55,755 nt of DNA from a bacterium. Lineage in GTDB: Bacteria > Patescibacteriota > Minisyncoccia > Phycocordibacterales > UBA918. This document shows positions 1 to 55,755 of the stretch, piece by piece (positions within the stretch are counted from its first letter, which is position 1; each line of letters starts with the position of its first letter). The position numbers and the translations under genes were made by a program. The notes beneath the pieces were generated by a model. It did not search any database. It saw only the letters and a list, made by a program, of their open reading frames with translations, and had not been told where the DNA came from. The DNA lies in contig JAUIFS010000002.1 of the NCBI GenBank assembly GCA_030430425.1, positions 1-55,755 on the forward strand, given 5' to 3'.

Positions 1-2004
1 GAGAAAGAGATCCTTACTCTCGACCTTGGTCTCTTGGTTGCAGGGACAAAGTTTCGTGGAGAGTTTGAGGAGCGACTGAAGGCAGTTATGAAAGAAGTTG
101 AGACTGCGCAAGGAAGTGTCATTCTGTTTATTGATGAGCTACATACTATTGTGGGCGCAGGAGCCTCAGAGGGATCGATGGACGCCTCAAACATGCTCAA
201 GCCTGCACTTGCACGTGGTGAGATTCGCATTATCGGTGCAACGACACTGAAGGAATATCAGAAACATATTGAGAAGGATCCAGCACTGACACGGCGATTT
301 CAGCCAGTGCACGTACTGGAACCAACCCAAGAAGATGCAATTGCTATTTTGCGCGGTATTGCAGAGAAGTATGAGCTGTTCCATGGGGTGCGTATCACTG
401 ACGACGCTATCGTGTCAGCGGTAAACTTCTCAAGTCGGTACATTACCGATCGATTCTTACCCGATAAAGCAGTAGATCTTATCGATGAAGCGGCTTCAGC
501 CCTTCGTATTTCGCTTGAAAACAAACCTGAAGAGCTTGTGCTTGCTGATCGCGACGTGCGACGTCTTGAGATCGAAAAGGAAGCATTGAAGAAAGATGAA
601 GAGTCCGCTGAAGCTGCAGCGAAACGAAAGCTTCGTGCACGGTTACGTGAAATTGATGCAGAGATCGGTGAACTTCGTGAAAAAACTGCTGCACTTGAGA
701 CAAAATGGAATAATGAGAAAGAAGCGCTTGATGACATGCGAAGACTGAAAAAAGAGCTTGAAGAATTACGTATTGAAGCAGAAAACGCCGAAGCAATGGC
801 TGATCTCACACGGGCAGCAGAAATACGCTATGACACTATCCCCGCGGTAGAGAAAGAACTTGAAGCAAAAATGAAACGTCTAAAAAAACTACAACGCTCA
901 CGACGTCTTCTGAAAGAAGAGATTACCGAAGAAGACATTGCTTCTGTGGTGTCGCGATGGACGGGTATCCCTGTTGCACGCATGATGGAAGAGGAAGCAA
1001 AGAAACTAGCACGTATGGAAGAAGACCTACAAGAACATATCGTTGGACAAGATCATGCGGTACAACTTGTGTCTGACGCAGTGAAGCGGTCACGGGCAGG
1101 TATTGCTGACCCTAACCGACCAATAGGCTCGTTCTTGTTCCTTGGGCCAACTGGTGTTGGGAAGACTGAGCTCTCAAAGGTGCTTGCGGAGTTTATGTTT
1201 GATGACCCAGAAGCGCTTTTGCGTATCGACATGTCTGAGTTTATGGAGAAGCACTCCGTTTCAAAAATAATCGGTTCACCCCCAGGATATGTTGGGCACG
1301 ATGAAAGTGGCTCTATCACTGAAAAGGTGCGCCATCGACCATATTCAGTTATCTTGCTTGATGAAGTAGAGAAGGCACATCCTGAAGTGTTTAATGTGCT
1401 GTTGCAGGTGCTTGACTCAGGTCACCTTACCGATGCAAAAGGACGCAAGGTAAATTTCAAGAACACCATTATCATCATGACCTCAAACATTGGTGCAGAG
1501 CATATTGACCGCATGTCTAACTTTGGTTTCAGTGGACAGCGTGATGATGCATCACAGTATCTACAAGCAAAAGACAAGGTGATGGATAGTTTGAAGAATT
1601 ATTTCCGTCCGGAGTTTCTGAATCGGCTCGACGAAATCATTGTCTTCGATATTCTTTCACAATCAACCATTCGCTCTATTGTGGAGATGCAGGTACAAGA
1701 TGTACAAAACCGACTTGCAGCGAAAGACATTAAGCTCACACTTGCAAAAGATGTCTATGACTATCTTGCACAGGAAGGGTATGATCCACGTTTTGGAGCT
1801 CGTCCACTTAAGCGGGTGATTCAAAGCAAAATCCTCACCCCGGTGGCGTCACAAATGGTAGGTCAAGGTATGCTGCAAGGAGGCACGGTAAAGGTAAGTA
1901 TGCAAAAAGGGAAGCAGGAGCTCACCTTTGATGTACAAAAGAAGGGGAGTAAAAAGAAAACGGTAAAGAAGACAGTAAAGAAAAAAGTTGCAACTACCGC
2001 ATAA
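1..2004 (+). CDS. clpB: ClpB-type AAA+ disaggregase (5' end outside window)
   Basis: Frame 1 is open from nt 1 ([27 protein letters not shown]), so the TTG at 34 in the ORF track is internal. D1 Walker [15 protein letters not shown] region, long coiled-coil M-domain, D2 Walker [10 protein letters not shown], Walker [12 protein letters not shown]. Lys-rich tail [17 protein letters not shown]. Confidence 0.95.
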
Positions 2005-2013
2005 TATAAAGAA

Positions 2014-2047
2014 ATGCCCGAAGCTCACGCTTCGGGCATTTTAGTTT
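2014..2047. terminator. Bidirectional hairpin terminator between convergent clpB and hydrolase gene
   Basis: 11-bp stem atgcccgaagc/gcttcgggcat (2014-2024/2029-2039), loop tcac, A-run before and T-run after. Confidence 0.7.
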
Positions 2048-2739
2048 TGCGAACGAATGTACTGCAGGACACTTCCGTCGGTATCGAGCAGAGGGAGTTC
2101 ATGACCATAGCCTTGTACAGCCACAGGTTTGATTCCAGCTCGCTTTGCCATATGGAGCGTCACGTCTTCAGGGATAACCTCGTCGTCCGGTGTGTAGTAA
2201 AGACTAAGTCGCGTACGGTCAAACCCTCTAGGGATGCGTATGGCACCATCGCCCGACTCAAGCATGGCAGTGGTGTCTTCAGAGACCTCAGGGTTAAAGT
2301 CTGAGATGTGCTGCTGAATCTCCCGTATTGCTGCTGAGCGCAAGAGCGTCTTCTGCATTGGTGGAAACATAAGTTTCAGTGCATATGAAGCAGTGCGATG
2401 AAAGTTTCTCCGTGGTGGTCCGTGGAACACCCCAGGAGTAATCATCACGATGTTTCGTACCAAGCCAGGTGTGAGCTTGTCTGCAAGCTTTGCAACATGC
2501 AAACTTACCGGAGCTGCCATAGACCATGCGTAGAGGTCAACTGGTCGATCAAGTTCTTTTAGTCTTTCAAAGATGCGTACACCGTACTGTTGCAAAACAA
2601 ACGGCATCCGTGTAGTGCATCTGTGGAAGTTACCACGTTCGTAATCAATCGGGTGCAAAAGTGGATCGTCTTTTGCTTGGAGCGGCCACATGCTCGATGC
2701 ATTGTGCGCCGCCCCAGGGAGAAGTGCAATGTCATGCAT
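2041..2739 (-). CDS. alpha/beta-fold hydrolase-like protein
   Basis: ORF 2041-2811. Met25 (2739) is preferred because 2800-2824 is a terminator hairpin for the upstream gene. Nucleophile-elbow-like AWSMA and a late GYGHELP His. Family not assignable by eye. Confidence 0.55.
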   Translation of the reverse strand: MHDIALLPGAAHNASSMWPLQAKDDPLLHPIDYERGNFHRCTTRMPFVLQQYGVRIFERLKELDRPVDLYAWSMAAPVSLHVAKLADKLTPGLVRNIVMITPGVFHGPPRRNFHRTASYALKLMFPPMQKTLLRSAAIREIQQHISDFNPEVSEDTTAMLESGDGAIRIPRGFDRTRLSLYYTPDDEVIPEDVTLHMAKRAGIKPVAVQGYGHELPLLDTDGSVLQYIRSQN

Positions 2740-2799
2740 AGCGTGTTCCTTGTACTGTGTCTGTACTGAGTATACGTGTTTTGTATATTTTGTATAGAA

Positions 2800-2824
2800 A
2801 AATCGGCCCAAACAGGGCCGATTT
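2800..2824 (-). terminator. Hairpin terminator of the 2828-3379 gene
   Basis: 10-bp stem aaatcggccc/gggccgattt with loop aaaca, followed by a T-run on the minus strand. Confidence 0.6.
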
Positions 2825-2827
2825 GTT

Positions 2828-3379
2828 TCATTTATAGGAACTTTTCAACGTATCCCAATTGAGACCTGCGCTCAGCTTCGGACCCTGTTGCAGATCGATG
2901 ATCTGACAACGTGCCGTGGTGTGCACGGTAAAAACAGTTCTTTTGCCCGCAGCATCCTTCGCAACTACAACCACTTGGTAGATGGTTCTCTTTTTTCCTG
3001 CAAGAAACTTGGAATATTTTTTCCGCAGTTCTGCTGTTACGGTGGTACTTGCGGTGTCGAGTTTGTTTTTGGATTGCTTGCTGACGGCACGAAGCCGGCT
3101 GTAGAACAGGTTGATGCCATGCTTGCGCATGCGTGGGTTTGCATGGTCCCACCCTTCATTCACACGACGATCGTGATACAGATAGCTCCCAAGAATGTCT
3201 TCGTTCGTATACCGGTCAAACAATGCCCGCAGCTCACGTTCTGTTTTTTGTTGTGGTAGTTTTGCAAGTCCTTGCTGGATACATTTATTGATAGTTTCCA
3301 TCGCTTCAGCGGATGCACTTGGTGGCAACAGCCAAACAAATGTAAGCAACAGTATGCCCAAAAATCGTGAAAAGAACAT
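2828..3379 (-). CDS. secreted hypothetical protein (signal peptide)
   Basis: N-terminal MFFSRFLGILLLTFVWLLPPSASAEA signal-like sequence. No catalytic motif recognised. Only a vague MlaC/Ttg2D-like layout, see rejected list. Confidence 0.6.
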   Translation of the reverse strand: MFFSRFLGILLLTFVWLLPPSASAEAMETINKCIQQGLAKLPQQKTERELRALFDRYTNEDILGSYLYHDRRVNEGWDHANPRMRKHGINLFYSRLRAVSKQSKNKLDTASTTVTAELRKKYSKFLAGKKRTIYQVVVVAKDAAGKRTVFTVHTTARCQIIDLQQGPKLSAGLNWDTLKSSYK

Positions 3380-3510
3380 GGTAATACCCTCCGTTTCTTC
3401 TTCTGTATTTCATCATATAAAGCTTGTTGTGTTGGTCAACACAAGTATTGCAATAGCAAATGTTTTAAGAATATGTCAACAGCTAACGATATTTTTACTC
3501 TGTGTAAAAG

Positions 3511-3535
3511 AAAGCGCCTTCGCTGAAGGCGCTTT
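3511..3535. terminator. Hairpin terminator
   Basis: 11-bp stem aaagcgccttc/gaaggcgcttt, 3-nt loop, immediately downstream (minus sense) of the 3539-3757 small ORF. Confidence 0.55.
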
Positions 3536-3538
3536 GAG

Positions 3539-3757
3539 TTATTGTGCAAGCAATAAGTCGACAGTTTTTATGAGCTCGTCACGGTTTATTGCCTTTTTTG
3601 AAAAAGAGGGATCGCGAGCCTGCATCGAGCGTATGGCGCGGTCCGCTATTTGCTCGGTAAGAGCTGTATACGCTTCTTAGGCTCCTGCTTTTCGAGTTGC
3701 AATGAATTGTGGTGTTGCACGTGAAGCCATCATTTGTTCCTTTATCTGAGAAGACAT
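3539..3757 (-). pseudogene. 72-codon small ORF interrupted by one in-frame TAA
   Basis: Minus-strand ATG at 3757 reads MSSQIKEQMMASRATPQFIATRKAGA, TAA at 3679-3677, then the same frame continues EAYTALTEQIADRAIRSMQARDPSFSKKAINRDELIKTVDLLLAQ to TAA at 3541-3539. A terminator follows. Confidence 0.3.
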
Positions 3758-3959
3758 TTCATCTATAAAAGACAATAGCATAAAAAAAGTATAAGTGGAG
3801 GAATTTTTCTGCTTCTGCACACGCAGATGCAAGAGGTGAAAACGTCAATAATAGAGTCAGATTACTGTTTCTTGCCGAGTTTTATACGAAAAAAGGAAGA
3901 AGTTTTTATATAAACAAAGCAGCCCCAATCATCGGAGAAGGGGCTGTCGCATCGAGAGC

Positions 3960-4376
3960 TTATACTGAGTGAGCTCGCCATCTTTTTTTGGTCAGAACCC
4001 GCTCACGGATGTGGTGAGAAAGAAACGACCAGGCAAAGGAAGCGGTTGGTTCAAACCTTCTCTCGTAGAGACCGTCCTCGTCCCTGTCCCATTCAGAATA
4101 TCCGGTGAGTAGGATGACGGCTTCAAATCCGTACTTCTCTACGAATGTGTGGTTTGGGACGCGAAGTTCACCTTTGAAACGAGCTGTCGTCTTCAGTTCT
4201 GTACCCATTCCATCATCAGTTTCGATGGTTTTCGCTACGGCGATTTCACGCCATGCCCACTCAAACTCTTCATGTGGTTTGATAACTTCGCTGTGTTGAC
4301 GCACGAGCGTGTTCACAACCGGCAACAGCTTTTCAGTTGTGTCGGTGGTGCGAAGCTTTGTCTTAAAACGAGCCAT
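3960..4376 (-). CDS. hypothetical protein (138 aa)
   Basis: Clean ORF with GGAGG 9 nt upstream of the ATG (ccttGGAGGattaaaccaATG on the minus strand). Hairpin cagcccc/ggggctg downstream. No recognisable domain. Confidence 0.6.
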   Translation of the reverse strand: MARFKTKLRTTDTTEKLLPVVNTLVRQHSEVIKPHEEFEWAWREIAVAKTIETDDGMGTELKTTARFKGELRVPNHTFVEKYGFEAVILLTGYSEWDRDEDGLYERRFEPTASFAWSFLSHHIRERVLTKKRWRAHSV

Positions 4377-4517
4377 TGGTTTAATCCTCCAAGGATTTTC
4401 GAGGGCACTATGCTTCTCGAAATCACTGCCACAGTGATTCTTTAATAATACACTATAAACAGTATTATGTCAAGGGAAATGGGGTCAGCCACCATTTTAT
4501 AATGTCACTTTCTCCCA

Positions 4518-4573
4518 GCGCACGAACAAAAATAGCATTCACAAAGGTGAATGCTATTTTTGTATTCGTGCGC
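4518..4573. repeat. 56-nt near-perfect hairpin (16 bp + 2-nt bulge + 9 bp)
   Basis: gcgcacgaacaaaaatagcattcac / gtgaatgctatttttg(ta)ttcgtgcgc, loop aaag. The right arm runs into a degenerate copy of the tRNA-Tyr 3' end (gtgcgccgg at 4568-4576). Confidence 0.7.
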
Positions 4574-4690
4574 CGGAATTCGAGACGTTCGAACATCCAT
4601 ACTAGAAGCTGACTATTGTTTTCTCCCAAGATGTATACAAGAAAAGGTTGGTTTAGAGACTTGCTACCAACAATGCTATGATTATTTTCT

Positions 4691-5071
4691 ATGAAGGATT
4701 TTGATACATGGAATGGTCACAAGAAAGCCATCAATGACGGAGAAGGTAAATTATACTCCGAACGTGACATCTGGTGGTGTTCGCTCGGTGTGAATGTTGG
4801 ATTTGAGCAAGATGGCACAGGGAAGTCATATGAACGACCAGTGGTAGTATTGAGGGGATTTAGTCGGGCTGTGTGTCTCGTGGTTCCACTTACCACTTCA
4901 ACCAAAGAAAACAAGTATCATATCTCACTTGGGGAAGTAGATGGTAAACCAGCAGCAGCGATTATTTCTCAGGTACGGCTCATCGACACTAAACGCTTCA
5001 TCGACAAGATTGGAATGCTTGATAAGGAAAAATTTGCTGAAATAAAAAACGCCGTCAAAGGGTTACTCTAA
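4691..5071 (+). CDS. PemK/MazF-family toxin-like protein, no cognate antitoxin gene visible
   Basis: Family-typical pattern: FDTWNGHKK..., RDIWWCSLGVNVGFEQDGTGKSYERPVVVL, VVPLTTS, ISQVRLIDTKRFIDKIG. The 245 nt upstream holds only a 16-codon ORF. Confidence 0.75.
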   Translation: MKDFDTWNGHKKAINDGEGKLYSERDIWWCSLGVNVGFEQDGTGKSYERPVVVLRGFSRAVCLVVPLTTSTKENKYHISLGEVDGKPAAAIISQVRLIDTKRFIDKIGMLDKEKFAEIKNAVKGLL

Positions 5072-5196
5072 CGACATTTTTTGTTCTCCCACCGAAGTGG
5101 GCGAGGCCGAAGCCATTTGTACATACATAGTACCTACCTATAGGTATATAGTCAAGCGTTTGCATTTACACTAATTTGTTATTTTTTCTTTACCTG

Positions 5197-5218
5197 TGTG
5201 CGCCGGGAGGGATTCGAA
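5197..5218 (-). repeat. Exact 22-nt direct copy of the tRNA-Tyr 3' end (att-like)
   Basis: tgtgcgccgggagggattcgaa at 5197-5218 is identical to 5551-5572 (last 20 nt of tRNA-Tyr plus 2 flanking nt), in the same orientation. Confidence 0.9.
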
Positions 5219-5484
5219 GTTTACTTTCAAACGATACGAGTGATATAGAAATTTATTTATATATCCGAGTGAGTGGCGAAAGAAAGTTTATTTACAACTT
5301 CAGTATAGGTTGTCGATATTTTGCGCCTTACGTCACAAAGTGTCATTCAATCTTTTCGGATTCGTGAGCAAATTTGTGGGGTCAAGTTTGTAACTCACTA
5401 CGTTCATAACAACTTCCTCCCCGGTCTCGACTGTTTTTGTCCTAGGAAGGCACAAAAACATGTCTCCGACTCGCACAAAAGCAC

Positions 5485-5545
5485 GAAAGCAAAAAGGTTT
5501 GCTTTCTACAACAAAACACACATCCTAGGATGTGTGTTTTGTTGT
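5485..5545 (-). terminator. Bipartite hairpin module downstream of tRNA-Tyr
   Basis: 38-nt perfect palindrome acaacaaaacacacatcctaggatgtgtgttttgttgt (5508-5545) plus a 9-bp hairpin gaaagcaaa/tttgctttc (5485-5506). The same architecture follows tRNA-Trp. Confidence 0.7.
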
Positions 5546-5552
5546 ACTTTTG

Positions 5553-5635
5553 TGCGCCGGGAGGGATTCGAACCCCCGTAGGATAAATCCGACAGGTTTA
5601 CAGCCTGTTGCAATTGACCGCTCTGCCACCGACGC
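5553..5635 (-). tRNA. tRNA-Tyr (anticodon GTA), long variable arm, no encoded CCA
   Basis: Hand-folded: acceptor GCGTCGG/CCGGCGC (one G-T pair), D arm GCAG..TGC, anticodon arm ACAGG-CTGTAAA-CCTGT, long variable arm, T arm GGGGG-TTCGAAT-CCCTC, discriminator A. Confidence 0.92.
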
Positions 5636-5725
5636 GTGATACATAGCAGTATACCGCTAAGTGGGCTATACGTTATCACATATTCAGCAGAGATGAAAGA
5701 GGTATTTCTGTTACAATTGTAGGTA

Positions 5726-6778
5726 ATGAAATGGGGTAGACAAATACTCATTATTTTCTTCTGTGTAACAGTTTTTTTTAGTGCTGCAGCGGGAGTGCGG
5801 GCACAGGGATCACTCACGCAGCCAGTGGCAGACGACTCGTTGTATCCAGCGGGAGGCATTGTCCCGAGTGGCACCGGAGACTTTACACCAGAAGGCTATG
5901 GAAGCTGTGAGCTTGTAGAGATGGTTAATAACGTCATGCAATTTTTGATTGCGGTCAGCATCATCATTGCGGTGATTGTCTTTATTTTTGCTGGCTACCT
6001 TATGGTGTATTCGCGTGGTGACGCGGGACAGATACAGCGTGCGAAGGGACTGTTTGGGAATGTGCTTATGGGTGTTTTGCTGCTTCTTACTGCATACCTC
6101 ATCATCAATACTATCCTTGGTGTTTTACTCGGAAGTACGTCAGCAGCGCTTAACTGGAAAACTATTGAATGCTCGTATGCAAATGAGGTGGGGAAAGCGG
6201 CTGCATATAATGTAGAACTTACATACAGTGAGGTTGATTGGGTGGTGGTAGATAAATACACTGGTTTTTCAGGCTCTGGGGGCACAGGAGGTACTGGATC
6301 TAGTGGAGGTGGGAGTTGTACGGTGCCTTCTGACACAGGCAATGCTTGTCATCCAAACAATCTAAGCTGTTTTGGAAGTAAAGCTGCTGAGGCATCACAG
6401 GTTTGTAGCTTGGAAAGTGGCGGAGGAAATATAAAAGCAGTTTCAGGGACTGATAGGTGCAAGGATGGAACGTCCTTTTCCGGTGGGTTGTTCCAGGTGA
6501 ATATTTTGGCGCACTATAATAATATCCCAGGCTGTTCTAATGACTTCTTTAGAAAGAACGGTTCGGGTACGCAGGGTACTTGTTTGCGAGAAGCTGGTCC
6601 GGCTAATAATCCATACTGTGCAGTGCGCGATTGTGAAATTACAAAACCGCAGGTGTACAAAGCATGCATGAATGCAGTGTTTGATCCGAATTGGAATATT
6701 TCCTATGCGTGTAAGTTGTACAGTAGTGCCGGCTCTTTTAGAGACTGGGCTTATTCGGCTAATAAATGTGGCGTATGA
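5726..6778 (+). CDS. VirB2/TrbC-like two-helix pilin module fused to SLT-type lytic transglycosylase domain
   Basis: Signal peptide, Cys61, TM1, conserved SRGD loop, TM2, NWKTIEC, Gly/Ser linker GSGGTGGTGSSGGGS. The Cys-rich C-terminal domain has SLESGGG (catalytic Glu-Ser) and GGLFQVN (GLMQ-type) motifs. Confidence 0.8.
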   Translation: MKWGRQILIIFFCVTVFFSAAAGVRAQGSLTQPVADDSLYPAGGIVPSGTGDFTPEGYGSCELVEMVNNVMQFLIAVSIIIAVIVFIFAGYLMVYSRGDAGQIQRAKGLFGNVLMGVLLLLTAYLIINTILGVLLGSTSAALNWKTIECSYANEVGKAAAYNVELTYSEVDWVVVDKYTGFSGSGGTGGTGSSGGGSCTVPSDTGNACHPNNLSCFGSKAAEASQVCSLESGGGNIKAVSGTDRCKDGTSFSGGLFQVNILAHYNNIPGCSNDFFRKNGSGTQGTCLREAGPANNPYCAVRDCEITKPQVYKACMNAVFDPNWNISYACKLYSSAGSFRDWAYSANKCGV

Positions 6779-7275
6779 AATCAGCAAAGTACATAATACT
6801 TGCTTTTTGTGTGGTTATTATCACTGCAGCGGGAATAAAAAATATTTTCTTTTCCTCAGAAAATGATAATCAGATTGTTACCGCACTCCCAGAGTCTCCA
6901 GTGGGTGAATACATCCCCTATACTGACGCACAGGTATTCCAGAGCAAAACAGGAGTCCCACTTTCAGCAGTCGCGTTGGTTGACGATCCGTTAACAGAAC
7001 AGCTTGCAGATGATTTTTATGTGCTCACAGAAGACTCTGAGACATATGATATTTTTTACCACCAAGATAGTGGTATTGTTACTATAATGTTATACAAAGA
7101 GCCACTTGCGTTTACGCGTAGCTTAGCAGAAAGACGCTTAAAAGAAACATTGTCTTTTTCAGAGGAGGAGTTGTGTGATATGCAGGTGAGCGTTTCAACT
7201 AATGAGTATGTAAATGCGGGATATACAGGAATTAATCTCGGTTTAAGCTTTTGTGATGGTTCGATATCTCTATAA
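6775..7275 (+). CDS. membrane-anchored hypothetical protein (accessory A)
   Basis: ATG at 6775 overlaps the upstream TGA (ATGA), suggesting translational coupling. N-terminal TM YIILAFCVVIITAAGI. No recognisable domain. Confidence 0.65.
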   Translation: MKSAKYIILAFCVVIITAAGIKNIFFSSENDNQIVTALPESPVGEYIPYTDAQVFQSKTGVPLSAVALVDDPLTEQLADDFYVLTEDSETYDIFYHQDSGIVTIMLYKEPLAFTRSLAERRLKETLSFSEEELCDMQVSVSTNEYVNAGYTGINLGLSFCDGSISL

Positions 7276-7278
7276 ATT

Positions 7279-8082
7279 ATGAAATACATTTCTTTACTTT
7301 TCATACTAGCATTCGTTTTCTTTCCAGAATCAGCACTGGCACTTGACCCACTTTTTACCTGTCACGTGGGTAGTGAGTGCAACTTCTGCGACTTAGCAAA
7401 TATGATAGAAAATGTTGCTGATTGGACGACACTTGTTGCAACACTCATCGCAGTCATTGGCTTAATGTACTCAGGCTTTCGTATGTCCGCTTCACGAGGC
7501 GACGTGCAGGCGTTTACCGCTGCAAAGCAAATGTTTGGTAACATTGCCGTTGGATTAGTGATTATTATGACTGCATGGATCATTGTCGATACAATCGTAA
7601 AAGCACTTGCAGGGGGCGATTTTGGCGTATGGAACAGCTTCGACGGTGACTGTGGAGCTATGTTTGCACCAGGAAAGGCTGAAGAAGGGATTAATTTGAA
7701 TGTAGAAACGGTTGATGTTATTGAGTCACCCGAAACAGTCATATATGAATATCAGTCATCTACGGGGGTAAGCAACGTATCTTCTTTTTCTGGTAATCTT
7801 GTAACGTATGATGGACACCAATTTGATGAAAACATCATAAGTCAGGTTAATTATATTTCTCGAACATATGGTCTGCGTGTCTCAGGTGGACATCGTACAA
7901 AAGAACGTAATGCAGCGGTCGGTGGAGTCCCTAATTCACTGCACTTAAGTGGTCGTGCAGCTGATTTTGTCGGTCCACGAGAAAGAATGGAAGCAGCAGC
8001 GTCATGGGCGCGTGGCAACGGTGCAAAAGAGGTGCTTATTCATGATGCTGGTTCTGGTACCCACCTTCATGTGGGGTGGTAA
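7279..8082 (+). CDS. pilin-like module fused to M15A (YcbK/DUF882-type) zinc peptidase domain
   Basis: Signal peptide, TCHVGSECNFCDL, TM1, SRGD, TM2, WNSFDGDC. C-terminal SGGHRTKERNAAVGGVPNSLHLSGRAADF ... HLHVGW gives an H/D/H zinc-ligand pattern. Confidence 0.8.
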   Translation: MKYISLLFILAFVFFPESALALDPLFTCHVGSECNFCDLANMIENVADWTTLVATLIAVIGLMYSGFRMSASRGDVQAFTAAKQMFGNIAVGLVIIMTAWIIVDTIVKALAGGDFGVWNSFDGDCGAMFAPGKAEEGINLNVETVDVIESPETVIYEYQSSTGVSNVSSFSGNLVTYDGHQFDENIISQVNYISRTYGLRVSGGHRTKERNAAVGGVPNSLHLSGRAADFVGPRERMEAAASWARGNGAKEVLIHDAGSGTHLHVGW

Positions 8083-8094
8083 TTATTTTAATGT

Positions 8095-8994
8095 ATGCGA
8101 TACATCATTACATCAGTACTATTTTTTCTTCCCAAGATCATATTTGCACAAGGGTTTGTGACCTGTCATGAGGGTGGGAAGTGCAGTTTTTGCGAACTGA
8201 TGGCAATGGTAAATAGTATTGTTGAGTGGGTGATTATTATTGGTACATTGTGTACAGTGCTTATCCTTGCGTATGCAGGCTTCCTACTCATCGTCTCTCG
8301 GGGAGATGCAAGCGCGCTTGCGAAGGGTAAGAAGATATTTTTCCAGTGCATCATCGGTATCCTGATTATGCTTGCGTCGTGGACTATTGTAGACACAGGC
8401 ATAAAACTCTTTGCGGGAGGAGAGCTTGGTATGTGGAATGAAGTGCAGTGTGGGGCTGGGCAGTTTGCTGTTGGAGATGCTTCGGAGTATGGGATAGATC
8501 TCAGTCTGTATGAGGTTGAGGTGCTTGAAGGAGACGGCTCGACGATCACCATTCATACAGGAGGACATGTAGGTGTCGATGGAGACACAACCACTGTTAC
8601 CTCATGTGATGAGTCAGTAATGGCGTCCATGACTTTATTTGGTCACCCTGTTCGTATTCATCAAAATCTAGTACCGAGTTTGAGTCGTGTTGATGCCGCG
8701 TGGCGAAGTAGGGGTGGGGACTCGTACTATAGAGTAACCTCTGTTGGAGGGTATGCATGTCGAAAGATCGCAGGCTCAAACAAAATGTCTAACCATTCCT
8801 ATGGTGTTGCAGTCGATATAAACCCTGCACAGAATCCGCATCTAAAAAGCGAGTGTCGGACAAACATGCATGAATCTCGCTTTTATGACCTGTTTATGGC
8901 AGAGGGTTGGGGTTGGGGATGTAATTGGTCGTCTTCTAAAGATGCGATGCACTTTAGTAAAGCAGGCGGTGAAGGAGGAGATGGTAAATATTAA
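8095..8994 (+). CDS. pilin-like module fused to M15C/VanY-type peptidase domain
   Basis: Signal peptide, TCHEGGKCSFCEL, TM1, SRGD, TM2, WNEVQC. C-terminal SNHSYGVAVDINP ... GWGWGCNWSSSKDAMHFS, the pattern seen in VanY-type endolysins. Confidence 0.8.
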   Translation: MRYIITSVLFFLPKIIFAQGFVTCHEGGKCSFCELMAMVNSIVEWVIIIGTLCTVLILAYAGFLLIVSRGDASALAKGKKIFFQCIIGILIMLASWTIVDTGIKLFAGGELGMWNEVQCGAGQFAVGDASEYGIDLSLYEVEVLEGDGSTITIHTGGHVGVDGDTTTVTSCDESVMASMTLFGHPVRIHQNLVPSLSRVDAAWRSRGGDSYYRVTSVGGYACRKIAGSNKMSNHSYGVAVDINPAQNPHLKSECRTNMHESRFYDLFMAEGWGWGCNWSSSKDAMHFSKAGGEGGDGKY

Positions 8995-9010
8995 ATTATA
9001 GTGTATTGAT

Positions 9011-9652
9011 ATGCGTATACTTACAAAAATAGTATTGATAATAATACTCGTCGTGTTGGGTAGTTTTTTGCTTAAACAGTTACTTACAAAGATGGTAATT
9101 GAAAATGATCATGATCATCATGAGTATACTGATCTCCCTGTTGGGGATTCGAATGTTCCCCGAGGCTCAGTAGGTGTAATCCCGACAACGGTAGGAGTAG
9201 ATCCTGAAGACACACAACCATTTACCTCGTTGCTTACAAGAGAGCCAGACCAACAATTCTCGTCCGCGTTAGCTACGGTATATGACGATGTGTATGGTAT
9301 TTTCCCTTGCAATGTAGGCGCTGAAAAGACAAATGTTGTGATGTTTACTGCAAAAACCTCACCAACGCCAGAAGGTCCAACGTATGAGCATGCAAAACAA
9401 CAGATTGAATTATGGGAGCCACATTTACTTCCTGATATTGGATATATGATTTTTCCAGAAAGGTCTCTGCCAGAGACACCAGGACTTCTTTCTTTTGTAC
9501 AGGTAGGAGATAGTCCATACCGTCGTGCTTCGGCAATTTTTAACTCGGGAGAAGCGTATGTATATACAGGCTGGCGTTTGAACTATGTGTTTTATGCAAG
9601 TTCCTTAGAATGTCTTGTGGGGGCGATGGATCTTGTGTATGAAGCACACTAA
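9011..9652 (+). CDS. membrane-anchored hypothetical protein (accessory B)
   Basis: N-terminal TM IVLIIILVVLGSFLL, His-rich DHDHHE stretch, no recognised domain. Last gene of the 5726-9652 co-directional block. Confidence 0.65.
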   Translation: MRILTKIVLIIILVVLGSFLLKQLLTKMVIENDHDHHEYTDLPVGDSNVPRGSVGVIPTTVGVDPEDTQPFTSLLTREPDQQFSSALATVYDDVYGIFPCNVGAEKTNVVMFTAKTSPTPEGPTYEHAKQQIELWEPHLLPDIGYMIFPERSLPETPGLLSFVQVGDSPYRRASAIFNSGEAYVYTGWRLNYVFYASSLECLVGAMDLVYEAH

Positions 9653-9858
9653 TCCTTAGTTTTCTCGTCTGCCATAGGATAATGAAAATAGAAAAAGTGT
9701 ATGGGCAAAAAACGTGGCTTTGAACTGATTTTTAAGGAGCAGAGTGATTATAAAAATGGAAATACTCTTGTGGTGCAGAACTGTATAAGGAGAGGGAATA
9801 TATCAAAAGCAGTATTCAGATACTGCAAGAGTTGATGGAGAAGTGATAGTCAGAAACC

Positions 9859-9886
9859 TTGCTTTTTGGGTAAAATATGATATAAT
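9859..9886 (+). promoter_or_regulatory. sigma70-like promoter with extended -10
   Basis: TTGCTT (9859-9864), 16-nt spacer, TGaTATAAT (9878-9886). It sits upstream of the 9919-9972 hairpin and the ORF at 10011. Confidence 0.45.
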
Positions 9887-9918
9887 GTATGAACAGTTCT
9901 TTTCATATTTCAAGGTTC

Positions 9919-9972
9919 AATGAGACGAACATTTTGCATATCAATCGTGGTGTGTAGAATGTTCGTCTCATT
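9919..9972 (+). promoter_or_regulatory. 5'-leader stem-loop (15-bp perfect stem, 24-nt loop)
   Basis: aatgagacgaacatt (9919-9933) pairs with aatgttcgtctcatt (9958-9972). It lies between the predicted promoter and the GGAGG (10000-10004) of the ORF at 10011. Confidence 0.6.
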
Positions 9973-10010
9973 CTGAACGGACATAACTTTCAACCTAATG
10001 GAGGCACACG

Positions 10011-10814
10011 ATGGCTAACATCGCACACCTTAACACTTCTGCCCTTGATACGGCAGCCAAGTTTTTCCGCACAATGAACAAAGCAGGAGCGGACTTCACA
10101 GGACCAATGCAGAGCGTCACCCAGCGTCGCAATCTGGTCGCTTATCTCGAAATGGGCTGTCCCAAGCTGAACAGTGACGGTGAAATCGTCACTCCGACCT
10201 TGTCTGATGGCGAAGAACTCGCCCGTCTCATCCTTGGGGACGACTATCTGTCCCCCGAAGATGTGGCAAAGGCATACGGCTGGAGCTACAACGACGAGCA
10301 ACTGGCGAATTTCGCCAATACGTTGCCCGATTTCGAAGAGCTAATGTGGCTTCGCTCCAACGGCTATATGCTGGTGGCGACCCTGCCGACCGACTGCAAC
10401 CTGCTTCAAGTTCGTGACCTCGACAACCAACTCTTCTACTCCAAGTCGGAGGGCTGGTATGCCGAGAGCAAGCACACGTTCTCTCGTGAGGACGTGGTCA
10501 AAGCTGGCGAATGGCTGATGGTTCGCAAAGAACCATATCCCAACTCTCGGAGCAAGAACTGGGGCGAGCAACGCTCGCTCCTCTCGGAAGTCGAACACGT
10601 CCCGAATGCTCCCGAAGTCGGCTACGCCGTCACTGCCTACTACAAGGTGTGTGGCGTGTATCTGCTCAAGGGCGTTTACGTTCGCACTTTCTCGGTTGAT
10701 GCTGACGGCAACCGTGTCATCGTCGGTAACTTCGACGGTGACGGTCTCGGCGTCTGCAGCTACTGGGATGACCGCCGTGACGAAGACTTCGGTGTTTCGT
10801 CCTCTCGGAAATGA
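10011..10814 (+). CDS. hypothetical protein (267 aa), compositionally atypical
   Basis: GGAGG 6 nt upstream of the ATG. No TM or signal peptide and no recognised motif. Strong C/T-ending codon preference: only 2 A-ending codons among the last 62, versus 15 of the first 60 clpB codons. Confidence 0.75.
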   Translation: MANIAHLNTSALDTAAKFFRTMNKAGADFTGPMQSVTQRRNLVAYLEMGCPKLNSDGEIVTPTLSDGEELARLILGDDYLSPEDVAKAYGWSYNDEQLANFANTLPDFEELMWLRSNGYMLVATLPTDCNLLQVRDLDNQLFYSKSEGWYAESKHTFSREDVVKAGEWLMVRKEPYPNSRSKNWGEQRSLLSEVEHVPNAPEVGYAVTAYYKVCGVYLLKGVYVRTFSVDADGNRVIVGNFDGDGLGVCSYWDDRRDEDFGVSSSRK

Positions 10815-10952
10815 CCTAGTTTTCAAGGAGAGCTTGCTCGACTATGAAAACGGAAATGCCCGTGTGGTAGAACCTTGATTGCTTGAATACTTGATATTCT
10901 CGCATTCTTGACCCTTTCTTTGGGCGAAGCCCTCGCTCCAAAATGGGAAACT

Positions 10953-10988
10953 GGACCCCTTGCTCACGCTTGGGGTCCTTATTTTTAT
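10953..10988 (+). terminator. Hairpin terminator
   Basis: ggacccc/ggggtcc stem, 12-nt loop, followed by ttattttta. Confidence 0.45.
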
Positions 10989-11141
10989 GATAAAATCACA
11001 ATACTTGTTCGTGTAGGTGCGACTACTGGTTTCATCTCACAAGTGTTTCTGCTTGAAACTATGTCAGCGTATTTGCGTTTACTGGATGCAAATAGAGTAC
11101 ATATCAGGTATGGATTTGATTTCTTGCCTAGCTTCACAGGA

Positions 11142-11280
11142 GGTCACAGGTTACTAACGATTTGATGTGGACTCGTCCTGACGGTTTCTAATTTCGGCGC
11201 AGGCTGCTCATTAAGAACCGCGGGACGCAGCTCACATCGTTTATGCCTCCTGCATGCGGTCACAGGTTACTAATGATTTG
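11142..11280 (+). repeat. Two 23-nt direct repeats (1 mismatch) 116 bp apart in a non-coding stretch
   Basis: ggtcacaggttactaaCgatttg (11142-11164) and ggtcacaggttactaaTgatttg (11258-11280). caggagg (11137-11143) is complementary to cctcctg (11247-11253). Confidence 0.7.
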
Positions 11281-11363
11281 CGTCGCAAGCTCCTTAAATC
11301 ATAAGTACCTTCGACCCCGCCTCGCTCGTAAACATCGTTGCGACTCCCGCTCGAGTATGAAAG

Positions 11364-11423
11364 GAAAGCAGTTTGCTTTCTAAAACGAAAAACCTCAGAC
11401 ATATGTCTGAGGTTTTTCGTTTT
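11364..11423 (-). terminator. Bipartite hairpin module downstream of tRNA-Trp
   Basis: 42-nt perfect palindrome aaaacgaaaaacctcagacatatgtctgaggtttttcgtttt (11382-11423) plus a gaaagca/tgctttc hairpin (11364-11380). Confidence 0.7.
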
Positions 11424-11430
11424 ACTCGAG

Positions 11431-11501
11431 CGGGTCCACGAGGACTCGAACCTCGGCTGACGGTTTTGGAGACCGTAGTTCTACCACTAAACTATAGACC
11501 C
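11431..11501 (-). tRNA. tRNA-Trp (anticodon CCA), no encoded CCA end
   Basis: Hand-folded: acceptor GGGTCTA/TGGACCC, anticodon arm ACGGT-CTCCAAA-ACCGT, T arm GAGGTTCGAGTCCTC, discriminator G. Confidence 0.92.
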
Positions 11502-11611
11502 TGTAACTGTCCGGGGGACAGTTACAGTTCTGTCTCCTCGAATAGTGTTTTGTGCACAAGTATTAATTACTCATGACGTGCGGTACATAGTAGGGGAATT
11601 TGCTTCTACAA

Positions 11612-12511
11612 TCAACCCTTTAGCCAAGTTTCTACTGTTGAGAAAATATGCTGTGTGTCAGTTTTGTCTACCCAGACTATGGACTTATCGCGTTTCAACC
11701 ATGTCATTTGTCGCTTTGCAAATTGACGTGTTTTTGTTTCTAGCTGTGTGCACATTTCTTCATACGTGAGCTTGTCACGAAGATGACGAGAAATATACCG
11801 GCACTCAAGTCCGAGTGCTTCAAGTCGGTTATGGGTGAGTCCATGTGCAATCAGATTCTGTATTTCATCGATCATGCCTTCTTCAAGACGTTGCATAAGT
11901 CGAATGTGTATATTGTGGTGAAGCTCTTCTTTAGGTAAATCAATACCGAGTGTGAGCGTGTCGTATAGCTCACTACTTGTACGCGGAGGAACTTTGCCGA
12001 GTGCGGCAACAATCTCAAGAGCACGTACAAGTCGGCGATGGTTTTGTGGGTCCATCATTGCAGCACGTTCTGGGTCTTGCAACTTGAGCTTTTGATACAA
12101 CTCTTCTGAGGAACACTTTTCAAATTCTTCTCGAAGTGCTTCATTGGGAGGTACTTCGGGACTGCTTATTTTTCCAAGCAGCATATCAACATAGAAAAAA
12201 GTACCTCCTGCAATGATGGGCAGGTTGTCTCGTGCAATGATGTCTCGTATCGCTTTTGCGCCATCGTGTGCAAAATCAGACGCGGTATAGACCGACATTG
12301 GGTCTGCCACATCGAGAAGATGGTGAGGGACGCCTCTCATTTCCTCTCTGGTTACCTTACCACTGGCTAGATCAAGTCCTGTGTAGACCTGCCGTGAGTC
12401 AGCAGAAATAACCGCACCTGTGAATTTTTTGGCGAGCATGATAGAGAGAGACGTTTTTCCTGAGGATGTTGGTCCAACGATACTCAATACTTTTGGTTTT
12501 GCTTCACGCAT
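11612..12511 (-). CDS. miaA: tRNA dimethylallyltransferase
   Basis: P-loop GPTSSGKTSLS, ISADSRQVYTGLDLASGK, PHHLLD; typical length (299 aa). Confidence 0.92.
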   Translation of the reverse strand: MREAKPKVLSIVGPTSSGKTSLSIMLAKKFTGAVISADSRQVYTGLDLASGKVTREEMRGVPHHLLDVADPMSVYTASDFAHDGAKAIRDIIARDNLPIIAGGTFFYVDMLLGKISSPEVPPNEALREEFEKCSSEELYQKLKLQDPERAAMMDPQNHRRLVRALEIVAALGKVPPRTSSELYDTLTLGIDLPKEELHHNIHIRLMQRLEEGMIDEIQNLIAHGLTHNRLEALGLECRYISRHLRDKLTYEEMCTQLETKTRQFAKRQMTWLKRDKSIVWVDKTDTQHIFSTVETWLKG

Positions 12512-12564
12512 ATACTGCGCATGGTATCATAGCTTCGTTATAAAACTATAGACAATATATATTT

Positions 12565-13164
12565 ATGGATGAACTGGAGTTTGAACCTGTGTTTGCACCA
12601 CTTACCATTGGTGATGAGGTTCCTGAAGATTTGGAATTTAAGGTATACCACAAAGGTGAAATATCAGAAATGAGCTTTAAAGAGCTACGCGGAAAGTGGG
12701 TGGTACTTTTCTTTTATCCTGCTGACTTTACCTTTGTGTGCCCAACAGAGCTTGGTGAAATGGCGCATCTCTATGAGCAGTTTGTAGAAGTGGGGGCAGA
12801 AGTAGTTTCGGTTTCAACAGACACTGCATTTGTACATAAAGCATGGCACGATACTTCTGAAACAATCAAAACTATCACTTATCCAATGGCAGCAGACCCT
12901 GCACACGAGCTCTCTGATCTGTTTGGAGTACTTATTGAAGATGAGGGTGTTGCACGACGCGGAACATTTATTATTTCACCAGATGGAGTGATTAAAACGC
13001 TCGAAATGAACGACGATGCAATCGGACGATGTGCAAAAGAAACATTGCGAAAGCTGAAGGCTGCAAAGTATGTGGGAGAGAATCCAACAAACGTATGTCC
13101 AGCAAGTTGGGACGATGGTGACGAGACACTGACCCCTGGAGTAGATCTAGTTGGAAAGATTTAA
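12565..13164 (+). CDS. typical 2-Cys peroxiredoxin (AhpC/Tsa family)
   Basis: FFYPADFTFVCPTEL peroxidatic Cys motif and C-terminal NVCPASW resolving Cys. Confidence 0.92.
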   Translation: MDELEFEPVFAPLTIGDEVPEDLEFKVYHKGEISEMSFKELRGKWVVLFFYPADFTFVCPTELGEMAHLYEQFVEVGAEVVSVSTDTAFVHKAWHDTSETIKTITYPMAADPAHELSDLFGVLIEDEGVARRGTFIISPDGVIKTLEMNDDAIGRCAKETLRKLKAAKYVGENPTNVCPASWDDGDETLTPGVDLVGKI

Positions 13165-13169
13165 AAGAA

Positions 13170-13196
13170 AAACCCGCGAAATTCGCGGGTTTTTTA
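13170..13196 (+). terminator. Hairpin terminator
   Basis: cccgcga/tcgcggg stem, loop aat, followed by tttttt. Confidence 0.75.
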
Positions 13197-13295
13197 ATAT
13201 AGAACTTTCACTGGAGCGAATAATATAGCCGCCAATAAAAGCGAATGAATAGGTTTTTATGCCTAAGTCGTTTTTGGCGTCTTTCATTGCTTTGC

Positions 13296-13457
13296 TCAAG
13301 CATCTCGAGCTCTTTTTGCCATACTTCTTTTTGTGTGGAGTACAAGAAGATGCTCGATTAGATCTTGTTGTTTCTCAGTGTCGTTTGGATATAGTTTTTG
13401 TGCATGAGCAGTAACGCGCATGGTCACTATGGTCCAGTGTGTTGCTGAAATACTCAT
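13296..13457 (-). CDS. possible small ORF (53 aa)
   Basis: GGAGG 7 nt upstream of the minus-strand ATG at 13457. Product MSISATHWTIVTMRVTAHAQKLYPNDTEKQQDLIEHLLVLHTKRSMAKRARDA. Below the ORF-track cutoff and without family support. Confidence 0.3.
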   Translation of the reverse strand: MSISATHWTIVTMRVTAHAQKLYPNDTEKQQDLIEHLLVLHTKRSMAKRARDA

Positions 13458-13558
13458 TTATGACCTCCGTTTCTCGCTATACTTTATGTTATTCTCAATC
13501 TCGTGTCTATACCTATAAGAGAAAATTTGGTACACTCACAGTCACTTCAAACCAATGT

Positions 13559-13640
13559 GCCGGAGTGGCGGAATTGGTAGACGCGCACGACTCAAAATCG
13601 TGTTCCGTAAGGAGTGCGGGTTCGATTCCCGCCTCCGGCA
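13559..13640 (+). tRNA. tRNA-Leu (anticodon CAA), long variable arm
   Basis: Acceptor GCCGGAG/CTCCGGC, anticodon arm CACGA-CTCAAAA-TCGTG, variable arm, T arm GCGGGTTCGATTCCCGC, discriminator A. Confidence 0.92.
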
Positions 13641-13746
13641 CAGTGAGTTGAAGTTATAAACAGGAGCCGTTGAGGTGTTGTGGTAAAATACATAAAACGA
13701 GTCCGATTTGGAGGTAATAACTCGGTTTTTTATTGTATTTAGGATT

Positions 13747-15198
13747 ATGGCATTTCAAGGTGATTCAATTTTCTGGGTGGAGACAGGGAAAATAGTGGCA
13801 AACCCGTTTCAACCGCGGCGTGAATTTGATGAGGCAAAGTTAAAAGAGCTTGCAGAGTCTGTGCGTATGTACGGTATTTTGCAGCCGCTTACGGTAACGC
13901 GTAAAGAAATACAGTGTGAGAACGGAGCTTTTTATACTGAGTATGAACTGATTGCAGGGGAGCGACGTCTTCGCGCAAGTAAGCTCGCAGGGCTTGAGCA
14001 GGTGCCAGTTATTATTCGTTCGGGAGAAGATACTGAACAAGAGAAGCTGGAGCTGGCAATTATTGAAAACCTGCAACGGGAAGACCTCAACGCAGTTGAT
14101 CGTGCACTGGCATTTAAACAGCTTGCTGATGCGTTTGAGCTGTCACATGCACAAGTGGCAAAGAAGGTGGGTCGCTCACGTGAATATGTTTCAAATAGTA
14201 TTCGTTTGCTCGGTCTCCCGGAGTGCATGCTCAACTCATTGAAACTAGGAGACATTTCCGAAGGGCATGCACGGACGCTGCTTATGCTCAAGGATCGTCC
14301 TGAAGAGCAAGATGTTGTGTACCGTGAGATTCTGCTTAAAAAGCTTTCAGTGCGTGAAGTAGAGCGTATCACACGAAAGATTGCCTCCGATAAGGTGCGT
14401 AAGAAGAAGTGGACTGACACGGACCCTGAACTGATTGCAATTGAAAAAGATATCACCGATTCTCTTGGTACGCGTGTGCAGATATCTAAGACCGACTTTG
14501 GAGGCAAACTTACCATCGATTATTTCTCTGACGAAGATTTGCAAAAATTGCTTTCACTCCTGAAGGCTGAAGAAGCAGCTCGAGTAGAAGAAGAGGAGCA
14601 AGAAAGCACGACAGTCGTGCATGAGATGTCGCCCGAGGCGTCGCTTATGGCAAAGTTGGCAACAGCTACTCCTTTGGTGCTTGATGAAGATGAGGCTCCT
14701 GAGTTGCAGGTGCCTGAGCCACCACTGCAGGAAGAAACACAGCGTGCACCGCAGGCAGAAGATTCGCGGCACAGTATTCCGATGGAGGAGTCGACACCAT
14801 TTGGTGTGTTTGAAGAAGTGCCGTCAGAAGTACAAGAGCAAGAGCATACAGCTCCTGCAGCGGCTACTGAAAAGCAGGAAGGTACCGCAGTCTCTGGTGA
14901 AGAAAAGACACATACGCAAGCGCCTGCAGTTTCTGAATCACAGACAGAGCAGTCTGAATCAAACGCGCCTGCAGCTTCATCTGTTCCTGAACCATCTGTT
15001 GAAGATACACCAAAAGAGGTGATAGAAAGTGATGAGTTTGCATTTATTGCAAAGCATACACAGGAAGCCCGTAGGGAAGACCTTGCAAACCCATACGAAG
15101 CACCTACACCCACTGTGTCGGAGCAACAAGACCGTGAGGATCCTCCAGAGAAAGCTGATGACGAAGATTTGTACTCGATGAAGAATTTTTCGCTGTAA
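13747..15198 (+). CDS. parB: ParB/Spo0J-family protein with ~210-aa acidic low-complexity C-terminal extension
   Basis: ATG at 13747 (MAFQGDSIFWV) is preferred over the TTG at 13708. NPFQPRREFDE, LAESVRMYGILQPLTV, IAGERRLRAS (GERRxR box), HTH region, and a canonical C-terminal GGKLTIDYFSDEDLQKLLSLL followed by an E/P/S/T/Q-rich tail. No parA adjacent. Confidence 0.88.
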   Translation: MAFQGDSIFWVETGKIVANPFQPRREFDEAKLKELAESVRMYGILQPLTVTRKEIQCENGAFYTEYELIAGERRLRASKLAGLEQVPVIIRSGEDTEQEKLELAIIENLQREDLNAVDRALAFKQLADAFELSHAQVAKKVGRSREYVSNSIRLLGLPECMLNSLKLGDISEGHARTLLMLKDRPEEQDVVYREILLKKLSVREVERITRKIASDKVRKKKWTDTDPELIAIEKDITDSLGTRVQISKTDFGGKLTIDYFSDEDLQKLLSLLKAEEAARVEEEEQESTTVVHEMSPEASLMAKLATATPLVLDEDEAPELQVPEPPLQEETQRAPQAEDSRHSIPMEESTPFGVFEEVPSEVQEQEHTAPAAATEKQEGTAVSGEEKTHTQAPAVSESQTEQSESNAPAASSVPEPSVEDTPKEVIESDEFAFIAKHTQEARREDLANPYEAPTPTVSEQQDREDPPEKADDEDLYSMKNFSL

Positions 15199-15212
15199 TG
15201 TATACAAGACAC

Positions 15213-15241
15213 AAAAAGCGTGACGTTAGTCACGCTTTTTG
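15213..15241. terminator. Bidirectional hairpin terminator (parB / relA-like convergent pair)
   Basis: agcgtgac/gtcacgct stem, loop gtta, flanked by A- and T-runs. It overlaps the relA-like stop codon (15226-15228). Confidence 0.75.
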
Positions 15242-16791
15242 CTTTCTTGATCGTTCAATGCAGTGCGAATGCGTCGTTTTGCAAGTGATGTTTTGGCGAT
15301 AGGAAGCCATTTAGGGGTTGGGTGTGCATTTTTCTTAGTATCAATTTGTACAATATCACCGTTGTGTAATTCTGTATCAAGTTGCACGAGTTTGTTGTTT
15401 ACCTTTGCGCCAGCAATGTGATTTCCAACTTCAGAGTGGATTGCATAGGCAAAGTCGATGGGTGTTGCAGCAACAGGCAGGTCAACCACGTCACCGTTTG
15501 GTGTAAATACAAAAATACGGTTACTAAAGAAGTCTTTTCGCATGTCATCAACAAACTCTTGTCCTGACGCTTTTTCGTGGGTGTACATCTCACCAATCTG
15601 CTGTATCCAGTGGGGAATTTTTTGACTGGGGTGTTTGTGTTTTGAGTCGTCTAAGTCTTCTTTGTTAATATGCTCTTGTTGTCCACGCCACGCAAACGGA
15701 CGGAACAAGGTAGGGACAAGGTTTGCAAACCATGAGCTGCTATTTTTCGCACCAGGTACTGCACTTTCCTTATAAATAATGTGTGACGCAATACCGTACT
15801 CAGCTTCGTGATGCATTTTTTCGGTACGTATTTGTATTTCGAGAATGGTGCCTGAGCTGGTGATTACGGTAGTGTGGATTGACTGGTAGCCATTTGGTTT
15901 TGGGAGATTAATATAGTCTTTCATGCGTGCAGGCATTGGGCGCCATAAGTCATGCACGATTCCCATTGCACGGTAGCAATCTTCTACATTTTTTACCACA
16001 ATACGCATGGCAAAGAGGTCATAGACAGTGTCAATGTTCCATTCCTTGCGCTGTAGCTTATGAAATAAGCTATACATTCCTTTAAGACGATGTGATGTTT
16101 TAAAGTGTGTGAGTCCTGAGTCTGCAAGTTTTTTTTGGAGTACTTTCCGTTCTTTCTCAAGTAGATCGTCTCCTTTTCCAAGACTTTGTTCTACAAGTGC
16201 ACATACGCGTTTATGCTCTTCAGGATACACGTACGGGAAAGCAAGATCTTCGAGCTCCTTTCGAATACGCCCCATTCCCAAGCGGTGTGCGACGGGGACG
16301 TAGATCTCTAGCGTTTCTTGTGCAATGCGGAGTTGTTTTGCTTCGGGGATATAGTCCAGTGTTTGCATGTTATGCAGGCGATCAACAAGCTTCACAATCA
16401 ATACACGAATATCCTGACTGGTTGCAACAAAAAGTTTACGCAAGCTTTCGTTGTGACGATCAGAACCATAATAGCGAACAGAACTAAGCTTGGTAACACC
16501 TTCCACAAGAAATAGTATTTCTTCTCCAAATTCTTTTCGAATATTTTCTGAGGTAACATCAGTATCTTCAATGGTGTCGTGCAATAGCCCTGCAGCAATA
16601 GTTCGCGGTCCCATACCCATCTGTGCAAGCATAAACGCCACAGAAGCAACGTGGCTCATGTATGGTTCTCCCGAGTAGCGTGTGTGACCTTCGTGTGCTT
16701 TTTGTGCATATGCATATGCTTTTTCAACCAAGCGCTTGTCGGCGTCGGTTGGGTTGCTGAGATTTCCAATGATATTGCTTGCGGTGGTCAT
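15226..16791 (-). CDS. RelA/SpoT-homologue (HD hydrolase + synthetase + TGS; no ACT region)
   Basis: HD domain HEGHTRYSGEPYMSHV...LHDTIEDT, synthetase GYQSIHTTV, C-terminal TGS-like FVFTPNGDVVDLPVAATPIDFAYAIHSEVG. 521 aa, shorter than long RSH proteins. Confidence 0.9.
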   Translation of the reverse strand: MTTASNIIGNLSNPTDADKRLVEKAYAYAQKAHEGHTRYSGEPYMSHVASVAFMLAQMGMGPRTIAAGLLHDTIEDTDVTSENIRKEFGEEILFLVEGVTKLSSVRYYGSDRHNESLRKLFVATSQDIRVLIVKLVDRLHNMQTLDYIPEAKQLRIAQETLEIYVPVAHRLGMGRIRKELEDLAFPYVYPEEHKRVCALVEQSLGKGDDLLEKERKVLQKKLADSGLTHFKTSHRLKGMYSLFHKLQRKEWNIDTVYDLFAMRIVVKNVEDCYRAMGIVHDLWRPMPARMKDYINLPKPNGYQSIHTTVITSSGTILEIQIRTEKMHHEAEYGIASHIIYKESAVPGAKNSSSWFANLVPTLFRPFAWRGQQEHINKEDLDDSKHKHPSQKIPHWIQQIGEMYTHEKASGQEFVDDMRKDFFSNRIFVFTPNGDVVDLPVAATPIDFAYAIHSEVGNHIAGAKVNNKLVQLDTELHNGDIVQIDTKKNAHPTPKWLPIAKTSLAKRRIRTALNDQESKKRD

Positions 16792-16879
16792 AAACGAATT
16801 TTACGTGTTGTGTGTGTTTGCGCAAGTTTTTCTTGTGATCATGTTGATGTAACGTACGTTCAAATGGAAAAAGCACAAG

Positions 16880-16906
16880 AAAAAACCTCGCATGCGAGGT
16901 TTTTTC
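16880..16906 (-). terminator. topA terminator
   Basis: cctcg/cgagg stem, loop catg, flanked by aaaaaa/ttttt, directly after the topA stop. Confidence 0.65.
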
Positions 16907-19264
16907 TTAACTAATTTTCAGAAGATTGATCGCGTCTTGCATCTCAAACTTCTCAAGCTTTGTTCCTTCAGGAAGCATGATGCGCTTGAAGCCCTTACGG
17001 AGATATTGTCCAGACTTTGACTCGTATACGTTAACCAATTTCTTTGTATGTGGATTCACTCCGAGTTCTTTCACAATTTTTTCACCTTTTCTACCTTGCT
17101 TTGGTTCTTTCAAGATATTCAAAGCACGCTTAAAGGTGATGTCGTATGGGTTGTCTTTGCCTTTCAGAGATCGGTAGTCTCCTGCATGTACGATATACGG
17201 TCCAAAACGTCCGGTGTTGGCAACAACAGGCTCGCCAGTTTTAGGGTGCTCACCAAGCTCACGTGGTAGTAGGAGGTACTTCACCGCATCTGCAACGGTA
17301 ACGTCCTCTGCTTCCATGCCCGCAGGGAGTGCAGCACGTCGTGGCTTCGCTGCCTTTTTGTCTTTTTTGTCGGGTGTGGCACCAAGTTGTACATACGGTC
17401 CGAAGCGTCCGGTGAGTACAAAAATAGGTTCACCTGTTTCAGGATGGTTGCCGATTGGCTCATCATCTTTTAACTCGGTCCCGTCGATCATGCGTGCACC
17501 ATCGCATTCGGGGAATGTACCGCATGAGAGAAACTTGCCTGCACGACCAAGTTTGATGACCATATCTTTTTTGCATTTTGGGCACTTAAATTCTTTTGGT
17601 CCTGGTCCAAGATTGGTTAACTTCTCAATGTTTTCTTTTCCTGCTACTGCTTTTGAAAATGGCTTGTAGAAGTCAGTGAGCACTTTTTTGTATTTTCGTT
17701 TTCCTTCGGCGATATCATCGAGTTGATCTTCCATGTCTGACGTAAAGTCGTCGTCAATATAGTCTGCAAAGTGCTCTTCAAGAAAACTTGAAACTACGTC
17801 TCCTGTGTCAGTTGGGATCATCGTGCGCCCTTCTTTCTCCACATACCCTCGGTCAATGATAGTGCGAATGATAGAAGCGTACGTAGACGGGCGTCCTATC
17901 CCACGTTTTTCGAGTTCTTTAATAAGTCCAGCCTCTGAGTATCGGTTTGGCGGTTGTGTTTGTTTTGCCTCAATTGCAACTTTTGTTACCTGTATTGTGT
18001 CACCTTCTGCTAGCTTGGGCACTTCGGTATCTTCACCACGTGCTCCAGGGTCAGCCTTGAGCCACCCATCAAATACGACGCGTGCGCCATTGACACTAAA
18101 ATCGGGAATGACAGCCTTAGTATCGGTTACATTGGCAAGTATTTTAGTTCGCTTTGTTTTTGCGTCTGCCATTTGAGAAGCAAGTGCACGGGCATAGATG
18201 AGTTCATACAATGCTTTTTGGTCAGCAGTTGTTCCTACTGATTGTTTTGCAAAGTTCGTCGGGCGTATTGCTTCGTGTGCTTCTTGTGCGGATTTACTTT
18301 TTGTTTTAAACGTTCTTTTTTGTAGATACTCTTTCCCAAACTCTTTAGGAATGAGTGCGTGAATTTGCTTTAGTGCAACTTGGCTCATGTTTGTTGAGTC
18401 GGTACGCATGTAGGTGATGTGTCCAGCTTCATATAGCTTTTGTGCAGCTTGCATGGTGCGTGAAGGAGAGAAGCCAAGTCGGGTTGATGCAGTCTGTTGC
18501 AGTGTCGAGGTAGTAAATGGTGGGCGTGGTGCGCGTTTTGCTTCACTCTCTTTTATTTTTTGTACTTCCCATTTGTGTTCCTCACCAACTTTTTTTATTC
18601 GTTGTGCTTCTTTTTCTTCAGCTGGTTCTTCGGTGCAAGTGAATGGAATTTCCATTGTATCTTTCTTCGCATGTGCCGTAAGTACGAAGTAGTCATCAGG
18701 GATAAAGGCACGGATTTCTCGTTCGCGTTCCATGAGGATACGCAGTGCAGGGGACTGCACGCGACCAGCAGAAAGACCATAGCGAACCTTTTTCCAGATA
18801 AGTCCCGATAGGTCATACCCAACCAGGCGGTCAAGCACACGACGTGCTTCTTGTGCTTCTTTAAGATCCTCGTCTATCTTGCGGGGGTGTGTAATGGCTT
18901 CTTGCACTGCATCTTTAGTGATTTCATGAAAGACGATTCGCTTCAGCTTTTTGTTGTCTTCCTTTATTAGCTCCGCTACGTGCCACGCAATAGCTTCTCC
19001 TTCGCGGTCAGGGTCAGACGCGAGCAGCACTTCTTTTGCATCAGCAGCAAGTTCTTTGAGTTCGCGTATTACTTTCTCTTTGCCGGGAGAAACAATGTAC
19101 CGTGGGATGAAACCTCCCTCAATATCTACTGCGTCTTTGTTACTTTTTGGTAAGTCACGAACATGCCCAATAGACGAGGTTACTTTGTATCCTGCTCCGA
19201 GATATTTTTCGATAGTCTTTGCTTTTGCAGGAGACTCTACGATTACTAATGTATTTTTTTCCAT
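16907..19264 (-). CDS. topA: DNA topoisomerase I
   Basis: The ATG at 19264 gives MEKNTLVIVESPAKAKTIEKYLG (Toprim). Also has DPDREGE, the active-site region YMRTDS, and C-terminal Zn-ribbon CPKCKK...C..C. Confidence 0.95.
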   Translation of the reverse strand: MEKNTLVIVESPAKAKTIEKYLGAGYKVTSSIGHVRDLPKSNKDAVDIEGGFIPRYIVSPGKEKVIRELKELAADAKEVLLASDPDREGEAIAWHVAELIKEDNKKLKRIVFHEITKDAVQEAITHPRKIDEDLKEAQEARRVLDRLVGYDLSGLIWKKVRYGLSAGRVQSPALRILMEREREIRAFIPDDYFVLTAHAKKDTMEIPFTCTEEPAEEKEAQRIKKVGEEHKWEVQKIKESEAKRAPRPPFTTSTLQQTASTRLGFSPSRTMQAAQKLYEAGHITYMRTDSTNMSQVALKQIHALIPKEFGKEYLQKRTFKTKSKSAQEAHEAIRPTNFAKQSVGTTADQKALYELIYARALASQMADAKTKRTKILANVTDTKAVIPDFSVNGARVVFDGWLKADPGARGEDTEVPKLAEGDTIQVTKVAIEAKQTQPPNRYSEAGLIKELEKRGIGRPSTYASIIRTIIDRGYVEKEGRTMIPTDTGDVVSSFLEEHFADYIDDDFTSDMEDQLDDIAEGKRKYKKVLTDFYKPFSKAVAGKENIEKLTNLGPGPKEFKCPKCKKDMVIKLGRAGKFLSCGTFPECDGARMIDGTELKDDEPIGNHPETGEPIFVLTGRFGPYVQLGATPDKKDKKAAKPRRAALPAGMEAEDVTVADAVKYLLLPRELGEHPKTGEPVVANTGRFGPYIVHAGDYRSLKGKDNPYDITFKRALNILKEPKQGRKGEKIVKELGVNPHTKKLVNVYESKSGQYLRKGFKRIMLPEGTKLEKFEMQDAINLLKIS

Positions 19265-19353
19265 ATGTGTTGGTACATAAATACTACCGATACATATATA
19301 TGTCAAATTATAAGTTTTTCCGAAAAAATCAATTCTCGCAAAAGAACAACAGA

Positions 19354-19377
19354 TTTACTAATGTTAACATTAGTAAA
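19354..19377. promoter_or_regulatory. 24-bp perfect palindrome, operator-like (copy 1)
   Basis: TTTACTAATGTTAACATTAGTAAA. It lies 9 nt after the TrpR-like gene stop and ~90 nt upstream of the topA start. Confidence 0.6.
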
Positions 19378-19385
19378 AGTTATAC

Positions 19386-19772
19386 TTACCTAGTGAGGCG
19401 AGCACGGGCTTTTGTGTTTACTTGCGCCATAATGAGGTCTTCGATACGTGCAAGAAATTGATTCTTTTCTTTCTTTTTTAGAGTGCTCATAAGATCATCA
19501 AATTGTCCGTCTTGGTACTGAGTGTAGAGGCGGCATGCTGTGGGTTGGCTAATTCCAAGTGTATGGCTGACTCTATACGGTGAGTATTTTTGCGTGTACA
19601 TAAAAATAGCACCATATCGTTTCACAATCATGATCTGTTCAGTGTCGGTGAGCAGATTGGTTATAAGTGCCGAGGCGTTTTGCTTGGTGAGTTTTGCAAT
19701 ATGCTCAATAAGTTGTTTTTGGACAGCTTGAAAGTCCGGAGCATTGATATTATTTTTTGAAATGTTGGTCAT
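19386..19772 (-). CDS. TrpR/YerC-YecD-like small HTH protein
   Basis: LLTDTEQIMIVKRYGAIFMYTQKYSPYRVSHTLGISQPTACRLY matches the Trp-repressor-like helix pattern. Met7 (19772) is preferred; the ORF-track start (19790) lies inside the palindrome. Confidence 0.7.
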   Translation of the reverse strand: MTNISKNNINAPDFQAVQKQLIEHIAKLTKQNASALITNLLTDTEQIMIVKRYGAIFMYTQKYSPYRVSHTLGISQPTACRLYTQYQDGQFDDLMSTLKKKEKNQFLARIEDLIMAQVNTKARARLTR

Positions 19773-19801
19773 AATTACTAATGTTAACATTAGTAATTAT
19801 G
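19770..19801. promoter_or_regulatory. 32-bp perfect palindrome, operator-like (copy 2)
   Basis: CATAATTACTAATGTTAACATTAGTAATTATG shares the 20-bp core TACTAATGTTAACATTAGTA with 19356-19375. It overlaps the start codon of the TrpR-like gene and lies 5 nt after the dprA stop. Confidence 0.6.
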
Positions 19802-19805
19802 TGCG

Positions 19806-20735
19806 TTATTTTCTTCTGTAGGTATTATGTTCGCATGCAATGAGTCCTTTCATTTCCATTTGCATGAGCAGTGCATTTGCTTCATGTGCGGGAAGTTTGG
19901 TGGCACGGATAAGTGTGTCCGTGTCACATGGTTCGTGTAGGGTAGAGAGCACTTGCTTTTCTGGGTTACTCAAAGATTCGGTTTCAATAAAAAGCGCTTC
20001 TGTGCTCTGGGTTACTTCTGGGTCAATGTGTAGCGCATGAAGTATATCCTTTGCAGTCGTGACGGGGGTAGCTCCAAGCTTGAGAAACTGATGCGGTCCA
20101 GCACAATTTTGTGAAAAAATATTCCCCGGCACTACAAGCAGCTCACGATTATAATCAACCGCTAAGCGAGCGGTGATGAGTGTTCCTGATTTTTCTGTTG
20201 CTTCCACAATAAGCGTTGCATGTGCAATGCCTGCCATGATGCGATTACGTTGAGCAAATGACCACTTTGTTGCAGTGAAGGTGGGATCAAATTCGGAAAG
20301 TAATCCACCGCCACTTTCTAGTATTCGCTGCGCAAGACCTTTGTGTCGTGCAGGATAGATCACGGCGTCATCGATACCGCTACCGGGAATAGCAAGTGTG
20401 TAGAGATTGTTTGCCATCGCTGCTTCGTGCGCCAATGAGTCGATACCAAGCGCAAGTCCAGACACGATGCCAACATTGTATCCGCGTAGTCCTCCAAGAA
20501 GGTGTGCAACCACCTGTTTACCATATGTGCTGTACTTTCGTGCGCCAACTACTGCAAGTAGTTTCATCTCGGTATCAGGAAGAACTCCACGATAATTGAG
20601 CTGTGCGGGCGGTTGCGGGATGTGTCGCACCAGCGGAGGGAATGCATCGCGCGAAAGTGTAGAAATTGGAAAGTGCATATGTTCAATAAAAGTGTAGCAT
20701 GTTGACCTTTTAGCTACTTTGTATTTATATAGCAA
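19806..20735 (-). CDS. dprA: DNA processing protein DprA/Smf
   Basis: VVGARKYSTYGKQV, SGLALGIDSLAHEAA, Rossmann-like core, C-terminal winged-helix-like tail. The start could be the internal Met at 20678. Confidence 0.9.
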   Translation of the reverse strand: MLYKYKVAKRSTCYTFIEHMHFPISTLSRDAFPPLVRHIPQPPAQLNYRGVLPDTEMKLLAVVGARKYSTYGKQVVAHLLGGLRGYNVGIVSGLALGIDSLAHEAAMANNLYTLAIPGSGIDDAVIYPARHKGLAQRILESGGGLLSEFDPTFTATKWSFAQRNRIMAGIAHATLIVEATEKSGTLITARLAVDYNRELLVVPGNIFSQNCAGPHQFLKLGATPVTTAKDILHALHIDPEVTQSTEALFIETESLSNPEKQVLSTLHEPCDTDTLIRATKLPAHEANALLMQMEMKGLIACEHNTYRRK

Positions 20736-20758
20736 GAGAAAAGAAAGGAGAGCGCGTT

Positions 20759-21211
20759 ATGAATACAACCGCATTGGTTCATACCAGTCAGGTAGACGAC
20801 GGTAACGATGTTAATGATGTTGCTACTGTTTTTGGATTTTGTGACGTTGTTGCAGTTGCTGAACTACTCTTGATATGCGCAACAACAGGAACAGAAGACG
20901 ATCTCAAACCACGAATGGTTACTATTGCAGACGTCATCGAAACTATGGAACGTCAGTTTCATGCAGAAGAATATAGTCAGGCATTTGAAAATGCTTTCCT
21001 TGGTGCAGATGGTTCAGGTATGAGTGTTGCAGATCGACAAGAGACAGTCGCGCATGCATGTGCACATCTTGTTTCAAGTGGCTGGCTTCGGTATGGTACA
21101 GAAAATAAAGTGTTTGCTTCTGACTTTTGGGACATGCCTGAGCGTGACATAGGCATACGCGTCACCCCTTCGTGGGGACTCATAACACTTATGCGTAAAA
21201 CCCAACGATAA
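20759..21211 (+). CDS. hypothetical acidic protein (150 aa)
   Basis: AAAGGAGAG SD 8 nt upstream and a terminator after it. No motif recognised. Confidence 0.55.
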   Translation: MNTTALVHTSQVDDGNDVNDVATVFGFCDVVAVAELLLICATTGTEDDLKPRMVTIADVIETMERQFHAEEYSQAFENAFLGADGSGMSVADRQETVAHACAHLVSSGWLRYGTENKVFASDFWDMPERDIGIRVTPSWGLITLMRKTQR

Positions 21212-21217
21212 ACGACG

Positions 21218-21255
21218 CATCACTCCGGACTACGGGGTGATGTTTTCTTTTTTTA
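21218..21255 (+). terminator. Hairpin terminator
   Basis: catcactcc/ggggtgatg stem (one G-T pair), 7-nt loop, T-rich tail. Confidence 0.65.
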
Positions 21256-21336
21256 TATTAGGTGTATTGTATAATCTATTCAATTAATCATTAGAGATTG
21301 TGGTGCAATTTGTGCCGCGTTTATTACTTTTTCACA

Positions 21337-22611
21337 ATGTTAGACATTAAATTCATTCGAGAGAATTTGGACATCGTAAAGATGGCTGCACAAAAGAAGC
21401 ATATGGAAGTTGATCTTGATCGACTTGTTTCCTTAGACGATACCCGACGTGAATTAATGTCGTCGCTTGAGGAGAAGCGCGCACGGCAAAATAAAGCTTC
21501 TGAAGCTATTGCACAAGCCGGAAGTGACCAAGAGCGACAGACGATGATTGCGCAGATGTCTGAATTAAAAGCAGAGCTCCAGAAAGAAGAGGAGGCACTA
21601 AAGCCAGTGATGGAAGAATGGCAGACACTAATGCTCCAAGTACCCCAGGTGCCCGACATGACGGTGCCTGACGGTGCGTCTGATGAAGATAACGTTGAGG
21701 TGAAGGTGTGGGGTGAACCAACACAGTTTGACTTTGAGCCAAAAGACCATACAGAGATCATGACTGCTTTGGGGATGGTTGATTTTGAACGTGGTACGAA
21801 AGTGCACGGGTTTCGTGGGTACTACCTCACCGGGGACGGCGCACGGCTTTCATGGGCTATCTGGAACTACGCAAACACGTTCTTTGGACAGAAGGGGTTT
21901 GAACCGCTGCTCGGACCTGCTATTGTGCGAAAGAGTAACTTGTACGGCACAGGCCACCTGCCAAACGAAGCAGAAGATATCTACAAAACACAAGATGATG
22001 ACTACCTGATTGGAACATCTGAAGTTTCTACCATGGGGTACTACGCAGACGAAGTGCTTGATAAAAGTCAGTTTCCGATAAAACACCTCGCGTTTTCACC
22101 TTGTTTCCGTCGAGAAGCAGGATCACACGGGAAAGACACAAAGGGGCTTATCCGTGTGCACGAGTTTTTCAAAGTAGAGCAAGTCATTCTCTGTGAAGCA
22201 TCACACGAAGAAAGTGTGAAGCATCATGAATGGATCAACCGAAACACAGAAGAGTTTATTGAGTCGCTTGGTATTCCGTATCATACGGTACTTAACTGTG
22301 GAGGAGATATTGGTCAAGGGCAGGTTAAGAAATACGATGTGGAGTTATGGGTGCCACTTGAGAAGAAGTACCGTGAGATCAGTTCTGCGTCGTACTTCCA
22401 TGACTTCCAGACGCGCCGATTCAATACCCGGTATCGTGACGAGGAAGGGAAACTACGATACGCACACTCACTGAACTGTACAGCGATTCCGACACCGCGC
22501 ATTCTCGTTTCGTTAATTGAGAACTTCCAGCAAGCAGATGGGTCCGTGAAGATCCCAGAAGTGTTGCAAAGCTACATGGGTGGACGTACGGTAATTGAAA
22601 AGAAAGAGTAG
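21337..22611 (+). CDS. serS: seryl-tRNA synthetase
   Basis: The ATG at 21337 gives MLDIKFIRENLD. N-terminal coiled-coil arm and class II motifs (FSPCFRREAGSHGKDTKGLIRVHEF, NCTAIPTPR). Confidence 0.95.
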   Translation: MLDIKFIRENLDIVKMAAQKKHMEVDLDRLVSLDDTRRELMSSLEEKRARQNKASEAIAQAGSDQERQTMIAQMSELKAELQKEEEALKPVMEEWQTLMLQVPQVPDMTVPDGASDEDNVEVKVWGEPTQFDFEPKDHTEIMTALGMVDFERGTKVHGFRGYYLTGDGARLSWAIWNYANTFFGQKGFEPLLGPAIVRKSNLYGTGHLPNEAEDIYKTQDDDYLIGTSEVSTMGYYADEVLDKSQFPIKHLAFSPCFRREAGSHGKDTKGLIRVHEFFKVEQVILCEASHEESVKHHEWINRNTEEFIESLGIPYHTVLNCGGDIGQGQVKKYDVELWVPLEKKYREISSASYFHDFQTRRFNTRYRDEEGKLRYAHSLNCTAIPTPRILVSLIENFQQADGSVKIPEVLQSYMGGRTVIEKKE

Positions 22612-22620
22612 TATAGAAGC

Positions 22621-22658
22621 AAAAACCCCAACAATGCATTAGCATTGTTGGGGTTTTT
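22621..22658 (+). terminator. Hairpin terminator
   Basis: 12-bp stem ccccaacaatgc/gcattgttgggg, loop atta, flanked by aaaaa/ttttt. Confidence 0.8.
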
Positions 22659-22687
22659 GGAGAATGTACATGCTACTATAGTGGACA

Positions 22688-23560
22688 ATGAAGCTGACGT
22701 TTCTAAATAAAAAGAAGACGCACACACGTGCCCGTCGCAGCAGAGGTGAGGAGCGATCGGTGCTACGCACGCAGATATTGATTGGTGCAGCAATTGTGTG
22801 TGTGATTGGTGTCCTTTTCACAGCTGTTTTTTATGGGACTCGTGTGAGATCACTACAAATTGTTGATGTGCAGGTGCATGGTGGATTTACTATTCCGCAT
22901 AGCCACGTGCGCACTGTGGTACAGCAAGAGTTGCAGGGGACCTATGTGAAACTGGTTCCGAAAACGTTCACGTGGTTCTATCCAAAAACAAGCATACAAA
23001 AACGACTAGAAAAAATACCGCGTCTAAAACAGTCTGAAATGACTCTAGAGGGGCAAGAGCTGGTAGTTGTGTTTGATGAGTATCAACCGCAATCGCTCTT
23101 TTGCAATGAGGATCAGCAGTGCTTCTTTGTTGACCACACAGGTTTCGCCTTTGCAAAGGCACCAAGCCTTACGGGGAGTGCGTTTATTCGCTACACAGAA
23201 AAAGGAAAGCAGGTGGGTGTGAAAACGCAAGCAGTAGAGCCTGACTTTATGGATGAAACACAAGCATTTTCTGAAAAGCTCGCAGCAGAACTCGATTTGT
23301 ATGTGACGCATATTCAGATACTCGATGCTCTGGATGTGCTGTATACCGTTTCAGGCGGAGGAACTATAAAAGTGTCGCAACGTATGTCACTGAATGATAC
23401 ATACAATAATCTGCAAACACTGTTGCAATCTGAAGCATTTATGCATCTTGAGTCAGGTGCTTTTCAATACATTGATCTCCGTTTTGGTGATAAGTTGTTT
23501 GTGAATGAGGTTACTGAAGAAGAAAAAACCGCCTCCTCGAGTGAGAGGGCGGTTGAGTAA
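22688..23560 (+). CDS. FtsQ/DivIB-like cell-division protein (TM + POTRA)
   Basis: Basic N-terminus, single TM ILIGAAIVCVIGVLFTAVFYG, POTRA-like IVDVQVHGGFTIPHSHVRTVV...LVVVFDEYQP. Confidence 0.7.
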   Translation: MKLTFLNKKKTHTRARRSRGEERSVLRTQILIGAAIVCVIGVLFTAVFYGTRVRSLQIVDVQVHGGFTIPHSHVRTVVQQELQGTYVKLVPKTFTWFYPKTSIQKRLEKIPRLKQSEMTLEGQELVVVFDEYQPQSLFCNEDQQCFFVDHTGFAFAKAPSLTGSAFIRYTEKGKQVGVKTQAVEPDFMDETQAFSEKLAAELDLYVTHIQILDALDVLYTVSGGGTIKVSQRMSLNDTYNNLQTLLQSEAFMHLESGAFQYIDLRFGDKLFVNEVTEEEKTASSSERAVE

Positions 23561-23562
23561 GG

Positions 23563-23769
23563 TTATTGTTTATCACCCATATAGGTTGGCTTGTTGCGTT
23601 GGATGTATTTCTCTGACCACCACACCGCAATTTCAAGGACTACCGAAGCAGTAGGCAGCGCGATTGTGCAGATGGCGCAGGTAGTGATGATGAACTGCCA
23701 ACTCGTTGTTATGTACAACAGAGCGGTGAGTAGCCCACAAAATGTACCGGCAGGTCGTGAATAAACCAA
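23563..23769 (-). CDS. possible small 2-TM membrane protein (start uncertain, possibly frameshifted)
   Basis: Hydrophobic 68-aa ORF with only a TTG start. An SD-preceded ATG at 23798 opens a different frame (MRIKYEGYLYWFIHD...) that stops at 23709. The two frames overlap. Confidence 0.3.
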   Translation of the reverse strand: MVYSRPAGTFCGLLTALLYITTSWQFIITTCAICTIALPTASVVLEIAVWWSEKYIQRNKPTYMGDKQ

Positions 23770-23860
23770 TACAGATAACCTTCGTATTTAATACGCATAG
23801 CTTCTTCCTTGCGTTTGTTTCGTCTTTCGGTACTATACTGAAAATTTTTAACAAGTCCAT

Positions 23861-24952
23861 ATGAACTTCTGGCAACAGCTCCCAAAACCTTTCTTTGTAG
23901 TTGCACCGATGGCAGACGTCACCGATGCGCCATTTCGTCGTATGCTTGCAAAGTATTCTTCACATGAACGTGCTAATGGAACGGTGGGTGGTCCTGACGT
24001 GATGTGGACAGAGTTTGTTGCTGCTGACGGTTTGATGCGTGCAACGCCTGAAGGAAAAAAGAAGCTCATGGCAGACTTAATCTATGACGAAATTGAGCGA
24101 CCGATAGTTGCGCAACTTTTTAGTTCCAATGAAGACCATATGGAACGAGCTGCACGACTGTGCCTGGAGCTTGGGTTCGATGGGGTAGACATAAATATGG
24201 GGTGTCCTGATAAGTCTATTGAAAAGCAAGGATGTGGTTCAGCGATGATCAAAACTCCTGAGGTTGCAACGGCGATCATTCGTGCAGCTAAAAAAGGAGC
24301 GCGACATGGTGAAGTAGATGGAATCCCGGTAAGTGTTAAAACACGTCTTGGCTATAACGAAGACACTATGGAGACATGGATCCCAGAGATTCTTTCTGAA
24401 AACCCAGCAGCGCTGACCATTCATGGTCGTACACGAAAGCAGATGAGCAAGGTACCTGCAAACTGGGACCGTATTGCTGATGTGGTAAAACTCCGAGACA
24501 AACTTGAAAGCGAAACGCTCATTCTTGGAAATGGTGATGTACTTTCGTTGGAGGATGCACAAATGAAGGCAGAAAAGACTGGTGTTGACGGGGTTATGGT
24601 TGGTCGCGCGTTATTTGGAAATCCATGGTTTTTCCATCCAACAAAGCATACATCGCTCAACCTTACAGCACTTCCTACAAAAGGAGTGAATCGTAAAGAG
24701 ATTATTGAAGTAGATACATCTAACAGCTCGTATGAGTACGTACCTCTTGAAGATCGTTTGGGAGTACTTGTTGAACACTCGAAGTTGTTTGTAGAACTGT
24801 TGCCGTTTAAGAATTTCAACATCATGAAGAAACACTACAAGGCGTATGTGCATGGGTTCCCGGGAGCAGCTTTGCTGCGCGGCACGCTTATGGAAGCAAG
24901 TTCACCAGAGGAGGTTGAGAAAATTGTCCACGATTTTTTGAAAAAGATATAA
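23861..24952 (+). CDS. dus: tRNA-dihydrouridine synthase
   Basis: VAPMADVTDAPFRRM, GFDGVDINMGCP, HGRTR. Confidence 0.92.
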   Translation: MNFWQQLPKPFFVVAPMADVTDAPFRRMLAKYSSHERANGTVGGPDVMWTEFVAADGLMRATPEGKKKLMADLIYDEIERPIVAQLFSSNEDHMERAARLCLELGFDGVDINMGCPDKSIEKQGCGSAMIKTPEVATAIIRAAKKGARHGEVDGIPVSVKTRLGYNEDTMETWIPEILSENPAALTIHGRTRKQMSKVPANWDRIADVVKLRDKLESETLILGNGDVLSLEDAQMKAEKTGVDGVMVGRALFGNPWFFHPTKHTSLNLTALPTKGVNRKEIIEVDTSNSSYEYVPLEDRLGVLVEHSKLFVELLPFKNFNIMKKHYKAYVHGFPGAALLRGTLMEASSPEEVEKIVHDFLKKI

Positions 24953-24979
24953 GTATCTTCGTATGAAGACTGGTACACT

Positions 24980-25297
24980 ATGGATATGACTGAGGTATTA
25001 CATGCAAATATTTTTTTCTTTATCACAAGCATTGCGGTGGTGTTGTGTACGCTACTTGTTTGCTTTGCGGTGTATCAAGTAATTAAGATTTTGAAAGCAG
25101 TCCGTCGTATCGTTGAACGCATTGACGAAGGCAGTGAGATGCTTGCGGAAGATGTTGATACGTTCCGTTCATACGTAATGGAAGGAAGCCTCGTGTCACA
25201 ACTAGTCGGCTTCTTTATGGGGAACCGGAACGCAACACGATCGCGGAAATCGCGACGGGGCACAGGAAGAAAAATTGCAGTAAACGACGAAGAGTAA
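24980..25297 (+). CDS. small membrane-anchored coiled-coil protein (DUF948-like)
   Basis: One N-terminal TM then a helical region (KILKAVRRIVERIDEGSEMLAEDVDTF). Assignment by layout only. Confidence 0.5.
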   Translation: MDMTEVLHANIFFFITSIAVVLCTLLVCFAVYQVIKILKAVRRIVERIDEGSEMLAEDVDTFRSYVMEGSLVSQLVGFFMGNRNATRSRKSRRGTGRKIAVNDEE

Positions 25298-25321
25298 GTA
25301 GATAAAATAATTTTTAATACT

Positions 25322-25852
25322 ATGGCAAAAAAACAAACAAAGAAAGCACAAATTTCAGATGCACAGAAGCTTGGTATCGGAGTAGGTCTTACCACCGCAG
25401 CAGTTGCTGCAGCAGGAGCATACTTCCTGTACGGTGCTAAGGATGCACCAGAAAATCGAAAGAAAGTGAAAAGTGGTATTTTACGTGCAAAAGCGGAAGT
25501 ACTGGAGTCACTTGAGAATGCAAAAGAAATTACCGAAGCGGAGTTTCATGACTTGGTAGATGGTGTTGTTGAGACATACAGCACGGTGCAGAACCTTTCA
25601 AAGAAAGACTTGAAGGAGTTTAAAGCAGAGATGATGGAAAATTGGGAAGACTTGGTGCAAAGTGGTGCAGCAAAGGTGATGACTGTTGAGCAGATTGCAA
25701 AGAAGGTTGCGAAGCGGGAAGAGAAGAAGCCAGCTACAAAGAAAAAAGCGACAGCAAAAAAGAAATCTGCAGCTAAGAAACCTGCTAAAAAAACAACCAC
25801 AAAGAAAAAGGTTGCAAAAAAGTCAGCAAAGAAGAAAGTGACGAAAAAATAG
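25322..25852 (+). CDS. YtxH-like protein with Lys/Ala-rich histone-H1-like tail
   Basis: N-terminal GLTTAAVAAAGAYFLYG helix, helical middle, and C-terminal KKPATKKKATAKKKSAAKKPAKKTTTKKKVAKKSAKKKVTKK. Confidence 0.6.
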   Translation: MAKKQTKKAQISDAQKLGIGVGLTTAAVAAAGAYFLYGAKDAPENRKKVKSGILRAKAEVLESLENAKEITEAEFHDLVDGVVETYSTVQNLSKKDLKEFKAEMMENWEDLVQSGAAKVMTVEQIAKKVAKREEKKPATKKKATAKKKSAAKKPAKKTTTKKKVAKKSAKKKVTKK

Positions 25853-25867
25853 TATACACAGTAGAGG

Positions 25868-25906
25868 AATAACGCGACGGGTGCCTTTGGCACCCGTCGC
25901 GTTATT
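25868..25906 (+). terminator. Hairpin terminator (17-bp stem)
   Basis: aataacgcgacgggtgc/gcacccgtcgcgttatt. Confidence 0.7.
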
Positions 25907-25914
25907 ATGTATCT

Positions 25915-26775
25915 ATGGTTCGGAAACTTACCCATCTATCAATTGTGACTGTGCTTGCGGCTACGTTTGCTGTGGGTATGTTTTTAGTTGCAACCGGAAC
26001 CGTACAACAGGCATTGGTATACCAACCCGCTTTGTCGGTGCAGAGTGGCATTATGGGTCCGCTCACGGCACCGTCAGCATATGTGTTTGATGTAGAAACG
26101 GGTGAGCAGATCTATGCAAAAGATGCTGACACGGTGCGTCCAATTGCATCGGTAACAAAGCTCTTAGCTGCAGCACTGTTTTATGAGCATGCGTCACACA
26201 CGCAAATGGTCCGTATTGCATACAGTGATGTCGTTGCCGAAGGTCGTTCGGGGCGCTTAGAGGCTGGGCAGCAGTATCTTGCACGTGAGCTGCTGCCGCC
26301 TGTTTTGCTCGAGTCTTCAAACGATGCGGCGGTTGCCATGCAACGCGTTAGCGGCAATACGTTGGTGACGCATATGAATGACTATGCTGACTCACTCGGG
26401 GTACGCCAAACACACTTTTCTGACACCTCTGGCTTGAGTTCCGGAAATGTTTCAACTGCTCGAGAGTTGGCGACACTCAGCATATTTTTAAAAAAAGACT
26501 ATCCACATATTTTTGACTACACGCGCCTCAAAACATACCTCAACCACATAAATGCATGGATGAATAACAATCCGTATATTCATGAAGAAGGGTACAAGGG
26601 CGGAAAGCATGGATACACGCCGAAGGCAGGAAGAACAGCCGTTGCTTTTTTTGAGGAGGAGCTTCCTTCAGGAGCAATACGTACTATCGGGTATGTACTG
26701 CTTGGAAGTGATGTTCTGGTGTCTGACATGCAGTCTCTGCGCGCATATGCTCAACAAAATGTAGACTTCAAATAG
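25915..26775 (+). CDS. serine-type D-Ala-D-Ala carboxypeptidase (PBP5/S11-like)
   Basis: SxxK (ASVTK), SxN (SSND), KxG (KHGYT); N-terminal TM/signal. Confidence 0.85.
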   Translation: MVRKLTHLSIVTVLAATFAVGMFLVATGTVQQALVYQPALSVQSGIMGPLTAPSAYVFDVETGEQIYAKDADTVRPIASVTKLLAAALFYEHASHTQMVRIAYSDVVAEGRSGRLEAGQQYLARELLPPVLLESSNDAAVAMQRVSGNTLVTHMNDYADSLGVRQTHFSDTSGLSSGNVSTARELATLSIFLKKDYPHIFDYTRLKTYLNHINAWMNNNPYIHEEGYKGGKHGYTPKAGRTAVAFFEEELPSGAIRTIGYVLLGSDVLVSDMQSLRAYAQQNVDFK

Positions 26776-26817
26776 TCTGGTATACTAGTGCAATATTGAT
26801 AACTTGAACGTCTTCCT

Positions 26818-27852
26818 ATGTCTCAACATGTAGCACTCTACCGAAAACACCGTCCTACCTCCTTTGCGGAGGTGCGCGACCAGGATCATATCGTATCGGT
26901 TCTTGAAGGTGCCATTGCCAAAAACACTATCCCGCACGCACTACTTTTTTCAGGTACGCGGGGAACAGGGAAAACGACACTCGCGCGCATTTTTGCACAT
27001 GAGATTGGTGTGTCAGACGTTGATCTCTATGAAATCGATGCAGCGAGCAATCGTGGTATTGATGACATCCGTGAACTTCGTGAAGCAGTACATACACTCC
27101 CGTATGAGTCAGAGAAAAAGGTGTATATCATTGACGAGGTACATATGCTTACCAAAGAGGCGTTTAATGCGCTCTTAAAGACACTTGAAGAACCTCCAGC
27201 ACACGTTATCTTTATCTTAGCAACTACAGAAGAAGAAAAACTTCTAGACACTATTCTCTCACGGTGTCAGGTATTTCGTATGCATAGCCCCTCACGCCGC
27301 GTGCTTGCGCAGACGGTGACTGACATCGCTAAGAAAGAAGGGTTTGAACTGCAGAAAGATGCTGCTGACCTTATTGCGATTGCTGCAGATGGTTCATTTC
27401 GTGATGCGCTGGGGGTCACACAGAAAGTGATCATGGCTTCAGGAGACAAGATAGGAGATGGGGACGAAGTTGCTGCAATTATTGGTGCACCAAAGAGTGC
27501 GATCATTGCAGACCTGCTTGATGGGCTGCACGATAAAGATGCACAAAAGGCATTGCGTGCGGTAGGACAGGTGGTTGCCGACCATGGAGACATGAAGCTG
27601 TTTGTACGGTTGTTGCTCGAGCGAGTGCGTGCAGTGATGCTTGTACGCAACATGCCTGCAAAACAAGAAGAACTCCTTGCTGCCTTTTCAGAAAAGGACC
27701 GGGAGCAACTTGCTGGCTTTGCAACAGGAGAAGTCTCACCACTAAACTCACACACACTTATGAAATTGCTTGCAGCAGCAGAAGGTATGGGAAAGACACA
27801 GCTTGCACACTTGCCACTTGAGGTGGCTATTGTAGATATTTGCAACGCGTAG
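26818..27852 (+). CDS. dnaX: DNA polymerase III gamma/tau subunit (short form)
   Basis: HALLFSGTRGTGKTTLARIFA, IIDEVHMLT, TLEEPP, SRCQ. Confidence 0.92.
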   Translation: MSQHVALYRKHRPTSFAEVRDQDHIVSVLEGAIAKNTIPHALLFSGTRGTGKTTLARIFAHEIGVSDVDLYEIDAASNRGIDDIRELREAVHTLPYESEKKVYIIDEVHMLTKEAFNALLKTLEEPPAHVIFILATTEEEKLLDTILSRCQVFRMHSPSRRVLAQTVTDIAKKEGFELQKDAADLIAIAADGSFRDALGVTQKVIMASGDKIGDGDEVAAIIGAPKSAIIADLLDGLHDKDAQKALRAVGQVVADHGDMKLFVRLLLERVRAVMLVRNMPAKQEELLAAFSEKDREQLAGFATGEVSPLNSHTLMKLLAAAEGMGKTQLAHLPLEVAIVDICNA

Positions 27853-27864
27853 CAGCGAAAACAT

Positions 27865-28515
27865 ATGATAGATATATATTTTGTACGTCACGGACAGACA
27901 GACGGTAACCTCGCAAAACGACATCAGGCAGAAGTGACAAAACTCACTCCTGAAGGGCGAGAGCAGATCGTGCAGACTGCAGCATGGGCAAAAACTATAA
28001 AGCCGACACATCTCATTGCAAGTCGGCATGTGCGTGCCCTGCAAACAGCAAAGATCATTGGTGAGACAGTAGACCTACTTCCACAAACTGAAGATTTATT
28101 TATTGAATTAAAGCGTCCTGATCGTGTGTATGGGCATCGGCACCGCAGCGCACGGTCAGTTACGTATCTTATGCGTTGGTACTTAGGACTTGCAGGAGGC
28201 TTGGGTGAAAATGGAGAGGGTGAGTCATATGAGGCATTTCGTGCACGTTTAGATGCTGCACAGAAATTTTTAAAACAACTCCCTGATGGTTCACGTGTGA
28301 TTGTTGTCTCTCACGCGGTATTTATTGGCTTTATGGCTGCACACTTGTGTGACAAAGCCCCAGTGGCAATACCCGATGCATTCCGTTTATTTAGAAAAAT
28401 GCTCAAGTTGTGCAATGGAAGTTATTCCCATGTGCAGTATGACCCTGCTGCCTCAGAAGGTGCGTGTGCATGGGAACTCGTGTCATACAACAATTGTGAG
28501 CATCTGGAGGGTTGA
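27865..28515 (+). CDS. histidine phosphatase family protein
   Basis: VRHGQTDGN catalytic RHG motif, SRHVRALQTA, late VVSHAVF His. Confidence 0.85.
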   Translation: MIDIYFVRHGQTDGNLAKRHQAEVTKLTPEGREQIVQTAAWAKTIKPTHLIASRHVRALQTAKIIGETVDLLPQTEDLFIELKRPDRVYGHRHRSARSVTYLMRWYLGLAGGLGENGEGESYEAFRARLDAAQKFLKQLPDGSRVIVVSHAVFIGFMAAHLCDKAPVAIPDAFRLFRKMLKLCNGSYSHVQYDPAASEGACAWELVSYNNCEHLEG

Positions 28516-28566
28516 TTCTCGTATTGATTGTGGCAATATATGTGCTACTTCATACGAAGTAATCCT

Positions 28567-28637
28567 TGCCGGATCGTCTAATGGTAGGACTGCGGTTTCT
28601 GGTACCGTCTATCTAGGTTCGAGTCCTAGTCCGGCAG
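28567..28637 (+). tRNA. tRNA-Gln (anticodon CTG), no encoded CCA
   Basis: Acceptor TGCCGGA/TCCGGCA, D arm GTCT-AATGGTA-GGAC, anticodon arm GCGGT-TTCTGGT-ACCGT, T arm CTAGG-TTCGAGT-CCTAG, discriminator G. Confidence 0.92.
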
Positions 28638-28647
28638 CACTTAGCAT

Positions 28648-28671
28648 AAAACACCCTTTATGGGTGTTTTT
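28648..28671 (+). terminator. Hairpin terminator after tRNA-Gln
   Basis: aaaacaccc/gggtgtttt stem followed by a T-run, nested in a longer imperfect stem (28637-28681). Confidence 0.65.
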
Positions 28672-28681
28672 GCTTTAGTGC

Positions 28682-28804
28682 TGTCGGACAGAAACAGTCT
28701 GGGAGACTGTTTCGTTAGGACTCGAAGACCTTGCCTGATATTTCGCAAGAAATATCGACAAGGTGTACTGCCGCTGTAAGCGGAGAGATTCCTAGTCCGG
28801 CAGC
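28682..28804 (+). pseudogene. tRNA-Gln-derived pseudo-tRNA (acceptor and D-arm remnants, core replaced by hairpins)
   Basis: TGTCGGA (28682-28688) can pair with TCCGGCA (28796-28802). GTCT...TAGGACT D-arm remnants are present. The last 15 nt (28790-28804) are identical to tRNA-Gln 28624-28638. The interior holds three hairpins, including one with a GCAA loop. Confidence 0.6.
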
Positions 28805-28873
28805 TTTGAACACAAAACAAGAAAATAGGGGTTTCTAAAGGACTGCTTTGAAAGCTCTCCCAGAGCTTTCAAA

Positions 28874-28997
28874 CTAGTACCGTCTATCTAGGCTGAAACA
28901 ATCCATAGATTGTTTCAGAAGGTTGCCTGCGATTTTGACGGAGGGAAAATCGTGACAGCCTGTACTGAACATGTAATGTTCGAGTCCTAGTCCGCAG
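28874..28997 (+). pseudogene. 3'-half copy of tRNA-Gln (anticodon to 3' end) split by an 85-nt hairpin-rich insertion
   Basis: 28874-28892 (ctAgtaccgtctatctagg) matches tRNA 28599-28617 with a single change (anticodon CTG to CTA). 28978-28997 matches tRNA 28617-28637 with a 1-nt deletion. The insertion 28893-28977 contains an 11-bp and a 7-bp hairpin. Confidence 0.75.
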
Positions 28998-29036
28998 TCC
29001 GAGGAGGTCATCTGATCTGGGTTATACTAATGGTTT

Positions 29037-29045
29037 TGATATAAT
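29037..29045 (+). promoter_or_regulatory. extended -10 element TGaTATAAT, 6 nt before the ATG (possible leaderless mRNA)
   Basis: TGATATAAT at 29037-29045 and ATG at 29052. No Shine-Dalgarno sequence lies between them. Confidence 0.35.
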
Positions 29046-29051
29046 GTCTAA

Positions 29052-30050
29052 ATGATTACTCTTCCTCCAGAAATTGCAGAAAAATTACCTACAGCAATGA
29101 AAATGCCTGAGGGAACACTACAGTTTTCTGTGGCGTTTGAGATTGATTTTTTTGATACACATTTGCCCGGTGGACTTGTCTTTGAACAGGTAGCCGGACT
29201 TCATTATTTTCGCTTGGAACGGACAGATGATTCCAGAATCAAATTCTATCGAGCTGCACCTTCGGTCGGTACACAAATGTCTGTGGCTGATATTTCATCT
29301 GTATCTTCTGCGATGAAGGTAATGATTTTTCTCGTATGGTCGCCTGTAGAAGCTAAGATACATATTGGTCCAGCAGGAGTTAAGGGAGCTAAGCTTGTTA
29401 CAGGGGAGAGTATAATTTCAGACAAAAATTTTATGATAGATAGAAATGGAAGTGTTTATGAGGTGGGCTCTCCTGGGGTTAGTATTAAGGGTATAAGAGT
29501 TATAGAGGGAGAGAAAGTGACCTTGACACCTTCTGCTTATGATTACTGGCAAGAAACAAAAGGTGCAATATCATCACTGCTTTTGAATCACGGTGATGAA
29601 GATTATGCATCAAAGACAATAAAATCTAATGCAGCATTTATATTTCTCGTTACCGGTTTTGAATCTTACTGCAAAACAAGAGTGTACGAGTTGGAGCGGG
29701 AAGGTGTTGTGCTATTGTGGAGTGAACTTGAAAACAAAGCAGGTATCACAAGAGATCAATTACTTGGAGATACTACTAGCTATTTCCAATCAACAGAGAA
29801 TTCAAAAAAAATTTGGAAAACTTTAACTGGTATTTCAATTGCTGAGCTTGATCCTGCAGGATGGGAGGTTATGTTGCCAGCTTTTAAGTTTCGTCATAAG
29901 ATTGCGCATGTATCACCTATTTTGAGCATTATGAATGAAGGTGCTTCAGGTGGAAAACTCTTATTTAGTTCTAATGAGATAGTGAATGCGGTGGATGCGT
30001 GTGATTCTGTTGTCGAAAAAGTGCACACACAAACTTTGAAATTACGCTAG
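29052..30050 (+). CDS. hypothetical protein with C-terminal HEPN-like region (Rx4H)
   Basis: AT-rich ORF: two hand-counted 60-nt lines gave 28-30 % G+C, versus ~50 % in neighbouring core genes. The C-terminal ~150 aa look helical, with FKFRHKIAHVS (R-x4-H) about 50 aa from the end. The N-terminal ~170 aa are beta-rich and unknown. Confidence 0.6.
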   Translation: MITLPPEIAEKLPTAMKMPEGTLQFSVAFEIDFFDTHLPGGLVFEQVAGLHYFRLERTDDSRIKFYRAAPSVGTQMSVADISSVSSAMKVMIFLVWSPVEAKIHIGPAGVKGAKLVTGESIISDKNFMIDRNGSVYEVGSPGVSIKGIRVIEGEKVTLTPSAYDYWQETKGAISSLLLNHGDEDYASKTIKSNAAFIFLVTGFESYCKTRVYELEREGVVLLWSELENKAGITRDQLLGDTTSYFQSTENSKKIWKTLTGISIAELDPAGWEVMLPAFKFRHKIAHVSPILSIMNEGASGGKLLFSSNEIVNAVDACDSVVEKVHTQTLKLR

Positions 30051-30106
30051 ACTAAACGAAATACTTACCCCGTAATGTGTTTTTTCATGCACACTCTCAT
30101 ACGAAC

Positions 30107-30697
30107 ATGTACAATACAGCTATGCTTATTTTATATATTCCAACCATAAACTTTATCCTCGCACTTGGGGCAGTCGCACTTTTTCTTGTAACCATTGCGC
30201 TGTGCATCGATGCATTTTTCTGCAGAGGTGTCTATTTTGAAACATACATACGAAAGTATGCATTTCCTGTGATAACTGCGGTGACGGCGGGATCAGTTGT
30301 GATGACACTGGTGTATTCAGAATATTTTGGTTTTGTACCGTGCTCACTGTGTTGGTTGCAACGTATCGCACTCTACCCGCAGGTGCTTATGACGCTCATT
30401 GCATGGCGTGTAGAAGACCGTATGTATTATCCATTGTATGGCATGGGTATTGCACTATTTGGCTTTGTGGTTGCTGCATATCATTATGTATACCAGCATC
30501 TTCCAAAAGAGGTTCGTGAGTCAGTAGCCCCGTGCCTGCTTGATGGAAGTAATGCTGATTGTGCAGACAAAATCATGAGCGTGTTTGGTTTTATTACATT
30601 TCCACTTCTTTCCGCGGTAACGTTTTTATTCCTTGCGGTCGTGTATTTCTCTCTGTTCCGTGCTGAGAAAAATAAAGCGTATTCTACACAGCAGTAG
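30107..30697 (+). CDS. disulfide bond formation protein (DsbB/BdbC-like)
   Basis: Four TM segments, VPCSLCWLQRIALYP (CxxC-W-x-QR) and a second Cys pair CLLDGSNADC. Start at Met 30107 or 30122. Confidence 0.8.
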   Translation: MYNTAMLILYIPTINFILALGAVALFLVTIALCIDAFFCRGVYFETYIRKYAFPVITAVTAGSVVMTLVYSEYFGFVPCSLCWLQRIALYPQVLMTLIAWRVEDRMYYPLYGMGIALFGFVVAAYHYVYQHLPKEVRESVAPCLLDGSNADCADKIMSVFGFITFPLLSAVTFLFLAVVYFSLFRAEKNKAYSTQQ

Positions 30698-30733
30698 GCA
30701 TGTTCACTACAAGATACAGGTATACTTATAGTA

Positions 30734-31123
30734 ATGAGTTTACCGCAGTTCTTCGTATCGTACTTTGTGTGGCACTACACAAAAGCATACGTACAACTTT
30801 TTAGCGTGTGGAGAAATTACTTCCATTTTATACTACAGTTTTTTTCTGTGGGTCTACTCTTGAGAACCTTGTTTGCACCATGGAAACGTATTGTTGATGT
30901 GTATCAGGGCGGATTTCATATAGAAGAATATTTTGCGACAATACTGGTGAATCTCTTTTCGCGCGTTGTTGGGTTTAGTATACGTGTGCCACTTATCTTG
31001 ATCGGTCTTGTGTTGAGTGGGTGTATGCTTATGGGGCTTGGCGTGTTGTACATATACTGGACATTGTTTCCGCTGATTATTTGTGGACTTATTGTTACCG
31101 GCTTTAGTTTTTTGTATGTATAA
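30734..31123 (+). CDS. multi-pass membrane protein, translationally coupled to the downstream AAA+ gene
   Basis: 129 aa with 3-4 hydrophobic helices. Its TAA (31121-31123) overlaps the ATG at 31116 of the next gene (ATGTATAA). Confidence 0.6.
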   Translation: MSLPQFFVSYFVWHYTKAYVQLFSVWRNYFHFILQFFSVGLLLRTLFAPWKRIVDVYQGGFHIEEYFATILVNLFSRVVGFSIRVPLILIGLVLSGCMLMGLGVLYIYWTLFPLIICGLIVTGFSFLYV

Positions 31124-33554
31124 ACGAACGGTACACTCTGAGCTGCGACGGTATCGCCCAGCATTGTTCGTGCGGTTACTTGCTCATGGTTTTTTATATA
31201 ACACGATTCGTGGCGTGTGTATTCTTATACTCCTTCTTTGTATTGGACTCTTTTTGTACCAGTGGGTAGGTTTGATCGCTGTAGATGTTGGTTTGGACAT
31301 TCCGGTACTGTTAGCTTCACACAACATAATTATCGCAGTGAGTATGCTCACGCTTGCAGTGTTGTTGGTGATACGTTCAATTAGTTTTTATTTCAATACT
31401 TTTTATTTTTGGGGAGTACACGAAGGACAGACGGGGTTTACCTATACCGTTGCATACGTTGCCACTCGTTTTGGTACTGACCTCACGAAAGGATTTTTTC
31501 GCTCACCGCTTGGGGTGCTTTTGTCTGTACGGCTTGGGTTGTCCAAAGATGTGTTGGAGAACTTTTTTACGTCGGAGCGTCAGAAGCTTGCTGTTGCATC
31601 GATTGTACTTTCAGATAGTTTGTACACAACGCAAGACCTTATGCTACATGTATATCAATCGGATGAAGCGTTCCGAACTTTTCTCACAAAACAAGGTGTG
31701 TCAGATGAGGTTTTTGATGCTGCAGCACAATGGGCATATGCGCAGTTTATTGCAGCGCGGCACGCAGAACGGTGGTGGGGTTCTCAGACTTTAAGTACTA
31801 CGCGCGGACTAGGGAGTGAATTTGCGTTTGGTGTGCCGTATACACTACAGCGGTATACCAAACCGCTTGGCGTACGTGCAATTTTTTCACATATTGGTAC
31901 TGATGCTACGTATGGAATTGAGCATATCGAGGTAATTGAAGATGTACTCGCACGCACTTCAGAAGCAAATGTGCTTCTGGTGGGTGAGCCTGGGGTAGGA
32001 AAGATGGACATACTTATAGAACTCGCACGGCGTATGGAGCAGGGGTTGTCGGTAGGTTCTCTTTTGGGGAAACACGTTGTGTTGCTTGATACAGAACTCC
32101 TCCTCTCTCATCAGGAAAGTAAAATGGCACTTGAGCAGATACTCATGAAACTCATGGCTGAAGCAGCACATGCAGGAAATATTATTTTAGTTATTGACAA
32201 CATTCAGTCATTTGTTGAAAGTGCGCGGGCTTTGCAGGTTGATGTGCCGTCTCTACTTGACCCGTATCTGACCGCTGCTGAACTACATGTAGTTGCGACA
32301 ACATCAGCTGCTGCGTACCACAATGCCATTGAAGGCAGTACCGGTTTCTTGCGGCGATTTCAGTTGGTGCAGGTAGCGGAGCCGAACGAACAGTCAACGA
32401 TACACTTGCTTCAGAAGCTTGTGCTCCCGTACGAAGTACACAAAAAAGTTTGGTTTACGTATAGAGCGATTGAAGAAATTGCAGTTGCTGCCGATCGGTA
32501 TGTGGTTAATGGAGTTATGCCTGACAAGGCAGTGCAGCTTCTTGATGAAGTGGTAGTGTATGCGCAAAGCAATGGAATCAAACTTGTTACTGCTGAAGAC
32601 GTTGATGTCGTAACTTCACGAAAAACTGGTGTGCCCGTTGGTCCGGTGACAGTTCAAGAGCGAGAGACATTGCTCAATCTTGAAGAAGTGATGCACGAGC
32701 GTATCGTGGGGCAAGAACGAGCAATTGATGCTGTTGCAGGAGTGATTCGCCGTTCTCGTGCGGGTATTCAAGACGAACAAAAACCGATTGGAACATTTTT
32801 ATTCCTAGGTCCAACAGGGGTTGGGAAGACTGAGTGTGCAAAAGCCCTTGCAGCAGTTTTCTTTAAAGGAGAAGACAATATGCACCGTATTGATATGTCT
32901 GAGTTCAGTGGTTCTGACGGAGTTAGTCGGCTGATCGGATCTGCAGGTTCTTCGGGAATTCTCTCGAACATGCTCAGCGAATACCCCTATAGTGTCATCT
33001 TGCTTGATGAGTTTGAGAAGGCTTCAACAGCGGTGCATGACCTGTTCCTGCAAATTCTTGACGAGGGGGTGTTTACTGATGGAAACAATCGTAAGGTGAA
33101 TGCGCGCAATAGTATTATTATCGCTACTTCAAACGCGGGAAGTGCTCAGATTCTTTCGTGGGTAGAGGAAGGGAATGACCTTTCTACTGTGAAAGACTCA
33201 CTGATCTCACATCTGATTGACGTTGGAGCCTACAGACCTGAGTTACTTAATCGATTTGACGATGTTGTGGTTTTTGAGCCGCTTACCGCAGCACAGCAGG
33301 GGGAAGTGGCACGCGCGATGCTTGCTGATCTTGCGCAGCGTATGAAAGAGAAAGGGTATGTATTGGAAGTTACTGATGCGATGATCAGCACACTTGTGCG
33401 TATCGGGTATCAGCCCGAGTTTGGCGCACGTCCTATGCGTCGTGCCATACAAGAAGTGATTGAAGAAGCTATTGCACAAAAAATTATTTCCGGTGCGCTT
33501 GCTAAAGGAGGAACGATTTCCTTTACACAAGAAGAGTTAGATACTTTTATATAG
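31116..33554 (+). CDS. membrane-anchored two-ring Clp/Hsp100-like AAA+ ATPase with degenerate D1
   Basis: N-terminal TM helices, Clp_N-like repeats, D1 GEPGVGKMDI / IILVIDNIQ / LRRFQLVQVAEP, D2 GPTGVGKTE / VILLDEFEKA / GARPMRR. No long M-domain. Confidence 0.88.
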   Translation: MYKRTVHSELRRYRPALFVRLLAHGFLYNTIRGVCILILLLCIGLFLYQWVGLIAVDVGLDIPVLLASHNIIIAVSMLTLAVLLVIRSISFYFNTFYFWGVHEGQTGFTYTVAYVATRFGTDLTKGFFRSPLGVLLSVRLGLSKDVLENFFTSERQKLAVASIVLSDSLYTTQDLMLHVYQSDEAFRTFLTKQGVSDEVFDAAAQWAYAQFIAARHAERWWGSQTLSTTRGLGSEFAFGVPYTLQRYTKPLGVRAIFSHIGTDATYGIEHIEVIEDVLARTSEANVLLVGEPGVGKMDILIELARRMEQGLSVGSLLGKHVVLLDTELLLSHQESKMALEQILMKLMAEAAHAGNIILVIDNIQSFVESARALQVDVPSLLDPYLTAAELHVVATTSAAAYHNAIEGSTGFLRRFQLVQVAEPNEQSTIHLLQKLVLPYEVHKKVWFTYRAIEEIAVAADRYVVNGVMPDKAVQLLDEVVVYAQSNGIKLVTAEDVDVVTSRKTGVPVGPVTVQERETLLNLEEVMHERIVGQERAIDAVAGVIRRSRAGIQDEQKPIGTFLFLGPTGVGKTECAKALAAVFFKGEDNMHRIDMSEFSGSDGVSRLIGSAGSSGILSNMLSEYPYSVILLDEFEKASTAVHDLFLQILDEGVFTDGNNRKVNARNSIIIATSNAGSAQILSWVEEGNDLSTVKDSLISHLIDVGAYRPELLNRFDDVVVFEPLTAAQQGEVARAMLADLAQRMKEKGYVLEVTDAMISTLVRIGYQPEFGARPMRRAIQEVIEEAIAQKIISGALAKGGTISFTQEELDTFI

Positions 33555-33593
33555 TAGTGCAGTTTTGTGGTATCTGTGTATACTGCAACACGT

Positions 33594-33830
33594 ATGAGTA
33601 CTCAGAAAAATAATCCATTGCATGGGATTACACTTAAGACGATGCTTGAAGAGCTTGTTGCAAAATATGGATGGAGTGAACTCGATGAACGTGTGCGCAT
33701 AAACTGTTTCCATACCGACCCAAGTGTAGCATCGAGTCTGAAGTTTTTGCGTAAAACACCGTGGGCGCGAGAGAAGGTGGAGAAGTTGTATATCGGGACG
33801 TTTTTTAAACGTGACGGGACAAGAAAATAA
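33594..33830 (+). CDS. VF530/DUF2132-family small protein
   Basis: [24 protein letters not shown]...[28 protein letters not shown] is the characteristic pattern. Confidence 0.75.
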
Positions 33831-33908
33831 CGAGTCTGAGCAACGTATCCTGTGGCAAAACCATGGTGCTTTTTGCGAAGAATATGCTATCGTAGCTACA
33901 TAACACAT

Positions 33909-34676
33909 ATGAAAAATCCAAAAATTATTGTATTGATTCTTGTGCTTGTTGCTCTTGGTGCAGCAGCATGGTTTCTTTCCGGGGTAGGTTCCGCTGTACA
34001 TACATCTTCATCAAATGCCGCAGGTATTGAAGGTGATCCGCACGATATTATTACTGACTATTATCAGGCTTGGCTTGTTGCAACAAAAGCAACAAACACA
34101 ACACCCTATGATGTTGGGCTTGCAGAAGAGATGTATCTTAGTGACGCGGTACGGACACAGATTGCTGCAGCTAAAACCGAAGGAGCTGGTATAGATCCGG
34201 TGTTGTGTCAGAGTGAAGTTCCTGACCAGATTGCTGTGAAGAAGGTGTTTGCCAATGATACTGGGTATGGAGCACTTGTTATTGGTCGAGGTCCTGAGCG
34301 AGAAAAAATGCTTGGTCAAGCGAGTGTGACACTCAGTGGCAGTGATGGAAAATGGATGGTTGAAAAGATTGAATGTCTTAGTGGTGAGTCAGCTCCAGAA
34401 CGTGAGTATGCATTTGAACGAGAAGGGTATCTCCTAAAAAGTGTTCCACCTCCGCTTAACTCTGACAATTGGCACTTAGTTTTTGAACAAAACGGTGAAA
34501 AGGGTCACACGGTGCCACTGTTCTTTGATGAGGCAGCGGTATGTATAGCACTGGATGGAACTGAATCGACATGTGATGAAGGTTCATTCACTGATGCGCA
34601 GAAAGCACTTGTACAAGCAAGTATGACTGAAGCAGGGGCGCAGGTACAACGTTTGACACTGCTTCTGGAGGAATAA
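33909..34676 (+). CDS. membrane-anchored hypothetical protein
   Basis: The ATG at 33909 gives MKNPKIIVLILVLVALGAAAWFL (TM). The extracytoplasmic part has no recognised motif. Confidence 0.6.
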   Translation: MKNPKIIVLILVLVALGAAAWFLSGVGSAVHTSSSNAAGIEGDPHDIITDYYQAWLVATKATNTTPYDVGLAEEMYLSDAVRTQIAAAKTEGAGIDPVLCQSEVPDQIAVKKVFANDTGYGALVIGRGPEREKMLGQASVTLSGSDGKWMVEKIECLSGESAPEREYAFEREGYLLKSVPPPLNSDNWHLVFEQNGEKGHTVPLFFDEAAVCIALDGTESTCDEGSFTDAQKALVQASMTEAGAQVQRLTLLLEE

Positions 34677-34685
34677 CGGCATACC

Positions 34686-34718
34686 AAAAAAACACCCAGC
34701 GATCGCTGGGTGTTTTTT
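34686..34718 (+). terminator. Hairpin terminator
   Basis: acacccagcgatcgctgggtgt palindrome flanked by aaaaaaa/tttttt. Confidence 0.8.
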
Positions 34719-34735
34719 GATATACTCTAACTATT

Positions 34736-35329
34736 ATGTATGGTGTAGATATTGCGCAAAGGCGGGCTGATGACTTGGATGCAAAAATGCTTGCATATAT
34801 TGCTGCACAAAGTGGAGTTTCAGTGCTTGACCTCGGTTCTGGCGCAGGAGGACAGTCTGTGCGTATGGCAGATGCAGGCGCACAGGTTTTCGCAGTTGAT
34901 ATTCTGGATCATGCTTCAAAAAACGCCCATCCCCACGTTACCTATATACAAGGAGATATGCGAGCTGTTGAAGCGCTTACAAAAGGGAAAGCATACGACA
35001 TGTGTTGTTTACAGCGCGCTATACACTATATACCGTATGCAGATGCTTGTGCACTTTTGCAAACATTAAAAAAGATAGTGTACGGACCTTTGTATATATC
35101 ATTTTCGGGACTCGAGAGCGATATTGGTGCTCAGTATCCAGATGCAGGAAAGGAACTTGCTGATCGTTTCTGTGCGCTGCCACGTGCTGCTGCAGATACG
35201 TTTTCTATCACGCAACCAATTTGTTTATACACACCTGAAGAATGTGCGGATTTGCTATGCGCAACAGGATGGCATATTGAAGAGCTCTGGGTGTCTGCCT
35301 TTGGCAACAGTAAGGCTCTGTGTACGTGA
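34736..35329 (+). CDS. class I SAM-dependent methyltransferase
   Basis: Motif I VLDLGSGAGGQSVRMA, then VFAVDIL. Confidence 0.8.
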   Translation: MYGVDIAQRRADDLDAKMLAYIAAQSGVSVLDLGSGAGGQSVRMADAGAQVFAVDILDHASKNAHPHVTYIQGDMRAVEALTKGKAYDMCCLQRAIHYIPYADACALLQTLKKIVYGPLYISFSGLESDIGAQYPDAGKELADRFCALPRAAADTFSITQPICLYTPEECADLLCATGWHIEELWVSAFGNSKALCT

Positions 35330-35377
35330 GTATTGTAGTCACTACAGATGTACCACAGAAATACCCGTAGCTGCTTA

Positions 35378-35707
35378 TTAATAGGGGATTTGGCACTCTT
35401 CAAAACAATGCGCGGCACGATTGAGTTTGTATATGCGTTCACGCCCCTGTTCCGTTACGGTCACCGCATCAACCGACTTAAGCGTATTGAGGTGGTGGGT
35501 GACGGTTGGTTGTTTTAGTCCAAGTTTTTGGGTGAGTGCAGTCACTGTTGCGCCGTCTTTTTGTGTTCCTAAAAAACAAACAAGTTGGTATCTGCTTTTT
35601 ACACCAACAACTTTAAAACAATCAGGACAGAGCTCTTCTTCGGTTGTAACTGAATCTTTAACCCAAGATGGGCGCGGGTACGTTTCTTTCTCTTGACTTT
35701 GTGACAT
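35378..35707 (-). CDS. ArsR/SmtB-family transcriptional regulator
   Basis: Met15 (35707) preferred. wHTH TVTALTQKLGLKQPTVTHHLNTLKSVDAV, with Cys pairs CPDC and CFEEC flanking the HTH. Confidence 0.8.
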   Translation of the reverse strand: MSQSQEKETYPRPSWVKDSVTTEEELCPDCFKVVGVKSRYQLVCFLGTQKDGATVTALTQKLGLKQPTVTHHLNTLKSVDAVTVTEQGRERIYKLNRAAHCFEECQIPY

Positions 35708-35733
35708 AAAAATTCCACAGTGCACTATCCACA

Positions 35734-35757
35734 ACACATAGATGATCATCTATGTGT
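35734..35757. promoter_or_regulatory. 24-bp perfect palindrome in the arsR-like/nrdB divergent region
   Basis: ACACATAGATGATCATCTATGTGT. Confidence 0.55.
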
Positions 35758-35764
35758 ATACTGG

Positions 35765-35792
35765 GTATCTATAGACAACTGTCTATAGATAC
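35765..35792. promoter_or_regulatory. 28-bp inverted repeat (13-bp arms, 2-nt centre)
   Basis: GTATCTATAGACA-AC-TGTCTATAGATAC. Confidence 0.55.
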
Positions 35793-35874
35793 TACCATAT
35801 CTCCACTGTGGTTTTCCAACATATTGCAACTGCGTATGTTGGCTTTATTGACTAACATTACAACACAACAAAGT

Positions 35875-37188
35875 ATGACCATTGAGAAAATTCGTAAACG
35901 AGATGGTGCAGTCCAATCTTTTGATAGACAAAAAATTGAAACTGCTGTTGCCAAAGCACTCTCGGAAACAGGTGAAGGAAAATCTGAAAGCACAACAACA
36001 GTTGTGGAAAAAATTATGCAGCACATTGATACATTGTGTACCAATGCGCAGACACCAGGTACTCCTGAACATGACGCAGGTCTGTGTGAAAATGGCTATC
36101 CTACAGTGGAAGAAGTGCAGGATATAGTGGAGCGCTCACTTATGGAGCTTGATTATTTTGAGACCGCAAAAGCATATATTCTCTATAGAAATGCACGAGA
36201 AAAACTACGACAACGTGATTTATTTAAGAAACGAACTGCCTTTCGACCATATGAATATCCTGAGTTGGTTGCATATGTAGATGCAATTCGGCATTCGTAC
36301 TGGGTACACACTGAGTTTAACTACACAAGTGATATTCAAGACTTTATGACGAATGTGACTGATGCAGAGCGTCAGGCATTGCGAAAGACCATGTTGGCTA
36401 TTGCGCAGATTGAAGTTGCGGTGAAGACGTTTTGGGGCAACATTTACCACAAAATGCCAAAACCAGAGATCGGTGCTGTGGGTGCAACATTTGCAGAAAG
36501 CGAGGTGCGCCATATGGATGCCTACGCACATCTTCTGGAACTGTTAAATCTTAACGATGAGTTTGCTTCGTTGCATGCTGTTCCTTCAATTCAGTCACGC
36601 ATAGAATATCTCGATAAAGTAAATACACTCGCACAAGCACAAGACAAAAGTGAGTATGCGCAAGCGGTACTATTGTTCTCACTCTTTGTTGAGCACGTGT
36701 CGTTGTTTTCACAGTTTTTAGTCATCATGTCATTTAATAAATATAAAAACTTATTTAAAGGCATGTCTAATGCAGTTGAAGCAACATCAAAAGAAGAGCA
36801 GATACATGGCATGTTTGGTATTGATGTAATTAACATCATTAAAGAAGAACATCCCGAATGGTTTGATGAAGCGCAAGTAAAAGAAGTTCGCGCGATGTGC
36901 ATCGAAGCCTTTCAGGCTGAAAGTGAAATTATTGATTGGATTTTTGCAGAAGGTGAGCTCGATTTTATGCCTGCTGATTGGGTAAAGGAGTTTGTGAAGC
37001 AGCGTCTGAATAATTCATTGGTGAGTATTGGAGTGAGCCCTGTATTTACTATTGACGAGGCATTGGTTGAGAACACTGATTGGTTTGACGACGAGGTGAT
37101 TGCAACAAAACATGTCGATTTCTTTGACAAACGTTCTATTAACTACAACAAACGAAATAACAGCGTAACGGGCGATGACCTATTCTAG
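35875..37188 (+). CDS. nrdB: class I ribonucleotide reductase beta subunit with N-terminal ATP-cone
   Basis: The ATG at 35875 gives MTIEKIRKRDGAVQSFDRQKIETAVAKAL (ATP-cone). Ferritin-like core with ESEVRHMDAY (ExxH + Tyr), VEHVSLFSQF, KEEQIHG, and an acidic C-terminal tail. Confidence 0.92.
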   Translation: MTIEKIRKRDGAVQSFDRQKIETAVAKALSETGEGKSESTTTVVEKIMQHIDTLCTNAQTPGTPEHDAGLCENGYPTVEEVQDIVERSLMELDYFETAKAYILYRNAREKLRQRDLFKKRTAFRPYEYPELVAYVDAIRHSYWVHTEFNYTSDIQDFMTNVTDAERQALRKTMLAIAQIEVAVKTFWGNIYHKMPKPEIGAVGATFAESEVRHMDAYAHLLELLNLNDEFASLHAVPSIQSRIEYLDKVNTLAQAQDKSEYAQAVLLFSLFVEHVSLFSQFLVIMSFNKYKNLFKGMSNAVEATSKEEQIHGMFGIDVINIIKEEHPEWFDEAQVKEVRAMCIEAFQAESEIIDWIFAEGELDFMPADWVKEFVKQRLNNSLVSIGVSPVFTIDEALVENTDWFDDEVIATKHVDFFDKRSINYNKRNNSVTGDDLF

Positions 37189-37206
37189 GCATCAACAACA
37201 ATAACT

Positions 37207-38898
37207 ATGATTGATCGAACACAGCCATGGTACTGGCTTAACGACAATAGTACCGCTTTTTTGGAGAGGGGATATTTGCTTCCAGGACAAACTGCGCAGG
37301 AGCGTACGCGCTTTATTGGTGAGCACGCAGAGAATATATTGCAGCGACCAGGTTTTGCGGACAAGTTTGAAGAATACATGAGTAAAGGATGGATTTCGTT
37401 AGCAACACCAGTTTGGGTGAACTTTGGGCTTGAGCGTGGGTTGCCCATTAGTTGCTTTGGGTCGTACATTCCTGATGATATGCCGGGTATTCTTCATACG
37501 CAAGCAGAAGTTGGAATGATGAGTAAGTATGGTGGCGGCACGTCTGCCTTCTTTGGACATTTGCGTGAGCGCGGGTCAGAGATTACGAATAACGGCACAT
37601 CTTCAGGACCGGTGCATTTTATGCAGCTGTATGAGTCGCTTTTGAATGTTGTAAGTCAAGGAGCAACACGGCGCGGAACGTTTGCTGCATATCTGCCTAT
37701 AGAGCATCCGGACATACTCGAGTTCTTAGACATTGGTACCGAAGGTAACCCAATCCAGAAAATTAATCATGCAGTTACCGTAACCGACGCATGGTTGACT
37801 GCCATGGAGGCAGGTGATGAAGAGAAGCGTGCAATTTGGGCAAAAGTGCTACAACGTCGTGGCGAAATGGGGTATCCCTACATTATGTTTATTGATAACG
37901 CGAATACCGGACGTCCAGAAGTGTACAAGGAGAAAGATCTGCAAATATATGCAAGCAATGTTTGTAGCGAAATCATGCTTCCGAGTAAAGAGGATTGGTC
38001 GTTTGTGTGCTGTCTGTCTTCTGTAAACGTACTACATTATGACCAGTGGAAAGATACTGACTTGATTGAAGTTATGATTGGCTTGCTTGACGCAGTCATG
38101 ACTGAATTTATACAAAAACTTGAAGCAATGCGGGACAGTAATGCGCGGGACAAACAACAGGCGTTTCTGTTTATGGAACGTGCGTACAACTTTGCAAAAG
38201 AGAATCGTGCACTCGGACTGGGGGCACTTGGCTACCACTCACTGTTGCAGTCACAAAATATACCGTACGAAAGTGTTGAAGCGGGGAAGCTTAATGTGGC
38301 AATCTTTAAAGATATTCGCGAAAAAGCAGAAGCAGCATCAGAAAAGCTTGCACGGCAGTTTGGTGAACCTGAAATAATGAAAGGAACAGGCATGCGAAAT
38401 GCAACACTCATGACTGTTGCCCCGAATACGTCTTCAGCTTTTATTCTTGGGCAAGTTTCACAAGGTATCGAGCCTGTTTGGAGTAACTGTTATGTAAAAG
38501 ATGTCGCAAAGCTTAAGGTGACTATCAAGAACCCGTTTCTTGAAGCATTGCTCGAAAAAAAGGGAATGAATAAAAAGGAAATATGGGCAAGTATCCGAGA
38601 CAACGACGGTTCAGTACAACACCTTGAGTGCCTTACTTCTGAAGAGAAGGATGTCTTCCGCACGTTTGCTGAGCTTGACCAAGGGGTGGTTATTGAGCGA
38701 GCGGCAGTACGACAGCAATATATCGATCAAGGACAGTCACTCAATATTATGGTGCCACCAAGTATGCCGGTAAAGGAAATAAACAAACTCTATATGCAAG
38801 CGTGGAAACAGGGAGTTAAAGCATTGTATTACCAGCATAGTATGAATGCGGCACAAGAGTTTGCGCGACAAAAGATTTGTCGATCGTGTGAGGGATAA
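37207..38898 (+). CDS. nrdA: class I ribonucleotide reductase alpha subunit lacking an ATP-cone
   Basis: SNVCSEIMLPS active-site loop, APNTSSA, YYQH, C-terminal CRSCEG Cys pair. 563 aa and begins directly with the core. Confidence 0.92.
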   Translation: MIDRTQPWYWLNDNSTAFLERGYLLPGQTAQERTRFIGEHAENILQRPGFADKFEEYMSKGWISLATPVWVNFGLERGLPISCFGSYIPDDMPGILHTQAEVGMMSKYGGGTSAFFGHLRERGSEITNNGTSSGPVHFMQLYESLLNVVSQGATRRGTFAAYLPIEHPDILEFLDIGTEGNPIQKINHAVTVTDAWLTAMEAGDEEKRAIWAKVLQRRGEMGYPYIMFIDNANTGRPEVYKEKDLQIYASNVCSEIMLPSKEDWSFVCCLSSVNVLHYDQWKDTDLIEVMIGLLDAVMTEFIQKLEAMRDSNARDKQQAFLFMERAYNFAKENRALGLGALGYHSLLQSQNIPYESVEAGKLNVAIFKDIREKAEAASEKLARQFGEPEIMKGTGMRNATLMTVAPNTSSAFILGQVSQGIEPVWSNCYVKDVAKLKVTIKNPFLEALLEKKGMNKKEIWASIRDNDGSVQHLECLTSEEKDVFRTFAELDQGVVIERAAVRQQYIDQGQSLNIMVPPSMPVKEINKLYMQAWKQGVKALYYQHSMNAAQEFARQKICRSCEG

Positions 38899-38922
38899 TA
38901 TATTAGAATAAGTATTATATAT

Positions 38923-39306
38923 ATGAACAAAACAGTACAACAATCATTAACAGACGCCACGCAATACGCACTGGCAACAACGGGAGCGTCTGGACTAAAT
39001 GTAGTGCCGCTTTCAATGCTTCGCGTTGTAGACGATACCGTATGGGTATTTGATTTCTTTATGTCAAAAACCGCAAAAAATTGTAAGGAACATGAAGCGG
39101 TAGCGCTCGCTGCATGGAAGGATTTTGCGGGGGTACAAATTCATGGGACGGCACAATATATTACCGAGGGAGCACTTTTTGCTGATGCAGTTGCGTGGGT
39201 TGCCACTGAAAATCCCGATCGTGTCGTGCGTGGATTGCTCGTGATCACTCCTACAAAAATATATGACATTTCTGCGGGCGCACATGCAGGAACAGAGATT
39301 GTGTAA
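38923..39306 (+). CDS. pyridoxamine-5'-phosphate-oxidase-like FMN-binding split-barrel protein
   Basis: LATTGASGLNVVPLSMLRVVDDTVWVFDFFMSKTAKN is typical of the PNPOx-like small flavoprotein family. Immediately downstream of nrdA. Confidence 0.65.
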   Translation: MNKTVQQSLTDATQYALATTGASGLNVVPLSMLRVVDDTVWVFDFFMSKTAKNCKEHEAVALAAWKDFAGVQIHGTAQYITEGALFADAVAWVATENPDRVVRGLLVITPTKIYDISAGAHAGTEIV

Positions 39307-39449
39307 CTACATACTCATTATTCCTGCGTTGATCACCACTGGCGTGATATGTGATAAAATAGATATCCAAATAGTGTTACAGAACGGTCACGGAGCACAT
39401 ACTATTTGTTTATGAGCAGAAAAGGTTATTACGTTAAGATTTTTTGAGT

Positions 39450-40403
39450 ATGAAAAATATTATTATTGCTGTCGTGGGACTGACGTTGATTGCAGGGATA
39501 CTGTATTTCTTTACACAAACTGAAAGCTACAAAAAAACAGAAGATGATACTGCACGCAATGCGGATGGATCAGTACAAGTCGAAAATGGAGACGATCCGA
39601 TACCTGTTGAGCCAGACGGAGGAATAGGTGACGGCGCAGAGTCACTTGATGATTTGCTCGATGATACAAAAACAGTTATTGGTGCCTCTACAGAAGGAAA
39701 CGATATTGTTGCGTATCATTTCGGATCGGGAGATACAGAAGTGCTTTTTATTGGTGGTATTCATGCTGGGTATTCTTGGAACACGGTTTTGGTTGCATAT
39801 GAACTCATGGATTATCTTGATGCACCTAATAGAGTCCCTGAGGGGGTAAAAGTTACTGTGATTCCAACACTTAACCCTGACGGGCAGGAAGCAGTTATTG
39901 GTACTACCGGACAGTTTACTGCAGCAGCAGTTCCTGCCGATGCAGCAAAGACGATCGAGGGGCGTTTTAACGGAAACAATGTAGACCTCAACCGAAACTT
40001 TGATTGTGACTGGCAGGCAGATGGCGTATGGCAAAATAAGCAAGTCAGCGGAGGGAGTGCACCATTCTCAGAGCCTGAATCAGCAGCGTTGCGTGACTAT
40101 GTAGCTAAAAACAAACCAACTGCAGTTGTTGCCTACTACGCAGCAGCAGGTGGGGTGTATGCATCAAGTTGTCATAATGGTGTGTCAGCAGATACTTCTG
40201 CACTTACAAAGCTCTACGCAGATGCAGCAGGGTATGGAGCACATGAAGAATTTGACTTCTACGAAGTAACAGGAGACATGGTGAACTGGTTGGCAAAGCA
40301 AGGAGTGCCTGCAATTAGTGTACTGCTCTCAGACCATACAAATATTGAGTGGGACAAAAATAAAAAGGGAATTGAAGCCGTCCTTAAGCAGTACGCACAA
40401 TAA
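39450..40403 (+). CDS. M14-like carboxypeptidase homologue with degenerate active site (probable pseudo-enzyme)
   Basis: Paralogue of the next gene. Retains NPDG and VDLNRNFDC, but has HAGYSW (Ser for the zinc-ligand Glu), AYYAAAGG (Tyr for the second zinc His) and ISVLL (Leu for the catalytic Glu). N-terminal TM anchor. Confidence 0.8.
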   Translation: MKNIIIAVVGLTLIAGILYFFTQTESYKKTEDDTARNADGSVQVENGDDPIPVEPDGGIGDGAESLDDLLDDTKTVIGASTEGNDIVAYHFGSGDTEVLFIGGIHAGYSWNTVLVAYELMDYLDAPNRVPEGVKVTVIPTLNPDGQEAVIGTTGQFTAAAVPADAAKTIEGRFNGNNVDLNRNFDCDWQADGVWQNKQVSGGSAPFSEPESAALRDYVAKNKPTAVVAYYAAAGGVYASSCHNGVSADTSALTKLYADAAGYGAHEEFDFYEVTGDMVNWLAKQGVPAISVLLSDHTNIEWDKNKKGIEAVLKQYAQ

Positions 40404-40405
40404 GT

Positions 40406-41317
40406 ATGGAGATACGGAAGATACTACTCGCGGTACTTGCTGTGGGCATACTGGTGCTAGCAGCGTTGCTGTTTTTGGGTGGTTCGGAGCCAGTTTCGGA
40501 AGAAGTTGTTGAAGATATCCAAGAAGAAGTTACAGAAGAAATCGCTGCACCAGTGACACAATCTGTAATAGGTACATCGGTGGAAGGTCGCAGTATAGAA
40601 GCCTATACCTTTGGAACAGGAGAGACTGACATGCTGTTTGTCGGTGGTATCCACGGAGGATACGAATGGAATAGCGTGCTGCTTGCGTACCAATTTATCG
40701 AGGCGTACAAAGCAGTGCCCGCGCTCGTTCCTGAGCATGTGACGGTGCATATTATTCCAAGCCTTAATCCAGATGGGGTTGCGATGGTGACGGGGAAAGA
40801 TGGACGTTTTACTGAGGCTGATATTCTCTCATCGGTTGATCAGGCTACCGCTCGGTTTAATGCAAACGGAGTGGACCTTAACCGAAATTTTGACTGTAAG
40901 TGGCAGAGCGAGAGTTCATGGAGAGGGAAGTCTGTAAGTGCGGGTGCTGCACCGTTCTCTGAACCTGAAGCGGTAGCACTGCGTGACTATGTAGCTTCTA
41001 TTGCACCTGAAGCGGTAGTATTCTGGCATTCACAAGCAAACAATGTGTATGCTTCTGAGTGTGAAAATGGTGTCTTGCCAAAGACGCTTGAGGTGATGCA
41101 GGTGTATGCAGACGCTGCAGGGTATGGGGCCGTTCCTAGCTTTGACGCGTACCCAGTTACTGGGGACGCAGAAGGGTGGCTTGCATCGATTGGTATACCT
41201 GCTATTACGGTAGAAATGAAGACGCATGAAACAATTGAGTTTGCACAGAATAATGAAGGAGTAGAGGCACTCTACGCATTGTTTGCTCCCGAGGAAGAAC
41301 ATCTTGAAGTTCAGTAA
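40406..41317 (+). CDS. M14-family zinc carboxypeptidase, membrane-anchored
   Basis: GGIHGGYEW, NPDG, VDLNRNFDC, VVFWHSQ, AITVEM. All expected ligand and catalytic positions are occupied. Confidence 0.85.
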   Translation: MEIRKILLAVLAVGILVLAALLFLGGSEPVSEEVVEDIQEEVTEEIAAPVTQSVIGTSVEGRSIEAYTFGTGETDMLFVGGIHGGYEWNSVLLAYQFIEAYKAVPALVPEHVTVHIIPSLNPDGVAMVTGKDGRFTEADILSSVDQATARFNANGVDLNRNFDCKWQSESSWRGKSVSAGAAPFSEPEAVALRDYVASIAPEAVVFWHSQANNVYASECENGVLPKTLEVMQVYADAAGYGAVPSFDAYPVTGDAEGWLASIGIPAITVEMKTHETIEFAQNNEGVEALYALFAPEEEHLEVQ

Positions 41318-41327
41318 GGAGCATAAT

Positions 41328-41357
41328 AAAATGCCTCGGCAGCTGCCGAGGCATTTT
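41328..41357. terminator. Bidirectional hairpin terminator
   Basis: aaaatgcctcggc/gccgaggcatttt, loop agct, between the convergent M14 and cupin genes. Confidence 0.8.
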
Positions 41358-41358
41358 A

Positions 41359-41745
41359 TTATTCTGTTGTTGTTCCGTCAAAGTGTTCGTGCGCTTCTTC
41401 ACTTTTTGTCTTGTGGACTGTTTGGTCTTTATGTTCAGGTGGTGTGTAGATGGAGTATATTTTTAATTCTGTTGTACCTGTGTTGCGTACGTTGTGCTTT
41501 ACTCCTGAAGGAATCACTACCGCATGTTCGGCAGGTAGCTCATGAACATCGTCGTTTAAGAGTACTTGCGCTTCTCCTGATTCGACACGGATGAACTGAT
41601 CGAGCTCATGAACTTCCTCTCCTATATCGTCGCCCGGTTGTATGTTCATTAACACCAACTGGCTATTGTTTGTAGTGTAGAGCACGCGGCGATAATCAGT
41701 GTTTTTAAGTGTTTCTTCTTCAATATTTAGTATATATCCGTTCAT
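41359..41745 (-). CDS. cupin-domain protein
   Basis: GEEVHELDQFIRVESGEA ... IPSGVKHNVRNTG two-motif cupin signature. Confidence 0.8.
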   Translation of the reverse strand: MNGYILNIEEETLKNTDYRRVLYTTNNSQLVLMNIQPGDDIGEEVHELDQFIRVESGEAQVLLNDDVHELPAEHAVVIPSGVKHNVRNTGTTELKIYSIYTPPEHKDQTVHKTKSEEAHEHFDGTTTE

Positions 41746-41789
41746 ATAGTTTTCATTTTAGTTTTGTATATTGGTGTATACGCCAAAAA

Positions 41790-41836
41790 GTCATTCGTGC
41801 TATTATACCCCCTAGGGGTATAATAGCACGAATGAC
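41790..41836. repeat. 47-nt perfect hairpin/palindrome (22-bp stem, 3-nt loop) upstream of the cupin gene
   Basis: gtcattcgtgctattatacccc-cta-ggggtataatagcacgaatgac. It carries TATAAT on both strands. Confidence 0.85.
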
Positions 41837-41845
41837 CCAGAGACA

Positions 41846-41880
41846 AAAGAAAACACCAGCCTGACTGGTGTTTTCTTTTG
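41846..41880 (-). terminator. Helicase terminator
   Basis: 15-bp stem aaaagaaaacaccag/ctggtgttttctttt, loop cctga. Confidence 0.8.
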
Positions 41881-41895
41881 AAGTATTTGCTGTAA

Positions 41896-43185
41896 CTACT
41901 TTGTGTGTACAAACGTAAGCGCCTTACCTCGCTTTGTACCTCGACCGGTTCTTCCGATACGGTGCACATAGTCTTCAAAGGTGTTTGGAAGATCGTAGTT
42001 GATTACGTGTGACACATTATCAACGTGGATTCCTCGTGCTGCAACATCGGTTGCTACAAGCACGCGCGCATTTCCGCTCTTGAACTTCGCAAGTGAGCGT
42101 TGTCGTTGCGGATGCGTTTTGTTTCCGTGAATAGATTCAGCACCAATGCCGTGTTTGGTAAGCTCTTTGGAGAGTTTTTCGACACTATGTTTCATGGCAC
42201 CAAAAATAATAACTCGCTTGAGTTCGTCGGATTCATTGAAGAGGTTGCACAGTGTTTCAAATTTATCATGATGTCCGTGTGGTACGACGTCTTGCTCAAT
42301 ACTGTTCGTTACGTCTTTCTTTTTTACCGAGATAGTCACTGGGTTTTTCATAAAGTCATGTACCATTTTTTCAGCGTCTTTATTCATGGTGGCTGAGAAG
42401 AACAGCGTCTCCCGATCTTCAGGGGTAAGTGACAGAATCTCGCGCATGTCGTTGATAAATCCCATATCAAGCATACGATCAGCTTCATCAAGTACGACTG
42501 TTGTCGCATGAGAAGGATCGTATTTCCGCTGGTTGATGAGGTCAAGAATACGTCCCGGAGTAGCGATCACAAAGTGGTTTTTCTTTCGTAGCGATTGTAT
42601 CTGTGGGCGGATGCTTGTACCACCAACACATACGGTTGAGTAAAGCTTGAAGTTCTTGGTGAGTTTTTTAAACTCATCTTGAATCTGAATAGCAAGCTCT
42701 CGGGTTGGTGCGAGAATGAGTGTCTGTCGGCTGTATTCCTTCAGTGTTTTTTCAATAAGCGGCACTAAAAACGCAGCTGTTTTCCCAGTTCCTGTTTCAG
42801 CAAGACCAATAACATCATTCCCCTCCAGAATCTCAGGGATTACTTGGTCTTGAATGGGTGAAGGGGTTTCAATACCCATTTCACGAATCGTTTTTACGAG
42901 TTTTCCGTTTAGACCAAACGTACTAAATTTATGCTTTGGTGTATACACCTCTTCGGTTACTTCAACAGGGTTTTTGTTGATGAATTGTGATGGGTCAAAT
43001 GTGGGCATTTTTCGAGCGCCACCACGGCGATTGCCACCAGAACGACCCCCGCCACCACGGCGATTGCCTCCTTTGTATCCACCTCGGTTTCCACCGCTTG
43101 TGTTTCGGCGGTTTGAACTTGAAAATGTACTTCGCTTACGCGAAGAAGCTCCACTCCGACTCCGTCGGTTTTTTGTTGTATCCAT
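41896..43185 (-). CDS. DEAD-box RNA helicase with N-terminal Arg/Gly-rich region
   Basis: Q-motif region, AETGTGKTAAF, PTRELA, DEADRMLDMGF, SAT, HRIGRTGRG. N-terminal RRNTSGGNRGGYKGGNRRGGGGRSGGNRRGG. Confidence 0.93.
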   Translation of the reverse strand: MDTTKNRRSRSGASSRKRSTFSSSNRRNTSGGNRGGYKGGNRRGGGGRSGGNRRGGARKMPTFDPSQFINKNPVEVTEEVYTPKHKFSTFGLNGKLVKTIREMGIETPSPIQDQVIPEILEGNDVIGLAETGTGKTAAFLVPLIEKTLKEYSRQTLILAPTRELAIQIQDEFKKLTKNFKLYSTVCVGGTSIRPQIQSLRKKNHFVIATPGRILDLINQRKYDPSHATTVVLDEADRMLDMGFINDMREILSLTPEDRETLFFSATMNKDAEKMVHDFMKNPVTISVKKKDVTNSIEQDVVPHGHHDKFETLCNLFNESDELKRVIIFGAMKHSVEKLSKELTKHGIGAESIHGNKTHPQRQRSLAKFKSGNARVLVATDVAARGIHVDNVSHVINYDLPNTFEDYVHRIGRTGRGTKRGKALTFVHTK

Positions 43186-43321
43186 TTACTATATATTAGA
43201 GAGAAACTATGTTCTCAAACGTGCAGGTTGTAATTTCAGAAGTAAATCTGCAGCGTTTGAGTCCTACACAGCTTCAAAAGCGTTCGGGTACAATAATACA
43301 TAACAAAGAGAATGTCAATCG

Positions 43322-43684
43322 TTACTGTTCTTTGTTGCGTAGGGAGTTAAAAAGTGTTCTGTTGTCAGGGTTCCCGTATTGATTAGGTGTGACGCTACCT
43401 GTTTTATATGAAATATACACTACAAAAAGTAGTGAGAGATAGGGGACGAGTATCATAAAAGACCAGATCCCACTTAGGTTGATGTCGTGTAAGCGACGTG
43501 CGGTAAGGATAAGTTGCGGAATCGTTCCGACAACTAAAAGTGGAACTATATTTTGTATATTAGAAAAGGTGACCCCATCTCTGAAGATATAGAGTGCGAC
43601 GAGTCCTATGAGCAGTAGCAGGAGTAACTGTCCATAGATGAAATTCTGTCGATTCATACGACCATCAAAAGGGTTTTTATACAT
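43322..43684 (-). CDS. DUF805-family membrane protein
   Basis: The ATG at 43684 gives MYKNPFDGRMNRQNFIYG. RRLHDINLSGIW motif. This start avoids overlap with the divergent gene. Confidence 0.8.
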   Translation of the reverse strand: MYKNPFDGRMNRQNFIYGQLLLLLLIGLVALYIFRDGVTFSNIQNIVPLLVVGTIPQLILTARRLHDINLSGIWSFMILVPYLSLLFVVYISYKTGSVTPNQYGNPDNRTLFNSLRNKEQ

Positions 43685-43806
43685 ATGAAGAGTATAGCAT
43701 TCACAACTTCTTATAATGGGCGTATAGTGTCTATAGAGGTCGTACTGTTTATTCAAGCATAATACAGGCTGTTGAAGAGCCTGTTTACTAGCGTAATAAT
43801 ATAGGT

Positions 43807-44193
43807 ATGGATATTTCACTCTTTTTAGCACAGGCATTTGGTATTTTCTTTGTAATTACGGGTCTTGGACTTGTGTTGCAACCAAGTGTGCTGCAGAAAC
43901 TATTTACCCGATATTCATCGAATCGTGCTGACGTTATGATGGGAGGAGTGCTCTCGCTTATTGTAGGAATACCACTTGTTTTAGTACACAATATCTGGCA
44001 AGGAACATGGGAAATTTTAGTCACCGTCATTGTATGGATTACTTTCTTGAAAGGAATGTCTCGTGTTTTACTGCCCGACATGGTTGTGTCCATGGCACAC
44101 AAAATGCAACATAAGCATGGCATGGTAAAAGCAATGTTGTGGATAATGATCGTACTCGGCGCGTATCTTATGTATGTTGGATTTGGTGTGTAG
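43807..44193 (+). CDS. 4-TM membrane protein, unknown function
   Basis: Hydrophobic 128-aa ORF followed by a strong terminator. Confidence 0.55.
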   Translation: MDISLFLAQAFGIFFVITGLGLVLQPSVLQKLFTRYSSNRADVMMGGVLSLIVGIPLVLVHNIWQGTWEILVTVIVWITFLKGMSRVLLPDMVVSMAHKMQHKHGMVKAMLWIMIVLGAYLMYVGFGV

Positions 44194-44207
44194 CGTATGG
44201 ATGTCTA

Positions 44208-44241
44208 CTAAAAAACACCAGAGTTATCTGGTGTTTTTTAG
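44208..44241. terminator. Bidirectional hairpin terminator
   Basis: ctaaaaaacaccag/ctggtgttttttag, loop agttat. Confidence 0.8.
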
Positions 44242-44249
44242 TATGAGTG

Positions 44250-45377
44250 TTAATGGTGACTATGTCCGCAGTGATGCATTTCTTCATGGGGTACCGATTC
44301 CTGCTTTCCAAAATACCATGCAGCAATGAGCGTAGTCAGTGGTACTGCGAGAATGAGCCCGATGCTTCCAATAATAATACGCGCAATCTCTACGGCAATA
44401 ATTTCTTGATTTACAGAAAGTGACCAAGTGCTGTCAGCGCGTGCAAACAATAGTACCAATGGCAATGACGCACCTACGTATGCCAACGCCAATGTATTTA
44501 CCAACGAGCCAACATGGTCACGACCAACACGGATAGCGCGGGTGTAGAGTTCTTGCATGGTGAGTGTAGCGTTTGCACTTTTCAACTCCTGCACCACCGA
44601 CGCTTGCGTTATAGACACATCGTCAAGTATTCCTAAGATACCGACAATAATGCTTCCCAAGAGAAGACCAGAAAAATCGAGCGTGCCTCGTGTTGCAAAG
44701 TTAAGAAAAATAGCTTCGTCAGAGCTTAAGCCGGTAAAGCGCATTGCGTCAGTAAAAAAATATGCAATGGTGCAGGTGATGAGCACTGCACTGTAGGTAC
44801 CTATAAATGCTATGGCGATTCGTGGATGTATGCCATGTGTTCCAAACAGTACTGCTGCAAGTACAATACTTGCTACGCCTAGGCTTGCTATTGCGGGGTT
44901 CCATCCATTAAGGAGTGCAGGCACGAGAAGAAATAGTATTGCCGCTCCACTTATGAATAGAGAAAAAAGTGCACGAAGTCCTTGTATGCCCGCAAACCAG
45001 ACAAGCAGAACTATAAACAAAAGTGCTAGCGCAAAAAGTTCAGGGCGTCGATCGACATCCATAAGTATGTAATACTCATCGTTGTTGATGGTCCGCATAT
45101 AATTTATAAAAATTTTCTCACCTTTCTGTACAGGAGTCAGTTCATTTTCAAAAGTAACGGTACGCCCTTTCTGAGAGCCTTCGAGTATGGCAATAGTTAT
45201 GTTTTGTACTGTTGTTGTAGTGTCGGTTCCAGGGACGACTCGCTCGGTCTGTGCTTCTGCTGCAAGTACTTCAGCTCGTACTGTTTCTTTGTGGTCTTGG
45301 TGTAGTGTTCCTTGCGCAAAAACGTCTGAAGTGAGAACAGAAAAAAACAGGGTAATGAGTACGAGGAATTTATACAT
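44250..45377 (-). CDS. YibE/F-like multi-pass membrane protein
   Basis: Signal peptide plus an extracytoplasmic N-domain, then ~7 TM helices in a YibE/F-like layout. His/Cys-rich C-terminus HEEMHHCGHSHH. Confidence 0.7.
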   Translation of the reverse strand: MYKFLVLITLFFSVLTSDVFAQGTLHQDHKETVRAEVLAAEAQTERVVPGTDTTTTVQNITIAILEGSQKGRTVTFENELTPVQKGEKIFINYMRTINNDEYYILMDVDRRPELFALALLFIVLLVWFAGIQGLRALFSLFISGAAILFLLVPALLNGWNPAIASLGVASIVLAAVLFGTHGIHPRIAIAFIGTYSAVLITCTIAYFFTDAMRFTGLSSDEAIFLNFATRGTLDFSGLLLGSIIVGILGILDDVSITQASVVQELKSANATLTMQELYTRAIRVGRDHVGSLVNTLALAYVGASLPLVLLFARADSTWSLSVNQEIIAVEIARIIIGSIGLILAVPLTTLIAAWYFGKQESVPHEEMHHCGHSHH

Positions 45378-45525
45378 AATACCGTAATAGGGTACCTTAT
45401 TGGAGGCAGTGGATGCAACTACTTACTGCAGGCATAGGCTAGGTACACCATAGAGCTAGGAACCTTCTTTGTGGAGTGGTATGATGTTTTGTATTAATTA
45501 CAAACATATTTCAAAGAATGAATGT

Positions 45526-46221
45526 ATGAAAAATATGAAAGATCATATTTGGAAGATTATCGGCGTTATTGCAGTCGTTGCTATTGGAGCATCAGTAGTC
45601 TATTCAAACAGTGTTGCCAACAAGGCAAATGAGGGAATTGTATTTACGGCACATACAAAAGGAGCTGAAGATGCAACCGTAACACTTACTGAGTATAGTG
45701 ATTTTCAATGTCCTGCGTGTGGTCAGTTTGCTGCAGTTATAAAAGATGTACTTGCAACGTATCCGAATGATATAAAGTTCGAATACAAGCATTTTCCACT
45801 TGTCTCAATTCATCCATTTGCAATACCAGCTGCGAAAGCTGCTGAAGCAGCAGGGCAACAAGGAAAATTCTTTGAAATGCACGATAAACTGTTTGAAAAC
45901 CAACAAGTGTGGGCAAACAGTGTAAATCCTGCCACATATTTTACTTCTTATGCAGAAGAAATTGGTCTTGATGTAGGTCTTTTTAAGACGCATATGAAAG
46001 CATCACGTATTGAAGATAAGATTGCCGACGAGTTTAAAGAAGCACGTGAACACGGACTTACCGGCACACCGTCATTCTTTCTTAATGGAACACGTATGCA
46101 GTTTGAAACATACGAAGACTTTATAGGGCAGATTGAAGCAGCAGTTGGCGTTGATACAGCAGCAACTGCAGAAGTGGCAGACCCTGCAGCAGCTGAACCG
46201 GAGGTGAAGTTTGGGTTATAG
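45526..46221 (+). CDS. DsbA-family thiol:disulfide oxidoreductase, membrane-anchored
   Basis: TM anchor, YSDFQCPACGQF (CxxC), GTPSFFLNG cis-Pro region. Confidence 0.85.
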   Translation: MKNMKDHIWKIIGVIAVVAIGASVVYSNSVANKANEGIVFTAHTKGAEDATVTLTEYSDFQCPACGQFAAVIKDVLATYPNDIKFEYKHFPLVSIHPFAIPAAKAAEAAGQQGKFFEMHDKLFENQQVWANSVNPATYFTSYAEEIGLDVGLFKTHMKASRIEDKIADEFKEAREHGLTGTPSFFLNGTRMQFETYEDFIGQIEAAVGVDTAATAEVADPAAAEPEVKFGL

Positions 46222-46229
46222 ATAATCCA

Positions 46230-46269
46230 CACATAAAAATACCCGCATACATGCGGGTGTTTTTATGTG
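46230..46269. terminator. Bidirectional hairpin terminator (18-bp stem)
   Basis: cacataaaaatacccgca/tgcgggtgtttttatgtg. It overlaps the stop of the 46263-47201 gene. Confidence 0.8.
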
Positions 46270-47201
46270 AAATAGGTTTCAACAATGCGTGAGGTGATTC
46301 GATCAATCACATCTTTGTCCTTGTACTTTGTCTGGAGGTAGCGAAAACCAGGATTACTATTAAGCTCAATAATCGTAAAGTCAGTTGGTTTCTTGGGTGT
46401 ACCATCTATAAACACATCAATCCCTGCTGTTTTGATGGAGTTATCAATACAGAGTTGTTGTACATATGCTTTGATTGCTTTTGGAATTTTTTTACTTTCA
46501 TAATACTCAAACGTACCTTTCTGAGTTATGTGGCAAGGGATAGAGACTCCTGCATCGAGTACGTCTGTTCGTTTTTTACGTATTTTTTTGCATTCGTAAT
46601 CTACGACGGTATCGTTTACATACGTGGTTTTTTGTTCCTTGAGCAATTGTGCTATCGTTTTTTTTCCATCACCGATGATTGTAGGATATCCTTTACTGTG
46701 CAGTGCCATAACTTTCCCTTCGACGACAAGTATTCGATATTCCTTTTTAAAAAGAAGCTCTTGCACAAGTACATTTTGTTTTTTTGCGACTATTTCTGAC
46801 ACAGCGTCTATAAGTTGTCTCTTGGTGTATGCAACGGTGATGCCTTTTGCTTGAAATCCTTCCTCTGGTTTAATGATTACAGGAAATGTATCTAGAGCCG
46901 TAGCACGTGTAGTGAGTTCTTTTTTTGAATGGGTCTGTTTTGCATATATGAGAACAGAGCGAATCTTGTTGTATTTCTTTTTTTGTAACAGTGCTTCAGA
47001 GAGCAGTTTGCTCCCCATGAGCACATGTTGCCATCTGGGGACGTTCGGGTAAAACACGTTTCCATTTACCAAAAAAGATTTAGTGTGTGATTGTACGTAA
47101 TATTCTTTAAAAGGAGATCCTGTTTTTAATTCCTGTACGGTATATCCAAGTTTTTTAGCTTTATGTGCAATGAGTGTTGCTGTTGGTTTCATGTGTTGCA
47201 T
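46263..47201 (-). CDS. ATP-grasp ligase, cyanophycin-synthetase-N-terminal-like
   Basis: FPVIIKPEEGFQAKGI, EYRILVVEGKV, PTIIGDGKKTIAQLLKEQ (as in the CphA G-domain), GIDVFIDG...IIELNSNPG. Confidence 0.72.
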   Translation of the reverse strand: MQHMKPTATLIAHKAKKLGYTVQELKTGSPFKEYYVQSHTKSFLVNGNVFYPNVPRWQHVLMGSKLLSEALLQKKKYNKIRSVLIYAKQTHSKKELTTRATALDTFPVIIKPEEGFQAKGITVAYTKRQLIDAVSEIVAKKQNVLVQELLFKKEYRILVVEGKVMALHSKGYPTIIGDGKKTIAQLLKEQKTTYVNDTVVDYECKKIRKKRTDVLDAGVSIPCHITQKGTFEYYESKKIPKAIKAYVQQLCIDNSIKTAGIDVFIDGTPKKPTDFTIIELNSNPGFRYLQTKYKDKDVIDRITSRIVETYFT

Positions 47202-47204
47202 GGG

Positions 47205-48101
47205 TTATGTGTGTTTAGTGGCGAGTATGTGTGCAATCTTTGAGAATACTTTTTCGTCTGTGTGTACGGACTCAAACCCAAGCACACCAGGTGAGCGGTT
47301 TACTTCAAGCAGTACAGGAGTTGTATCTTTATGGATGATATCCACACCACCAATATCAAGGTGGGTTGCAGCGGTTGCTTCGATTGCCAGTGCACGCTCT
47401 TGTTCTGTAAGTTCATACGGAAGTGCTTTGCCACCTTGCGAAAGATTGTTAAGAAATGAGCTTTCAGAAGTTCGCCGTATTGCACCAATAATTTCTCCAA
47501 AAGCAACAATAACTCGTATGTCGAATGTATTTGGAATATATTCTTGAATAAGAAATCTGGTTTTTTCAGGAAGTGCAACAATGTATGTCTTTAGTTCATT
47601 TGCAGATTTAATTAAGTGCACTTCTGATCCCTTGCGCCCATTAGTTTTGCAAATAACCGGAAAGTGTATGTGTTCGTGTATATAGTGTGCATTATTTTCA
47701 TATGCTTCAGCACGGACAACAAATGTTTCTGGTATAGGAAGATTTGCGAGGGCAAAACGTGACATCTGCGCTATTTTGTCGCTTGCCTCATCATATATAG
47801 TGTTGATTGAGTTTATGAAGCGAATTTCTTTATGTTGTAGATATTCGTGAAGGATTCCGGTAAAGGGTGCATCAATAATATGAAATCGACTAAAAACACA
47901 TGTGTCAGAGAAACTAAGAACAGAATTATTGTGAATAAAACGTGGCTCTGACTCTGGTGGAATGTGTGCAATAACCTCACGCATGTTTATGTGGACAATA
48001 GATGTGTCGGGGAGTGCGCTAGACATGTCGTCGTATGTTTTTTTATTACAGTTTAGGAGCATGAGTTTTTCCATAGGCACGGATGATAGCAGATTTTTCA
48101 T
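47205..48101 (-). CDS. RimK-type ATP-grasp alpha-L-glutamate ligase-like protein
   Basis: FPVICKTNGRKGSEVHLI, FLIQEYIPN, DIRVIV, GGVDIIHKDTTPVLLEVNRSPG. 3-nt gap to the downstream ATP-grasp gene. Confidence 0.8.
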   Translation of the reverse strand: MKNLLSSVPMEKLMLLNCNKKTYDDMSSALPDTSIVHINMREVIAHIPPESEPRFIHNNSVLSFSDTCVFSRFHIIDAPFTGILHEYLQHKEIRFINSINTIYDEASDKIAQMSRFALANLPIPETFVVRAEAYENNAHYIHEHIHFPVICKTNGRKGSEVHLIKSANELKTYIVALPEKTRFLIQEYIPNTFDIRVIVAFGEIIGAIRRTSESSFLNNLSQGGKALPYELTEQERALAIEATAATHLDIGGVDIIHKDTTPVLLEVNRSPGVLGFESVHTDEKVFSKIAHILATKHT

Positions 48102-48267
48102 ATCAAAGCCATAGTGTTCACTATTTTGTCAAGAGTTGATTTTGATAACATGTGTGTTGTTATCACAAAAATAACCTATTTTGTAGTATGCTTTTATCTC
48201 GTTTGGGGCAGCTGGATATATTTTTCAAGAAATGGAATGTCTCAAATTTATTTTGTAAACGAACTGA

Positions 48268-49629
48268 ATGGAACAAAAAAAGAAAAAAAATATCATTGCA
48301 TATGTTATGAATTTTTCTCCACGTATGCGGGAAGATATTCGTTCATATGAAAAACGACACGATAAAGAATATCGTGTCATGCTTCTGTGGGATTCAAAGG
48401 TTAAGCGCGCAGATCGAATAAAAGGGTACGATATACTTGTGGAGTGTGATTTTTCTAAACCACACAAGCTCGCTGAAGCATTGATGCCATATCAAAATGA
48501 GCTTCTTGCTATTACCTGTCGTTCTGAGGCAAATATTTCCCGATTTGCACAAGTGTTGCCTCATGTGCCGTATCTACGATCGGCAACAACTGAATCGTTG
48601 CGTTGGGCAACTGATAAATATGAAATGCGCAAGCGCCTGAAGCTTTTTGATGCCAAAAATACCCCTCGGTTTACATGGATTAAAAATAATACGCAAAAAG
48701 AGCGTGCGCGTGTAGTGGAAAAGGTTCAATTTCCCATGATTGTGAAGCCGGCAAACTTGGCAGGAAGTCTTTTTGTGACTATCTGTTATCACGAAGATGA
48801 GCTTGAAAAAACATTACGCACACTCTTCCGTCGTTTAAAAAGGGCGTATGAAAATGATACACGCACAGAAGTTCCAAAAATTATTGCTGAAGAATATATG
48901 GAGGGTGACCTGTACTCCATTGACTCGTACGTTAATGGTCGGGGAGATGTGTATCATTGCCCACTGGTGCGACAGAAGACTGCGCGAGAGATTGGGCATG
49001 ATGATTTTTATAATTATCTTCAGATTACGCCAACTGCCCTTAAGCAAGCAACTGTTGAGAAAGCTCGTGCAGTAGCAGAAACAGCAGTACATGCATTAGG
49101 GTTGCGTAATACTACCGCTCATGTGGAACTTATGAAGGTGGATGACGATTGGAAAGTAATTGAGATAGGTCCTCGGTGCGGAGGTGCACGTGATGTGTTG
49201 CATAAACTCAGTTGTGACATTAATCATACGATGAATGATATTGCGGTGCGGATTCCTCGGAAGCCGGTGATTCCAAAGAAGTGTAAAGGATACGCGGCAT
49301 ACATGAAGTATTTTGCATCAAAGGAAGGAATTATTTCTGAAACAAAGGGTATAAAGAAGATTGAAAGCTTAGATTCCTTTCATAAGATTACGGTCAATAA
49401 AAAAGTAGGGGACCGGTCAGTCTTTGCGCGAAATGGTGGTCGGTCAGTCTTTAACTTGTTTTTATACAATGAGGACCGCTCAAAACTGCTGGCTGATATC
49501 CGGCGCATTGAACAGATGGTAGATGTAAAAGTAGGGAATGGCAGAGTGTCCACAGGCGTTGCAAAGAAAAGTCTTAAGAAGAAAGTGGCTTCGAAGAAGG
49601 TTGCAAAGAAGACAGTAAAAAAGAAGTAG
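48268..49629 (+). CDS. ATP-grasp ligase (L-amino-acid-ligase-like) with Lys-rich tail
   Basis: FPMIVKPANLAGSLFV, IAEEYMEGDLYSIDSYV, HVELMKVDDDWKVIEIGPRCGG. C-terminal KKSLKKKVASKKVAKKTVKKK. Confidence 0.78.
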   Translation: MEQKKKKNIIAYVMNFSPRMREDIRSYEKRHDKEYRVMLLWDSKVKRADRIKGYDILVECDFSKPHKLAEALMPYQNELLAITCRSEANISRFAQVLPHVPYLRSATTESLRWATDKYEMRKRLKLFDAKNTPRFTWIKNNTQKERARVVEKVQFPMIVKPANLAGSLFVTICYHEDELEKTLRTLFRRLKRAYENDTRTEVPKIIAEEYMEGDLYSIDSYVNGRGDVYHCPLVRQKTAREIGHDDFYNYLQITPTALKQATVEKARAVAETAVHALGLRNTTAHVELMKVDDDWKVIEIGPRCGGARDVLHKLSCDINHTMNDIAVRIPRKPVIPKKCKGYAAYMKYFASKEGIISETKGIKKIESLDSFHKITVNKKVGDRSVFARNGGRSVFNLFLYNEDRSKLLADIRRIEQMVDVKVGNGRVSTGVAKKSLKKKVASKKVAKKTVKKK

Positions 49630-49633
49630 TTAT

Positions 49634-49670
49634 ACCAAAAGCCGGCGCACTTTGTGCGCCGGCTTTTGGT
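49634..49670 (+). terminator. Hairpin terminator (16-bp stem)
   Basis: accaaaagccggcgca/tgcgccggcttttggt. Confidence 0.8.
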
Positions 49671-49689
49671 ATGATACCTGTATAAAGAC

Positions 49690-50469
49690 ATGATTCGTAC
49701 ACGTGATTTTATCTTATTTGTAGTCACCTTGCTTTTTTTAGCTGTGGCTATTGTGAGCACCGTAGCTGTTAAAAATGCTGGTGAGCACCCTCAAATACAA
49801 CAACTTGCCATGCATGAGGGTACGAGTCCTGCAGGTGCTTCATCTGAAGAGATAACAATTGATCGTAACTCAATAATCGCACGTTTACGTGAGAAGATTC
49901 GTAATTCTGATCTGACTATCGTTCCAGAGCCAAGTGTAGAGGCAGAAGTCGTCCCAACAACAACACAAGCAACGGCAACATCTACAGCAACACTATTCCG
50001 TTGTGTGCAACCAGACGATGCACTAGCCATCGTCCCTCAATGGCCACTGACAGATGTACAAATAAACCTCAAAGAAGGAGCTCGGTTGGTGTATGTTGAA
50101 GACGAGATTGTGATTCCGGACGTCGAACCGGGAGAAGAGACGACACAATCGCTTGTGAAAACATTGCTACAGCTGCCTGTTGTCCCAGCAAAAGCTACAC
50201 AGCCGTATTGTGTACCAAGTGAAGTTATTGGTGTTACGCAACGGGGGGTATTGATGTTTAATGGCGACATGCGCTCGTATCGCAATGTTCCTGAAAATGT
50301 CCAAATAGGATATGCACGAGATGGTTTTCCTATTTATGGTGTGTATGAAGGTCAGACCGATGAGTGTGGTGGCTATGAGCATGCAGCTGGGTATCGGTAT
50401 ACTGTGTCAAAGAACCGAGATTATGTTATAGGTTGTTTTGTCGCGGCACCACAACCGTTTAGTCTATAA
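49690..50469 (+). CDS. membrane-anchored YHYH-domain-like protein
   Basis: TM anchor. C-terminal DGFPIYGVYEGQTDECGGYEHAAGYRYTV...GCF resembles the YHYH family with a degenerate His/Tyr box. Confidence 0.65.
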   Translation: MIRTRDFILFVVTLLFLAVAIVSTVAVKNAGEHPQIQQLAMHEGTSPAGASSEEITIDRNSIIARLREKIRNSDLTIVPEPSVEAEVVPTTTQATATSTATLFRCVQPDDALAIVPQWPLTDVQINLKEGARLVYVEDEIVIPDVEPGEETTQSLVKTLLQLPVVPAKATQPYCVPSEVIGVTQRGVLMFNGDMRSYRNVPENVQIGYARDGFPIYGVYEGQTDECGGYEHAAGYRYTVSKNRDYVIGCFVAAPQPFSL

Positions 50470-50473
50470 ACCT

Positions 50474-51175
50474 ATGGGAACACTACTTTTTGACATTGAG
50501 ACCGTGGGGGACGCATGGGAGTCTTTCGATGAAACAACACAGCATGCATTAACTCGCTGGGTAGAGAAAACTGCACGTAGTAAAGACGAGCATAAGATGC
50601 TCACTGACGATATAAAACAAGGACTTGGCTTCTCACCCCTTACGGGGAAAATAGTTGCAATTGGTTTATATGATCTAGAACGGGAGCAAGGTGCAGTGTA
50701 CTACACTGGTGAAGGTACAGAGACAGATGTTGTGGCGGAACAATTTGTATTAAAACAGCGTTCAGAAAAAGAAATGTTGCGAGATTTTTGGGAGGGAGCA
50801 AAAAGTTATAGTACGTTTGTAACCTTCAACGGACGCTGTTTTGATGTGCCATTTTTGATACACCGTGCTGCTATACACGGTATTGCGCCAAGTGTGAATC
50901 TTATGGAGGGCAGGTATCCATACCAACAAAAGACCGTGCGTCATGTTGATTTGCAGGACGAAATGACTTTTTATGGTGCTATGCAGCGTAAGGGCAACTT
51001 GCATTTATTTTGTCGCGCGTATGGCATTGAGAGCCCGAAACAAGAGGGAGTGTCTGGCGATGATGTCGCGGAACTTTTTGCGCGCAAAAAGTTCCGCGAC
51101 ATCGCCCGCTACAATGTTCGCGATGTAGTTGCGACTACTGAGTTATATAAAAAGTGGGTGCAGTACTTTTTCTAG
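50474..51175 (+). CDS. RNase-H-fold 3'-5' exonuclease (PolB-exonuclease-like)
   Basis: The ATG at 50474 gives MGTLLFDIETVG (Exo I DxE). Also FNGRCFDVPFL (Exo II) and YNVRDVVAT (Exo III). Confidence 0.8.
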   Translation: MGTLLFDIETVGDAWESFDETTQHALTRWVEKTARSKDEHKMLTDDIKQGLGFSPLTGKIVAIGLYDLEREQGAVYYTGEGTETDVVAEQFVLKQRSEKEMLRDFWEGAKSYSTFVTFNGRCFDVPFLIHRAAIHGIAPSVNLMEGRYPYQQKTVRHVDLQDEMTFYGAMQRKGNLHLFCRAYGIESPKQEGVSGDDVAELFARKKFRDIARYNVRDVVATTELYKKWVQYFF

Positions 51176-51199
51176 GTTGCATTATAATAATATGTAGAT

Positions 51200-51832
51200 A
51201 TGAAAAATATTTTGGCATTGTTGGCAGATTGGGCAAATGGAATTTTCGCACTTCTGACAGCTGGGCATATCACACAAACAGAAATTTTATGGTGGTATGT
51301 GCCGATTGCATTAGCACTGTCTCATCTTCCTGATATTGATGCAGTTCCTGAACTTATAACACGCGGACGAGTCGCGGCGAGTGCTGAGTATGTACATGAT
51401 CATCGTACACTTTTACATTTTCCCATTATTTCGATACCGCTAAGTATGGCAATTGGATGCATCTTTGGTTTCTGGGGATGGGTAGTTTGTTTTGCAGTGA
51501 TACTACACCTTTTAAATGATTTGTATGGCACTGGATGGGGCATTCCCGTGTTGTGGCCTTTTTCTAAACGTCGATACAAAATATTAGGACGTCGTGCAAA
51601 TAGACTAAGGTCAATTTTGGTCAAAGATGATGATTGGAAAAAACTTTCTGATAGTGAGCGGCGGTTACGAATATTAGTTTCATGGGATGATGAAGAAATA
51701 GTCGATTATATTGCTCGTTGGGGTATGGATGATTGGATTAATAGGTGGTATTTACGAATAAACTGGATAAGCATTATCGAATACCTATTGTTTGCAGGTG
51801 CGTGTGTATTATTGCTTATTTATTTTTGGTAA
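51200..51832 (+). CDS. membrane-bound metal-dependent hydrolase (YdjM/DUF457-like)
   Basis: LSHLPDIDAV, HRTLLHFP, HLLNDLYGTGWGIPVLWPF. Confidence 0.72.
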   Translation: MKNILALLADWANGIFALLTAGHITQTEILWWYVPIALALSHLPDIDAVPELITRGRVAASAEYVHDHRTLLHFPIISIPLSMAIGCIFGFWGWVVCFAVILHLLNDLYGTGWGIPVLWPFSKRRYKILGRRANRLRSILVKDDDWKKLSDSERRLRILVSWDDEEIVDYIARWGMDDWINRWYLRINWISIIEYLLFAGACVLLLIYFW

Positions 51833-51851
51833 ATTGCAATATACTGTAGGT

Positions 51852-53066
51852 ATGAAATTTCCAGATCATTTTTGGTGGGGTGCAGCAACAGCCTCGTATC
51901 AAGTTGAAGGGTGCAATGAGAACACAGATTGGGCAAAAGCGGCAAAAGAAGGAAGAGTTCCTCTCGCAGGGCGCCTTGCAGATCATTACCATCGCTATGA
52001 AGAAGATTTTGATATAGCAAAAAAGCTTGGACACAATGCACACCGTTTTTCTATAGAGTGGGCACGTATTGAGCCACAGGAAGGGATTTTTGATGAGAAA
52101 GAGATAGAGCATTATCGAAAAGTGCTTCAAGCACTAAAAAAGCGTGGAATTACACCACTGGTTACGCTGTGGCACTTCACGCTCCCGTTATGGTTTTCCG
52201 AGAGTGGTGGTTTTGAGCGGAAGGATGCACCGGTTATTTTTGCACGCTACTGTGCTTTTGTTGTTCGTGAATTGGGAGATTTATGCGAACATTATGCAAC
52301 TATGAATGAACCAAATGTGTTCGGTTCAAATGGGTGGCTTCGTGGTAGCTGGCCACCGTTCAAACGTTTTGCAGCAACTGATTTAGTTTCAATAACAAAT
52401 TCTGGAAGAGAATATAAGTCACGAGCAGAAAAGGGAATACGACCATTGTTTTTATATATGCGCGTAATGAAAAATTTAGCAATGGCACATAACATGGCAT
52501 ATGATGCAATTAAGGAAGTTGACTTGCAGAAAGACATCAGTGTCGTTAAACATGTCATTTATTTTCATGCAAACAGGAATCCATTAAATATAGCAAAAGC
52601 ACGAATTGCAAATTACACGTGGACTCATATTTTTATGAGACGAACCCATAAAAAATGTGATTCTATTGGTCTTAATTACTATTTTCACAAAAAATTTGGA
52701 GATTCAGCAGTGTATGAAAAGACAGACATGGACTGGGATATATACCCTGAAGGCATCTTGGGTTCACTACGACTTTTATGGAAGTATAAGAAACCGATTT
52801 ATGTTTCTGAAGCTGGACTTGCTGATAGAGAAGATAAGTATCGAGCTGCATACATACAAAGACAAATTGAGGCTATTGCACAAGCAATTGAAGATGGAGT
52901 GGACGTGCGTGGGCATATGTACTGGTCACTGATGGATAACTACGAATGGGCACTGGGGATCGAAAAACAGTTTGGTTTGGTAAAAATAAACTATGAAACA
53001 CTTGAGCGAGAAATTCGTCCAAGCGCATGGGTGTACAAAGAACTGATTGAAAAATATTCACAGTAG
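51852..53066 (+). CDS. GH1-family beta-glucosidase/glycosidase
   Basis: The ATG at 51852 gives MKFPDHFWWGAATASYQVEG. HRFSIEWARIEP, TMNEPN (acid/base Glu), YVSEAG (nucleophile Glu), WSLMDNYEW. Confidence 0.9.
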   Translation: MKFPDHFWWGAATASYQVEGCNENTDWAKAAKEGRVPLAGRLADHYHRYEEDFDIAKKLGHNAHRFSIEWARIEPQEGIFDEKEIEHYRKVLQALKKRGITPLVTLWHFTLPLWFSESGGFERKDAPVIFARYCAFVVRELGDLCEHYATMNEPNVFGSNGWLRGSWPPFKRFAATDLVSITNSGREYKSRAEKGIRPLFLYMRVMKNLAMAHNMAYDAIKEVDLQKDISVVKHVIYFHANRNPLNIAKARIANYTWTHIFMRRTHKKCDSIGLNYYFHKKFGDSAVYEKTDMDWDIYPEGILGSLRLLWKYKKPIYVSEAGLADREDKYRAAYIQRQIEAIAQAIEDGVDVRGHMYWSLMDNYEWALGIEKQFGLVKINYETLEREIRPSAWVYKELIEKYSQ

Positions 53067-53123
53067 TCTGCAATGTGGACAGAAAAGGCAGAAAATATCA
53101 ATAAATAGTGGGATAATGTCACT

Positions 53124-54056
53124 ATGACTTGGCTTTTACTTGCAACAGCAGGGCAGTTTTTAAATGCAGTTGTTGCGGTACTTGATAAATATATTGTAAC
53201 CGACGAGAAAGTGCTTCCACGACCGTTTGTGTATGCCTTTTACTCTTGTCTTATCACGGGATTTTGGGTGGTTATTTATTTGGTTGGTCTTATCCCTGGG
53301 TTGCATCATGTAGGGGTGCCACACTTTAGCAATGTGCAATCACCGTCGATTCAGGTGGTGGGGATGTCTTTTCTTGCTGCATACACATTCTTTATGGCGT
53401 TGGTGTCCATGTATGACGCATTGAAGCATGCTGATGCGTCTGACGTAATGCCAGTGATTGGAGCAGTCTCAGCAGTTTCGACGTTTGGTATGTCGTATCT
53501 TTTTCTGGGCATCAAACTTTCTCCAAACTTTATTTGGGGTATTGCGCTCCTTGCAGTTGGAACATTGCTCGTGTCACAAATGCGCTTCACAAAAGGAGTG
53601 GTACTCCATACTATTCATAGTGGTATTTTCTTCGCATTGCACTATATTGCCATGAAGGGACTATTTCAAGAGACATCGTTTGACGACGGTTTCTTTTGGT
53701 CGCGTATTGGTTTTGTGATGTTTGCACTTTCTTTGCTGCTCGTTCCTGCATATTATGAAAAAATTACTGCACAAACAAAGAAGGTGACGCGCAAGAGTGG
53801 TGAGCTTGTGCTCGTAACAAAGATTCTTGCAGGAGTTGCAGCGTTTATGCTACTGAAAGCAACAGATTTAGGTGACGTGACAGTTGTGCAGGCACTTGAT
53901 GGTCTTAAGTATGTGTTTATTATTCTCTTGAGTATTGTTGCAGGACGATTTATTCCGGTTGCAGCAGGAGAGAATGACTGGGATGCACAAGTTATTTTGA
54001 GAAAAGTATTGTTTATTTGTGTTATTTCAATCGGATTTGTAATGCTTTTTATATAA
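53124..54056 (+). CDS. 10-TM membrane protein (DMT/EamA-like layout)
   Basis: Two roughly repeated 5-TM halves. No diagnostic motif recognised. Confidence 0.5.
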   Translation: MTWLLLATAGQFLNAVVAVLDKYIVTDEKVLPRPFVYAFYSCLITGFWVVIYLVGLIPGLHHVGVPHFSNVQSPSIQVVGMSFLAAYTFFMALVSMYDALKHADASDVMPVIGAVSAVSTFGMSYLFLGIKLSPNFIWGIALLAVGTLLVSQMRFTKGVVLHTIHSGIFFALHYIAMKGLFQETSFDDGFFWSRIGFVMFALSLLLVPAYYEKITAQTKKVTRKSGELVLVTKILAGVAAFMLLKATDLGDVTVVQALDGLKYVFIILLSIVAGRFIPVAAGENDWDAQVILRKVLFICVISIGFVMLFI

Positions 54057-54059
54057 AAT

Positions 54060-55082
54060 ATGAAACGTAGATTTGCAAAAATTGGAATATGGGTGCTAGG
54101 GATACTTTTGGTTTTCAGTAGCATTGCCATCTTGTTAGCACATAAACCAAAGCCAGAAAAAATCCAGTATGGGATGTCTTTTAACACGATGTACGCAAAT
54201 GAGTTAGGACTTGATTGGAAAGAGACGTACGATGCAATCCTTAATGAACTTGGAGTACGACATTTGCGTCTTGCGGCGCACTGGCCCATGGTGGAGCCTA
54301 TTAATGATGTCTATAATTTTGAGGAGCTTGATTATCAGCTTGCACAGGCTGAAGCAGTTGGTGCACAAGTTGTTTTTGCCGTAGGCAGGAGGCTTCCGCG
54401 GTGGCCTGAGTGTCATGTGCCTGAATGGGCAGCAGCATTGCCTTGGGAAGCACAGCAAGAAGAAATTTTAAACTATATAACCGTAGTGGTAGACCGATAT
54501 AAAGACAACGATACTATCACATACTGGCAAATAGAAAACGAACCATATTTAGAAGTATTTGCTAAAGATCACTGTGGCGAGTTTGACGAAGCTTTTTTTG
54601 AGCGTGAGGTAGCGCATTTTCGGTCGCTCGACGACTCGCGACCTTTTTTGGTAACTGACAGTGGTAACCTCGGAACATGGTTTGGTCCGTATAAACACGG
54701 AGACGCGTTTGGTACCAGTGTATATGTTCATTTTTGGAATCCTGAGCTGGGACAGTTTAAAACAATTCTTCCGCCGTGGTTTTATCGCTTGAAAGAAGGA
54801 GTGGTTGCACTCTTTTATGGGGAGCAGGAAACTATGCTTATTGAGCTCTCAGCGGAACCTTGGTTGCTTGAGCCTATTACGGACGTTCCCATTGAGACAC
54901 AGTACTCAAGAATGAATATTGATACCTTTAATGACATTTTAGAATATGCCCAGAAAACCCGCTATACAAAACAGTATCTATGGGGAGCAGAGTGGTGGTA
55001 CTGGTTGCATTTGCAAGGTGAGCACCATATGTGGGAGCGGGGAAAGCAGCTGTTTGAAGCTTCACAAGCTGATACACTATAA
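54060..55082 (+). CDS. membrane-anchored clan GH-A (TIM-barrel) glycoside hydrolase-like protein
   Basis: TM anchor, LRLAAHWPMVEP, WQIENEPY (NEP acid/base signature). Confidence 0.6.
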   Translation: MKRRFAKIGIWVLGILLVFSSIAILLAHKPKPEKIQYGMSFNTMYANELGLDWKETYDAILNELGVRHLRLAAHWPMVEPINDVYNFEELDYQLAQAEAVGAQVVFAVGRRLPRWPECHVPEWAAALPWEAQQEEILNYITVVVDRYKDNDTITYWQIENEPYLEVFAKDHCGEFDEAFFEREVAHFRSLDDSRPFLVTDSGNLGTWFGPYKHGDAFGTSVYVHFWNPELGQFKTILPPWFYRLKEGVVALFYGEQETMLIELSAEPWLLEPITDVPIETQYSRMNIDTFNDILEYAQKTRYTKQYLWGAEWWYWLHLQGEHHMWERGKQLFEASQADTL

Positions 55083-55099
55083 GAGAAAATAAAGTTCGT

Positions 55100-55279
55100 A
55101 TGCGCATTTTTAAGTTTATATTTCCATTTTTGTATGCGCGCAATTGGCATACTGGTGCACAGGAGTTATCGCGCCCGCGCGTTGCGCTTTTTTCTGCGAT
55201 GTTATTTCTTATTTTGCTCGGTGTTCTCATGACGTTACTGTTGCAAACTCCAGTAACGTATAAAGCTGCTTTTCTATAA
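55100..55279 (+). CDS. possible small membrane protein (59 aa)
   Basis: ATG at 55100 to TAA at 55277-55279. Product MRIFKFIFPFLYARNWHTGAQELSRPRVALFSAMLFLILLGVLMTLLLQTPVTYKAAFL, with one TM. Below the ORF-track cutoff. Confidence 0.3.
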   Translation: MRIFKFIFPFLYARNWHTGAQELSRPRVALFSAMLFLILLGVLMTLLLQTPVTYKAAFL

Positions 55280-55287
55280 AGAGAATT

Positions 55288-55713
55288 ATGAAAAGTGTTA
55301 AACTATTTCTTCTGGTGGGGTGCGTATTGTTGCTCACTTCAGCCGCAGCAACAGCATATGTGTGGAATATGGTGCAAGAAACACTCTCTGTCTCTTCTGA
55401 AGCACCGGTAGTAGAAGAGGAAGCAGCGGACTCTTCTGCAGAAACACAACATGGTTCAGTACGGGAAGATACATCCGAAATGCCTGTTGCTGAGTCGGTG
55501 CCTGATGCAGGTGTAGCACTGCCTGCAGAATCGCTCTCTGCATCACAAAAAGCTGTGCTTGATACGATGGGGATTGAGATTGACTCGTTTGTTATAACTC
55601 CAGCAATGGTGCGTTGTGCTGAAGAAAAGCTGGGATCATCTAGAGTGCGTGAACTTATGGATGGGGTCGCTCCTACGCTTTTGGAAGTCGCGTCGCTCAC
55701 TCCGTGTCTGTAA
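55288..55713 (+). CDS. secreted/membrane-anchored hypothetical protein
   Basis: Signal-like MKSVKLFLLVGCVLLLTSAAATA, an acidic linker and a small C-terminal domain. Preferred over the Ser/Ala-rich antisense ORF 55227-55700. Confidence 0.55.
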   Translation: MKSVKLFLLVGCVLLLTSAAATAYVWNMVQETLSVSSEAPVVEEEAADSSAETQHGSVREDTSEMPVAESVPDAGVALPAESLSASQKAVLDTMGIEIDSFVITPAMVRCAEEKLGSSRVRELMDGVAPTLLEVASLTPCL

Positions 55714-55755
55714 AGTTGCTGTACAACCGTATTTTGCAGGGTATACTACCTATAT

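Follow-up and report, generated by a model that had tools for sequence, protein, structure and literature searches.

Why would neighbouring genes in the genome of an ultrasmall CPR (Patescibacteria) bacterium each join a pilin-like membrane module to a different peptidoglycan hydrolase? The window (the whole 55,755-nucleotide stretch of DNA that was analysed) contains, at positions 5726-9652, an operon of five tightly packed, co-directional genes on the + strand, three of which encode such fusions (Table 1). Inspection of the letters confirmed the claimed ATGA start/stop overlap at 6775-6778 between genes 1 and 2, and the ORF coordinates gave the claimed intergenic gaps of 3, 12 and 16 nt after gene 2. 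The start of gene 2 at 6775 follows the public gene call (P0169, 166 aa); an alternative in-frame ATG at 6766 would yield 169 aa. A short pilin able to act as major subunit was not found in the window operon. A tRNA-Tyr gene lies immediately upstream, with a PemK toxin gene nearby.

Table 1. Genes and sequence features of the operon, in window positions.
Feature	Position (nt)	Strand	Length or residues	Content
Gene 1	5726..6778	+	350 aa	pilin module and Cys-rich lysozyme-like domain
Gene 1 signal peptide			aa 1-~27	
Gene 1 two-helix pilin module	5900-6127		aa ~59-134	SRGD loop at 6011-6022
Gene 1 Cys flanking pilin module			Cys61, Cys149	
Gene 1 Cys-rich lysozyme-like domain (putative)	6308-6775		aa ~195-350	preceded by Gly/Ser linker
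Gene 1 LESGGG	6410-6427			contains the Glu230-Ser231 dyad
Gene 1 GGLFQVN	6482-6502			
Gene 2	6775..7275	+	166 aa	single-pass membrane or secreted protein
Gene 3	7279..8082	+	267 aa	pilin module and Peptidase_M15_3
Gene 3 signal peptide, C-x5-C-x2-C motif and pilin module	~7381-7614 (module)			SRGD at 7492-7503
Gene 3 Peptidase_M15_3 domain	7843-8067			linker-joined; zinc ligands H222-x6-D229 and H262-x-H264
Gene 4	8095..8994	+	299 aa	pilin module and Peptidase_M15_4 (VanY-like)
Gene 4 signal peptide, Cys motif and pilin module	~8185-8412 (module)			SRGD at 8296-8307
Gene 4 Peptidase_M15_4 (VanY-like) domain	8716-8958			linker-joined; SNHSYGVAVD and DAMHF
Gene 5	9011..9652	+	213 aa	single-pass membrane or secreted protein

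The shared N-terminal module

The products of genes 1, 3 and 4 each begin with a signal peptide followed by two hydrophobic helices on either side of SRGD, and neither SRGD nor the flanking Cys varies among the three. These N-modules are paralogous, as had been claimed (BLASTP E-values of 3e-33 for genes 3 and 4, 5e-18 for genes 1 and 4 and 5e-15 for genes 1 and 3). Paralogy runs on for ~25 aa past helix 2, which points to a structured neck more than to a site of cleavage, and a low-complexity linker lies between module and enzyme in all three fusion proteins.

Profile and structure searches support the original prediction that the modules belong to the VirB2/TrbC pilin family. Genes 3 (35.2 bits) and 4 (27.8 bits) exceed the Pfam T4SS_pilin threshold of 26.6 bits; gene 1 scores under the Pfam thresholds for both T4SS_pilin (19.8 bits) and TrbC/VirB2 (20 bits), and gene 3 falls just under the threshold of the TrbC/VirB2 profile (25.4 bits). 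Full-length homologues of gene 1 carry PF18895 (T4SS_pilin), and the 150 closest relatives of the module include 148 with a T4SS_pilin match and 56 with a TrbC/VirB2 match (best E-value 1e-42). The AF2 model of gene 1 contains a helical hairpin (H59-95 and H100-134) whose best PDB match is 8dfu, the Aeropyrum pernix conjugation pilus subunit (probability 0.91, TM 0.67 on target). The N-modules are of VirB2/TrbC pilin type and not plain signal anchors. Both ends of the hairpin, together with the enzymes, would lie outside the membrane, a topology that fits the outward-facing enzyme domains proposed earlier.

Enzyme domains and partner genes

Gene 4 matches Pfam Peptidase_M15_4 (64.2 bits) and gene 3 Peptidase_M15_3 (39.3 bits), with zinc-ligand motifs intact in both. 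Gene 4, whose orthologues in genomes L037 and L035 are 48% and 41% identical, is the VanY-like M15 peptidase it was taken to be. The M15A/YcbK-type assignment of gene 3 holds as far as the M15 zinc peptidase is concerned, but the domain fits the Peptidase_M15_3 model, not the YcbK/DUF882 model; it resembles phage endolysin and spike families.

The enzyme domain of gene 1, which had been called an SLT-type lytic transglycosylase, is identified via its relatives. Matches to PF18896 (SLT_3, 'Lysozyme like domain') were found for 9/14 of its family (best E-value 6.4e-6) and to SLT (PF01464) for 2/14, and the orthologous slot in L037 is occupied by a canonical SLT (PF01464). Residues E230, S231, Q257 and N259 are invariant in the family and a GLFQxN motif is conserved; like SLT_3 and SLT, it keeps the Glu-Ser catalytic dyad and a GLxQ motif. 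Unlike those families, the C-domain of gene 1 is unusually Cys-rich (~12 Cys) and itself matched no Pfam or PDB family; although AF2 modelled it confidently (pLDDT ~90), Foldseek with this model returned no lysozyme-like structure, and an hhalign comparison with hen lysozyme did not reach significance. The earlier assignment is thus partly verified: the family matches and the invariant Glu-Ser pair point to a divergent, SLT_3-related lysozyme-like domain, and a canonical SLT is undetectable. With gene 1 read in this way, the three N-modules do carry three different muralytic domain types (M15_3, M15_4 and lysozyme-like), all predicted to be active hydrolases.

Gene 2 has a conserved extracytoplasmic domain of ~100 aa with, in the family alignment, two invariant Cys (C134, C160) and a GLSFCP motif. 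It matched no Pfam or PDB family, and its AF2 model (pLDDT 46) is too low for use. A gene 2 homologue lies directly 3′ of the pilin-lysozyme gene in all of the related genomes (31/31); gene 2 is an obligatory partner of gene 1. Gene 5 gave no Pfam, NCBIfam or PHROG match, has homologues in the related operons (L037_g5, 38%; L035_g4, 33%) and is met again downstream of genes that fuse a pilin module to an M15_4 or NlpC/P60 peptidase, the latter in L005, L006 and L023. Most likely, genes 2 and 5 encode cognate regulators, inhibitors or assembly factors.

Conservation and genomic setting

The arrangement is no one-off but a conserved chromosomal module in many CPR lineages. Diverged CPR genomes keep the operon core in synteny, within a stretch of housekeeping genes (ClpB ... 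MiaA-AhpC-ParB); L001 and L037 have the gene order of the window there, at ~50% identity, and a related form is present in a Kaiserbacteria MAG. In L035 a serine recombinase gene lies upstream. Pilin-hydrolase fusions are common in the pilin family: C-terminal extensions occur in 81 of the 150 closest module relatives, and other wall hydrolases fused to the module include NlpC/P60, VanY and M15_2. The gene 1-gene 2 pair is usually followed by further pilin-hydrolase fusions (M15, VanY, NlpC/P60) or by short-pilin arrays, and in 7/31 genomes it stands at the head of an array of 3-5 short pilins without fused domains (L010, L012, L014, L016, L018, L019, L022).

As noted originally for the window, T4SS ATPases are absent from the neighbourhood scanned. 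None of VirB4, VirD4 and PilB was found among the 39 window ORFs scanned, which are the genes of the operon, those directly next to it and 30 of the larger ORFs elsewhere, and none of VirB4, VirB6 and VirD4 among the large ORFs with a Walker-A motif that lie within ±10 kb of related loci. ClpB, IF-2 and further genes of housekeeping function surround the operon and related loci.

VirB2-like pilin arrays are already on record for Patescibacteria, and in Southlakia epibionticum they are essential (PMC12102498, PMC10633639); known examples are SEML1_0014-0019 in that species and, in Nanosynbacter lyticus TM7x, the 'Sec-secreted array' (PMC12102498, PMC10633639, PMC7427843). Our modules share with these arrays the PF18895 family, the phylum, the signal peptide with two-helix hairpin, and an organization as tandem paralogues (~25-38% identity) with a non-pilin gene sometimes in between. 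Published arrays consist of short pilins (~90-180 aa), most often by virB4, whereas here each module bears an enzyme domain of 100-200 aa, the operon is far from any T4SS ATPase among the ORFs scanned, and the obligatory partner gene 2 is present. In the literature on Patescibacterial VirB2-like pilins we found no description of hydrolase-fused pilins (PMC12102498, PMC10633639, PMC7427843). With the pilin arrays already published, what is new relative to these papers is the fusion and its obligatory partner gene, not the pilins.

Possible roles of the fusions

The reading we favour, with about an even chance of being right, is that the fusions are modular VirB2-type pilins and serve as muralytic arm to the VirB2-pilus/T4SS system of Patescibacteria. 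Each would be exported by Sec and inserted as a two-helix hairpin with its two ends on the outer side of the membrane, where a disulfide between the conserved flanking Cys probably staples them together, and a flexible Gly/Ser/Thr linker would hold the outward-facing hydrolase. The lysozyme-like domain of gene 1 would cleave glycan strands, and the M15_3 (gene 3) and M15_4/VanY-like (gene 4) zinc peptidases would cut peptide stems, where an appendage must cross a wall, be it the cell's own or its host's. The pilin module would direct the enzymes to the site of pilin-subunit handling, with genes 2 and 5 as single-pass extracytoplasmic partners of the hydrolase fusions. Fusions might even join the filament as minor subunits, which is speculative because a globular domain of 100-200 aa on each subunit is hard to square with dense helical packing. 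Streptococcus sanguinis PilB and PilC, modular type IV pilins with grafted adhesive domains, are alike in concept, a polymerisable pilin module displaying a C-terminal globular domain as a minor subunit; they differ in that the VirB2-type T4SS superfamily and its machinery are unrelated to type IV pili and in that the domains here are hydrolases, not adhesins.

Such a role would parallel that of VirB1 in diderms and of PrgK, TraG and CwlT in Gram-positive T4SSs. The latter three, found in monoderms, have an N-terminal TM tether and combine glycan-cleaving and peptidase domains to cross a wall. Membrane tethering and the pairing of a glycan cleaver with peptidases are common to both; in PrgK, TraG and CwlT a single polypeptide on a simple TM anchor holds all the domains in series, with CHAP or LytM peptidases and the gene inside the T4SS cluster, whereas here the activities are spread over three proteins with pilin-family hairpin anchors and M15 peptidases, outside a T4SS cluster. 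PrgK (pCF10), TraG (pIP501) and CwlT (ICEBs1) are VirB1-like hydrolases, and a recognisable VirB1 is absent from most VirB2-bearing Patescibacteria (PMC12102498). The operon is a candidate source of the wall-opening component still missing for the essential CPR type IV secretion/pilus apparatus.

Coupling of the fusions to a pilus or T4SS is suggested by a Rosetta-stone argument, because the essential T4SS cluster of S. epibionticum has unfused enzymes of the same classes next to its six PF18895 pilins (SEML1_0006, a lysozyme-like plus Cys-peptidase protein, and SEML1_0007, an M15B-like protein). It is also consistent with the 7/31 arrays headed by the gene 1-gene 2 pair, which are of the type reported essential in that organism (PMC10633639, PMC12102498). 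We counted against the proposal that the ORFs scanned include no T4SS ATPase and the operon no short pilin, that gene 1 lies under the Pfam thresholds of both the pilin and the lysozyme-like models, and that its fold search and hhalign comparison were both negative.

It is rather unlikely that the fusions are instead housekeeping membrane-tethered autolysins for growth, division or turnover of the cell's own wall, with the hairpin as a mere anchor, genes 2 and 5 as autolysis regulators and no link to a T4SS or pilus. The housekeeping neighbourhood away from T4SS ATPases (ClpB, MiaA, AhpC, ParB, RelA, TopA), the vertical conservation of the operon over diverged CPR lineages and its lack of a short pilin would all suit autolysins. 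They would not explain why the anchor is a specific pilin-family module, with its SRGD/SxGN loop and Cys and at the profile level of bona fide array pilins, why the gene pair directly heads short-pilin arrays, or why the same enzyme classes occur unfused within the essential T4SS cluster.

Also unlikely is a host-directed muralytic weapon, in which a VirB2-type filament would display or shed the enzymes where epibiont and host meet so that they breach the host's wall, with genes 2 and 5 encoding cognate immunity proteins that shield the producer's own peptidoglycan. Cultivated CPR are epibionts that need their T4SS and its pilins (PMC10633639), and the glycan- and peptide-cutting activities are complementary. 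C-domains are swapped extensively while the pilin scaffold stays fixed (SLT versus SLT_3-like, M15 subtypes, NlpC/P60), as is typical of polymorphic effector systems. Hydrolase gene and small extracytoplasmic partner are strictly adjacent, with gene 2 next to gene 1 in every locus, and gene 5 follows peptidase fusions; yet gene 3 has no adjacent partner, gene 5 follows two unrelated peptidase types (M15_4, NlpC/P60), which is atypical of a specific immunity protein, and gene 2 matched no family, inhibitor, immunity or other. The locus shows vertical conservation, not variability or an island-like make-up, and filament display is speculative.

RP4 TrbC is an established case of a VirB2-family propilin trimmed at its C terminus. 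By analogy, the fusions could be pro-pilin precursors whose enzyme domain is cleaved off at maturation, freeing one soluble hydrolase per pilin, and the low-complexity linker between module and enzyme would suit this. We consider this very improbable, as the operon showed neither a conserved cleavage motif nor a dedicated TraF-like peptidase and paralogy continues into the putative neck. A prophage or mobile-element lysis cassette of holin-like two-TM segments fused to endolysins and integrated by a tRNA gene could draw on the tRNA-Tyr and PemK genes, the endolysin-like M15 domains and the L035 recombinase, but genes for phage structure, replication or packaging were not found, the N-modules fit pilin rather than holin profiles, and the idea is essentially refuted by synteny, as diverged genomes carry the operon at this very housekeeping position.

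Layout of the operon and its surroundings

ORF calling places the five co-directional genes of the operon (g1 to g5) on the + strand at the positions of the original prediction, and the gene coordinates bear out its intergenic gaps of 3, 12 and 16 nt. Three of the genes (g1, g3 and g4) encode fusions of an N-terminal pilin module (N-module) to a C-terminal enzyme domain (C-domain). The sequence at 6775-6778 reads ATGA, so that the g2 start codon overlaps the g1 stop codon, and the public gene call for g2 (P0169) likewise begins at 6775. Promoter and terminator scans of the region gave no enrichment over shuffled sequences.

Coordinates of the operon genes and of other features in the window
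Feature	Position	Strand	Description
g1	5726-6778	+	ORF, 350 aa
g2	6766 or 6775-7275	+	ORF, 169 or 166 aa
g3	7279-8082	+	ORF, 267 aa
g4	8095-8994	+	ORF, 299 aa
g5	9011-9652	+	ORF, 213 aa
Toxin gene	4691-5071	+	PemK/MazF type, Pfam 53.5 bits
Hairpin	5507-5546		strong, 18 bp
tRNA-Tyr	5552-5635	-	
ORF without family match	10011-10814	+	267 aa, G+C 0.49
tRNA-Trp	11430-11501		
M14 and ATP-grasp genes	39444-41317, 46263-49629		two adjacent M14 zinc carboxypeptidase genes; three clustered ATP-grasp (RimK/Ddl-like) genes
DsbA-like thioredoxin gene	45469-46221	+	

The tRNA-Tyr gene, on the strand opposite to the operon, ends 90 nt upstream of g1. Just 5′ of the tRNA and the operon lies a toxin gene, for which no antitoxin was identified. 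Between the operon and tRNA-Trp is an ORF without a family match, its G+C content standing against about 0.43 in its neighbors.

To characterize the neighborhood we scanned 39 ORFs of the window: the operon genes with the ORFs flanking them, and 30 larger ORFs from elsewhere. Outside the operon these encode housekeeping products (ClpB, MiaA, AhpC, ParB, RelA/SpoT, TopA, DprA, SerRS, Dus, a PBP5-like carboxypeptidase, DnaX, ClpC, RNR, M14 peptidases, a DEAD helicase, a DsbA-like protein, ATP-grasp enzymes and glycosidases). In agreement with the original prediction that the window lacks secretion ATPase genes, none of the 39 encodes VirB4, VirB6, VirB3, VirD4 or PilB. No pilin-module gene other than g1, g3 and g4 turned up in a local profile search of the window.

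Pilin modules and enzyme domains

The N-modules of g1, g3 and g4 are paralogous, as predicted, with pairwise BLASTP E-values of 3e-33 (g3-g4), 5e-18 (g1-g4) and 5e-15 (g1-g3). They align over about 110 residues, in which SRGD, one Lys and the flanking Cys are invariant, and hydropathy places a signal peptide ahead of two hydrophobic helices that flank SRGD in all three proteins. The Pfam T4SS_pilin model (PF18895, threshold 26.6 bits) matches g3 at 35.2 bits and g4 at 27.8 bits; g1 itself falls below the threshold (19.8 bits), but its full-length homologues do carry PF18895. TrbC/VirB2 (PF04956) matches g3 slightly below threshold (25.4 bits). A word-indexed homologue search with the N-module profile returned only 4 proteins, and an exhaustive HMM search with a three-module profile was used instead. 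This identified 27,773 cluster representatives at E <= 1e-3, of which 3,274 reached E <= 1e-10; T4SS_pilin is present in 148 and TrbC/VirB2 in 56 of the 150 best relatives (best E 1e-42).

In the AlphaFold2 (AF2) model of g1, residues 59-95 and 100-134 form a helical hairpin, whose top PDB match is the archaeal conjugation-pilus subunit of Aeropyrum pernix (8dfu; probability 0.91, TM 0.67 on the target), with an E-value of 2.1 that is by itself not significant. Given the Pfam matches, the HMM relatives, the hydropathy profile and the modeled hairpin, the N-module belongs to the VirB2-type pilin family and is not a plain signal anchor. VirB2/TrbC pilins polymerize into a filament as small mature subunits; g1, g3 and g4 measure 267-350 aa and carry large C-terminal domains. 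A conserved Cys stands directly before helix 1 and another after helix 2 (C61 and C149 in g1), both invariant or nearly so across homologues. Both are predicted to be at the outer face of the membrane, where a disulfide might staple the ends of the hairpin together. Long Gly/Ser/Thr linkers separate module and enzyme, suggesting that the enzymes of all three proteins are held on a leash.

Two observations concern relatives of the module. Several predicted proteins consist of 5-11 tandem pilin modules (P0023, 820 aa; P0091, 1147 aa; P0026, P0027, P0056, P0063 and others), and these "poly-pilins" could be true polyproteins or gene-call fusions of arrays. P0001, a protein of 169 aa on a 1545-nt NCBI contig, matches the N-terminal part of g3 at 100% identity; it probably comes from the same organism, its gene cut short in a fragmented assembly.

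The C-domains of g3 and g4 are M15 zinc peptidases, as had been proposed. Peptidase_M15_3 matches g3 at 39.3 bits (threshold 23.2), with zinc ligands H222-x6-D229 and H262-x-H264, and Peptidase_M15_4 matches g4 at 64.2 bits (threshold 25), with ligands H234-x6-D241 and H286.

The assignment of the g1 C-domain (approximately residues 195-350, with about 12 Cys) to the SLT type stood only in part. By itself the domain matches nothing in Pfam, SLT (PF01464) and SLT_3 (PF18896) included, at E <= 1, nor in the PDB, and a Foldseek search of the full-length model (C-domain pLDDT about 90) against PDB and BFVD gave no lysozyme or SLT match, although the domain used alone as query might give another outcome. 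Full-length homologues of g1 share 80%, 58% and about 50% identity with it, and across 15 aligned g1 homologues E230, S231, Q257 and N259 are invariant. The Glu expected for catalysis (as Glu-Ser) and the GLxQ motif are both present in g1, with E230 at the end of a helix predicted by AF2 at 210-231. Members of the C-domain family (43-82% identity) match the SLT_3 "Lysozyme like domain" in 9 of 14 cases (best E 6.4e-6) and SLT in 2 of 14. Weighing these family matches and the invariant Glu-Ser against the negative fold search, we label the g1 C-domain as lysozyme-like, SLT_3-related and probably glycan-cleaving, whether as a hydrolase or as a lytic transglycosylase. Nanobody matches in the PDB sequence search were spurious, arising from an "ESGGG" motif. 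A weak PDB profile match to a c-type lysozyme (2fbd, E = 0.76) was dropped because hhalign against hen lysozyme (HEWL) gave a non-significant probability of 0.4%.

Recurrence of the operon in other CPR genomes

The survey of CPR genomes for pilin-hydrolase fusions that had been proposed revealed that the operon recurs and is not a singleton. In three related loci (L001-L003; g1 48% identical) the order is ClpB, g1 type, g2 type, a pilin fusion (306 aa) and pilin plus VanY (307 aa), with MiaA, AhpC and ParB beyond. The five-gene order of the window reappears in L037 (pilin plus SLT, g2, pilin fusion, pilin plus M15_4, g5, then MiaA and AhpC), where the first-gene orthologue bears a canonical SLT in place of the g1-type domain. 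In the Kaiserbacteria MAG locus L035 the genes run g1, g2, pilin plus M15_4, g5 and pilin fusion, followed by MiaA, ParB and RelA. Immediately 5′ of this operon (L035:8150-9916) is a large serine recombinase of 588 aa (Resolvase plus Recombinase), at the place that ClpB occupies in the window.

A profile scan for the g1 C-domain with one genome per GTDB species identified 31 loci, labeled as Kaiserbacteria, Parcubacteria, Paceibacteria, Moraniibacteria, Doudnabacteria and "Saccharibacteria"; some loci bear labels that are probably wrong. A local jackhmmer search of all ORFs finds a g2 homologue immediately 3′ of the g1-type gene in 31/31 of these loci and in L001-L003 and L035-L037, so that the g1-g2 pair shows the conserved adjacency of enzyme and partner looked for in effector-immunity pairs. 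In the single-pass g2 protein an extracytoplasmic domain of about 100 aa is conserved, and two Cys of an AC...GLSFCP pattern are invariant. The protein has no Pfam or PDB family, every match being TM-helix noise, and its AF2 model, built from a 2-sequence alignment, is unusable (pLDDT 46). As an invariant partner, g2 represents a new protein family open to testing. The single-pass g5 has no family in Pfam, NCBIfam or PHROG; homologues follow a pilin plus NlpC/P60 fusion in L005, L006 and L023.

Downstream (3′) of the g1-g2 pair, more fusions of the long type follow in some loci and, in others (L010, L012, L014, L016, L018, L019, L022), an array of 3-5 short pilins, each 93-170 aa in length. 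C-terminal extensions of 90 aa or more occur in 81 of the 150 closest relatives of the N-module; 43 relatives are pilin-only and 22 are multi-module; the sample is biased to kin of the fused modules, and the proportions do not extrapolate to the whole pilin family. The extension domains in this sample are M15_3 (18), SLT, SLT_3, VanY and M15_2 (5 each), M15_4 (4), NlpC/P60 (1) and SLT_2 (1).

Some array members have a reversed architecture, in which one or two C-terminal pilin modules follow a large, Cys-rich extracellular domain at the N-terminus (L022:7541-9319, L036:12846-13961, L018:11082-11927, L027:10890-12359), which suggests that the pilin module is a general display scaffold usable at either end. 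At L031:5841-11013 two g1-g2 pairs stand in tandem, the second g1-type protein having 700 aa and an extra Calx-beta domain. A CPR-type g1-g2-pilin operon is also found on contigs labeled "Bdellovibrionales" (L010, L012, L019, L023, L029) and "Gammaproteobacteria" (L015, L034), and further non-CPR labels are "Patiriisocius" (L013) and "Acidimicrobiales" (P0016). These labels probably reflect mis-binning or mislabeling; if real, they would extend the range of the module beyond CPR.

Proposed role in opening the cell wall

Arrays of VirB2-like pilins are already known: 441 have been described in Patescibacteria, with 2-11 genes at about 25% mutual identity and sometimes one non-pilin gene inside (PMC12102498). 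Epibiotic growth of Southlakia epibionticum, the sole patescibacterium tested genetically, requires both its T4SS and its array of six pilins (PMC10633639). Patescibacteria are monoderms, where VirB2-type pili came as a surprise, and a 2025 review describes their systems as unique among monoderms in conjugative-pilus potential (PMC12857230). According to the 2025 survey, a recognizable VirB1 is absent from most genomes with VirB2, and other glycosidases may substitute (PMC12102498). The literature searched made no mention of pilin-hydrolase fusions. What is new here are modular VirB2-type pilins that bear hydrolases, together with an obligatory partner family, and these are widespread in CPR. 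Such fusions of pilins to lysozyme-like, M15 and NlpC/P60 hydrolases, which many CPR lineages have retained and which frequently head pilin arrays, would offer a concrete candidate for the missing wall-opening function of VirB1.

The most economical reading is that g1, g3 and g4 are modular VirB2-type pilins that would bring wall-cutting activities to the point where a pilus or T4SS crosses the peptidoglycan, a role analogous to that of VirB1 and of Gram-positive PrgK, TraG and CwlT. Two lines point this way. The T4SS cluster of S. epibionticum encodes SEML1_0006 (two lysozyme-like domains and a Cys peptidase), SEML1_0007 (M15B-like) and six PF18895 pilins; enzyme classes that stand unfused beside pilins there are fused here, which by Rosetta-stone logic implies that pilins and wall hydrolases cooperate. 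In addition, g1-g2 pairs head short-pilin arrays elsewhere. The likeness to PrgK, TraG and CwlT is functional only: these are single membrane-anchored polypeptides with at least two hydrolase domains, encoded in a T4SS cluster, whereas the operon distributes its activities over three proteins of one domain each and has no T4SS cluster nearby. The modules might polymerize, and the target would be either the cell's own wall or that of a host; g2 and g5 are putative partner proteins.

The main counter-evidence is genomic context. We found no T4SS assembly genes (VirB4, VirB6, VirB3) and no VirB4-like protein in the 10 kb to either side of the related loci, the large Walker-A proteins there being ClpB, IF-2 and RecG. 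This absence near all loci, together with the housekeeping neighborhood, keeps alive the alternative that the fusions are membrane-anchored autolysins with no tie to a T4SS, which we regard as unlikely. A prophage lysis cassette was rejected on the basis of PHROGs and synteny, the PHROGs matches being confined to the M15 enzyme domains and pointing to endolysin families.

The original prediction held as an observation and gained partial support as an interpretation. In a more far-reaching reading, VirB2-type pilins would serve as a general display scaffold, hydrolase-bearing pilins at the tip of or along a T4SS pilus would drill the host peptidoglycan where epibiont and host touch, and g2 and g5 would be cognate immunity or gating proteins; we consider this conjecture improbable as it stands. 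If true, such a filament-displayed muralytic toolkit would have no described counterpart in T4SS biology, and if the enzymes are filament-displayed and directed at the host wall they would constitute a new host-access mechanism for ultrasmall epibionts. The proposed wall-opening role of the pilin-hydrolase fusions is directly testable in Saccharibacteria, now genetically tractable.

Elsewhere in the window, the M14 carboxypeptidase and ATP-grasp genes may have a role in peptide ligation or trimming. The DsbA-like gene fits the oxidation need of the many extracytoplasmic Cys in g1, g2 and the pilin modules.

Follow-up and report, generated by a model that had tools for sequence, protein, structure and literature searches.

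Tandem structured repeats built on copied tRNA 3' ends behind a tRNA-Gln gene, a possible REP- or MITE-like family of Paceibacteria-like bacteria

The DNA that follows the tRNA-Gln gene in the window (the whole 55,755-nt stretch that was analysed), from 28638 to ~29000, can tentatively be read as an array of two non-coding, non-autonomous structured repeats, similar to REP and MITE elements and specialised on tRNA 3' ends, in a Paceibacteria-like (CPR) lineage; we place this explanation slightly below an even chance. On the tRNA strand, a unit would begin with a terminator-like hairpin, continue with an antisense tRNA segment that is usually split by a hairpin (A), and end with a core and a sense segment. 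The core is predicted to form a three-way junction from a hairpin B, the sequence UGUACUG and a hairpin C. Because the antisense and sense arms enclose this core, the unit would close as a rod resembling a tRNA minihelix, with the tRNA in front left intact. The first unit, E1 (28638-28804), appears to be complete. The second, E2 (28805-~29000), would consist of an older copy of the tRNA-Gln 3' half, an inserted hairpin and an 85-nt module of hairpin A and core, situated exactly 5' of the T-loop sequence TTCGA. The parts of the locus are as follows.

28567-28637, plus strand: intact tRNA-Gln(CTG), called by ARAGORN and by the Rfam tRNA model (54.8 bits)
28638-28677, plus strand: start of E1, trailer and terminator-like hairpin AAAACACCC/GGGTGTTTT (28648-28670, from the fold), then a T-run
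28678-28689, plus strand: outer antisense arm of E1, GTGCTGTCGGAC, complement of the acceptor 3' strand, the discriminator and three trailer bases
28691-28713, plus strand: hairpin A of E1, GAAACAGTCT-GGG-AGACTGTTTC, at the acceptor/T-stem junction of the antisense arm
28715-28726, plus strand: inner antisense arm of E1, TTAGGACTCGAA, which contains TAGGACTCGAA
28722-28785, plus strand: conserved, covarying core of E1 (covariance model R1, 77.7 bits, E = 1.5e-15)
28790-28804, plus strand: sense copy of the tRNA 3' end (S2), TCCTAGTCCGGCAGC, which closes E1 by pairing with the antisense arms
28805-28846, plus strand: start of E2, a spacer and then the tRNA pieces GGTTTCT (28830-28836) and GGACTGC (28840-28846)
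28847-28873, plus strand: hairpin H2 of E2, a 12-bp stem with a CCC loop, standing in for tRNA positions ~29-33
28874-28892, plus strand: tRNA copy of E2 from the anticodon (read CTA) to the T-stem 5' strand, 18/19 identical
28893-28977, plus strand: 85-nt module between T-stem 5' strand and T-loop; the tRNA copy resumes with G at 28978
28979-28997, plus strand: sense copy of the tRNA 3' end in E2 (S3), TTCGAGTCCTAGTCCG-CAG, 17/17 exact, then a 1-nt deletion

The sequence copied in the downstream elements is the 3' segment of the tRNA-Gln gene, from the T-loop to the acceptor end (S1). Exact sense matches to the gene measure 17, 16 and 15 nt, and the antisense match measures 11 nt. When 28641-29051 was shuffled 2000 times with dinucleotides preserved, exact matches to the tRNA reached 11 nt at most, and no shuffle (0/2000) gave one of 17, 16 or 15 nt or a summed length of 68 nt. 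An earlier note on this DNA had allowed that the matches might be of chance length; they lie above it. The same note had correctly placed the tRNA, recovered by both ARAGORN and Rfam, and had described two tRNA-Gln-derived elements downstream of it, which correspond to the tandem of two units, each with a copy of the tRNA 3' end at its own end. Its fragments are also present: the exact 15-nt copy of the tRNA 3' end at 28790-28804, the 18/19 copy at 28874-28892 in which CTG has become CTA, and the 3'-end copy at 28978-28997, of which 17 nt (28978-28994) are exact and which reaches 28997 with a 1-nt deletion. All hairpins that it reported were found again (28691-28713, 28729-28763 with its GCAA loop, 28771-28783, 28847-28873, 28893-28918 and the 7-bp CGATTTT/AAAATCG), and two can be added, one terminator-like (28648-28670) and the other a further hairpin C (28967-28981). 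A 485-nt stretch of the locus folds with z = -9.1.

One part of this description has to be replaced. The sequence TGTCGGA...TAGGACT had been taken for an acceptor 5' strand with a D-arm remnant, and is better read as a single copy of the tRNA 3' end in antisense orientation: GTGCTGTCGGAC (28678-28689) and TAGGACTCGAA (28716-28726) together are the reverse complement of 28618-28640 in 22/23 positions, with the hairpin 28691-28713 between them, and TAGGACTCGAA is the exact reverse complement (11/11) of the T-loop and T-stem 3' strand (28618-28628). The antisense copy covers the complement of the T-loop and of three trailer bases, for which duplication of the tRNA 5' half in sense orientation cannot account. 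The pairing proposed between the TGTCGGA side and 28790-28804 is borne out; the outer antisense arm pairs with 28795-28804 (P1, with one G.U pair), and this pairing covaries (GCTGGCAGGAC/GTCCGCCAGC) in L086, one of the related metagenome loci (here given L numbers). The terminator-like hairpin, which caps an imperfect inverted repeat of 28 nt (28629-28656 / 28662-28689), is kept in L194 and L086 with compensatory changes. Hairpin A is of a type found in many family members, with a YGGGR loop and a GAAAC base. Within the core, hairpin B (28729-28763) has two tiers, a C.A mismatch, a bulged U and the GCAA loop, and is followed by the linker TGTACTG (28764-28770) and by hairpin C (28771-28783) with the loop TGTAA.

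The fold of E1 has a free energy of -60 kcal/mol and z = -6.7. Including the terminator hairpin, E1 of the window shares 82% identity with its counterpart in L086 or L194, and its differences from these loci are compensatory in all five helices. The adjoining His_Phos gene is 66% identical to that of L086 at the nucleotide level (62% aa) and 46% aa identical to that of L194. Conservation above that of His_Phos, together with the compensatory changes, looks like purifying selection on an RNA in place.

The 85-nt insertion that had been seen at the T-stem/T-loop junction of the 3'-half copy in E2 is confirmed, and is made up of hairpin A (28893-28918), AA, hairpin B (28921-28960), TGTACTG (28961-28967) and hairpin C (28967-28981), which borrows TTC of the T-loop. 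R1 matches E2 at 28914-28982 (55.8 bits, E = 1.3e-10), with E2 outside the seed alignment; the conserved three-hairpin module is thus present in both units (E = 1.5e-15 and 1.3e-10). GGACTGC at 28840-28846 pairs with GCAGTCC at 28994-29000. In L082, the position of H2 is occupied by another sequence of the same shape, and E2 there also has CTA in place of CTG. L194 has a spacer homologous to that of E2 (28805-28833) and the same 3'-half copy without the 85-nt insert, 44 nt uninterrupted and beginning in the anticodon loop, which fits an old integration or duplication at a crossover point in that loop. When the filled site of the window is compared with the empty site of L194, the insertion lies exactly 5' of TTCGA with 0 duplicated bases. 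The idea of repeated integration and decay put forward in the earlier note therefore stands in part: the pieces are derived from tRNA-Gln and tandem, a crossover in the anticodon loop fits L194, and another relative, L088, carries a large-serine-recombinase island at this tRNA, but the material between the fragments is a conserved module and not island debris. Its other suggestion, a structured tRNA mimic, comes closer to the anatomy: the fold of E1 combines an acceptor-like stem and a T-stem-like helix with a single side hairpin. ARAGORN and the Rfam tRNA model call only 28567-28637 at this locus, and neither E1 nor E2.

The core is far from restricted to this locus. In the conserved ~65 nt, hairpin B is long and irregular, the linker UGUACUG leads from it to hairpin C, and the UGUAA loop of hairpin C is invariant; a GAAAC-type hairpin A sits 5' of this core. 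AA, UGUACUG and UGUAA are the invariant single-stranded residues, and AA / C.A / UGUACUG / UGUAA the invariant elements of the three-way junction. The core pattern matched at least 120 metagenome stretches, and 92 distinct instances have a common 5' half, which was not part of the search pattern, with swaps from GGTTG/CAACC to CCTTG/CAAGG. In the seed alignment, paired cells amount to 94.4% versus 81.9% when shuffled, double-change cells number 118 versus 34, and 5/5 pairs of hairpin C covary. R1 detects three copies in the window (E1, E2 and one behind tRNA-Tyr), 134 sites in 537 kb (0.54 Mb) of metagenome loci, and none on 80 loci from other genomes. Its scores span 92 to 30 bits, some copies having broken pairs. 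On the tRNA strand, 47 G.U pairs stand against 16 A.C pairs, with one conserved C.A position left out of the count. The core family is real, specific and covarying.

The family is apparently undescribed, to judge mainly from Rfam. Rfam 15 at the gathering threshold returned 4 tRNAs only for the whole window, and relaxed searches (E-value <=10 on 28400-29200, <=1 on 10750-11620) gave only chance-level matches of miRNA type; a literature search of narrow reach brought up nothing relevant on such tRNA-linked elements. Several known motifs were considered and rejected. No Rfam intron model matches, and the module, at only 65-85 nt, is not a group I or group II intron; no known ribozyme model matches the core regions either, and where a hammerhead core would have CUGAUGA the element reads CUGAUAU. 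A K-turn in hairpin B fits less well than a Watson-Crick register, CsrA-type GGA loops are not universal among the copies, and a likeness of hairpin C to the tRNA-Tyr anticodon loop (UGUA) was set aside. The CTA of E2 does not make an amber-suppressor tRNA, there being no cloverleaf and no acceptor, and a PBS-like priming site is excluded by the antisense arm complementing the trailer of the gene and not CCA.

Two further tRNA genes of the window are followed by elements of this layout.

5198-5551, minus strand: family copy behind tRNA-Tyr (5552-5635, minus strand), R1 36.5 bits, E = 3e-6
10990-11429, minus strand: same layout behind tRNA-Trp (11430-11501, minus strand), fold z = -6.0

The tRNA-Tyr copy has a terminator hairpin, an antisense arm, a decayed core (5282-5359) and a direct 22-nt repeat of the tRNA-Tyr 3' end at ~5198-5219. 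The tRNA-Trp element has a terminator hairpin and an antisense copy, TACTCGAGCGGG, but its cores belong to two further conserved families (types 2 and 3). Of the 75 pattern-matched core copies whose locus contains a tRNA, 73 share its strand and 62 lie at most 600 nt downstream of it, usually at a distance of 70-150 nt. At least 16 tRNA identities have core copies, and up to 22 nt of the tRNA 3' end recur in the 3' flank. Most copies lie between two repeats of the T-loop-to-acceptor segment of the local tRNA, one antisense and one sense, and the order acceptor complement, 24-31-nt hairpin, T-arm complement recurs in at least 22 tRNA-linked copies. The inverted arms of E1-type units measure 12-23 nt and, being equal to the local tRNA, differ from copy to copy; E2-type inserts are without them. 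The E1 of L086 has arms and a trailer that agree with each other and not with the local tRNA. T[CT]GAA is found directly 5' of the core in 75/115 copies; the same motif is also the plain complement of the T-loop. The arms of the elements derive from the local tRNA, and the family is linked to tRNA genes and shares their strand. The strand of the upstream gene is matched by 96/114 copies (84%), a co-orientation that fits a function within a transcript.

Presence and copy number vary, with nested insertions, tandem arrays and decayed copies. The identical tRNA-Gln of L092 has no element, L122 and L192 differ by one 134-nt unit, and L103 has an exact 142-nt tandem, while arrays are also found without any tRNA. 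In L185, modules lie twice inside full-length pseudo-tRNAs, each time 5' of TTCGA, and L103, L162 and L207 show lineage-specific variants common to the copies within one contig. No protein gene is linked in cis: there is no ORF of at least 60 aa within 28679-29051, and clustering of the neighbours (1193 ORFs from 120 metagenome loci, compared all-against-all and with Pfam) gave only housekeeping functions (PilM/N, RuvX, ParB, RbfA, a tRNA-binding domain, an aminotransferase), no recombinase and no tnpA/tnpB cluster. Pfam scans of 20 of the ~55 window ORFs found no transposase, reverse transcriptase (RT) or integrase, the Y1_Tnp domain was absent from 30 scanned proteins (0/30; 20 window ORFs and 10 cluster representatives), and 1.6 Mb of loci contained no autonomous transposase-encoding relative. 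The core pattern had 0 matches in IMG/VR viral contigs. Since no transposase, recombinase or RT was found, mobility is argued from distribution and polymorphism only. Among the GTDB representative genomes there is no close relative; the best match to the clamp-loader (HolB/DnaX-like ATPase) is 54% identical and comes from Paceibacterota, where the tRNA-Gln is TTG and there is no type-1 core. An exact look-up of the His_Phos protein of the window returned no record.

Taken as selfish repeats of the REP, MITE or IVS type, the units might spread through a folded single-stranded intermediate (RNA or ssDNA), assisted by an unlinked factor, and enter at or beside the TTCGA of a tRNA-like sequence. 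Unequal recombination between the repeated tRNA 3' ends could then enlarge the arrays, and selection would preserve one intact tRNA copy and perhaps also the terminator hairpin of the unit, which may now end the tRNA transcript. Against it speak the lack of a transposase, recombinase or RT among the proteins examined, the lack of a target-site duplication or other known signature of transposition, the match of the arms to each copy's own tRNA, for which the reading gives no account, the 84% of copies on the strand of the upstream gene, and the slower evolution of E1 relative to His_Phos, with compensatory changes.

Among known systems, the REP-like repeats (REP/BIME or REPINs with RAYT, Correia, RUP, BOX, Rickettsia palindromic elements and the small dispersed repeats of cyanobacteria) offer many likenesses. 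The family consists of extragenic, high-copy palindromic units, often 3' of genes; like REP/BIME-type repeats, it is non-coding, forms hairpins, lies mostly downstream of and co-oriented with genes in tandem and nested copies, has no linked gene, so that any enzyme would be single-copy elsewhere, and may double as terminator or 3' stabiliser. Unlike them, it has a three-way-junction core instead of a simple palindrome and is linked almost exclusively to tRNA 3' ends, with arms that are the local tRNA in sense and antisense; no GTAG-type signature was seen, nor a RAYT gene among the 30 proteins scanned. Integrase islands at tRNA genes likewise leave direct repeats of the tRNA 3' part from the T-loop or anticodon loop, as found here, together with tandem units and a regenerated tRNA, whereas these units of 85-195 nt have no integrase and no cargo, and each has an internal antisense att segment and a structured core. 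Integron attC sites and the CTX attP hairpin (XerCD) are comparable in conserving a one-strand structure over sequence, in inverted arms that rebuild a duplex site and in arrays that accumulate beside a regenerated target, but the target here is the T-loop/acceptor segment of a tRNA and the core has no counterpart. An attC site as such was rejected, for there is no RYYYAAC/GTTRRRY (R''/R') pair and the base of the stem is AAGGTTG...CAACCTG.

Of the tRNA-like RNAs (tRNA-like domain of tmRNA, YrlA/Y RNA module, viral 3' TLS, mascRNA), E1 recalls the acceptor-like stem formed by its ends on a T-stem-like helix, with one side arm, and in E1-type units the 3' strand is identical to that of a real tRNA. 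It differs in that the T-loop is paired with a large insert in its place, the helix extends beyond the discriminator base, neither tRNA nor TLS models give a score, and there are many copies per genome. The sequence is tRNA-derived, as in tRNA pseudogenes, while no cloverleaf is recognised. CPR bacteria reportedly are known for inserts in their rRNA genes; these and the rRNA IVS are also small, structured, sporadic inserts in loops of a structural RNA, whereas the present inserts lie in duplicated or pseudo tRNA copies, not in a functional gene, and their core sequence is conserved. The IS200/IS605 PATE and the TnpB/IscB guide RNA do not match well, as hairpins A, B and C are unlike each other and no tnpA/tnpB cluster was found among the neighbouring ORFs.

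A host-functional RNA is somewhat unlikely. Transcription running on from the tRNA or the upstream gene would yield the units as RNAs, and these would display the core on a minihelix scaffold of local acceptor and T stems; tRNA enzymes such as RNase P, RNase Z or the CCA-adding enzyme would act on this scaffold, and the core would be protein-binding or a ribozyme, serving 3'-end formation, stabilisation or regulation. The strong covariation, the excess of G.U over A.C pairs on the tRNA strand, the 96/114 copies on the strand of the upstream gene and the slow, compensated evolution of E1 relative to the adjoining protein gene all favour such an RNA, as does the reproducible position of hairpin A at the acceptor/T-stem junction, which suggests a tRNA-like junction; in the modelled structure, the invariant AA, UGUACUG and UGUAA may fit a tertiary motif or a binding site. 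It accords poorly with a terminator-like hairpin and T-run that separate the tRNA from the unit, with the lack of a unit behind the identical tRNA of L092, with the variable copy number, arrays and many decayed copies, with modules inside obviously dead pseudo-tRNAs, and with three different core families on the same layout. A proposal with two branches, namely that the units are rod-shaped ssRNA or ssDNA elements homing to tRNA genes, their junction being a new ribozyme or a nicking/recombination site, or else CPR functional RNAs on minihelix scaffolds copied from tRNAs, is in our estimate unlikely.

It is rather improbable that the unit is a tiny rod-like single-stranded replicon or retroelement. 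It would close to a circle of ~130-170 nt whose stem is the tRNA 3'-end duplex, in the order S, trailer, hairpin loop, trailer', antisense arm, core, and would enter, by analogy, as folded ssDNA (as the CTX phage does at dif and cassettes do at integron attC) or, like a retrozyme or viroid, as RNA copied into cDNA, with the core as a nicking/recombination site or a new self-cleaving ribozyme. Such a replicon accounts for the existence of the antisense arm, the strand specificity and the lack of a target-site duplication; the order S, hairpin, antisense, core, S and the exact tandems resemble rolling-circle multimers, and the E1 arms and trailer of L086, read as a circle, give one continuous helix. 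Yet neither a free nor a permuted circle was observed, the scans turned up no Rep, integrase or RT gene, no known ribozyme model and no IMG/VR viral contig matches, and the E2-type inserts (85 nt, without antisense arm or terminal hairpin) do not fit. That the repeats are passive scars, leftover att sites of deleted integrase islands with hairpins formed by chance or as template-switch palindromes and with no function or mobility, is highly improbable: the 3'-half copy of L194, which starts in the anticodon loop, looks like a classical duplication of an att site, the same tRNA adjoins the island of L088, the only locus with a serine recombinase, and palindromes of local sequence are frequent in the examined loci, but no integrase or cargo remnants lie between the repeats of the window, the covariation and the R1 census already contradict it, and neither chance nor decay can account for a covarying ~65-nt core that keeps its invariant residues and recurs in many genomes behind 16 or more kinds of tRNA.

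CPR bacteria (Patescibacteria), with their genomes of ~1 Mb, are thought to hold little repetitive or selfish DNA. Most tRNA genes in the 55-kb window and >130 related metagenome sites nevertheless bear a covarying element outside Rfam, for which the covariance model R1 provides a practical annotation marker in CPR genomes. If the units are selfish, they would represent a new kind of tRNA-targeted mini-element with arms templated by the target, and would probably also explain why contigs of relatives break at these loci. If they are functional, they would form a widespread new class of RNA connected with the expression or processing of tRNAs in a major branch of the bacteria that is still uncultured. 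Under either reading, the invariant three-way junction stands out as a candidate ribozyme or protein-binding site.

The tRNA-Gln(CTG) gene occupies 28567-28637 (ARAGORN, Rfam), and no ORF of at least 60 aa is present in 28679-29051. All tRNA-Gln fragments that the earlier note had listed behind this gene were recovered by a repeat finder, as were its hairpins at 28691-28713, 28847-28873 and 28893-28918. The fragment matches lie beyond chance expectation: in 2000 dinucleotide-preserving shuffles of the 411 nt downstream of tRNA-Gln, the longest exact tRNA match was 11 nt compared to 17 nt observed, and none attained the 17-nt match or the summed 68 nt. The fold of the 485-nt stretch has z = -9.1.

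Copies of tRNA-Gln fragments (repeat finder)
28790-28804: copy TCCTAGTCCGGCAGC
28874-28892: copy CTAGTACCGTCTATCTAGG, 18/19 identical, CTG changed to CTA
28978-28994: copy GTTCGAGTCCTAGTCCG, 17/17 identical

What had been described as an acceptor 5' strand and a D-arm remnant is better taken as a copy of the tRNA 3' end in antisense: joined together, GTGCTGTCGGAC and TAGGACTCGAA match 28618-28640 in reverse complement at 22 of 23 positions. This antisense copy includes the T-loop complement and the complement of three trailer bases, and is interrupted by the hairpin at 28691-28713. The region consists of two tandem structured elements, E1 and E2, the first of which folds in isolation into a closed structure (-60 kcal/mol, z = -6.7).

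Layout of the two elements behind tRNA-Gln
28638-28804: E1; 5' part with trailer, terminator-like hairpin, outer antisense arm and hairpin A (GAAAC...GGG...GTTTC); middle with inner antisense arm ending in TCGAA, GA, hairpin B (two tiers, GCAA loop) and TGTACTG; 3' part with hairpin C (CCGC-TGTAA-GCGG), AGAGAT and a sense copy of the tRNA 3' end
28805 to about 29000: E2; 5' part with spacer, short tRNA pieces and hairpin H2; middle with a tRNA copy from the anticodon through the T-stem 5' strand; 85-nt insert of hairpin A, AA, hairpin B, TGTACTG and hairpin C; 3' part with a copy from T-loop to acceptor

The interiors of E1 and E2 are copies of one conserved module, whose core (type 1) comprises hairpin B, the linker and hairpin C. 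A search with a 21-nt core pattern gave hits in at least 120 stretches of metagenome sequence and in no IMG/VR contig. Of the 120 loci with a hit, about 15 match by chance; the others have the whole architecture in common, including the 5' half of hairpin B, which was not part of the search. Part of the conservation in the 3' half of hairpin B is an artefact of the pattern used. Hairpin B shows swaps among these loci (GGTTG/CAACC to CCTTG/CAAGG). In an alignment of 53 sequences, 94.4% of cells were paired against 81.9% after shuffling, double-change cells numbered 118 against 34, and hairpin C covaried at 5/5 pairs. The covariance model R1, built from this alignment, scored 77.7 bits on E1 (E = 1.5e-15), 55.8 bits on E2, which was outside the seed (E = 1.3e-10), and 36.5 bits on a third copy in the window, behind tRNA-Tyr (E = 3e-6). 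It found 134 sites within 537 kb of metagenome loci, matches in only two relatives (L082/L083 and L086/L087) over 910 kb of other loci, and none in 80 loci from other genomes; L numbers denote loci fetched from related genomes or metagenome contigs. Scores range from 92 down to 30 bits, and some copies have visibly broken pairs. On the tRNA strand, G.U pairs outnumber A.C pairs by 47 to 16, one conserved C.A position that alternates with U-A being omitted from the count, which indicates that this strand pairs as RNA or ssDNA.

The elements are closely linked to tRNA genes. Among 75 pattern-matched core copies whose fetched locus includes a tRNA, 73 are on the same strand as the tRNA and 62 lie at most 600 nt downstream of it, and the linked tRNAs have at least 16 identities. 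The canonical order runs from the tRNA through a terminator-like hairpin, antisense arm and core to the sense copy, after which a further terminator often comes; in the 3' flank, up to 22 nt of the tRNA 3' end are repeated. An exact acceptor complement of 7-11 nt, a 24-31-nt hairpin and the T-arm complement follow one another in at least 22 copies, so that the hairpin takes the place from which the D and anticodon arms branch off in a genuine tRNA. Of 114 copies, 96 share their strand with the nearest upstream gene, and only 62 of 106 share it with the downstream gene. No protein families recur near the copies beyond housekeeping synteny, and a Pfam scan of 20 of the about 55 window ORFs revealed no transposase, integrase or RT. 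The window also encodes, at 35752-37188 (+), a ribonucleotide reductase small subunit with an N-terminal ATP-cone domain, an unusual architecture. Of the window tRNAs, tRNA-Leu alone is without an element.

Further elements in the window
5198-5551 (-): tRNA-Tyr element; terminator hairpin, small AGAAAGCAAAC...GCTTTC hairpin, antisense arm, decayed type-1 core (5282-5359) and direct 22-nt copy of the tRNA-Tyr 3' end (about 5198-5219)
10990-11429 (-): tRNA-Trp element; antisense-arm/core/sense-arm layout with two other conserved cores

A PemK/MazF-family toxin ORF (4691-5071, +) adjoins the tRNA-Tyr element; no accompanying antitoxin was found. The GC-rich tRNA-Trp trailer region (GC 0.54) is strongly structured (z = -6.0). 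Its cores, type 2 (GTCCCGCGGTTCTTA...TTAGAAACCGTCAGGAC|GAGTCC) and type 3 (GCGAG..CGGGGTCG..hairpin..TAGTAACCTGTGACC), also occur elsewhere behind tRNAs of other identities. Other loci with these core families are L086 5236-5345, L170, L153, L122, L192, L197 and L001.

The window comes from a CPR bacterium close to Paceibacterota. For its clamp-loader (HolB/DnaX-like ATPase), the best matches are 54% identical, and one His_Phos homologue carries the name 'Candidatus Parcubacteria'; closer relatives were found via the neighbouring His_Phos protein. The order clamp-loader gene, tRNA-Gln is kept across Parcubacteria and Saccharibacteria (L001-L006 and L012 compared with the window and L082-L092), where the GTDB representatives have anticodon TTG, the window's clade CTG. 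The closer relatives L082, L086 and L194 carry kindred elements at tRNA-Gln: the unit of L086 is E1-like, and in L194 E1 lies behind the same tRNA. Between the window and either L086 or L194, E1 plus its terminator hairpin has 82% identity; the His_Phos gene has 66% nucleotide and 62% amino acid identity to that of L086, and 46% amino acid identity to that of L194. The E1 differences are compensatory in the terminator stem, in P1 (the outer antisense arm paired with the sense copy) and in hairpins A, B and C. In L086 the arms match each other and are mismatched to the local tRNA-Gln allele, hence the unit acts as one coherent piece. In the E2-like unit of L082, the place of H2 is taken by a hairpin of equal shape and different sequence. 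In this unit (about 4971) as in the window (28874-28876) the anticodon position is CTA (amber), unlike the other tRNA-like parts, which each follow their own tRNA-Gln allele; this could reflect shared ancestry plus gene conversion, or CTA could be part of the inserted hairpin.

In some relatives the intact tRNA-Gln is flanked by 5' and 3' fragments of an older copy (L082 4726-5100; L094 5707-5727; L194 1185-1270), the 5' fragment being positions 1-21 in L082 and L094 and breaking earlier, at about position 12, in L194. In L082 the intact gene lies between the arms of a perfect 19-bp inverted repeat (CATAAAAGAGGTAATTCTT / AAGAATTACCTCTTTTATG), so that the fold of the entire locus has one tRNA nested inside another (z = -10). 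In L088 a 504-aa large serine recombinase gene (5702-7227; Resolvase, Recombinase and Zn-ribbon domains) directly follows tRNA-Gln on the opposite strand, overlapping its 3' end, with small ORFs and an OLD-family nuclease beyond; here an island is integrated at this tRNA. In close relatives, metagenome contigs often stop within the tRNA-Gln/element locus or right after it (L081, L082, L083, L090, L094), which fits repeat-induced assembly breaks.

The copies also differ in presence and number. L092 has an identical tRNA-Gln and no element. In L194 the 44-nt 3'-half copy is uninterrupted, preceded by a spacer homologous to 28805-28833, and therefore the window lineage gained the 85-nt module exactly between the T-stem 5' strand and TTCGA; the insertion is without target duplication. 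The module is found at that same point in full-length pseudo-tRNAs that lie upstream of intact tRNAs; in L185 another module stands 5' of a TTCGA of the anticodon stem. T[CT]GAA immediately precedes the core in 75 of 115 copies. L122 and L192, variants at strain level, are distinguished by one 134-nt unit, and L103 contains an exact 142-nt tandem. Some loci have tRNA-less tandem arrays of 'hairpin + core' units.

Arrays without a tRNA
L190 2900-3330 (-)
L137 6800-7180 (-)
L172 750-1150
L133 7580-7860

The first two come after the stop codon of an ORF, and their first hairpin consists of its last codons and their inverted copy; the C-terminus of the ORF (…IEGTARSMGVEVK) seems to resemble ribosomal protein L11.

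No signature of an Rfam family, tRNA model, intron, attC or IS200/605 fits the elements, and a limited literature search found no relevant published description. Their nearest analogues are REP/BIME-type repeats, integrase att duplications at tRNAs, folded single-strand recombination sites and tRNA-like RNA domains. The reading we rank first, tentatively, is a selfish structured repeat of REP/MITE/IVS-like kind that has specialised on the 3' ends of tRNAs. It agrees with the number of copies and with their polymorphism, nesting, arrays and decay, and leaves unexplained the match of the arms to each tRNA and the strong conservation of E1. A co-transcribed functional RNA on a tRNA-minihelix scaffold would account for this conservation, the orientation and the tRNA-like junction; it is a rather unlikely second, failing on the copies in decay, the identical tRNA with no element behind it and the intervening terminator. 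Less probable again is a small circular, rod-like element of ssDNA or RNA with a stem that would imitate the tRNA 3' duplex; this would account for the antisense arm and the alternating order. Plain att scars with chance hairpins are very improbable, being contradicted by the conserved, covarying core. As selfish structured repeats, the elements would spread via a folded single-stranded form, aided by an unlinked helper, and their arrays would grow through unequal recombination between repeated tRNA ends.

Follow-up and report, generated by a model that had tools for sequence, protein, structure and literature searches.

The 332-aa protein encoded in the window (the whole 55,755-nt stretch of contig JAUIFS010000002.1, from a bacterium of the Patescibacteriota) is a candidate stand-alone abortive-infection RNase in which a putative sensor domain is joined to a HEPN nuclease domain, an identification that we regard as probable. 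A predicted Abi-type RNase acting alone is the most reasonable reading of this protein. Its family, as yet unnamed, consists of two-domain proteins of about 350 aa and comprises 259 representatives when clustered at 50% identity.

The ORF, which the sequence-only reading had already delimited, was recovered with the same limits by ORF calling (Table 1). It is real and evolves under purifying selection: its sequence is identical in contigs from two independent metagenome studies, and comparison with a homologue of 65% identity (P0002) gave a dN/dS of ~0.20, with values of ~0.2 for the N-terminal and C-terminal domains alike. The organism lives in biofloc communities, and every sequencing run found to hold the sequence is a DNA run. 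The gene is a mild rather than an extreme compositional outlier. Its G+C content is 39.1% (GC3, 28.3%) against a mean of 44.7 ± 3.2% for ORFs in this genome, corresponding to z = −1.8 and to the 24th lowest value among 534 ORFs. The earlier view of an AT-rich gene therefore stands in direction and not in magnitude, since the proposed 28–30% G+C applies only to the three poorest 60-nt lines of the ORF and the flanking genes have 46–48% instead of ~50%.

Table 1. Features of the gene and of its upstream region, in window coordinates
Feature	Position	Strand	Basis
Intact tRNA-Gln(CTG), context only	28567..28638	+	ARAGORN; Rfam 54.8 bits
Intergenic mosaic of tRNA-Gln 3' copies and hairpins, context only	28639..29051	.	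Sequence comparison
Extended -10 box TGATATAAT, probable leaderless promoter	29037..29045	+	Read from sequence
332-aa gene, predicted two-domain sensor-HEPN protein	29052..30050 (including stop codon)	+	ORF list, family membership
N-terminal beta-sandwich, presumed sensor/regulatory domain, residues ~20-158	29109..29525	+	AF2, conservation
Linker helix between domains, residues 162-177	29535..29582	+	AF2, conservation
C-terminal HEPN domain, RiboL-PSP type (predicted), residues ~185-329	29604..30038	+	PF18735 via family, hhalign
E204 codon, invariant helix-1 glutamate, motif TGFESY	29661..29663	+	Alignments
R281-H282-K-I-A-H286, predicted catalytic R-x4-H motif	29892..29909	+	Invariance, PF18735 alignment

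Proteins of the HEPN superfamily are built on an all-alpha core of four helices, the third of which carries the conserved R-x4-6-H motif, and metal-independent endoribonuclease activity is a trait of the superfamily. In the AF2 model, the main helices of the C-terminal domain span residues 185–216, 248–259, 268–286 and 306–329, and the R-x4-H motif, first noticed within the segment FKFRHKIAHVS and present as described, sits at the C-terminal end of helix 268–286 (pLDDT above 90). Residues E204, R210, E213, R281 and H286 are invariant in 60/60 aligned homologues, so the conservation of the arginine and histidine on which the HEPN proposal depended is complete in this set. In bona fide PF18735 proteins, the position of E204 falls in the [WFY]E[GST][FY] motif, and a joint alignment of four such proteins with five family members shows E204, R281 and H286 to be invariant throughout. 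Profile comparison by hhalign of the family against four independent PF18735 proteins gave a probability of 77% and an E value of 2e-5, and matched the arginine and the histidine of the motif to their counterparts. PF18735 is matched by 17 of the 60 family members (best E value, 1.1e-8), and a few match HEPN_Apea, MAE_28990 or Swt1. Member P0003, which aligns with the query over its full length at 39% identity (E 1.9e-70), scores 33.0 bits against PF18735, above the cut-off of 28.4 bits.

The query alone found no direct match in Pfam, PADLOC, NCBIfam or PDB sequences; against PF18735 it gave none at E ≤ 10, either by hmmscan or in a search of its own genome, and only some of its homologues pass. 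Comparison with PHROGs returned noise only, and searching PDB with a profile of the 60-member alignment yielded only spurious matches to designed TIM barrels. Because the query matches no profile directly, its HEPN assignment is transitive. Together, the alignments and profile matches support membership of the C-terminal domain in the RiboL-PSP clade of HEPN domains (PF18735), as assigned through homologues, and agree with the HEPN nature proposed for this half of the protein.

The AF2 model of the query reached a pLDDT of 94.3 and a pTM of 0.91 (with a two-sequence input, pLDDT was only 36). It places strands at residues 21–158 and helices at 162–329, matching the division into a beta-rich N-terminal half and a helical C-terminal half read earlier from the sequence. 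The N-terminal domain is confidently predicted to be a beta-sandwich, with about 12 strands at a pLDDT of about 95 (AF2 DSSP). Within the family alignment, W96 is invariant and G21, P70, G73 and T74 are nearly invariant. A conserved loop of this domain (residues 68–75) has the family consensus SSPGTGTR and has diverged within the subclade of the query, which carries AAPSVGTQ. The linker helix retains conserved A162 and W166, and the pTM value indicates that the two domains are held in a fixed arrangement. Foldseek searches of the whole model against PDB and BFVD gave no significant match, HEPN structures included. The best matches of the N-terminal domain were weak (E ~0.1, probability 0.5–0.7) and comprised ConA-like folds, galectins, CBM40 and a PL7 lyase; Laminin_G_3 was matched weakly by 3 of 60 members (E ≥ 0.16).

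Recovery of the family required an exhaustive HMMER search, a word-indexed search having returned one homologue, and 202 of the 259 representatives were found at E ≤ 1e-10. Both domains always occur together among these representatives. Using a 10-member sub-alignment to locate family loci, we located 26 loci, distributed over three archaeal lineages and no fewer than 10 bacterial phyla; the range extends from Shewanella, where S. canadensis HAW-EB2 carries a copy at locus L036, to Bathyarchaeota. No member was found in 60 relatives or in 400 genomes of the same phylum, which marks the gene as alien to this lineage. Likewise, neither the viral contigs of IMG/VR and the phage records of INPHARED nor the plasmids of PLSDB yielded a member, none of 60 members convincingly matched a PADLOC defence model, and the two-domain architecture is missing from Pfam, from PADLOC and from the literature searched.

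Across the family, the gene is nearly always solitary, often of low G+C, and lies amid housekeeping genes; at many loci its G+C content is well under that of the surroundings, and some copies are truncated, pseudogenized or broken by an IS element. No neighbouring gene is conserved in 32 loci, where the largest neighbour cluster covers 3/32, and the flanks, which share no similarity, showed neither a small ORF nor a tandem repeat or RNA common to the family. The lack of a partner gene noted at the query locus thus extends to the family. Genes of ~500 aa that recur upstream were considered as partners and rejected as unrelated housekeeping genes. The expectation that homologues would lie in defence islands fared poorly, and guilt by association is weak because neighbours are mostly housekeeping genes with few defence-type matches.

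This setting invites an explanation in which the protein has no role in conflict and instead serves the cell's own RNA metabolism, and perhaps its episymbiotic lifestyle, as an RNA-binding protein or as an RNase with housekeeping or regulatory duties. Some HEPN proteins do work in RNA processing (PMC3710099), the gene is stably present in the samples of two studies, and its promoter appears to be of the host type. The extended -10 box ends 6 nt 5' of the ATG and SD is absent, as the sequence-only reading observed, although this arrangement is not special to the gene: an SD-like motif precedes only 14% of ORFs in the genome, 19% have a -10-like hexamer ending 5–9 nt 5' of the ATG, and 38 ORFs have a TG-extended -10 box at that distance. 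The extended -10/leaderless signal, as predicted from the DNA, is probably the usual promoter design of the host. Nevertheless, we judge a housekeeping role unlikely: a core function is hard to reconcile with absence from all the relatives and phylum genomes surveyed, an extremely patchy spread over bacteria and archaea, a G+C content often foreign to the locus, and pseudogenized or IS-disrupted copies.

Equally improbable, in our estimation, is a selfish passenger lacking any current function, a recent lone arrival that may be all that is left of a degraded tRNA-integrating element. The site itself is suggestive, in that synteny breaks at the tRNA-Gln, which is a hotspot of insertion: a relative (G006) keeps dnaX, the histidine phosphatase and tRNA-Gln with different genes downstream, and the DsbB-like neighbour never adjoins tRNA-Gln in relatives. 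Mildly foreign G+C, the truncated copies at other loci and a query locus left with neither mobility genes nor bracketing repeats would also suit a passenger. No tRNA-3' repeat lies downstream of the ORF to give an att-like bracket, and no excision joint was found in four metagenome runs. Against a functionless insertion stand the intact reading frame, which retains every residue invariant in the family, the dN/dS value, a good host-type promoter and the consideration that useless DNA would rarely be kept in a strongly reduced genome of 0.73 Mb.

The sequence-only reading had further linked the gene to the tRNA-derived debris preceding it, and proposed that a tRNA-targeting nuclease might have its decoy or antitoxin in the tRNA-Gln-like RNAs. 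The gene does stand directly behind this mosaic, a 412-nt intergenic stretch following the intact tRNA-Gln, in which copies of the 3' part of the tRNA occur at 28783–28819, 28874–28892 and 28978–28994, the last lying 58 nt upstream of the gene. Locus L037 similarly has two tRNA-3'-like repeats just downstream of its family gene. However, 8 of the 31 tRNA genes in this genome have duplications of their own 3' ends downstream, with a single HEPN gene in the genome, and relatives without the gene have such duplications beside tRNA-Gln as well. Neither a tRNA nor a piece of one lies close to the gene at about 30 of 32 family loci, and at some there is no room for an RNA partner because the intergenic gaps are so short (−1 and 31 nt at L031; 16 and 89 nt at L039). 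A functional tie between the gene and the adjacent tRNA-Gln debris, the decoy link included, is not supported. The toxin of an addiction module held by an RNA antitoxin, of type III TA or AbiF-like design, is accordingly the least plausible explanation and a very unlikely one, even though AbiF-type HEPN nucleases can be controlled by RNA antitoxins (10.64898/2026.02.22.705581) and RiboL-PSP HEPN domains are distant kin of AbiF and AbiD (PMC3710099), given that the conserved tandem-repeat or structured ncRNA found beside such toxins is missing from the flanks of the present family.

The candidate sensor–HEPN RNase has several close counterparts among known systems. With RiboL-PSP-HEPN proteins (PF18735; Anantharaman et al. 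2013, PMC3710099) the family shares three blocks in its helical HEPN domain, namely the helix-1 glutamate of [WFY]E[GST][FY], F-Q(-N) and R-[HN]-x3-H, as well as a sporadic distribution of the kind seen for conflict-type genes; close relatives of the query pass the Pfam cut-off, while the query itself falls below the model. Classical members at three loci (L054–L056) are only ~180–215 aa long, two of them being paired with a DUF262/ParB-like gene, and others have been described as endoRNase L-PSP fusions (PMC3710099). Unlike these, the present family has a fixed N-terminal beta-sandwich of ~160 aa and no partner. In the HEPN-MNT (HepT/MntA) and RnlA/RnlB pairs, the toxin is a HEPN RNase that bears R-x4-H and builds its active site by dimerization, as proposed for the present protein. 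These pairs, like type II/VII toxin-antitoxin pairs in general, require an adjacent antitoxin gene, for which the 32 loci offer no conserved neighbour.

Among validated defence systems, PD-T4-2, PD-T4-5, PD-T7-3 and ApeA have been listed with PF18735 (PMC10952713), and in both ApeA and DARNA a single protein acts as a HEPN nuclease on tRNA anticodons under the control of a sensor (10.64898/2026.01.26.701840; 10.64898/2026.02.22.705581). ApeA (HEPN_Apea PF18739; Gao et al. 2020; 10.64898/2026.01.26.701840) unites, within one protein, a HEPN RNase and the non-HEPN domains that gate it, an arrangement predicted for the present family, and P0003 matches HEPN_Apea weakly (25.8 bits). ApeA acts in abortive infection by cleaving tRNA anticodon loops, as is proposed for the present family. 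ApeA differs in its size of ~580 aa, its helical N-terminal and Mid domains and its split HEPN, whereas the present N-terminal domain is all-beta; it also forms doughnut-shaped decamers or dodecamers that are activated by deoxydinucleotides (10.64898/2026.01.26.701840). DARNA/PD-T7-3, PD-T4-2 and PD-T4-5 (Vassallo et al. 2022; PMC10952713) are stand-alone HEPN immunity proteins, of PF18735 type according to the review. DARNA further combines a sensor domain with an R-x4-H nuclease, as presumed for the present family, and cuts tRNAs after activation, but its HEPN domain is N-terminal and its sensor is C-terminal, helical, Pds5-like and ssDNA-binding (10.64898/2026.02.22.705581). PADLOC models of ApeA, DARNA/PD-T7-3, PD-T4-2 and PD-T4-5 found no match among 60 members.

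From these likenesses we infer RNase activity, dimerization, sensing by the N-terminal domain, an RNA target and an anti-phage role, which can be joined in the following model. The protein would be a cytoplasmic stand-alone RNase, in which the conserved linker helix rigidly joins the N-terminal beta-sandwich to the C-terminal HEPN domain and E204, R281 and H286 are the predicted active-site residues. By analogy with ApeA and DARNA/PD-T7-3 (PD-T4-2 also being HEPN-bearing), two HEPN domains may dimerize to create a composite active site, and the non-HEPN domain would hold the nuclease silent until an infection cue is sensed. Once released, the nuclease would attack RNA of the cell itself, with mRNA or the anticodon loops of tRNAs as the most plausible targets, and this cleavage would arrest the cell and thereby abort phage replication. 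The gene probably arrived horizontally, as a naked single gene inserted at the rearrangement-prone site behind tRNA-Gln, and would be expressed from the extended -10 promoter of host type, giving a leaderless mRNA. We take the dip in G+C, the leaderless promoter and the tRNA-Gln debris as belonging to the host genome or to the site of insertion, and none of them as a part of the system.

Understanding of single-protein nucleases that combine a sensor with a HEPN domain is only just emerging, and those such as ApeA and DARNA have each proved to read a different infection cue. The present family could reveal another cue, because it pairs a HEPN domain with a conserved, confidently folded and unassignable beta-sandwich. 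More tentatively, and with some doubt, we suggest that the family may constitute an uncatalogued single-gene immune system across Bacteria and Archaea, in which a new beta-sandwich infection sensor would gate a RiboL-PSP-type HEPN and the SSPGTGTR loop with the invariant tryptophan would form a ligand- or protein-binding site. Such a system might spread as a naked gene, devoid of recognizable mobility genes, into housekeeping surroundings, including a CPR genome of this small size that affords very few defence genes. If the proposed function is true, the gene would join a short list of candidates for abortive infection in ultrasmall CPR bacteria.

The product of the 332-aa ORF is very probably a HEPN-type nuclease protein, as the sequence-only reading had proposed from its R-x4-H motif. 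Searched against Pfam, PADLOC, NCBIfam and PDB sequences, the query gave no direct profile match, and it did not match the Pfam model PF18735 (HEPN_RiboL-PSP) even when the search space was reduced to its own genome. A word-indexed search returned one homologue only (P0002; 65% identity, 2-kb metagenome contig), and exhaustive HMMER searching retrieved 259 family representatives at E≤1e-3, 202 of them at E≤1e-10, nearly all ~330–390 aa long and matched over both halves. PF18735 was matched by 17 of 60 aligned members (best 1.1e-8), and a few matched HEPN_Apea, MAE_28990, Swt1 or Cthe2314. The member P0003, with 39% identity to the query over the full length (E 1.9e-70), scored 33.0 bits against PF18735 across residues 193–322, exceeding the gathering cut-off of 28.4 bits. 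As an independent test, four bona fide PF18735 proteins were taken from other Patescibacteria; hhalign placed the family block INFQN...YRHRIIHVSP on the R-x4-H region of these proteins with a probability of 77% (E 2e-5), and the sole invariant columns of the joint alignment were E204, R281 and H286. These alignments show a HEPN catalytic constellation E...R-x4-H in the C-domain, which agrees with the 'Ribo L-PSP-HEPN' clade of Anantharaman et al. 2013 (PMC3710099), reported there as a distant relative of AbiD/AbiF.

The AlphaFold2 model from the 60-member alignment (pLDDT 94.3, pTM 0.91; pLDDT 36 with two sequences only) comprises an N-terminal beta-sandwich, in line with the earlier reading of a beta-rich N-terminal half, then a linker helix and a helical C-domain with R-x4-H at the end of a helix. 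Invariant in the 60 members are W96, E204, R210, E213, R281 and H286; nearly so are, among others, G21, P70, G73, T74, A162, W166, N193, G202, Y206, E217, G218, F245, Q246, K252, H282 and H325. The ratio dN/dS against P0002 is ~0.20 in each domain, an approximate value given dS of ~1.2. Collectively, these comparisons show that the two-domain protein is conserved and evolves under purifying selection.

Features of the locus and the encoded protein, and tRNA genes with downstream 3' copies (window positions unless a contig, C, or residues are named)
Feature	Position	Strand	Basis or remark
332-aa ORF, intact	29052-30050	+	open reading frame
Extended -10 box TGATATAAT	29037-45		ends 6 nt before ATG of 332-aa ORF
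R281-x4-H286 in FKFRHKIAHVS	29892-29909		read in ORF translation
Beta-sandwich, ~12 strands	residues 21-158		AlphaFold2
Linker helix	residues 162-177		AlphaFold2
Helical C-domain	residues 185-329		AlphaFold2; R-x4-H at end of helix 268-286
Partial copies of tRNA-Gln 3' part	28783-28819, 28874-28892, 28978-28994		in 412-nt gap before ORF
tRNA-Gln(CTG), intact	28567-28638		ARAGORN; Rfam 54.8 bits; downstream 3' copy
tRNA-Tyr(GTA)	5552-5635		downstream 3' copy
tRNA-Thr(CGT)	C3:3704-3777		downstream 3' copy
tRNA-Leu(TAA)	C27:4589-4673		downstream 3' copy
tRNA-Lys(CTT)	C27:5221-5294		downstream 3' copy
tRNA-Leu(TAG)	C27:5472-5554		downstream 3' copy
tRNA-Arg(TCT)	C40:2507-2580		downstream 3' copy
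tRNA-Glu(CTC)	C43:832-904		downstream 3' copy

Foldseek gave no significant match for the N-domain, the best being ConA-like, galectin, CBM40 and PL7 beta-sandwiches (E ~0.1), and three of the 60 members weakly matched Laminin_G_3; membership of the ConA-like/galectin-type fold class is plausible for the modelled domain. Two other Patescibacteria genomes contain 111–115-aa frames (L021, G141:C9:51718-51993; L022, G146:C1:109057-109353) that match only the N-domain region of the family profile, at positions ~10–108 (first ~100; E ~1e-6), and could be either free-standing relatives of the beta-sandwich or what is left of it. Among PF18735 loci of other Patescibacteria, L054:344-2094 and L056:1477-3205 carry short classical HEPN genes directly 3' of a DUF262/ParB-like gene, the frames overlapping or abutting, as in the 'operon with ParB' organisation reported in 2013; a probable DNA methyltransferase ORF can be read just downstream in L054. 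A 354-aa Patescibacteria protein (L057:1060-2124) passes PF18735 at 29.3 bits, and its NFQN...RLRHKIIH blocks are strikingly similar to those of the family; its N-terminal half is different, and it may represent a sister architecture with another sensor domain.

The window is an entire contig of a 726-kb, ~95% complete genome of CPR/Patescibacteria type. The ORF lies between tRNA-Gln(CTG) and a DsbB-like membrane protein gene, with genes for a PBP5-like carboxypeptidase, DnaX and a histidine phosphatase upstream and for a small membrane protein and then a Clp-type ATPase downstream. Low-depth contigs from two independent studies are identical to the window over the gene and both junctions (zero differences), and none of them has an empty-site joint; the data sets in which the sequence occurs are all DNA metagenomes. 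At 39.1% G+C (GC3 28.3%), the ORF is poorer than the upstream genes (46–48%) and the genome-wide ORF mean (44.7 ± 3.2%; z = -1.8, 24th lowest of 534 ORFs). The earlier claim on composition is thus correct only in part, the 28–30% being true of no more than the three poorest 60-nt lines.

The extended -10 box and the lack of a Shine-Dalgarno sequence before the ATG were likewise read correctly, but are no special feature of this gene. Among the genome's ORFs of ≥150 aa, only 14% have an SD-like motif, and 19% have a -10-like hexamer ending 5–9 nt before the ATG, TG-extended in 38 of these and typically TGGTATACT or TGATATACT, with a TGGTATACT-like consensus. Leaderless-type expression thus appears to be the norm in this genome, so the promoter would be of native type, which argues for expression of the ORF. 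Examples of this layout in the window lie at 5726, 34736 and 53124. For the DsbB-like gene, the in-frame ATG 30122 (M16 of the listed ORF) is a more probable start than GTG 30077 (window 30077-30124), and TACAAT (30110-30115) stops 6 nt short of it, a leaderless layout as in the HEPN gene. This neighbour would therefore have its own promoter, and the HEPN gene is probably monocistronic. Apart from the overstated composition figures, the earlier observation was largely correct.

None of 60 relatives from the same genus and order carried the gene, and searching 400 genomes from across the phylum with the family profile yielded no full-length copy. GTDB species genomes yielded 26 family loci, in Gammaproteobacteria (including the isolate Shewanella canadensis HAW-EB2), Chloroflexota, Acidobacteriota, Aminicenantes, WOR-3, Bacteroidota, Trueperaceae, Thermodesulfobacteriota, Firmicutes-like taxa and one Parcubacteria, and in the archaeal Bathyarchaeota, Argoarchaeum and Nitrosopumilaceae. 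The G+C of the family gene falls far below its surroundings in many loci (0.40 versus 0.58 in L031, for example), and several copies look truncated, one being cut by an IS66 element. In L023:10001-12180 and L024:7067-9246 the copy is shortened to 247 aa, an IS66-family transposase gene overlapping its end; many HTH_17/excisionase-like genes and genes for dCTP deaminase and thymidylate kinase surround it, which suggests a mobile element. Copies in Parcubacteria (L042:41-1141), Desulfovirgula (L045:7995-8786) and Ktedonobacter (L046:8001-8561) MAGs appear truncated or frameshifted, the open frame being shorter than the tblastn match or the match confined to residues 1–219, which suggests frequent decay. 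Searches of IMG/VR viral contigs, GenBank phages and PLSDB plasmids returned no member of the family.

The absence of a partner gene held across the family: when 240 proteins encoded beside the gene at 32 loci were compared all against all, the largest cluster spanned three loci, and the flanks had no small ORF, tandem repeat or sequence block in common. Some gaps (-1 and 31 nt in L031) are too short for any RNA gene. Surveyed homologues gave little indication of a defence-island context, their neighbours being mostly housekeeping (ThiC, RadA, permeases, SLT, NfeD, amine oxidase), with defence-type PADLOC matches in only a few (PDC-S13, LmuA, PDC-S09). Two family loci give isolated hints of possible conflict-system neighbourhoods, one adjoining a gene whose product has CTD6 (PF20282; L026:248-595), a domain of ABC-3C conflict systems, and the other a DUF6731 gene (L025). 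Overall, the locus comparisons show a solitary, horizontally mobile gene, foreign to its lineage.

The proposal that the tRNA-Gln debris, accompanied by several hairpins in the gap 5' of the ORF, serves as decoy or antitoxin RNA fails when genomes and loci are compared. Of the 31 tRNA genes here, 8 have their own 3' 17-mer copied within 700 nt downstream (≤2 mismatches; copies at 100–340 nt; chance ~5e-5 per tRNA), indicating a genome-wide phenomenon not specific to tRNA-Gln. Partial tRNA-Gln copies also lie beside tRNA-Gln in relatives G004, G006, G016, G021 and G045, all without the gene, and at ~30 of 32 family loci neither a tRNA nor a fragment of one lies nearby. Synteny with G006 breaks after tRNA-Gln: dnaX, phosphatase and tRNA are conserved and the downstream genes differ. 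Just downstream of the family gene in an Anaerolineaceae MAG (L037:1470-1610) are two tRNA 3'-end-like segments (GGTTCGAGTCCTrGTCGAGGAGCA), each followed by the same G+C-rich hairpin, with no intact tRNA on the 4.2-kb contig; they resemble att-type scars left by a tRNA-integrating element, and such integration may sometimes be a vehicle for the family gene. No bracketing of the window ORF by tRNA-3' repeats was found.

By analogy with the HEPN literature, the active site would be built by a dimer of two HEPN domains, the non-HEPN domain would keep the enzyme off until an infection cue is sensed, and RNA cleavage would then arrest the cell. ApeA and DARNA/PD-T7-3 are the best analogues. The single protein ApeA has its ligand pocket away from the catalytic centre; deoxydinucleotides activate it, and it cuts tRNAs in their anticodon loops (10.64898/2026.01.26.701840). 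DARNA/PD-T7-3 is a HEPN tRNA anticodon nuclease with a helical sensor domain, and ssDNA presented by phage SSB activates it (10.64898/2026.02.22.705581). A review assigns PF18735-type HEPN domains to PD-T4-2, PD-T4-5, PD-T7-3 and ApeA (PMC10952713); none of the 60 members matched the PADLOC models of these systems, whose sensor domain and domain order are unlike those of the family. We consider the full abortive-infection reading somewhat favoured. The gene belongs to an unnamed sensor–HEPN family, a putative addition to the already known type of single-protein HEPN abortive-infection nucleases, and is distinguished by a beta-sandwich without an assigned fold, its spread between Bacteria and Archaea, and its CPR host.
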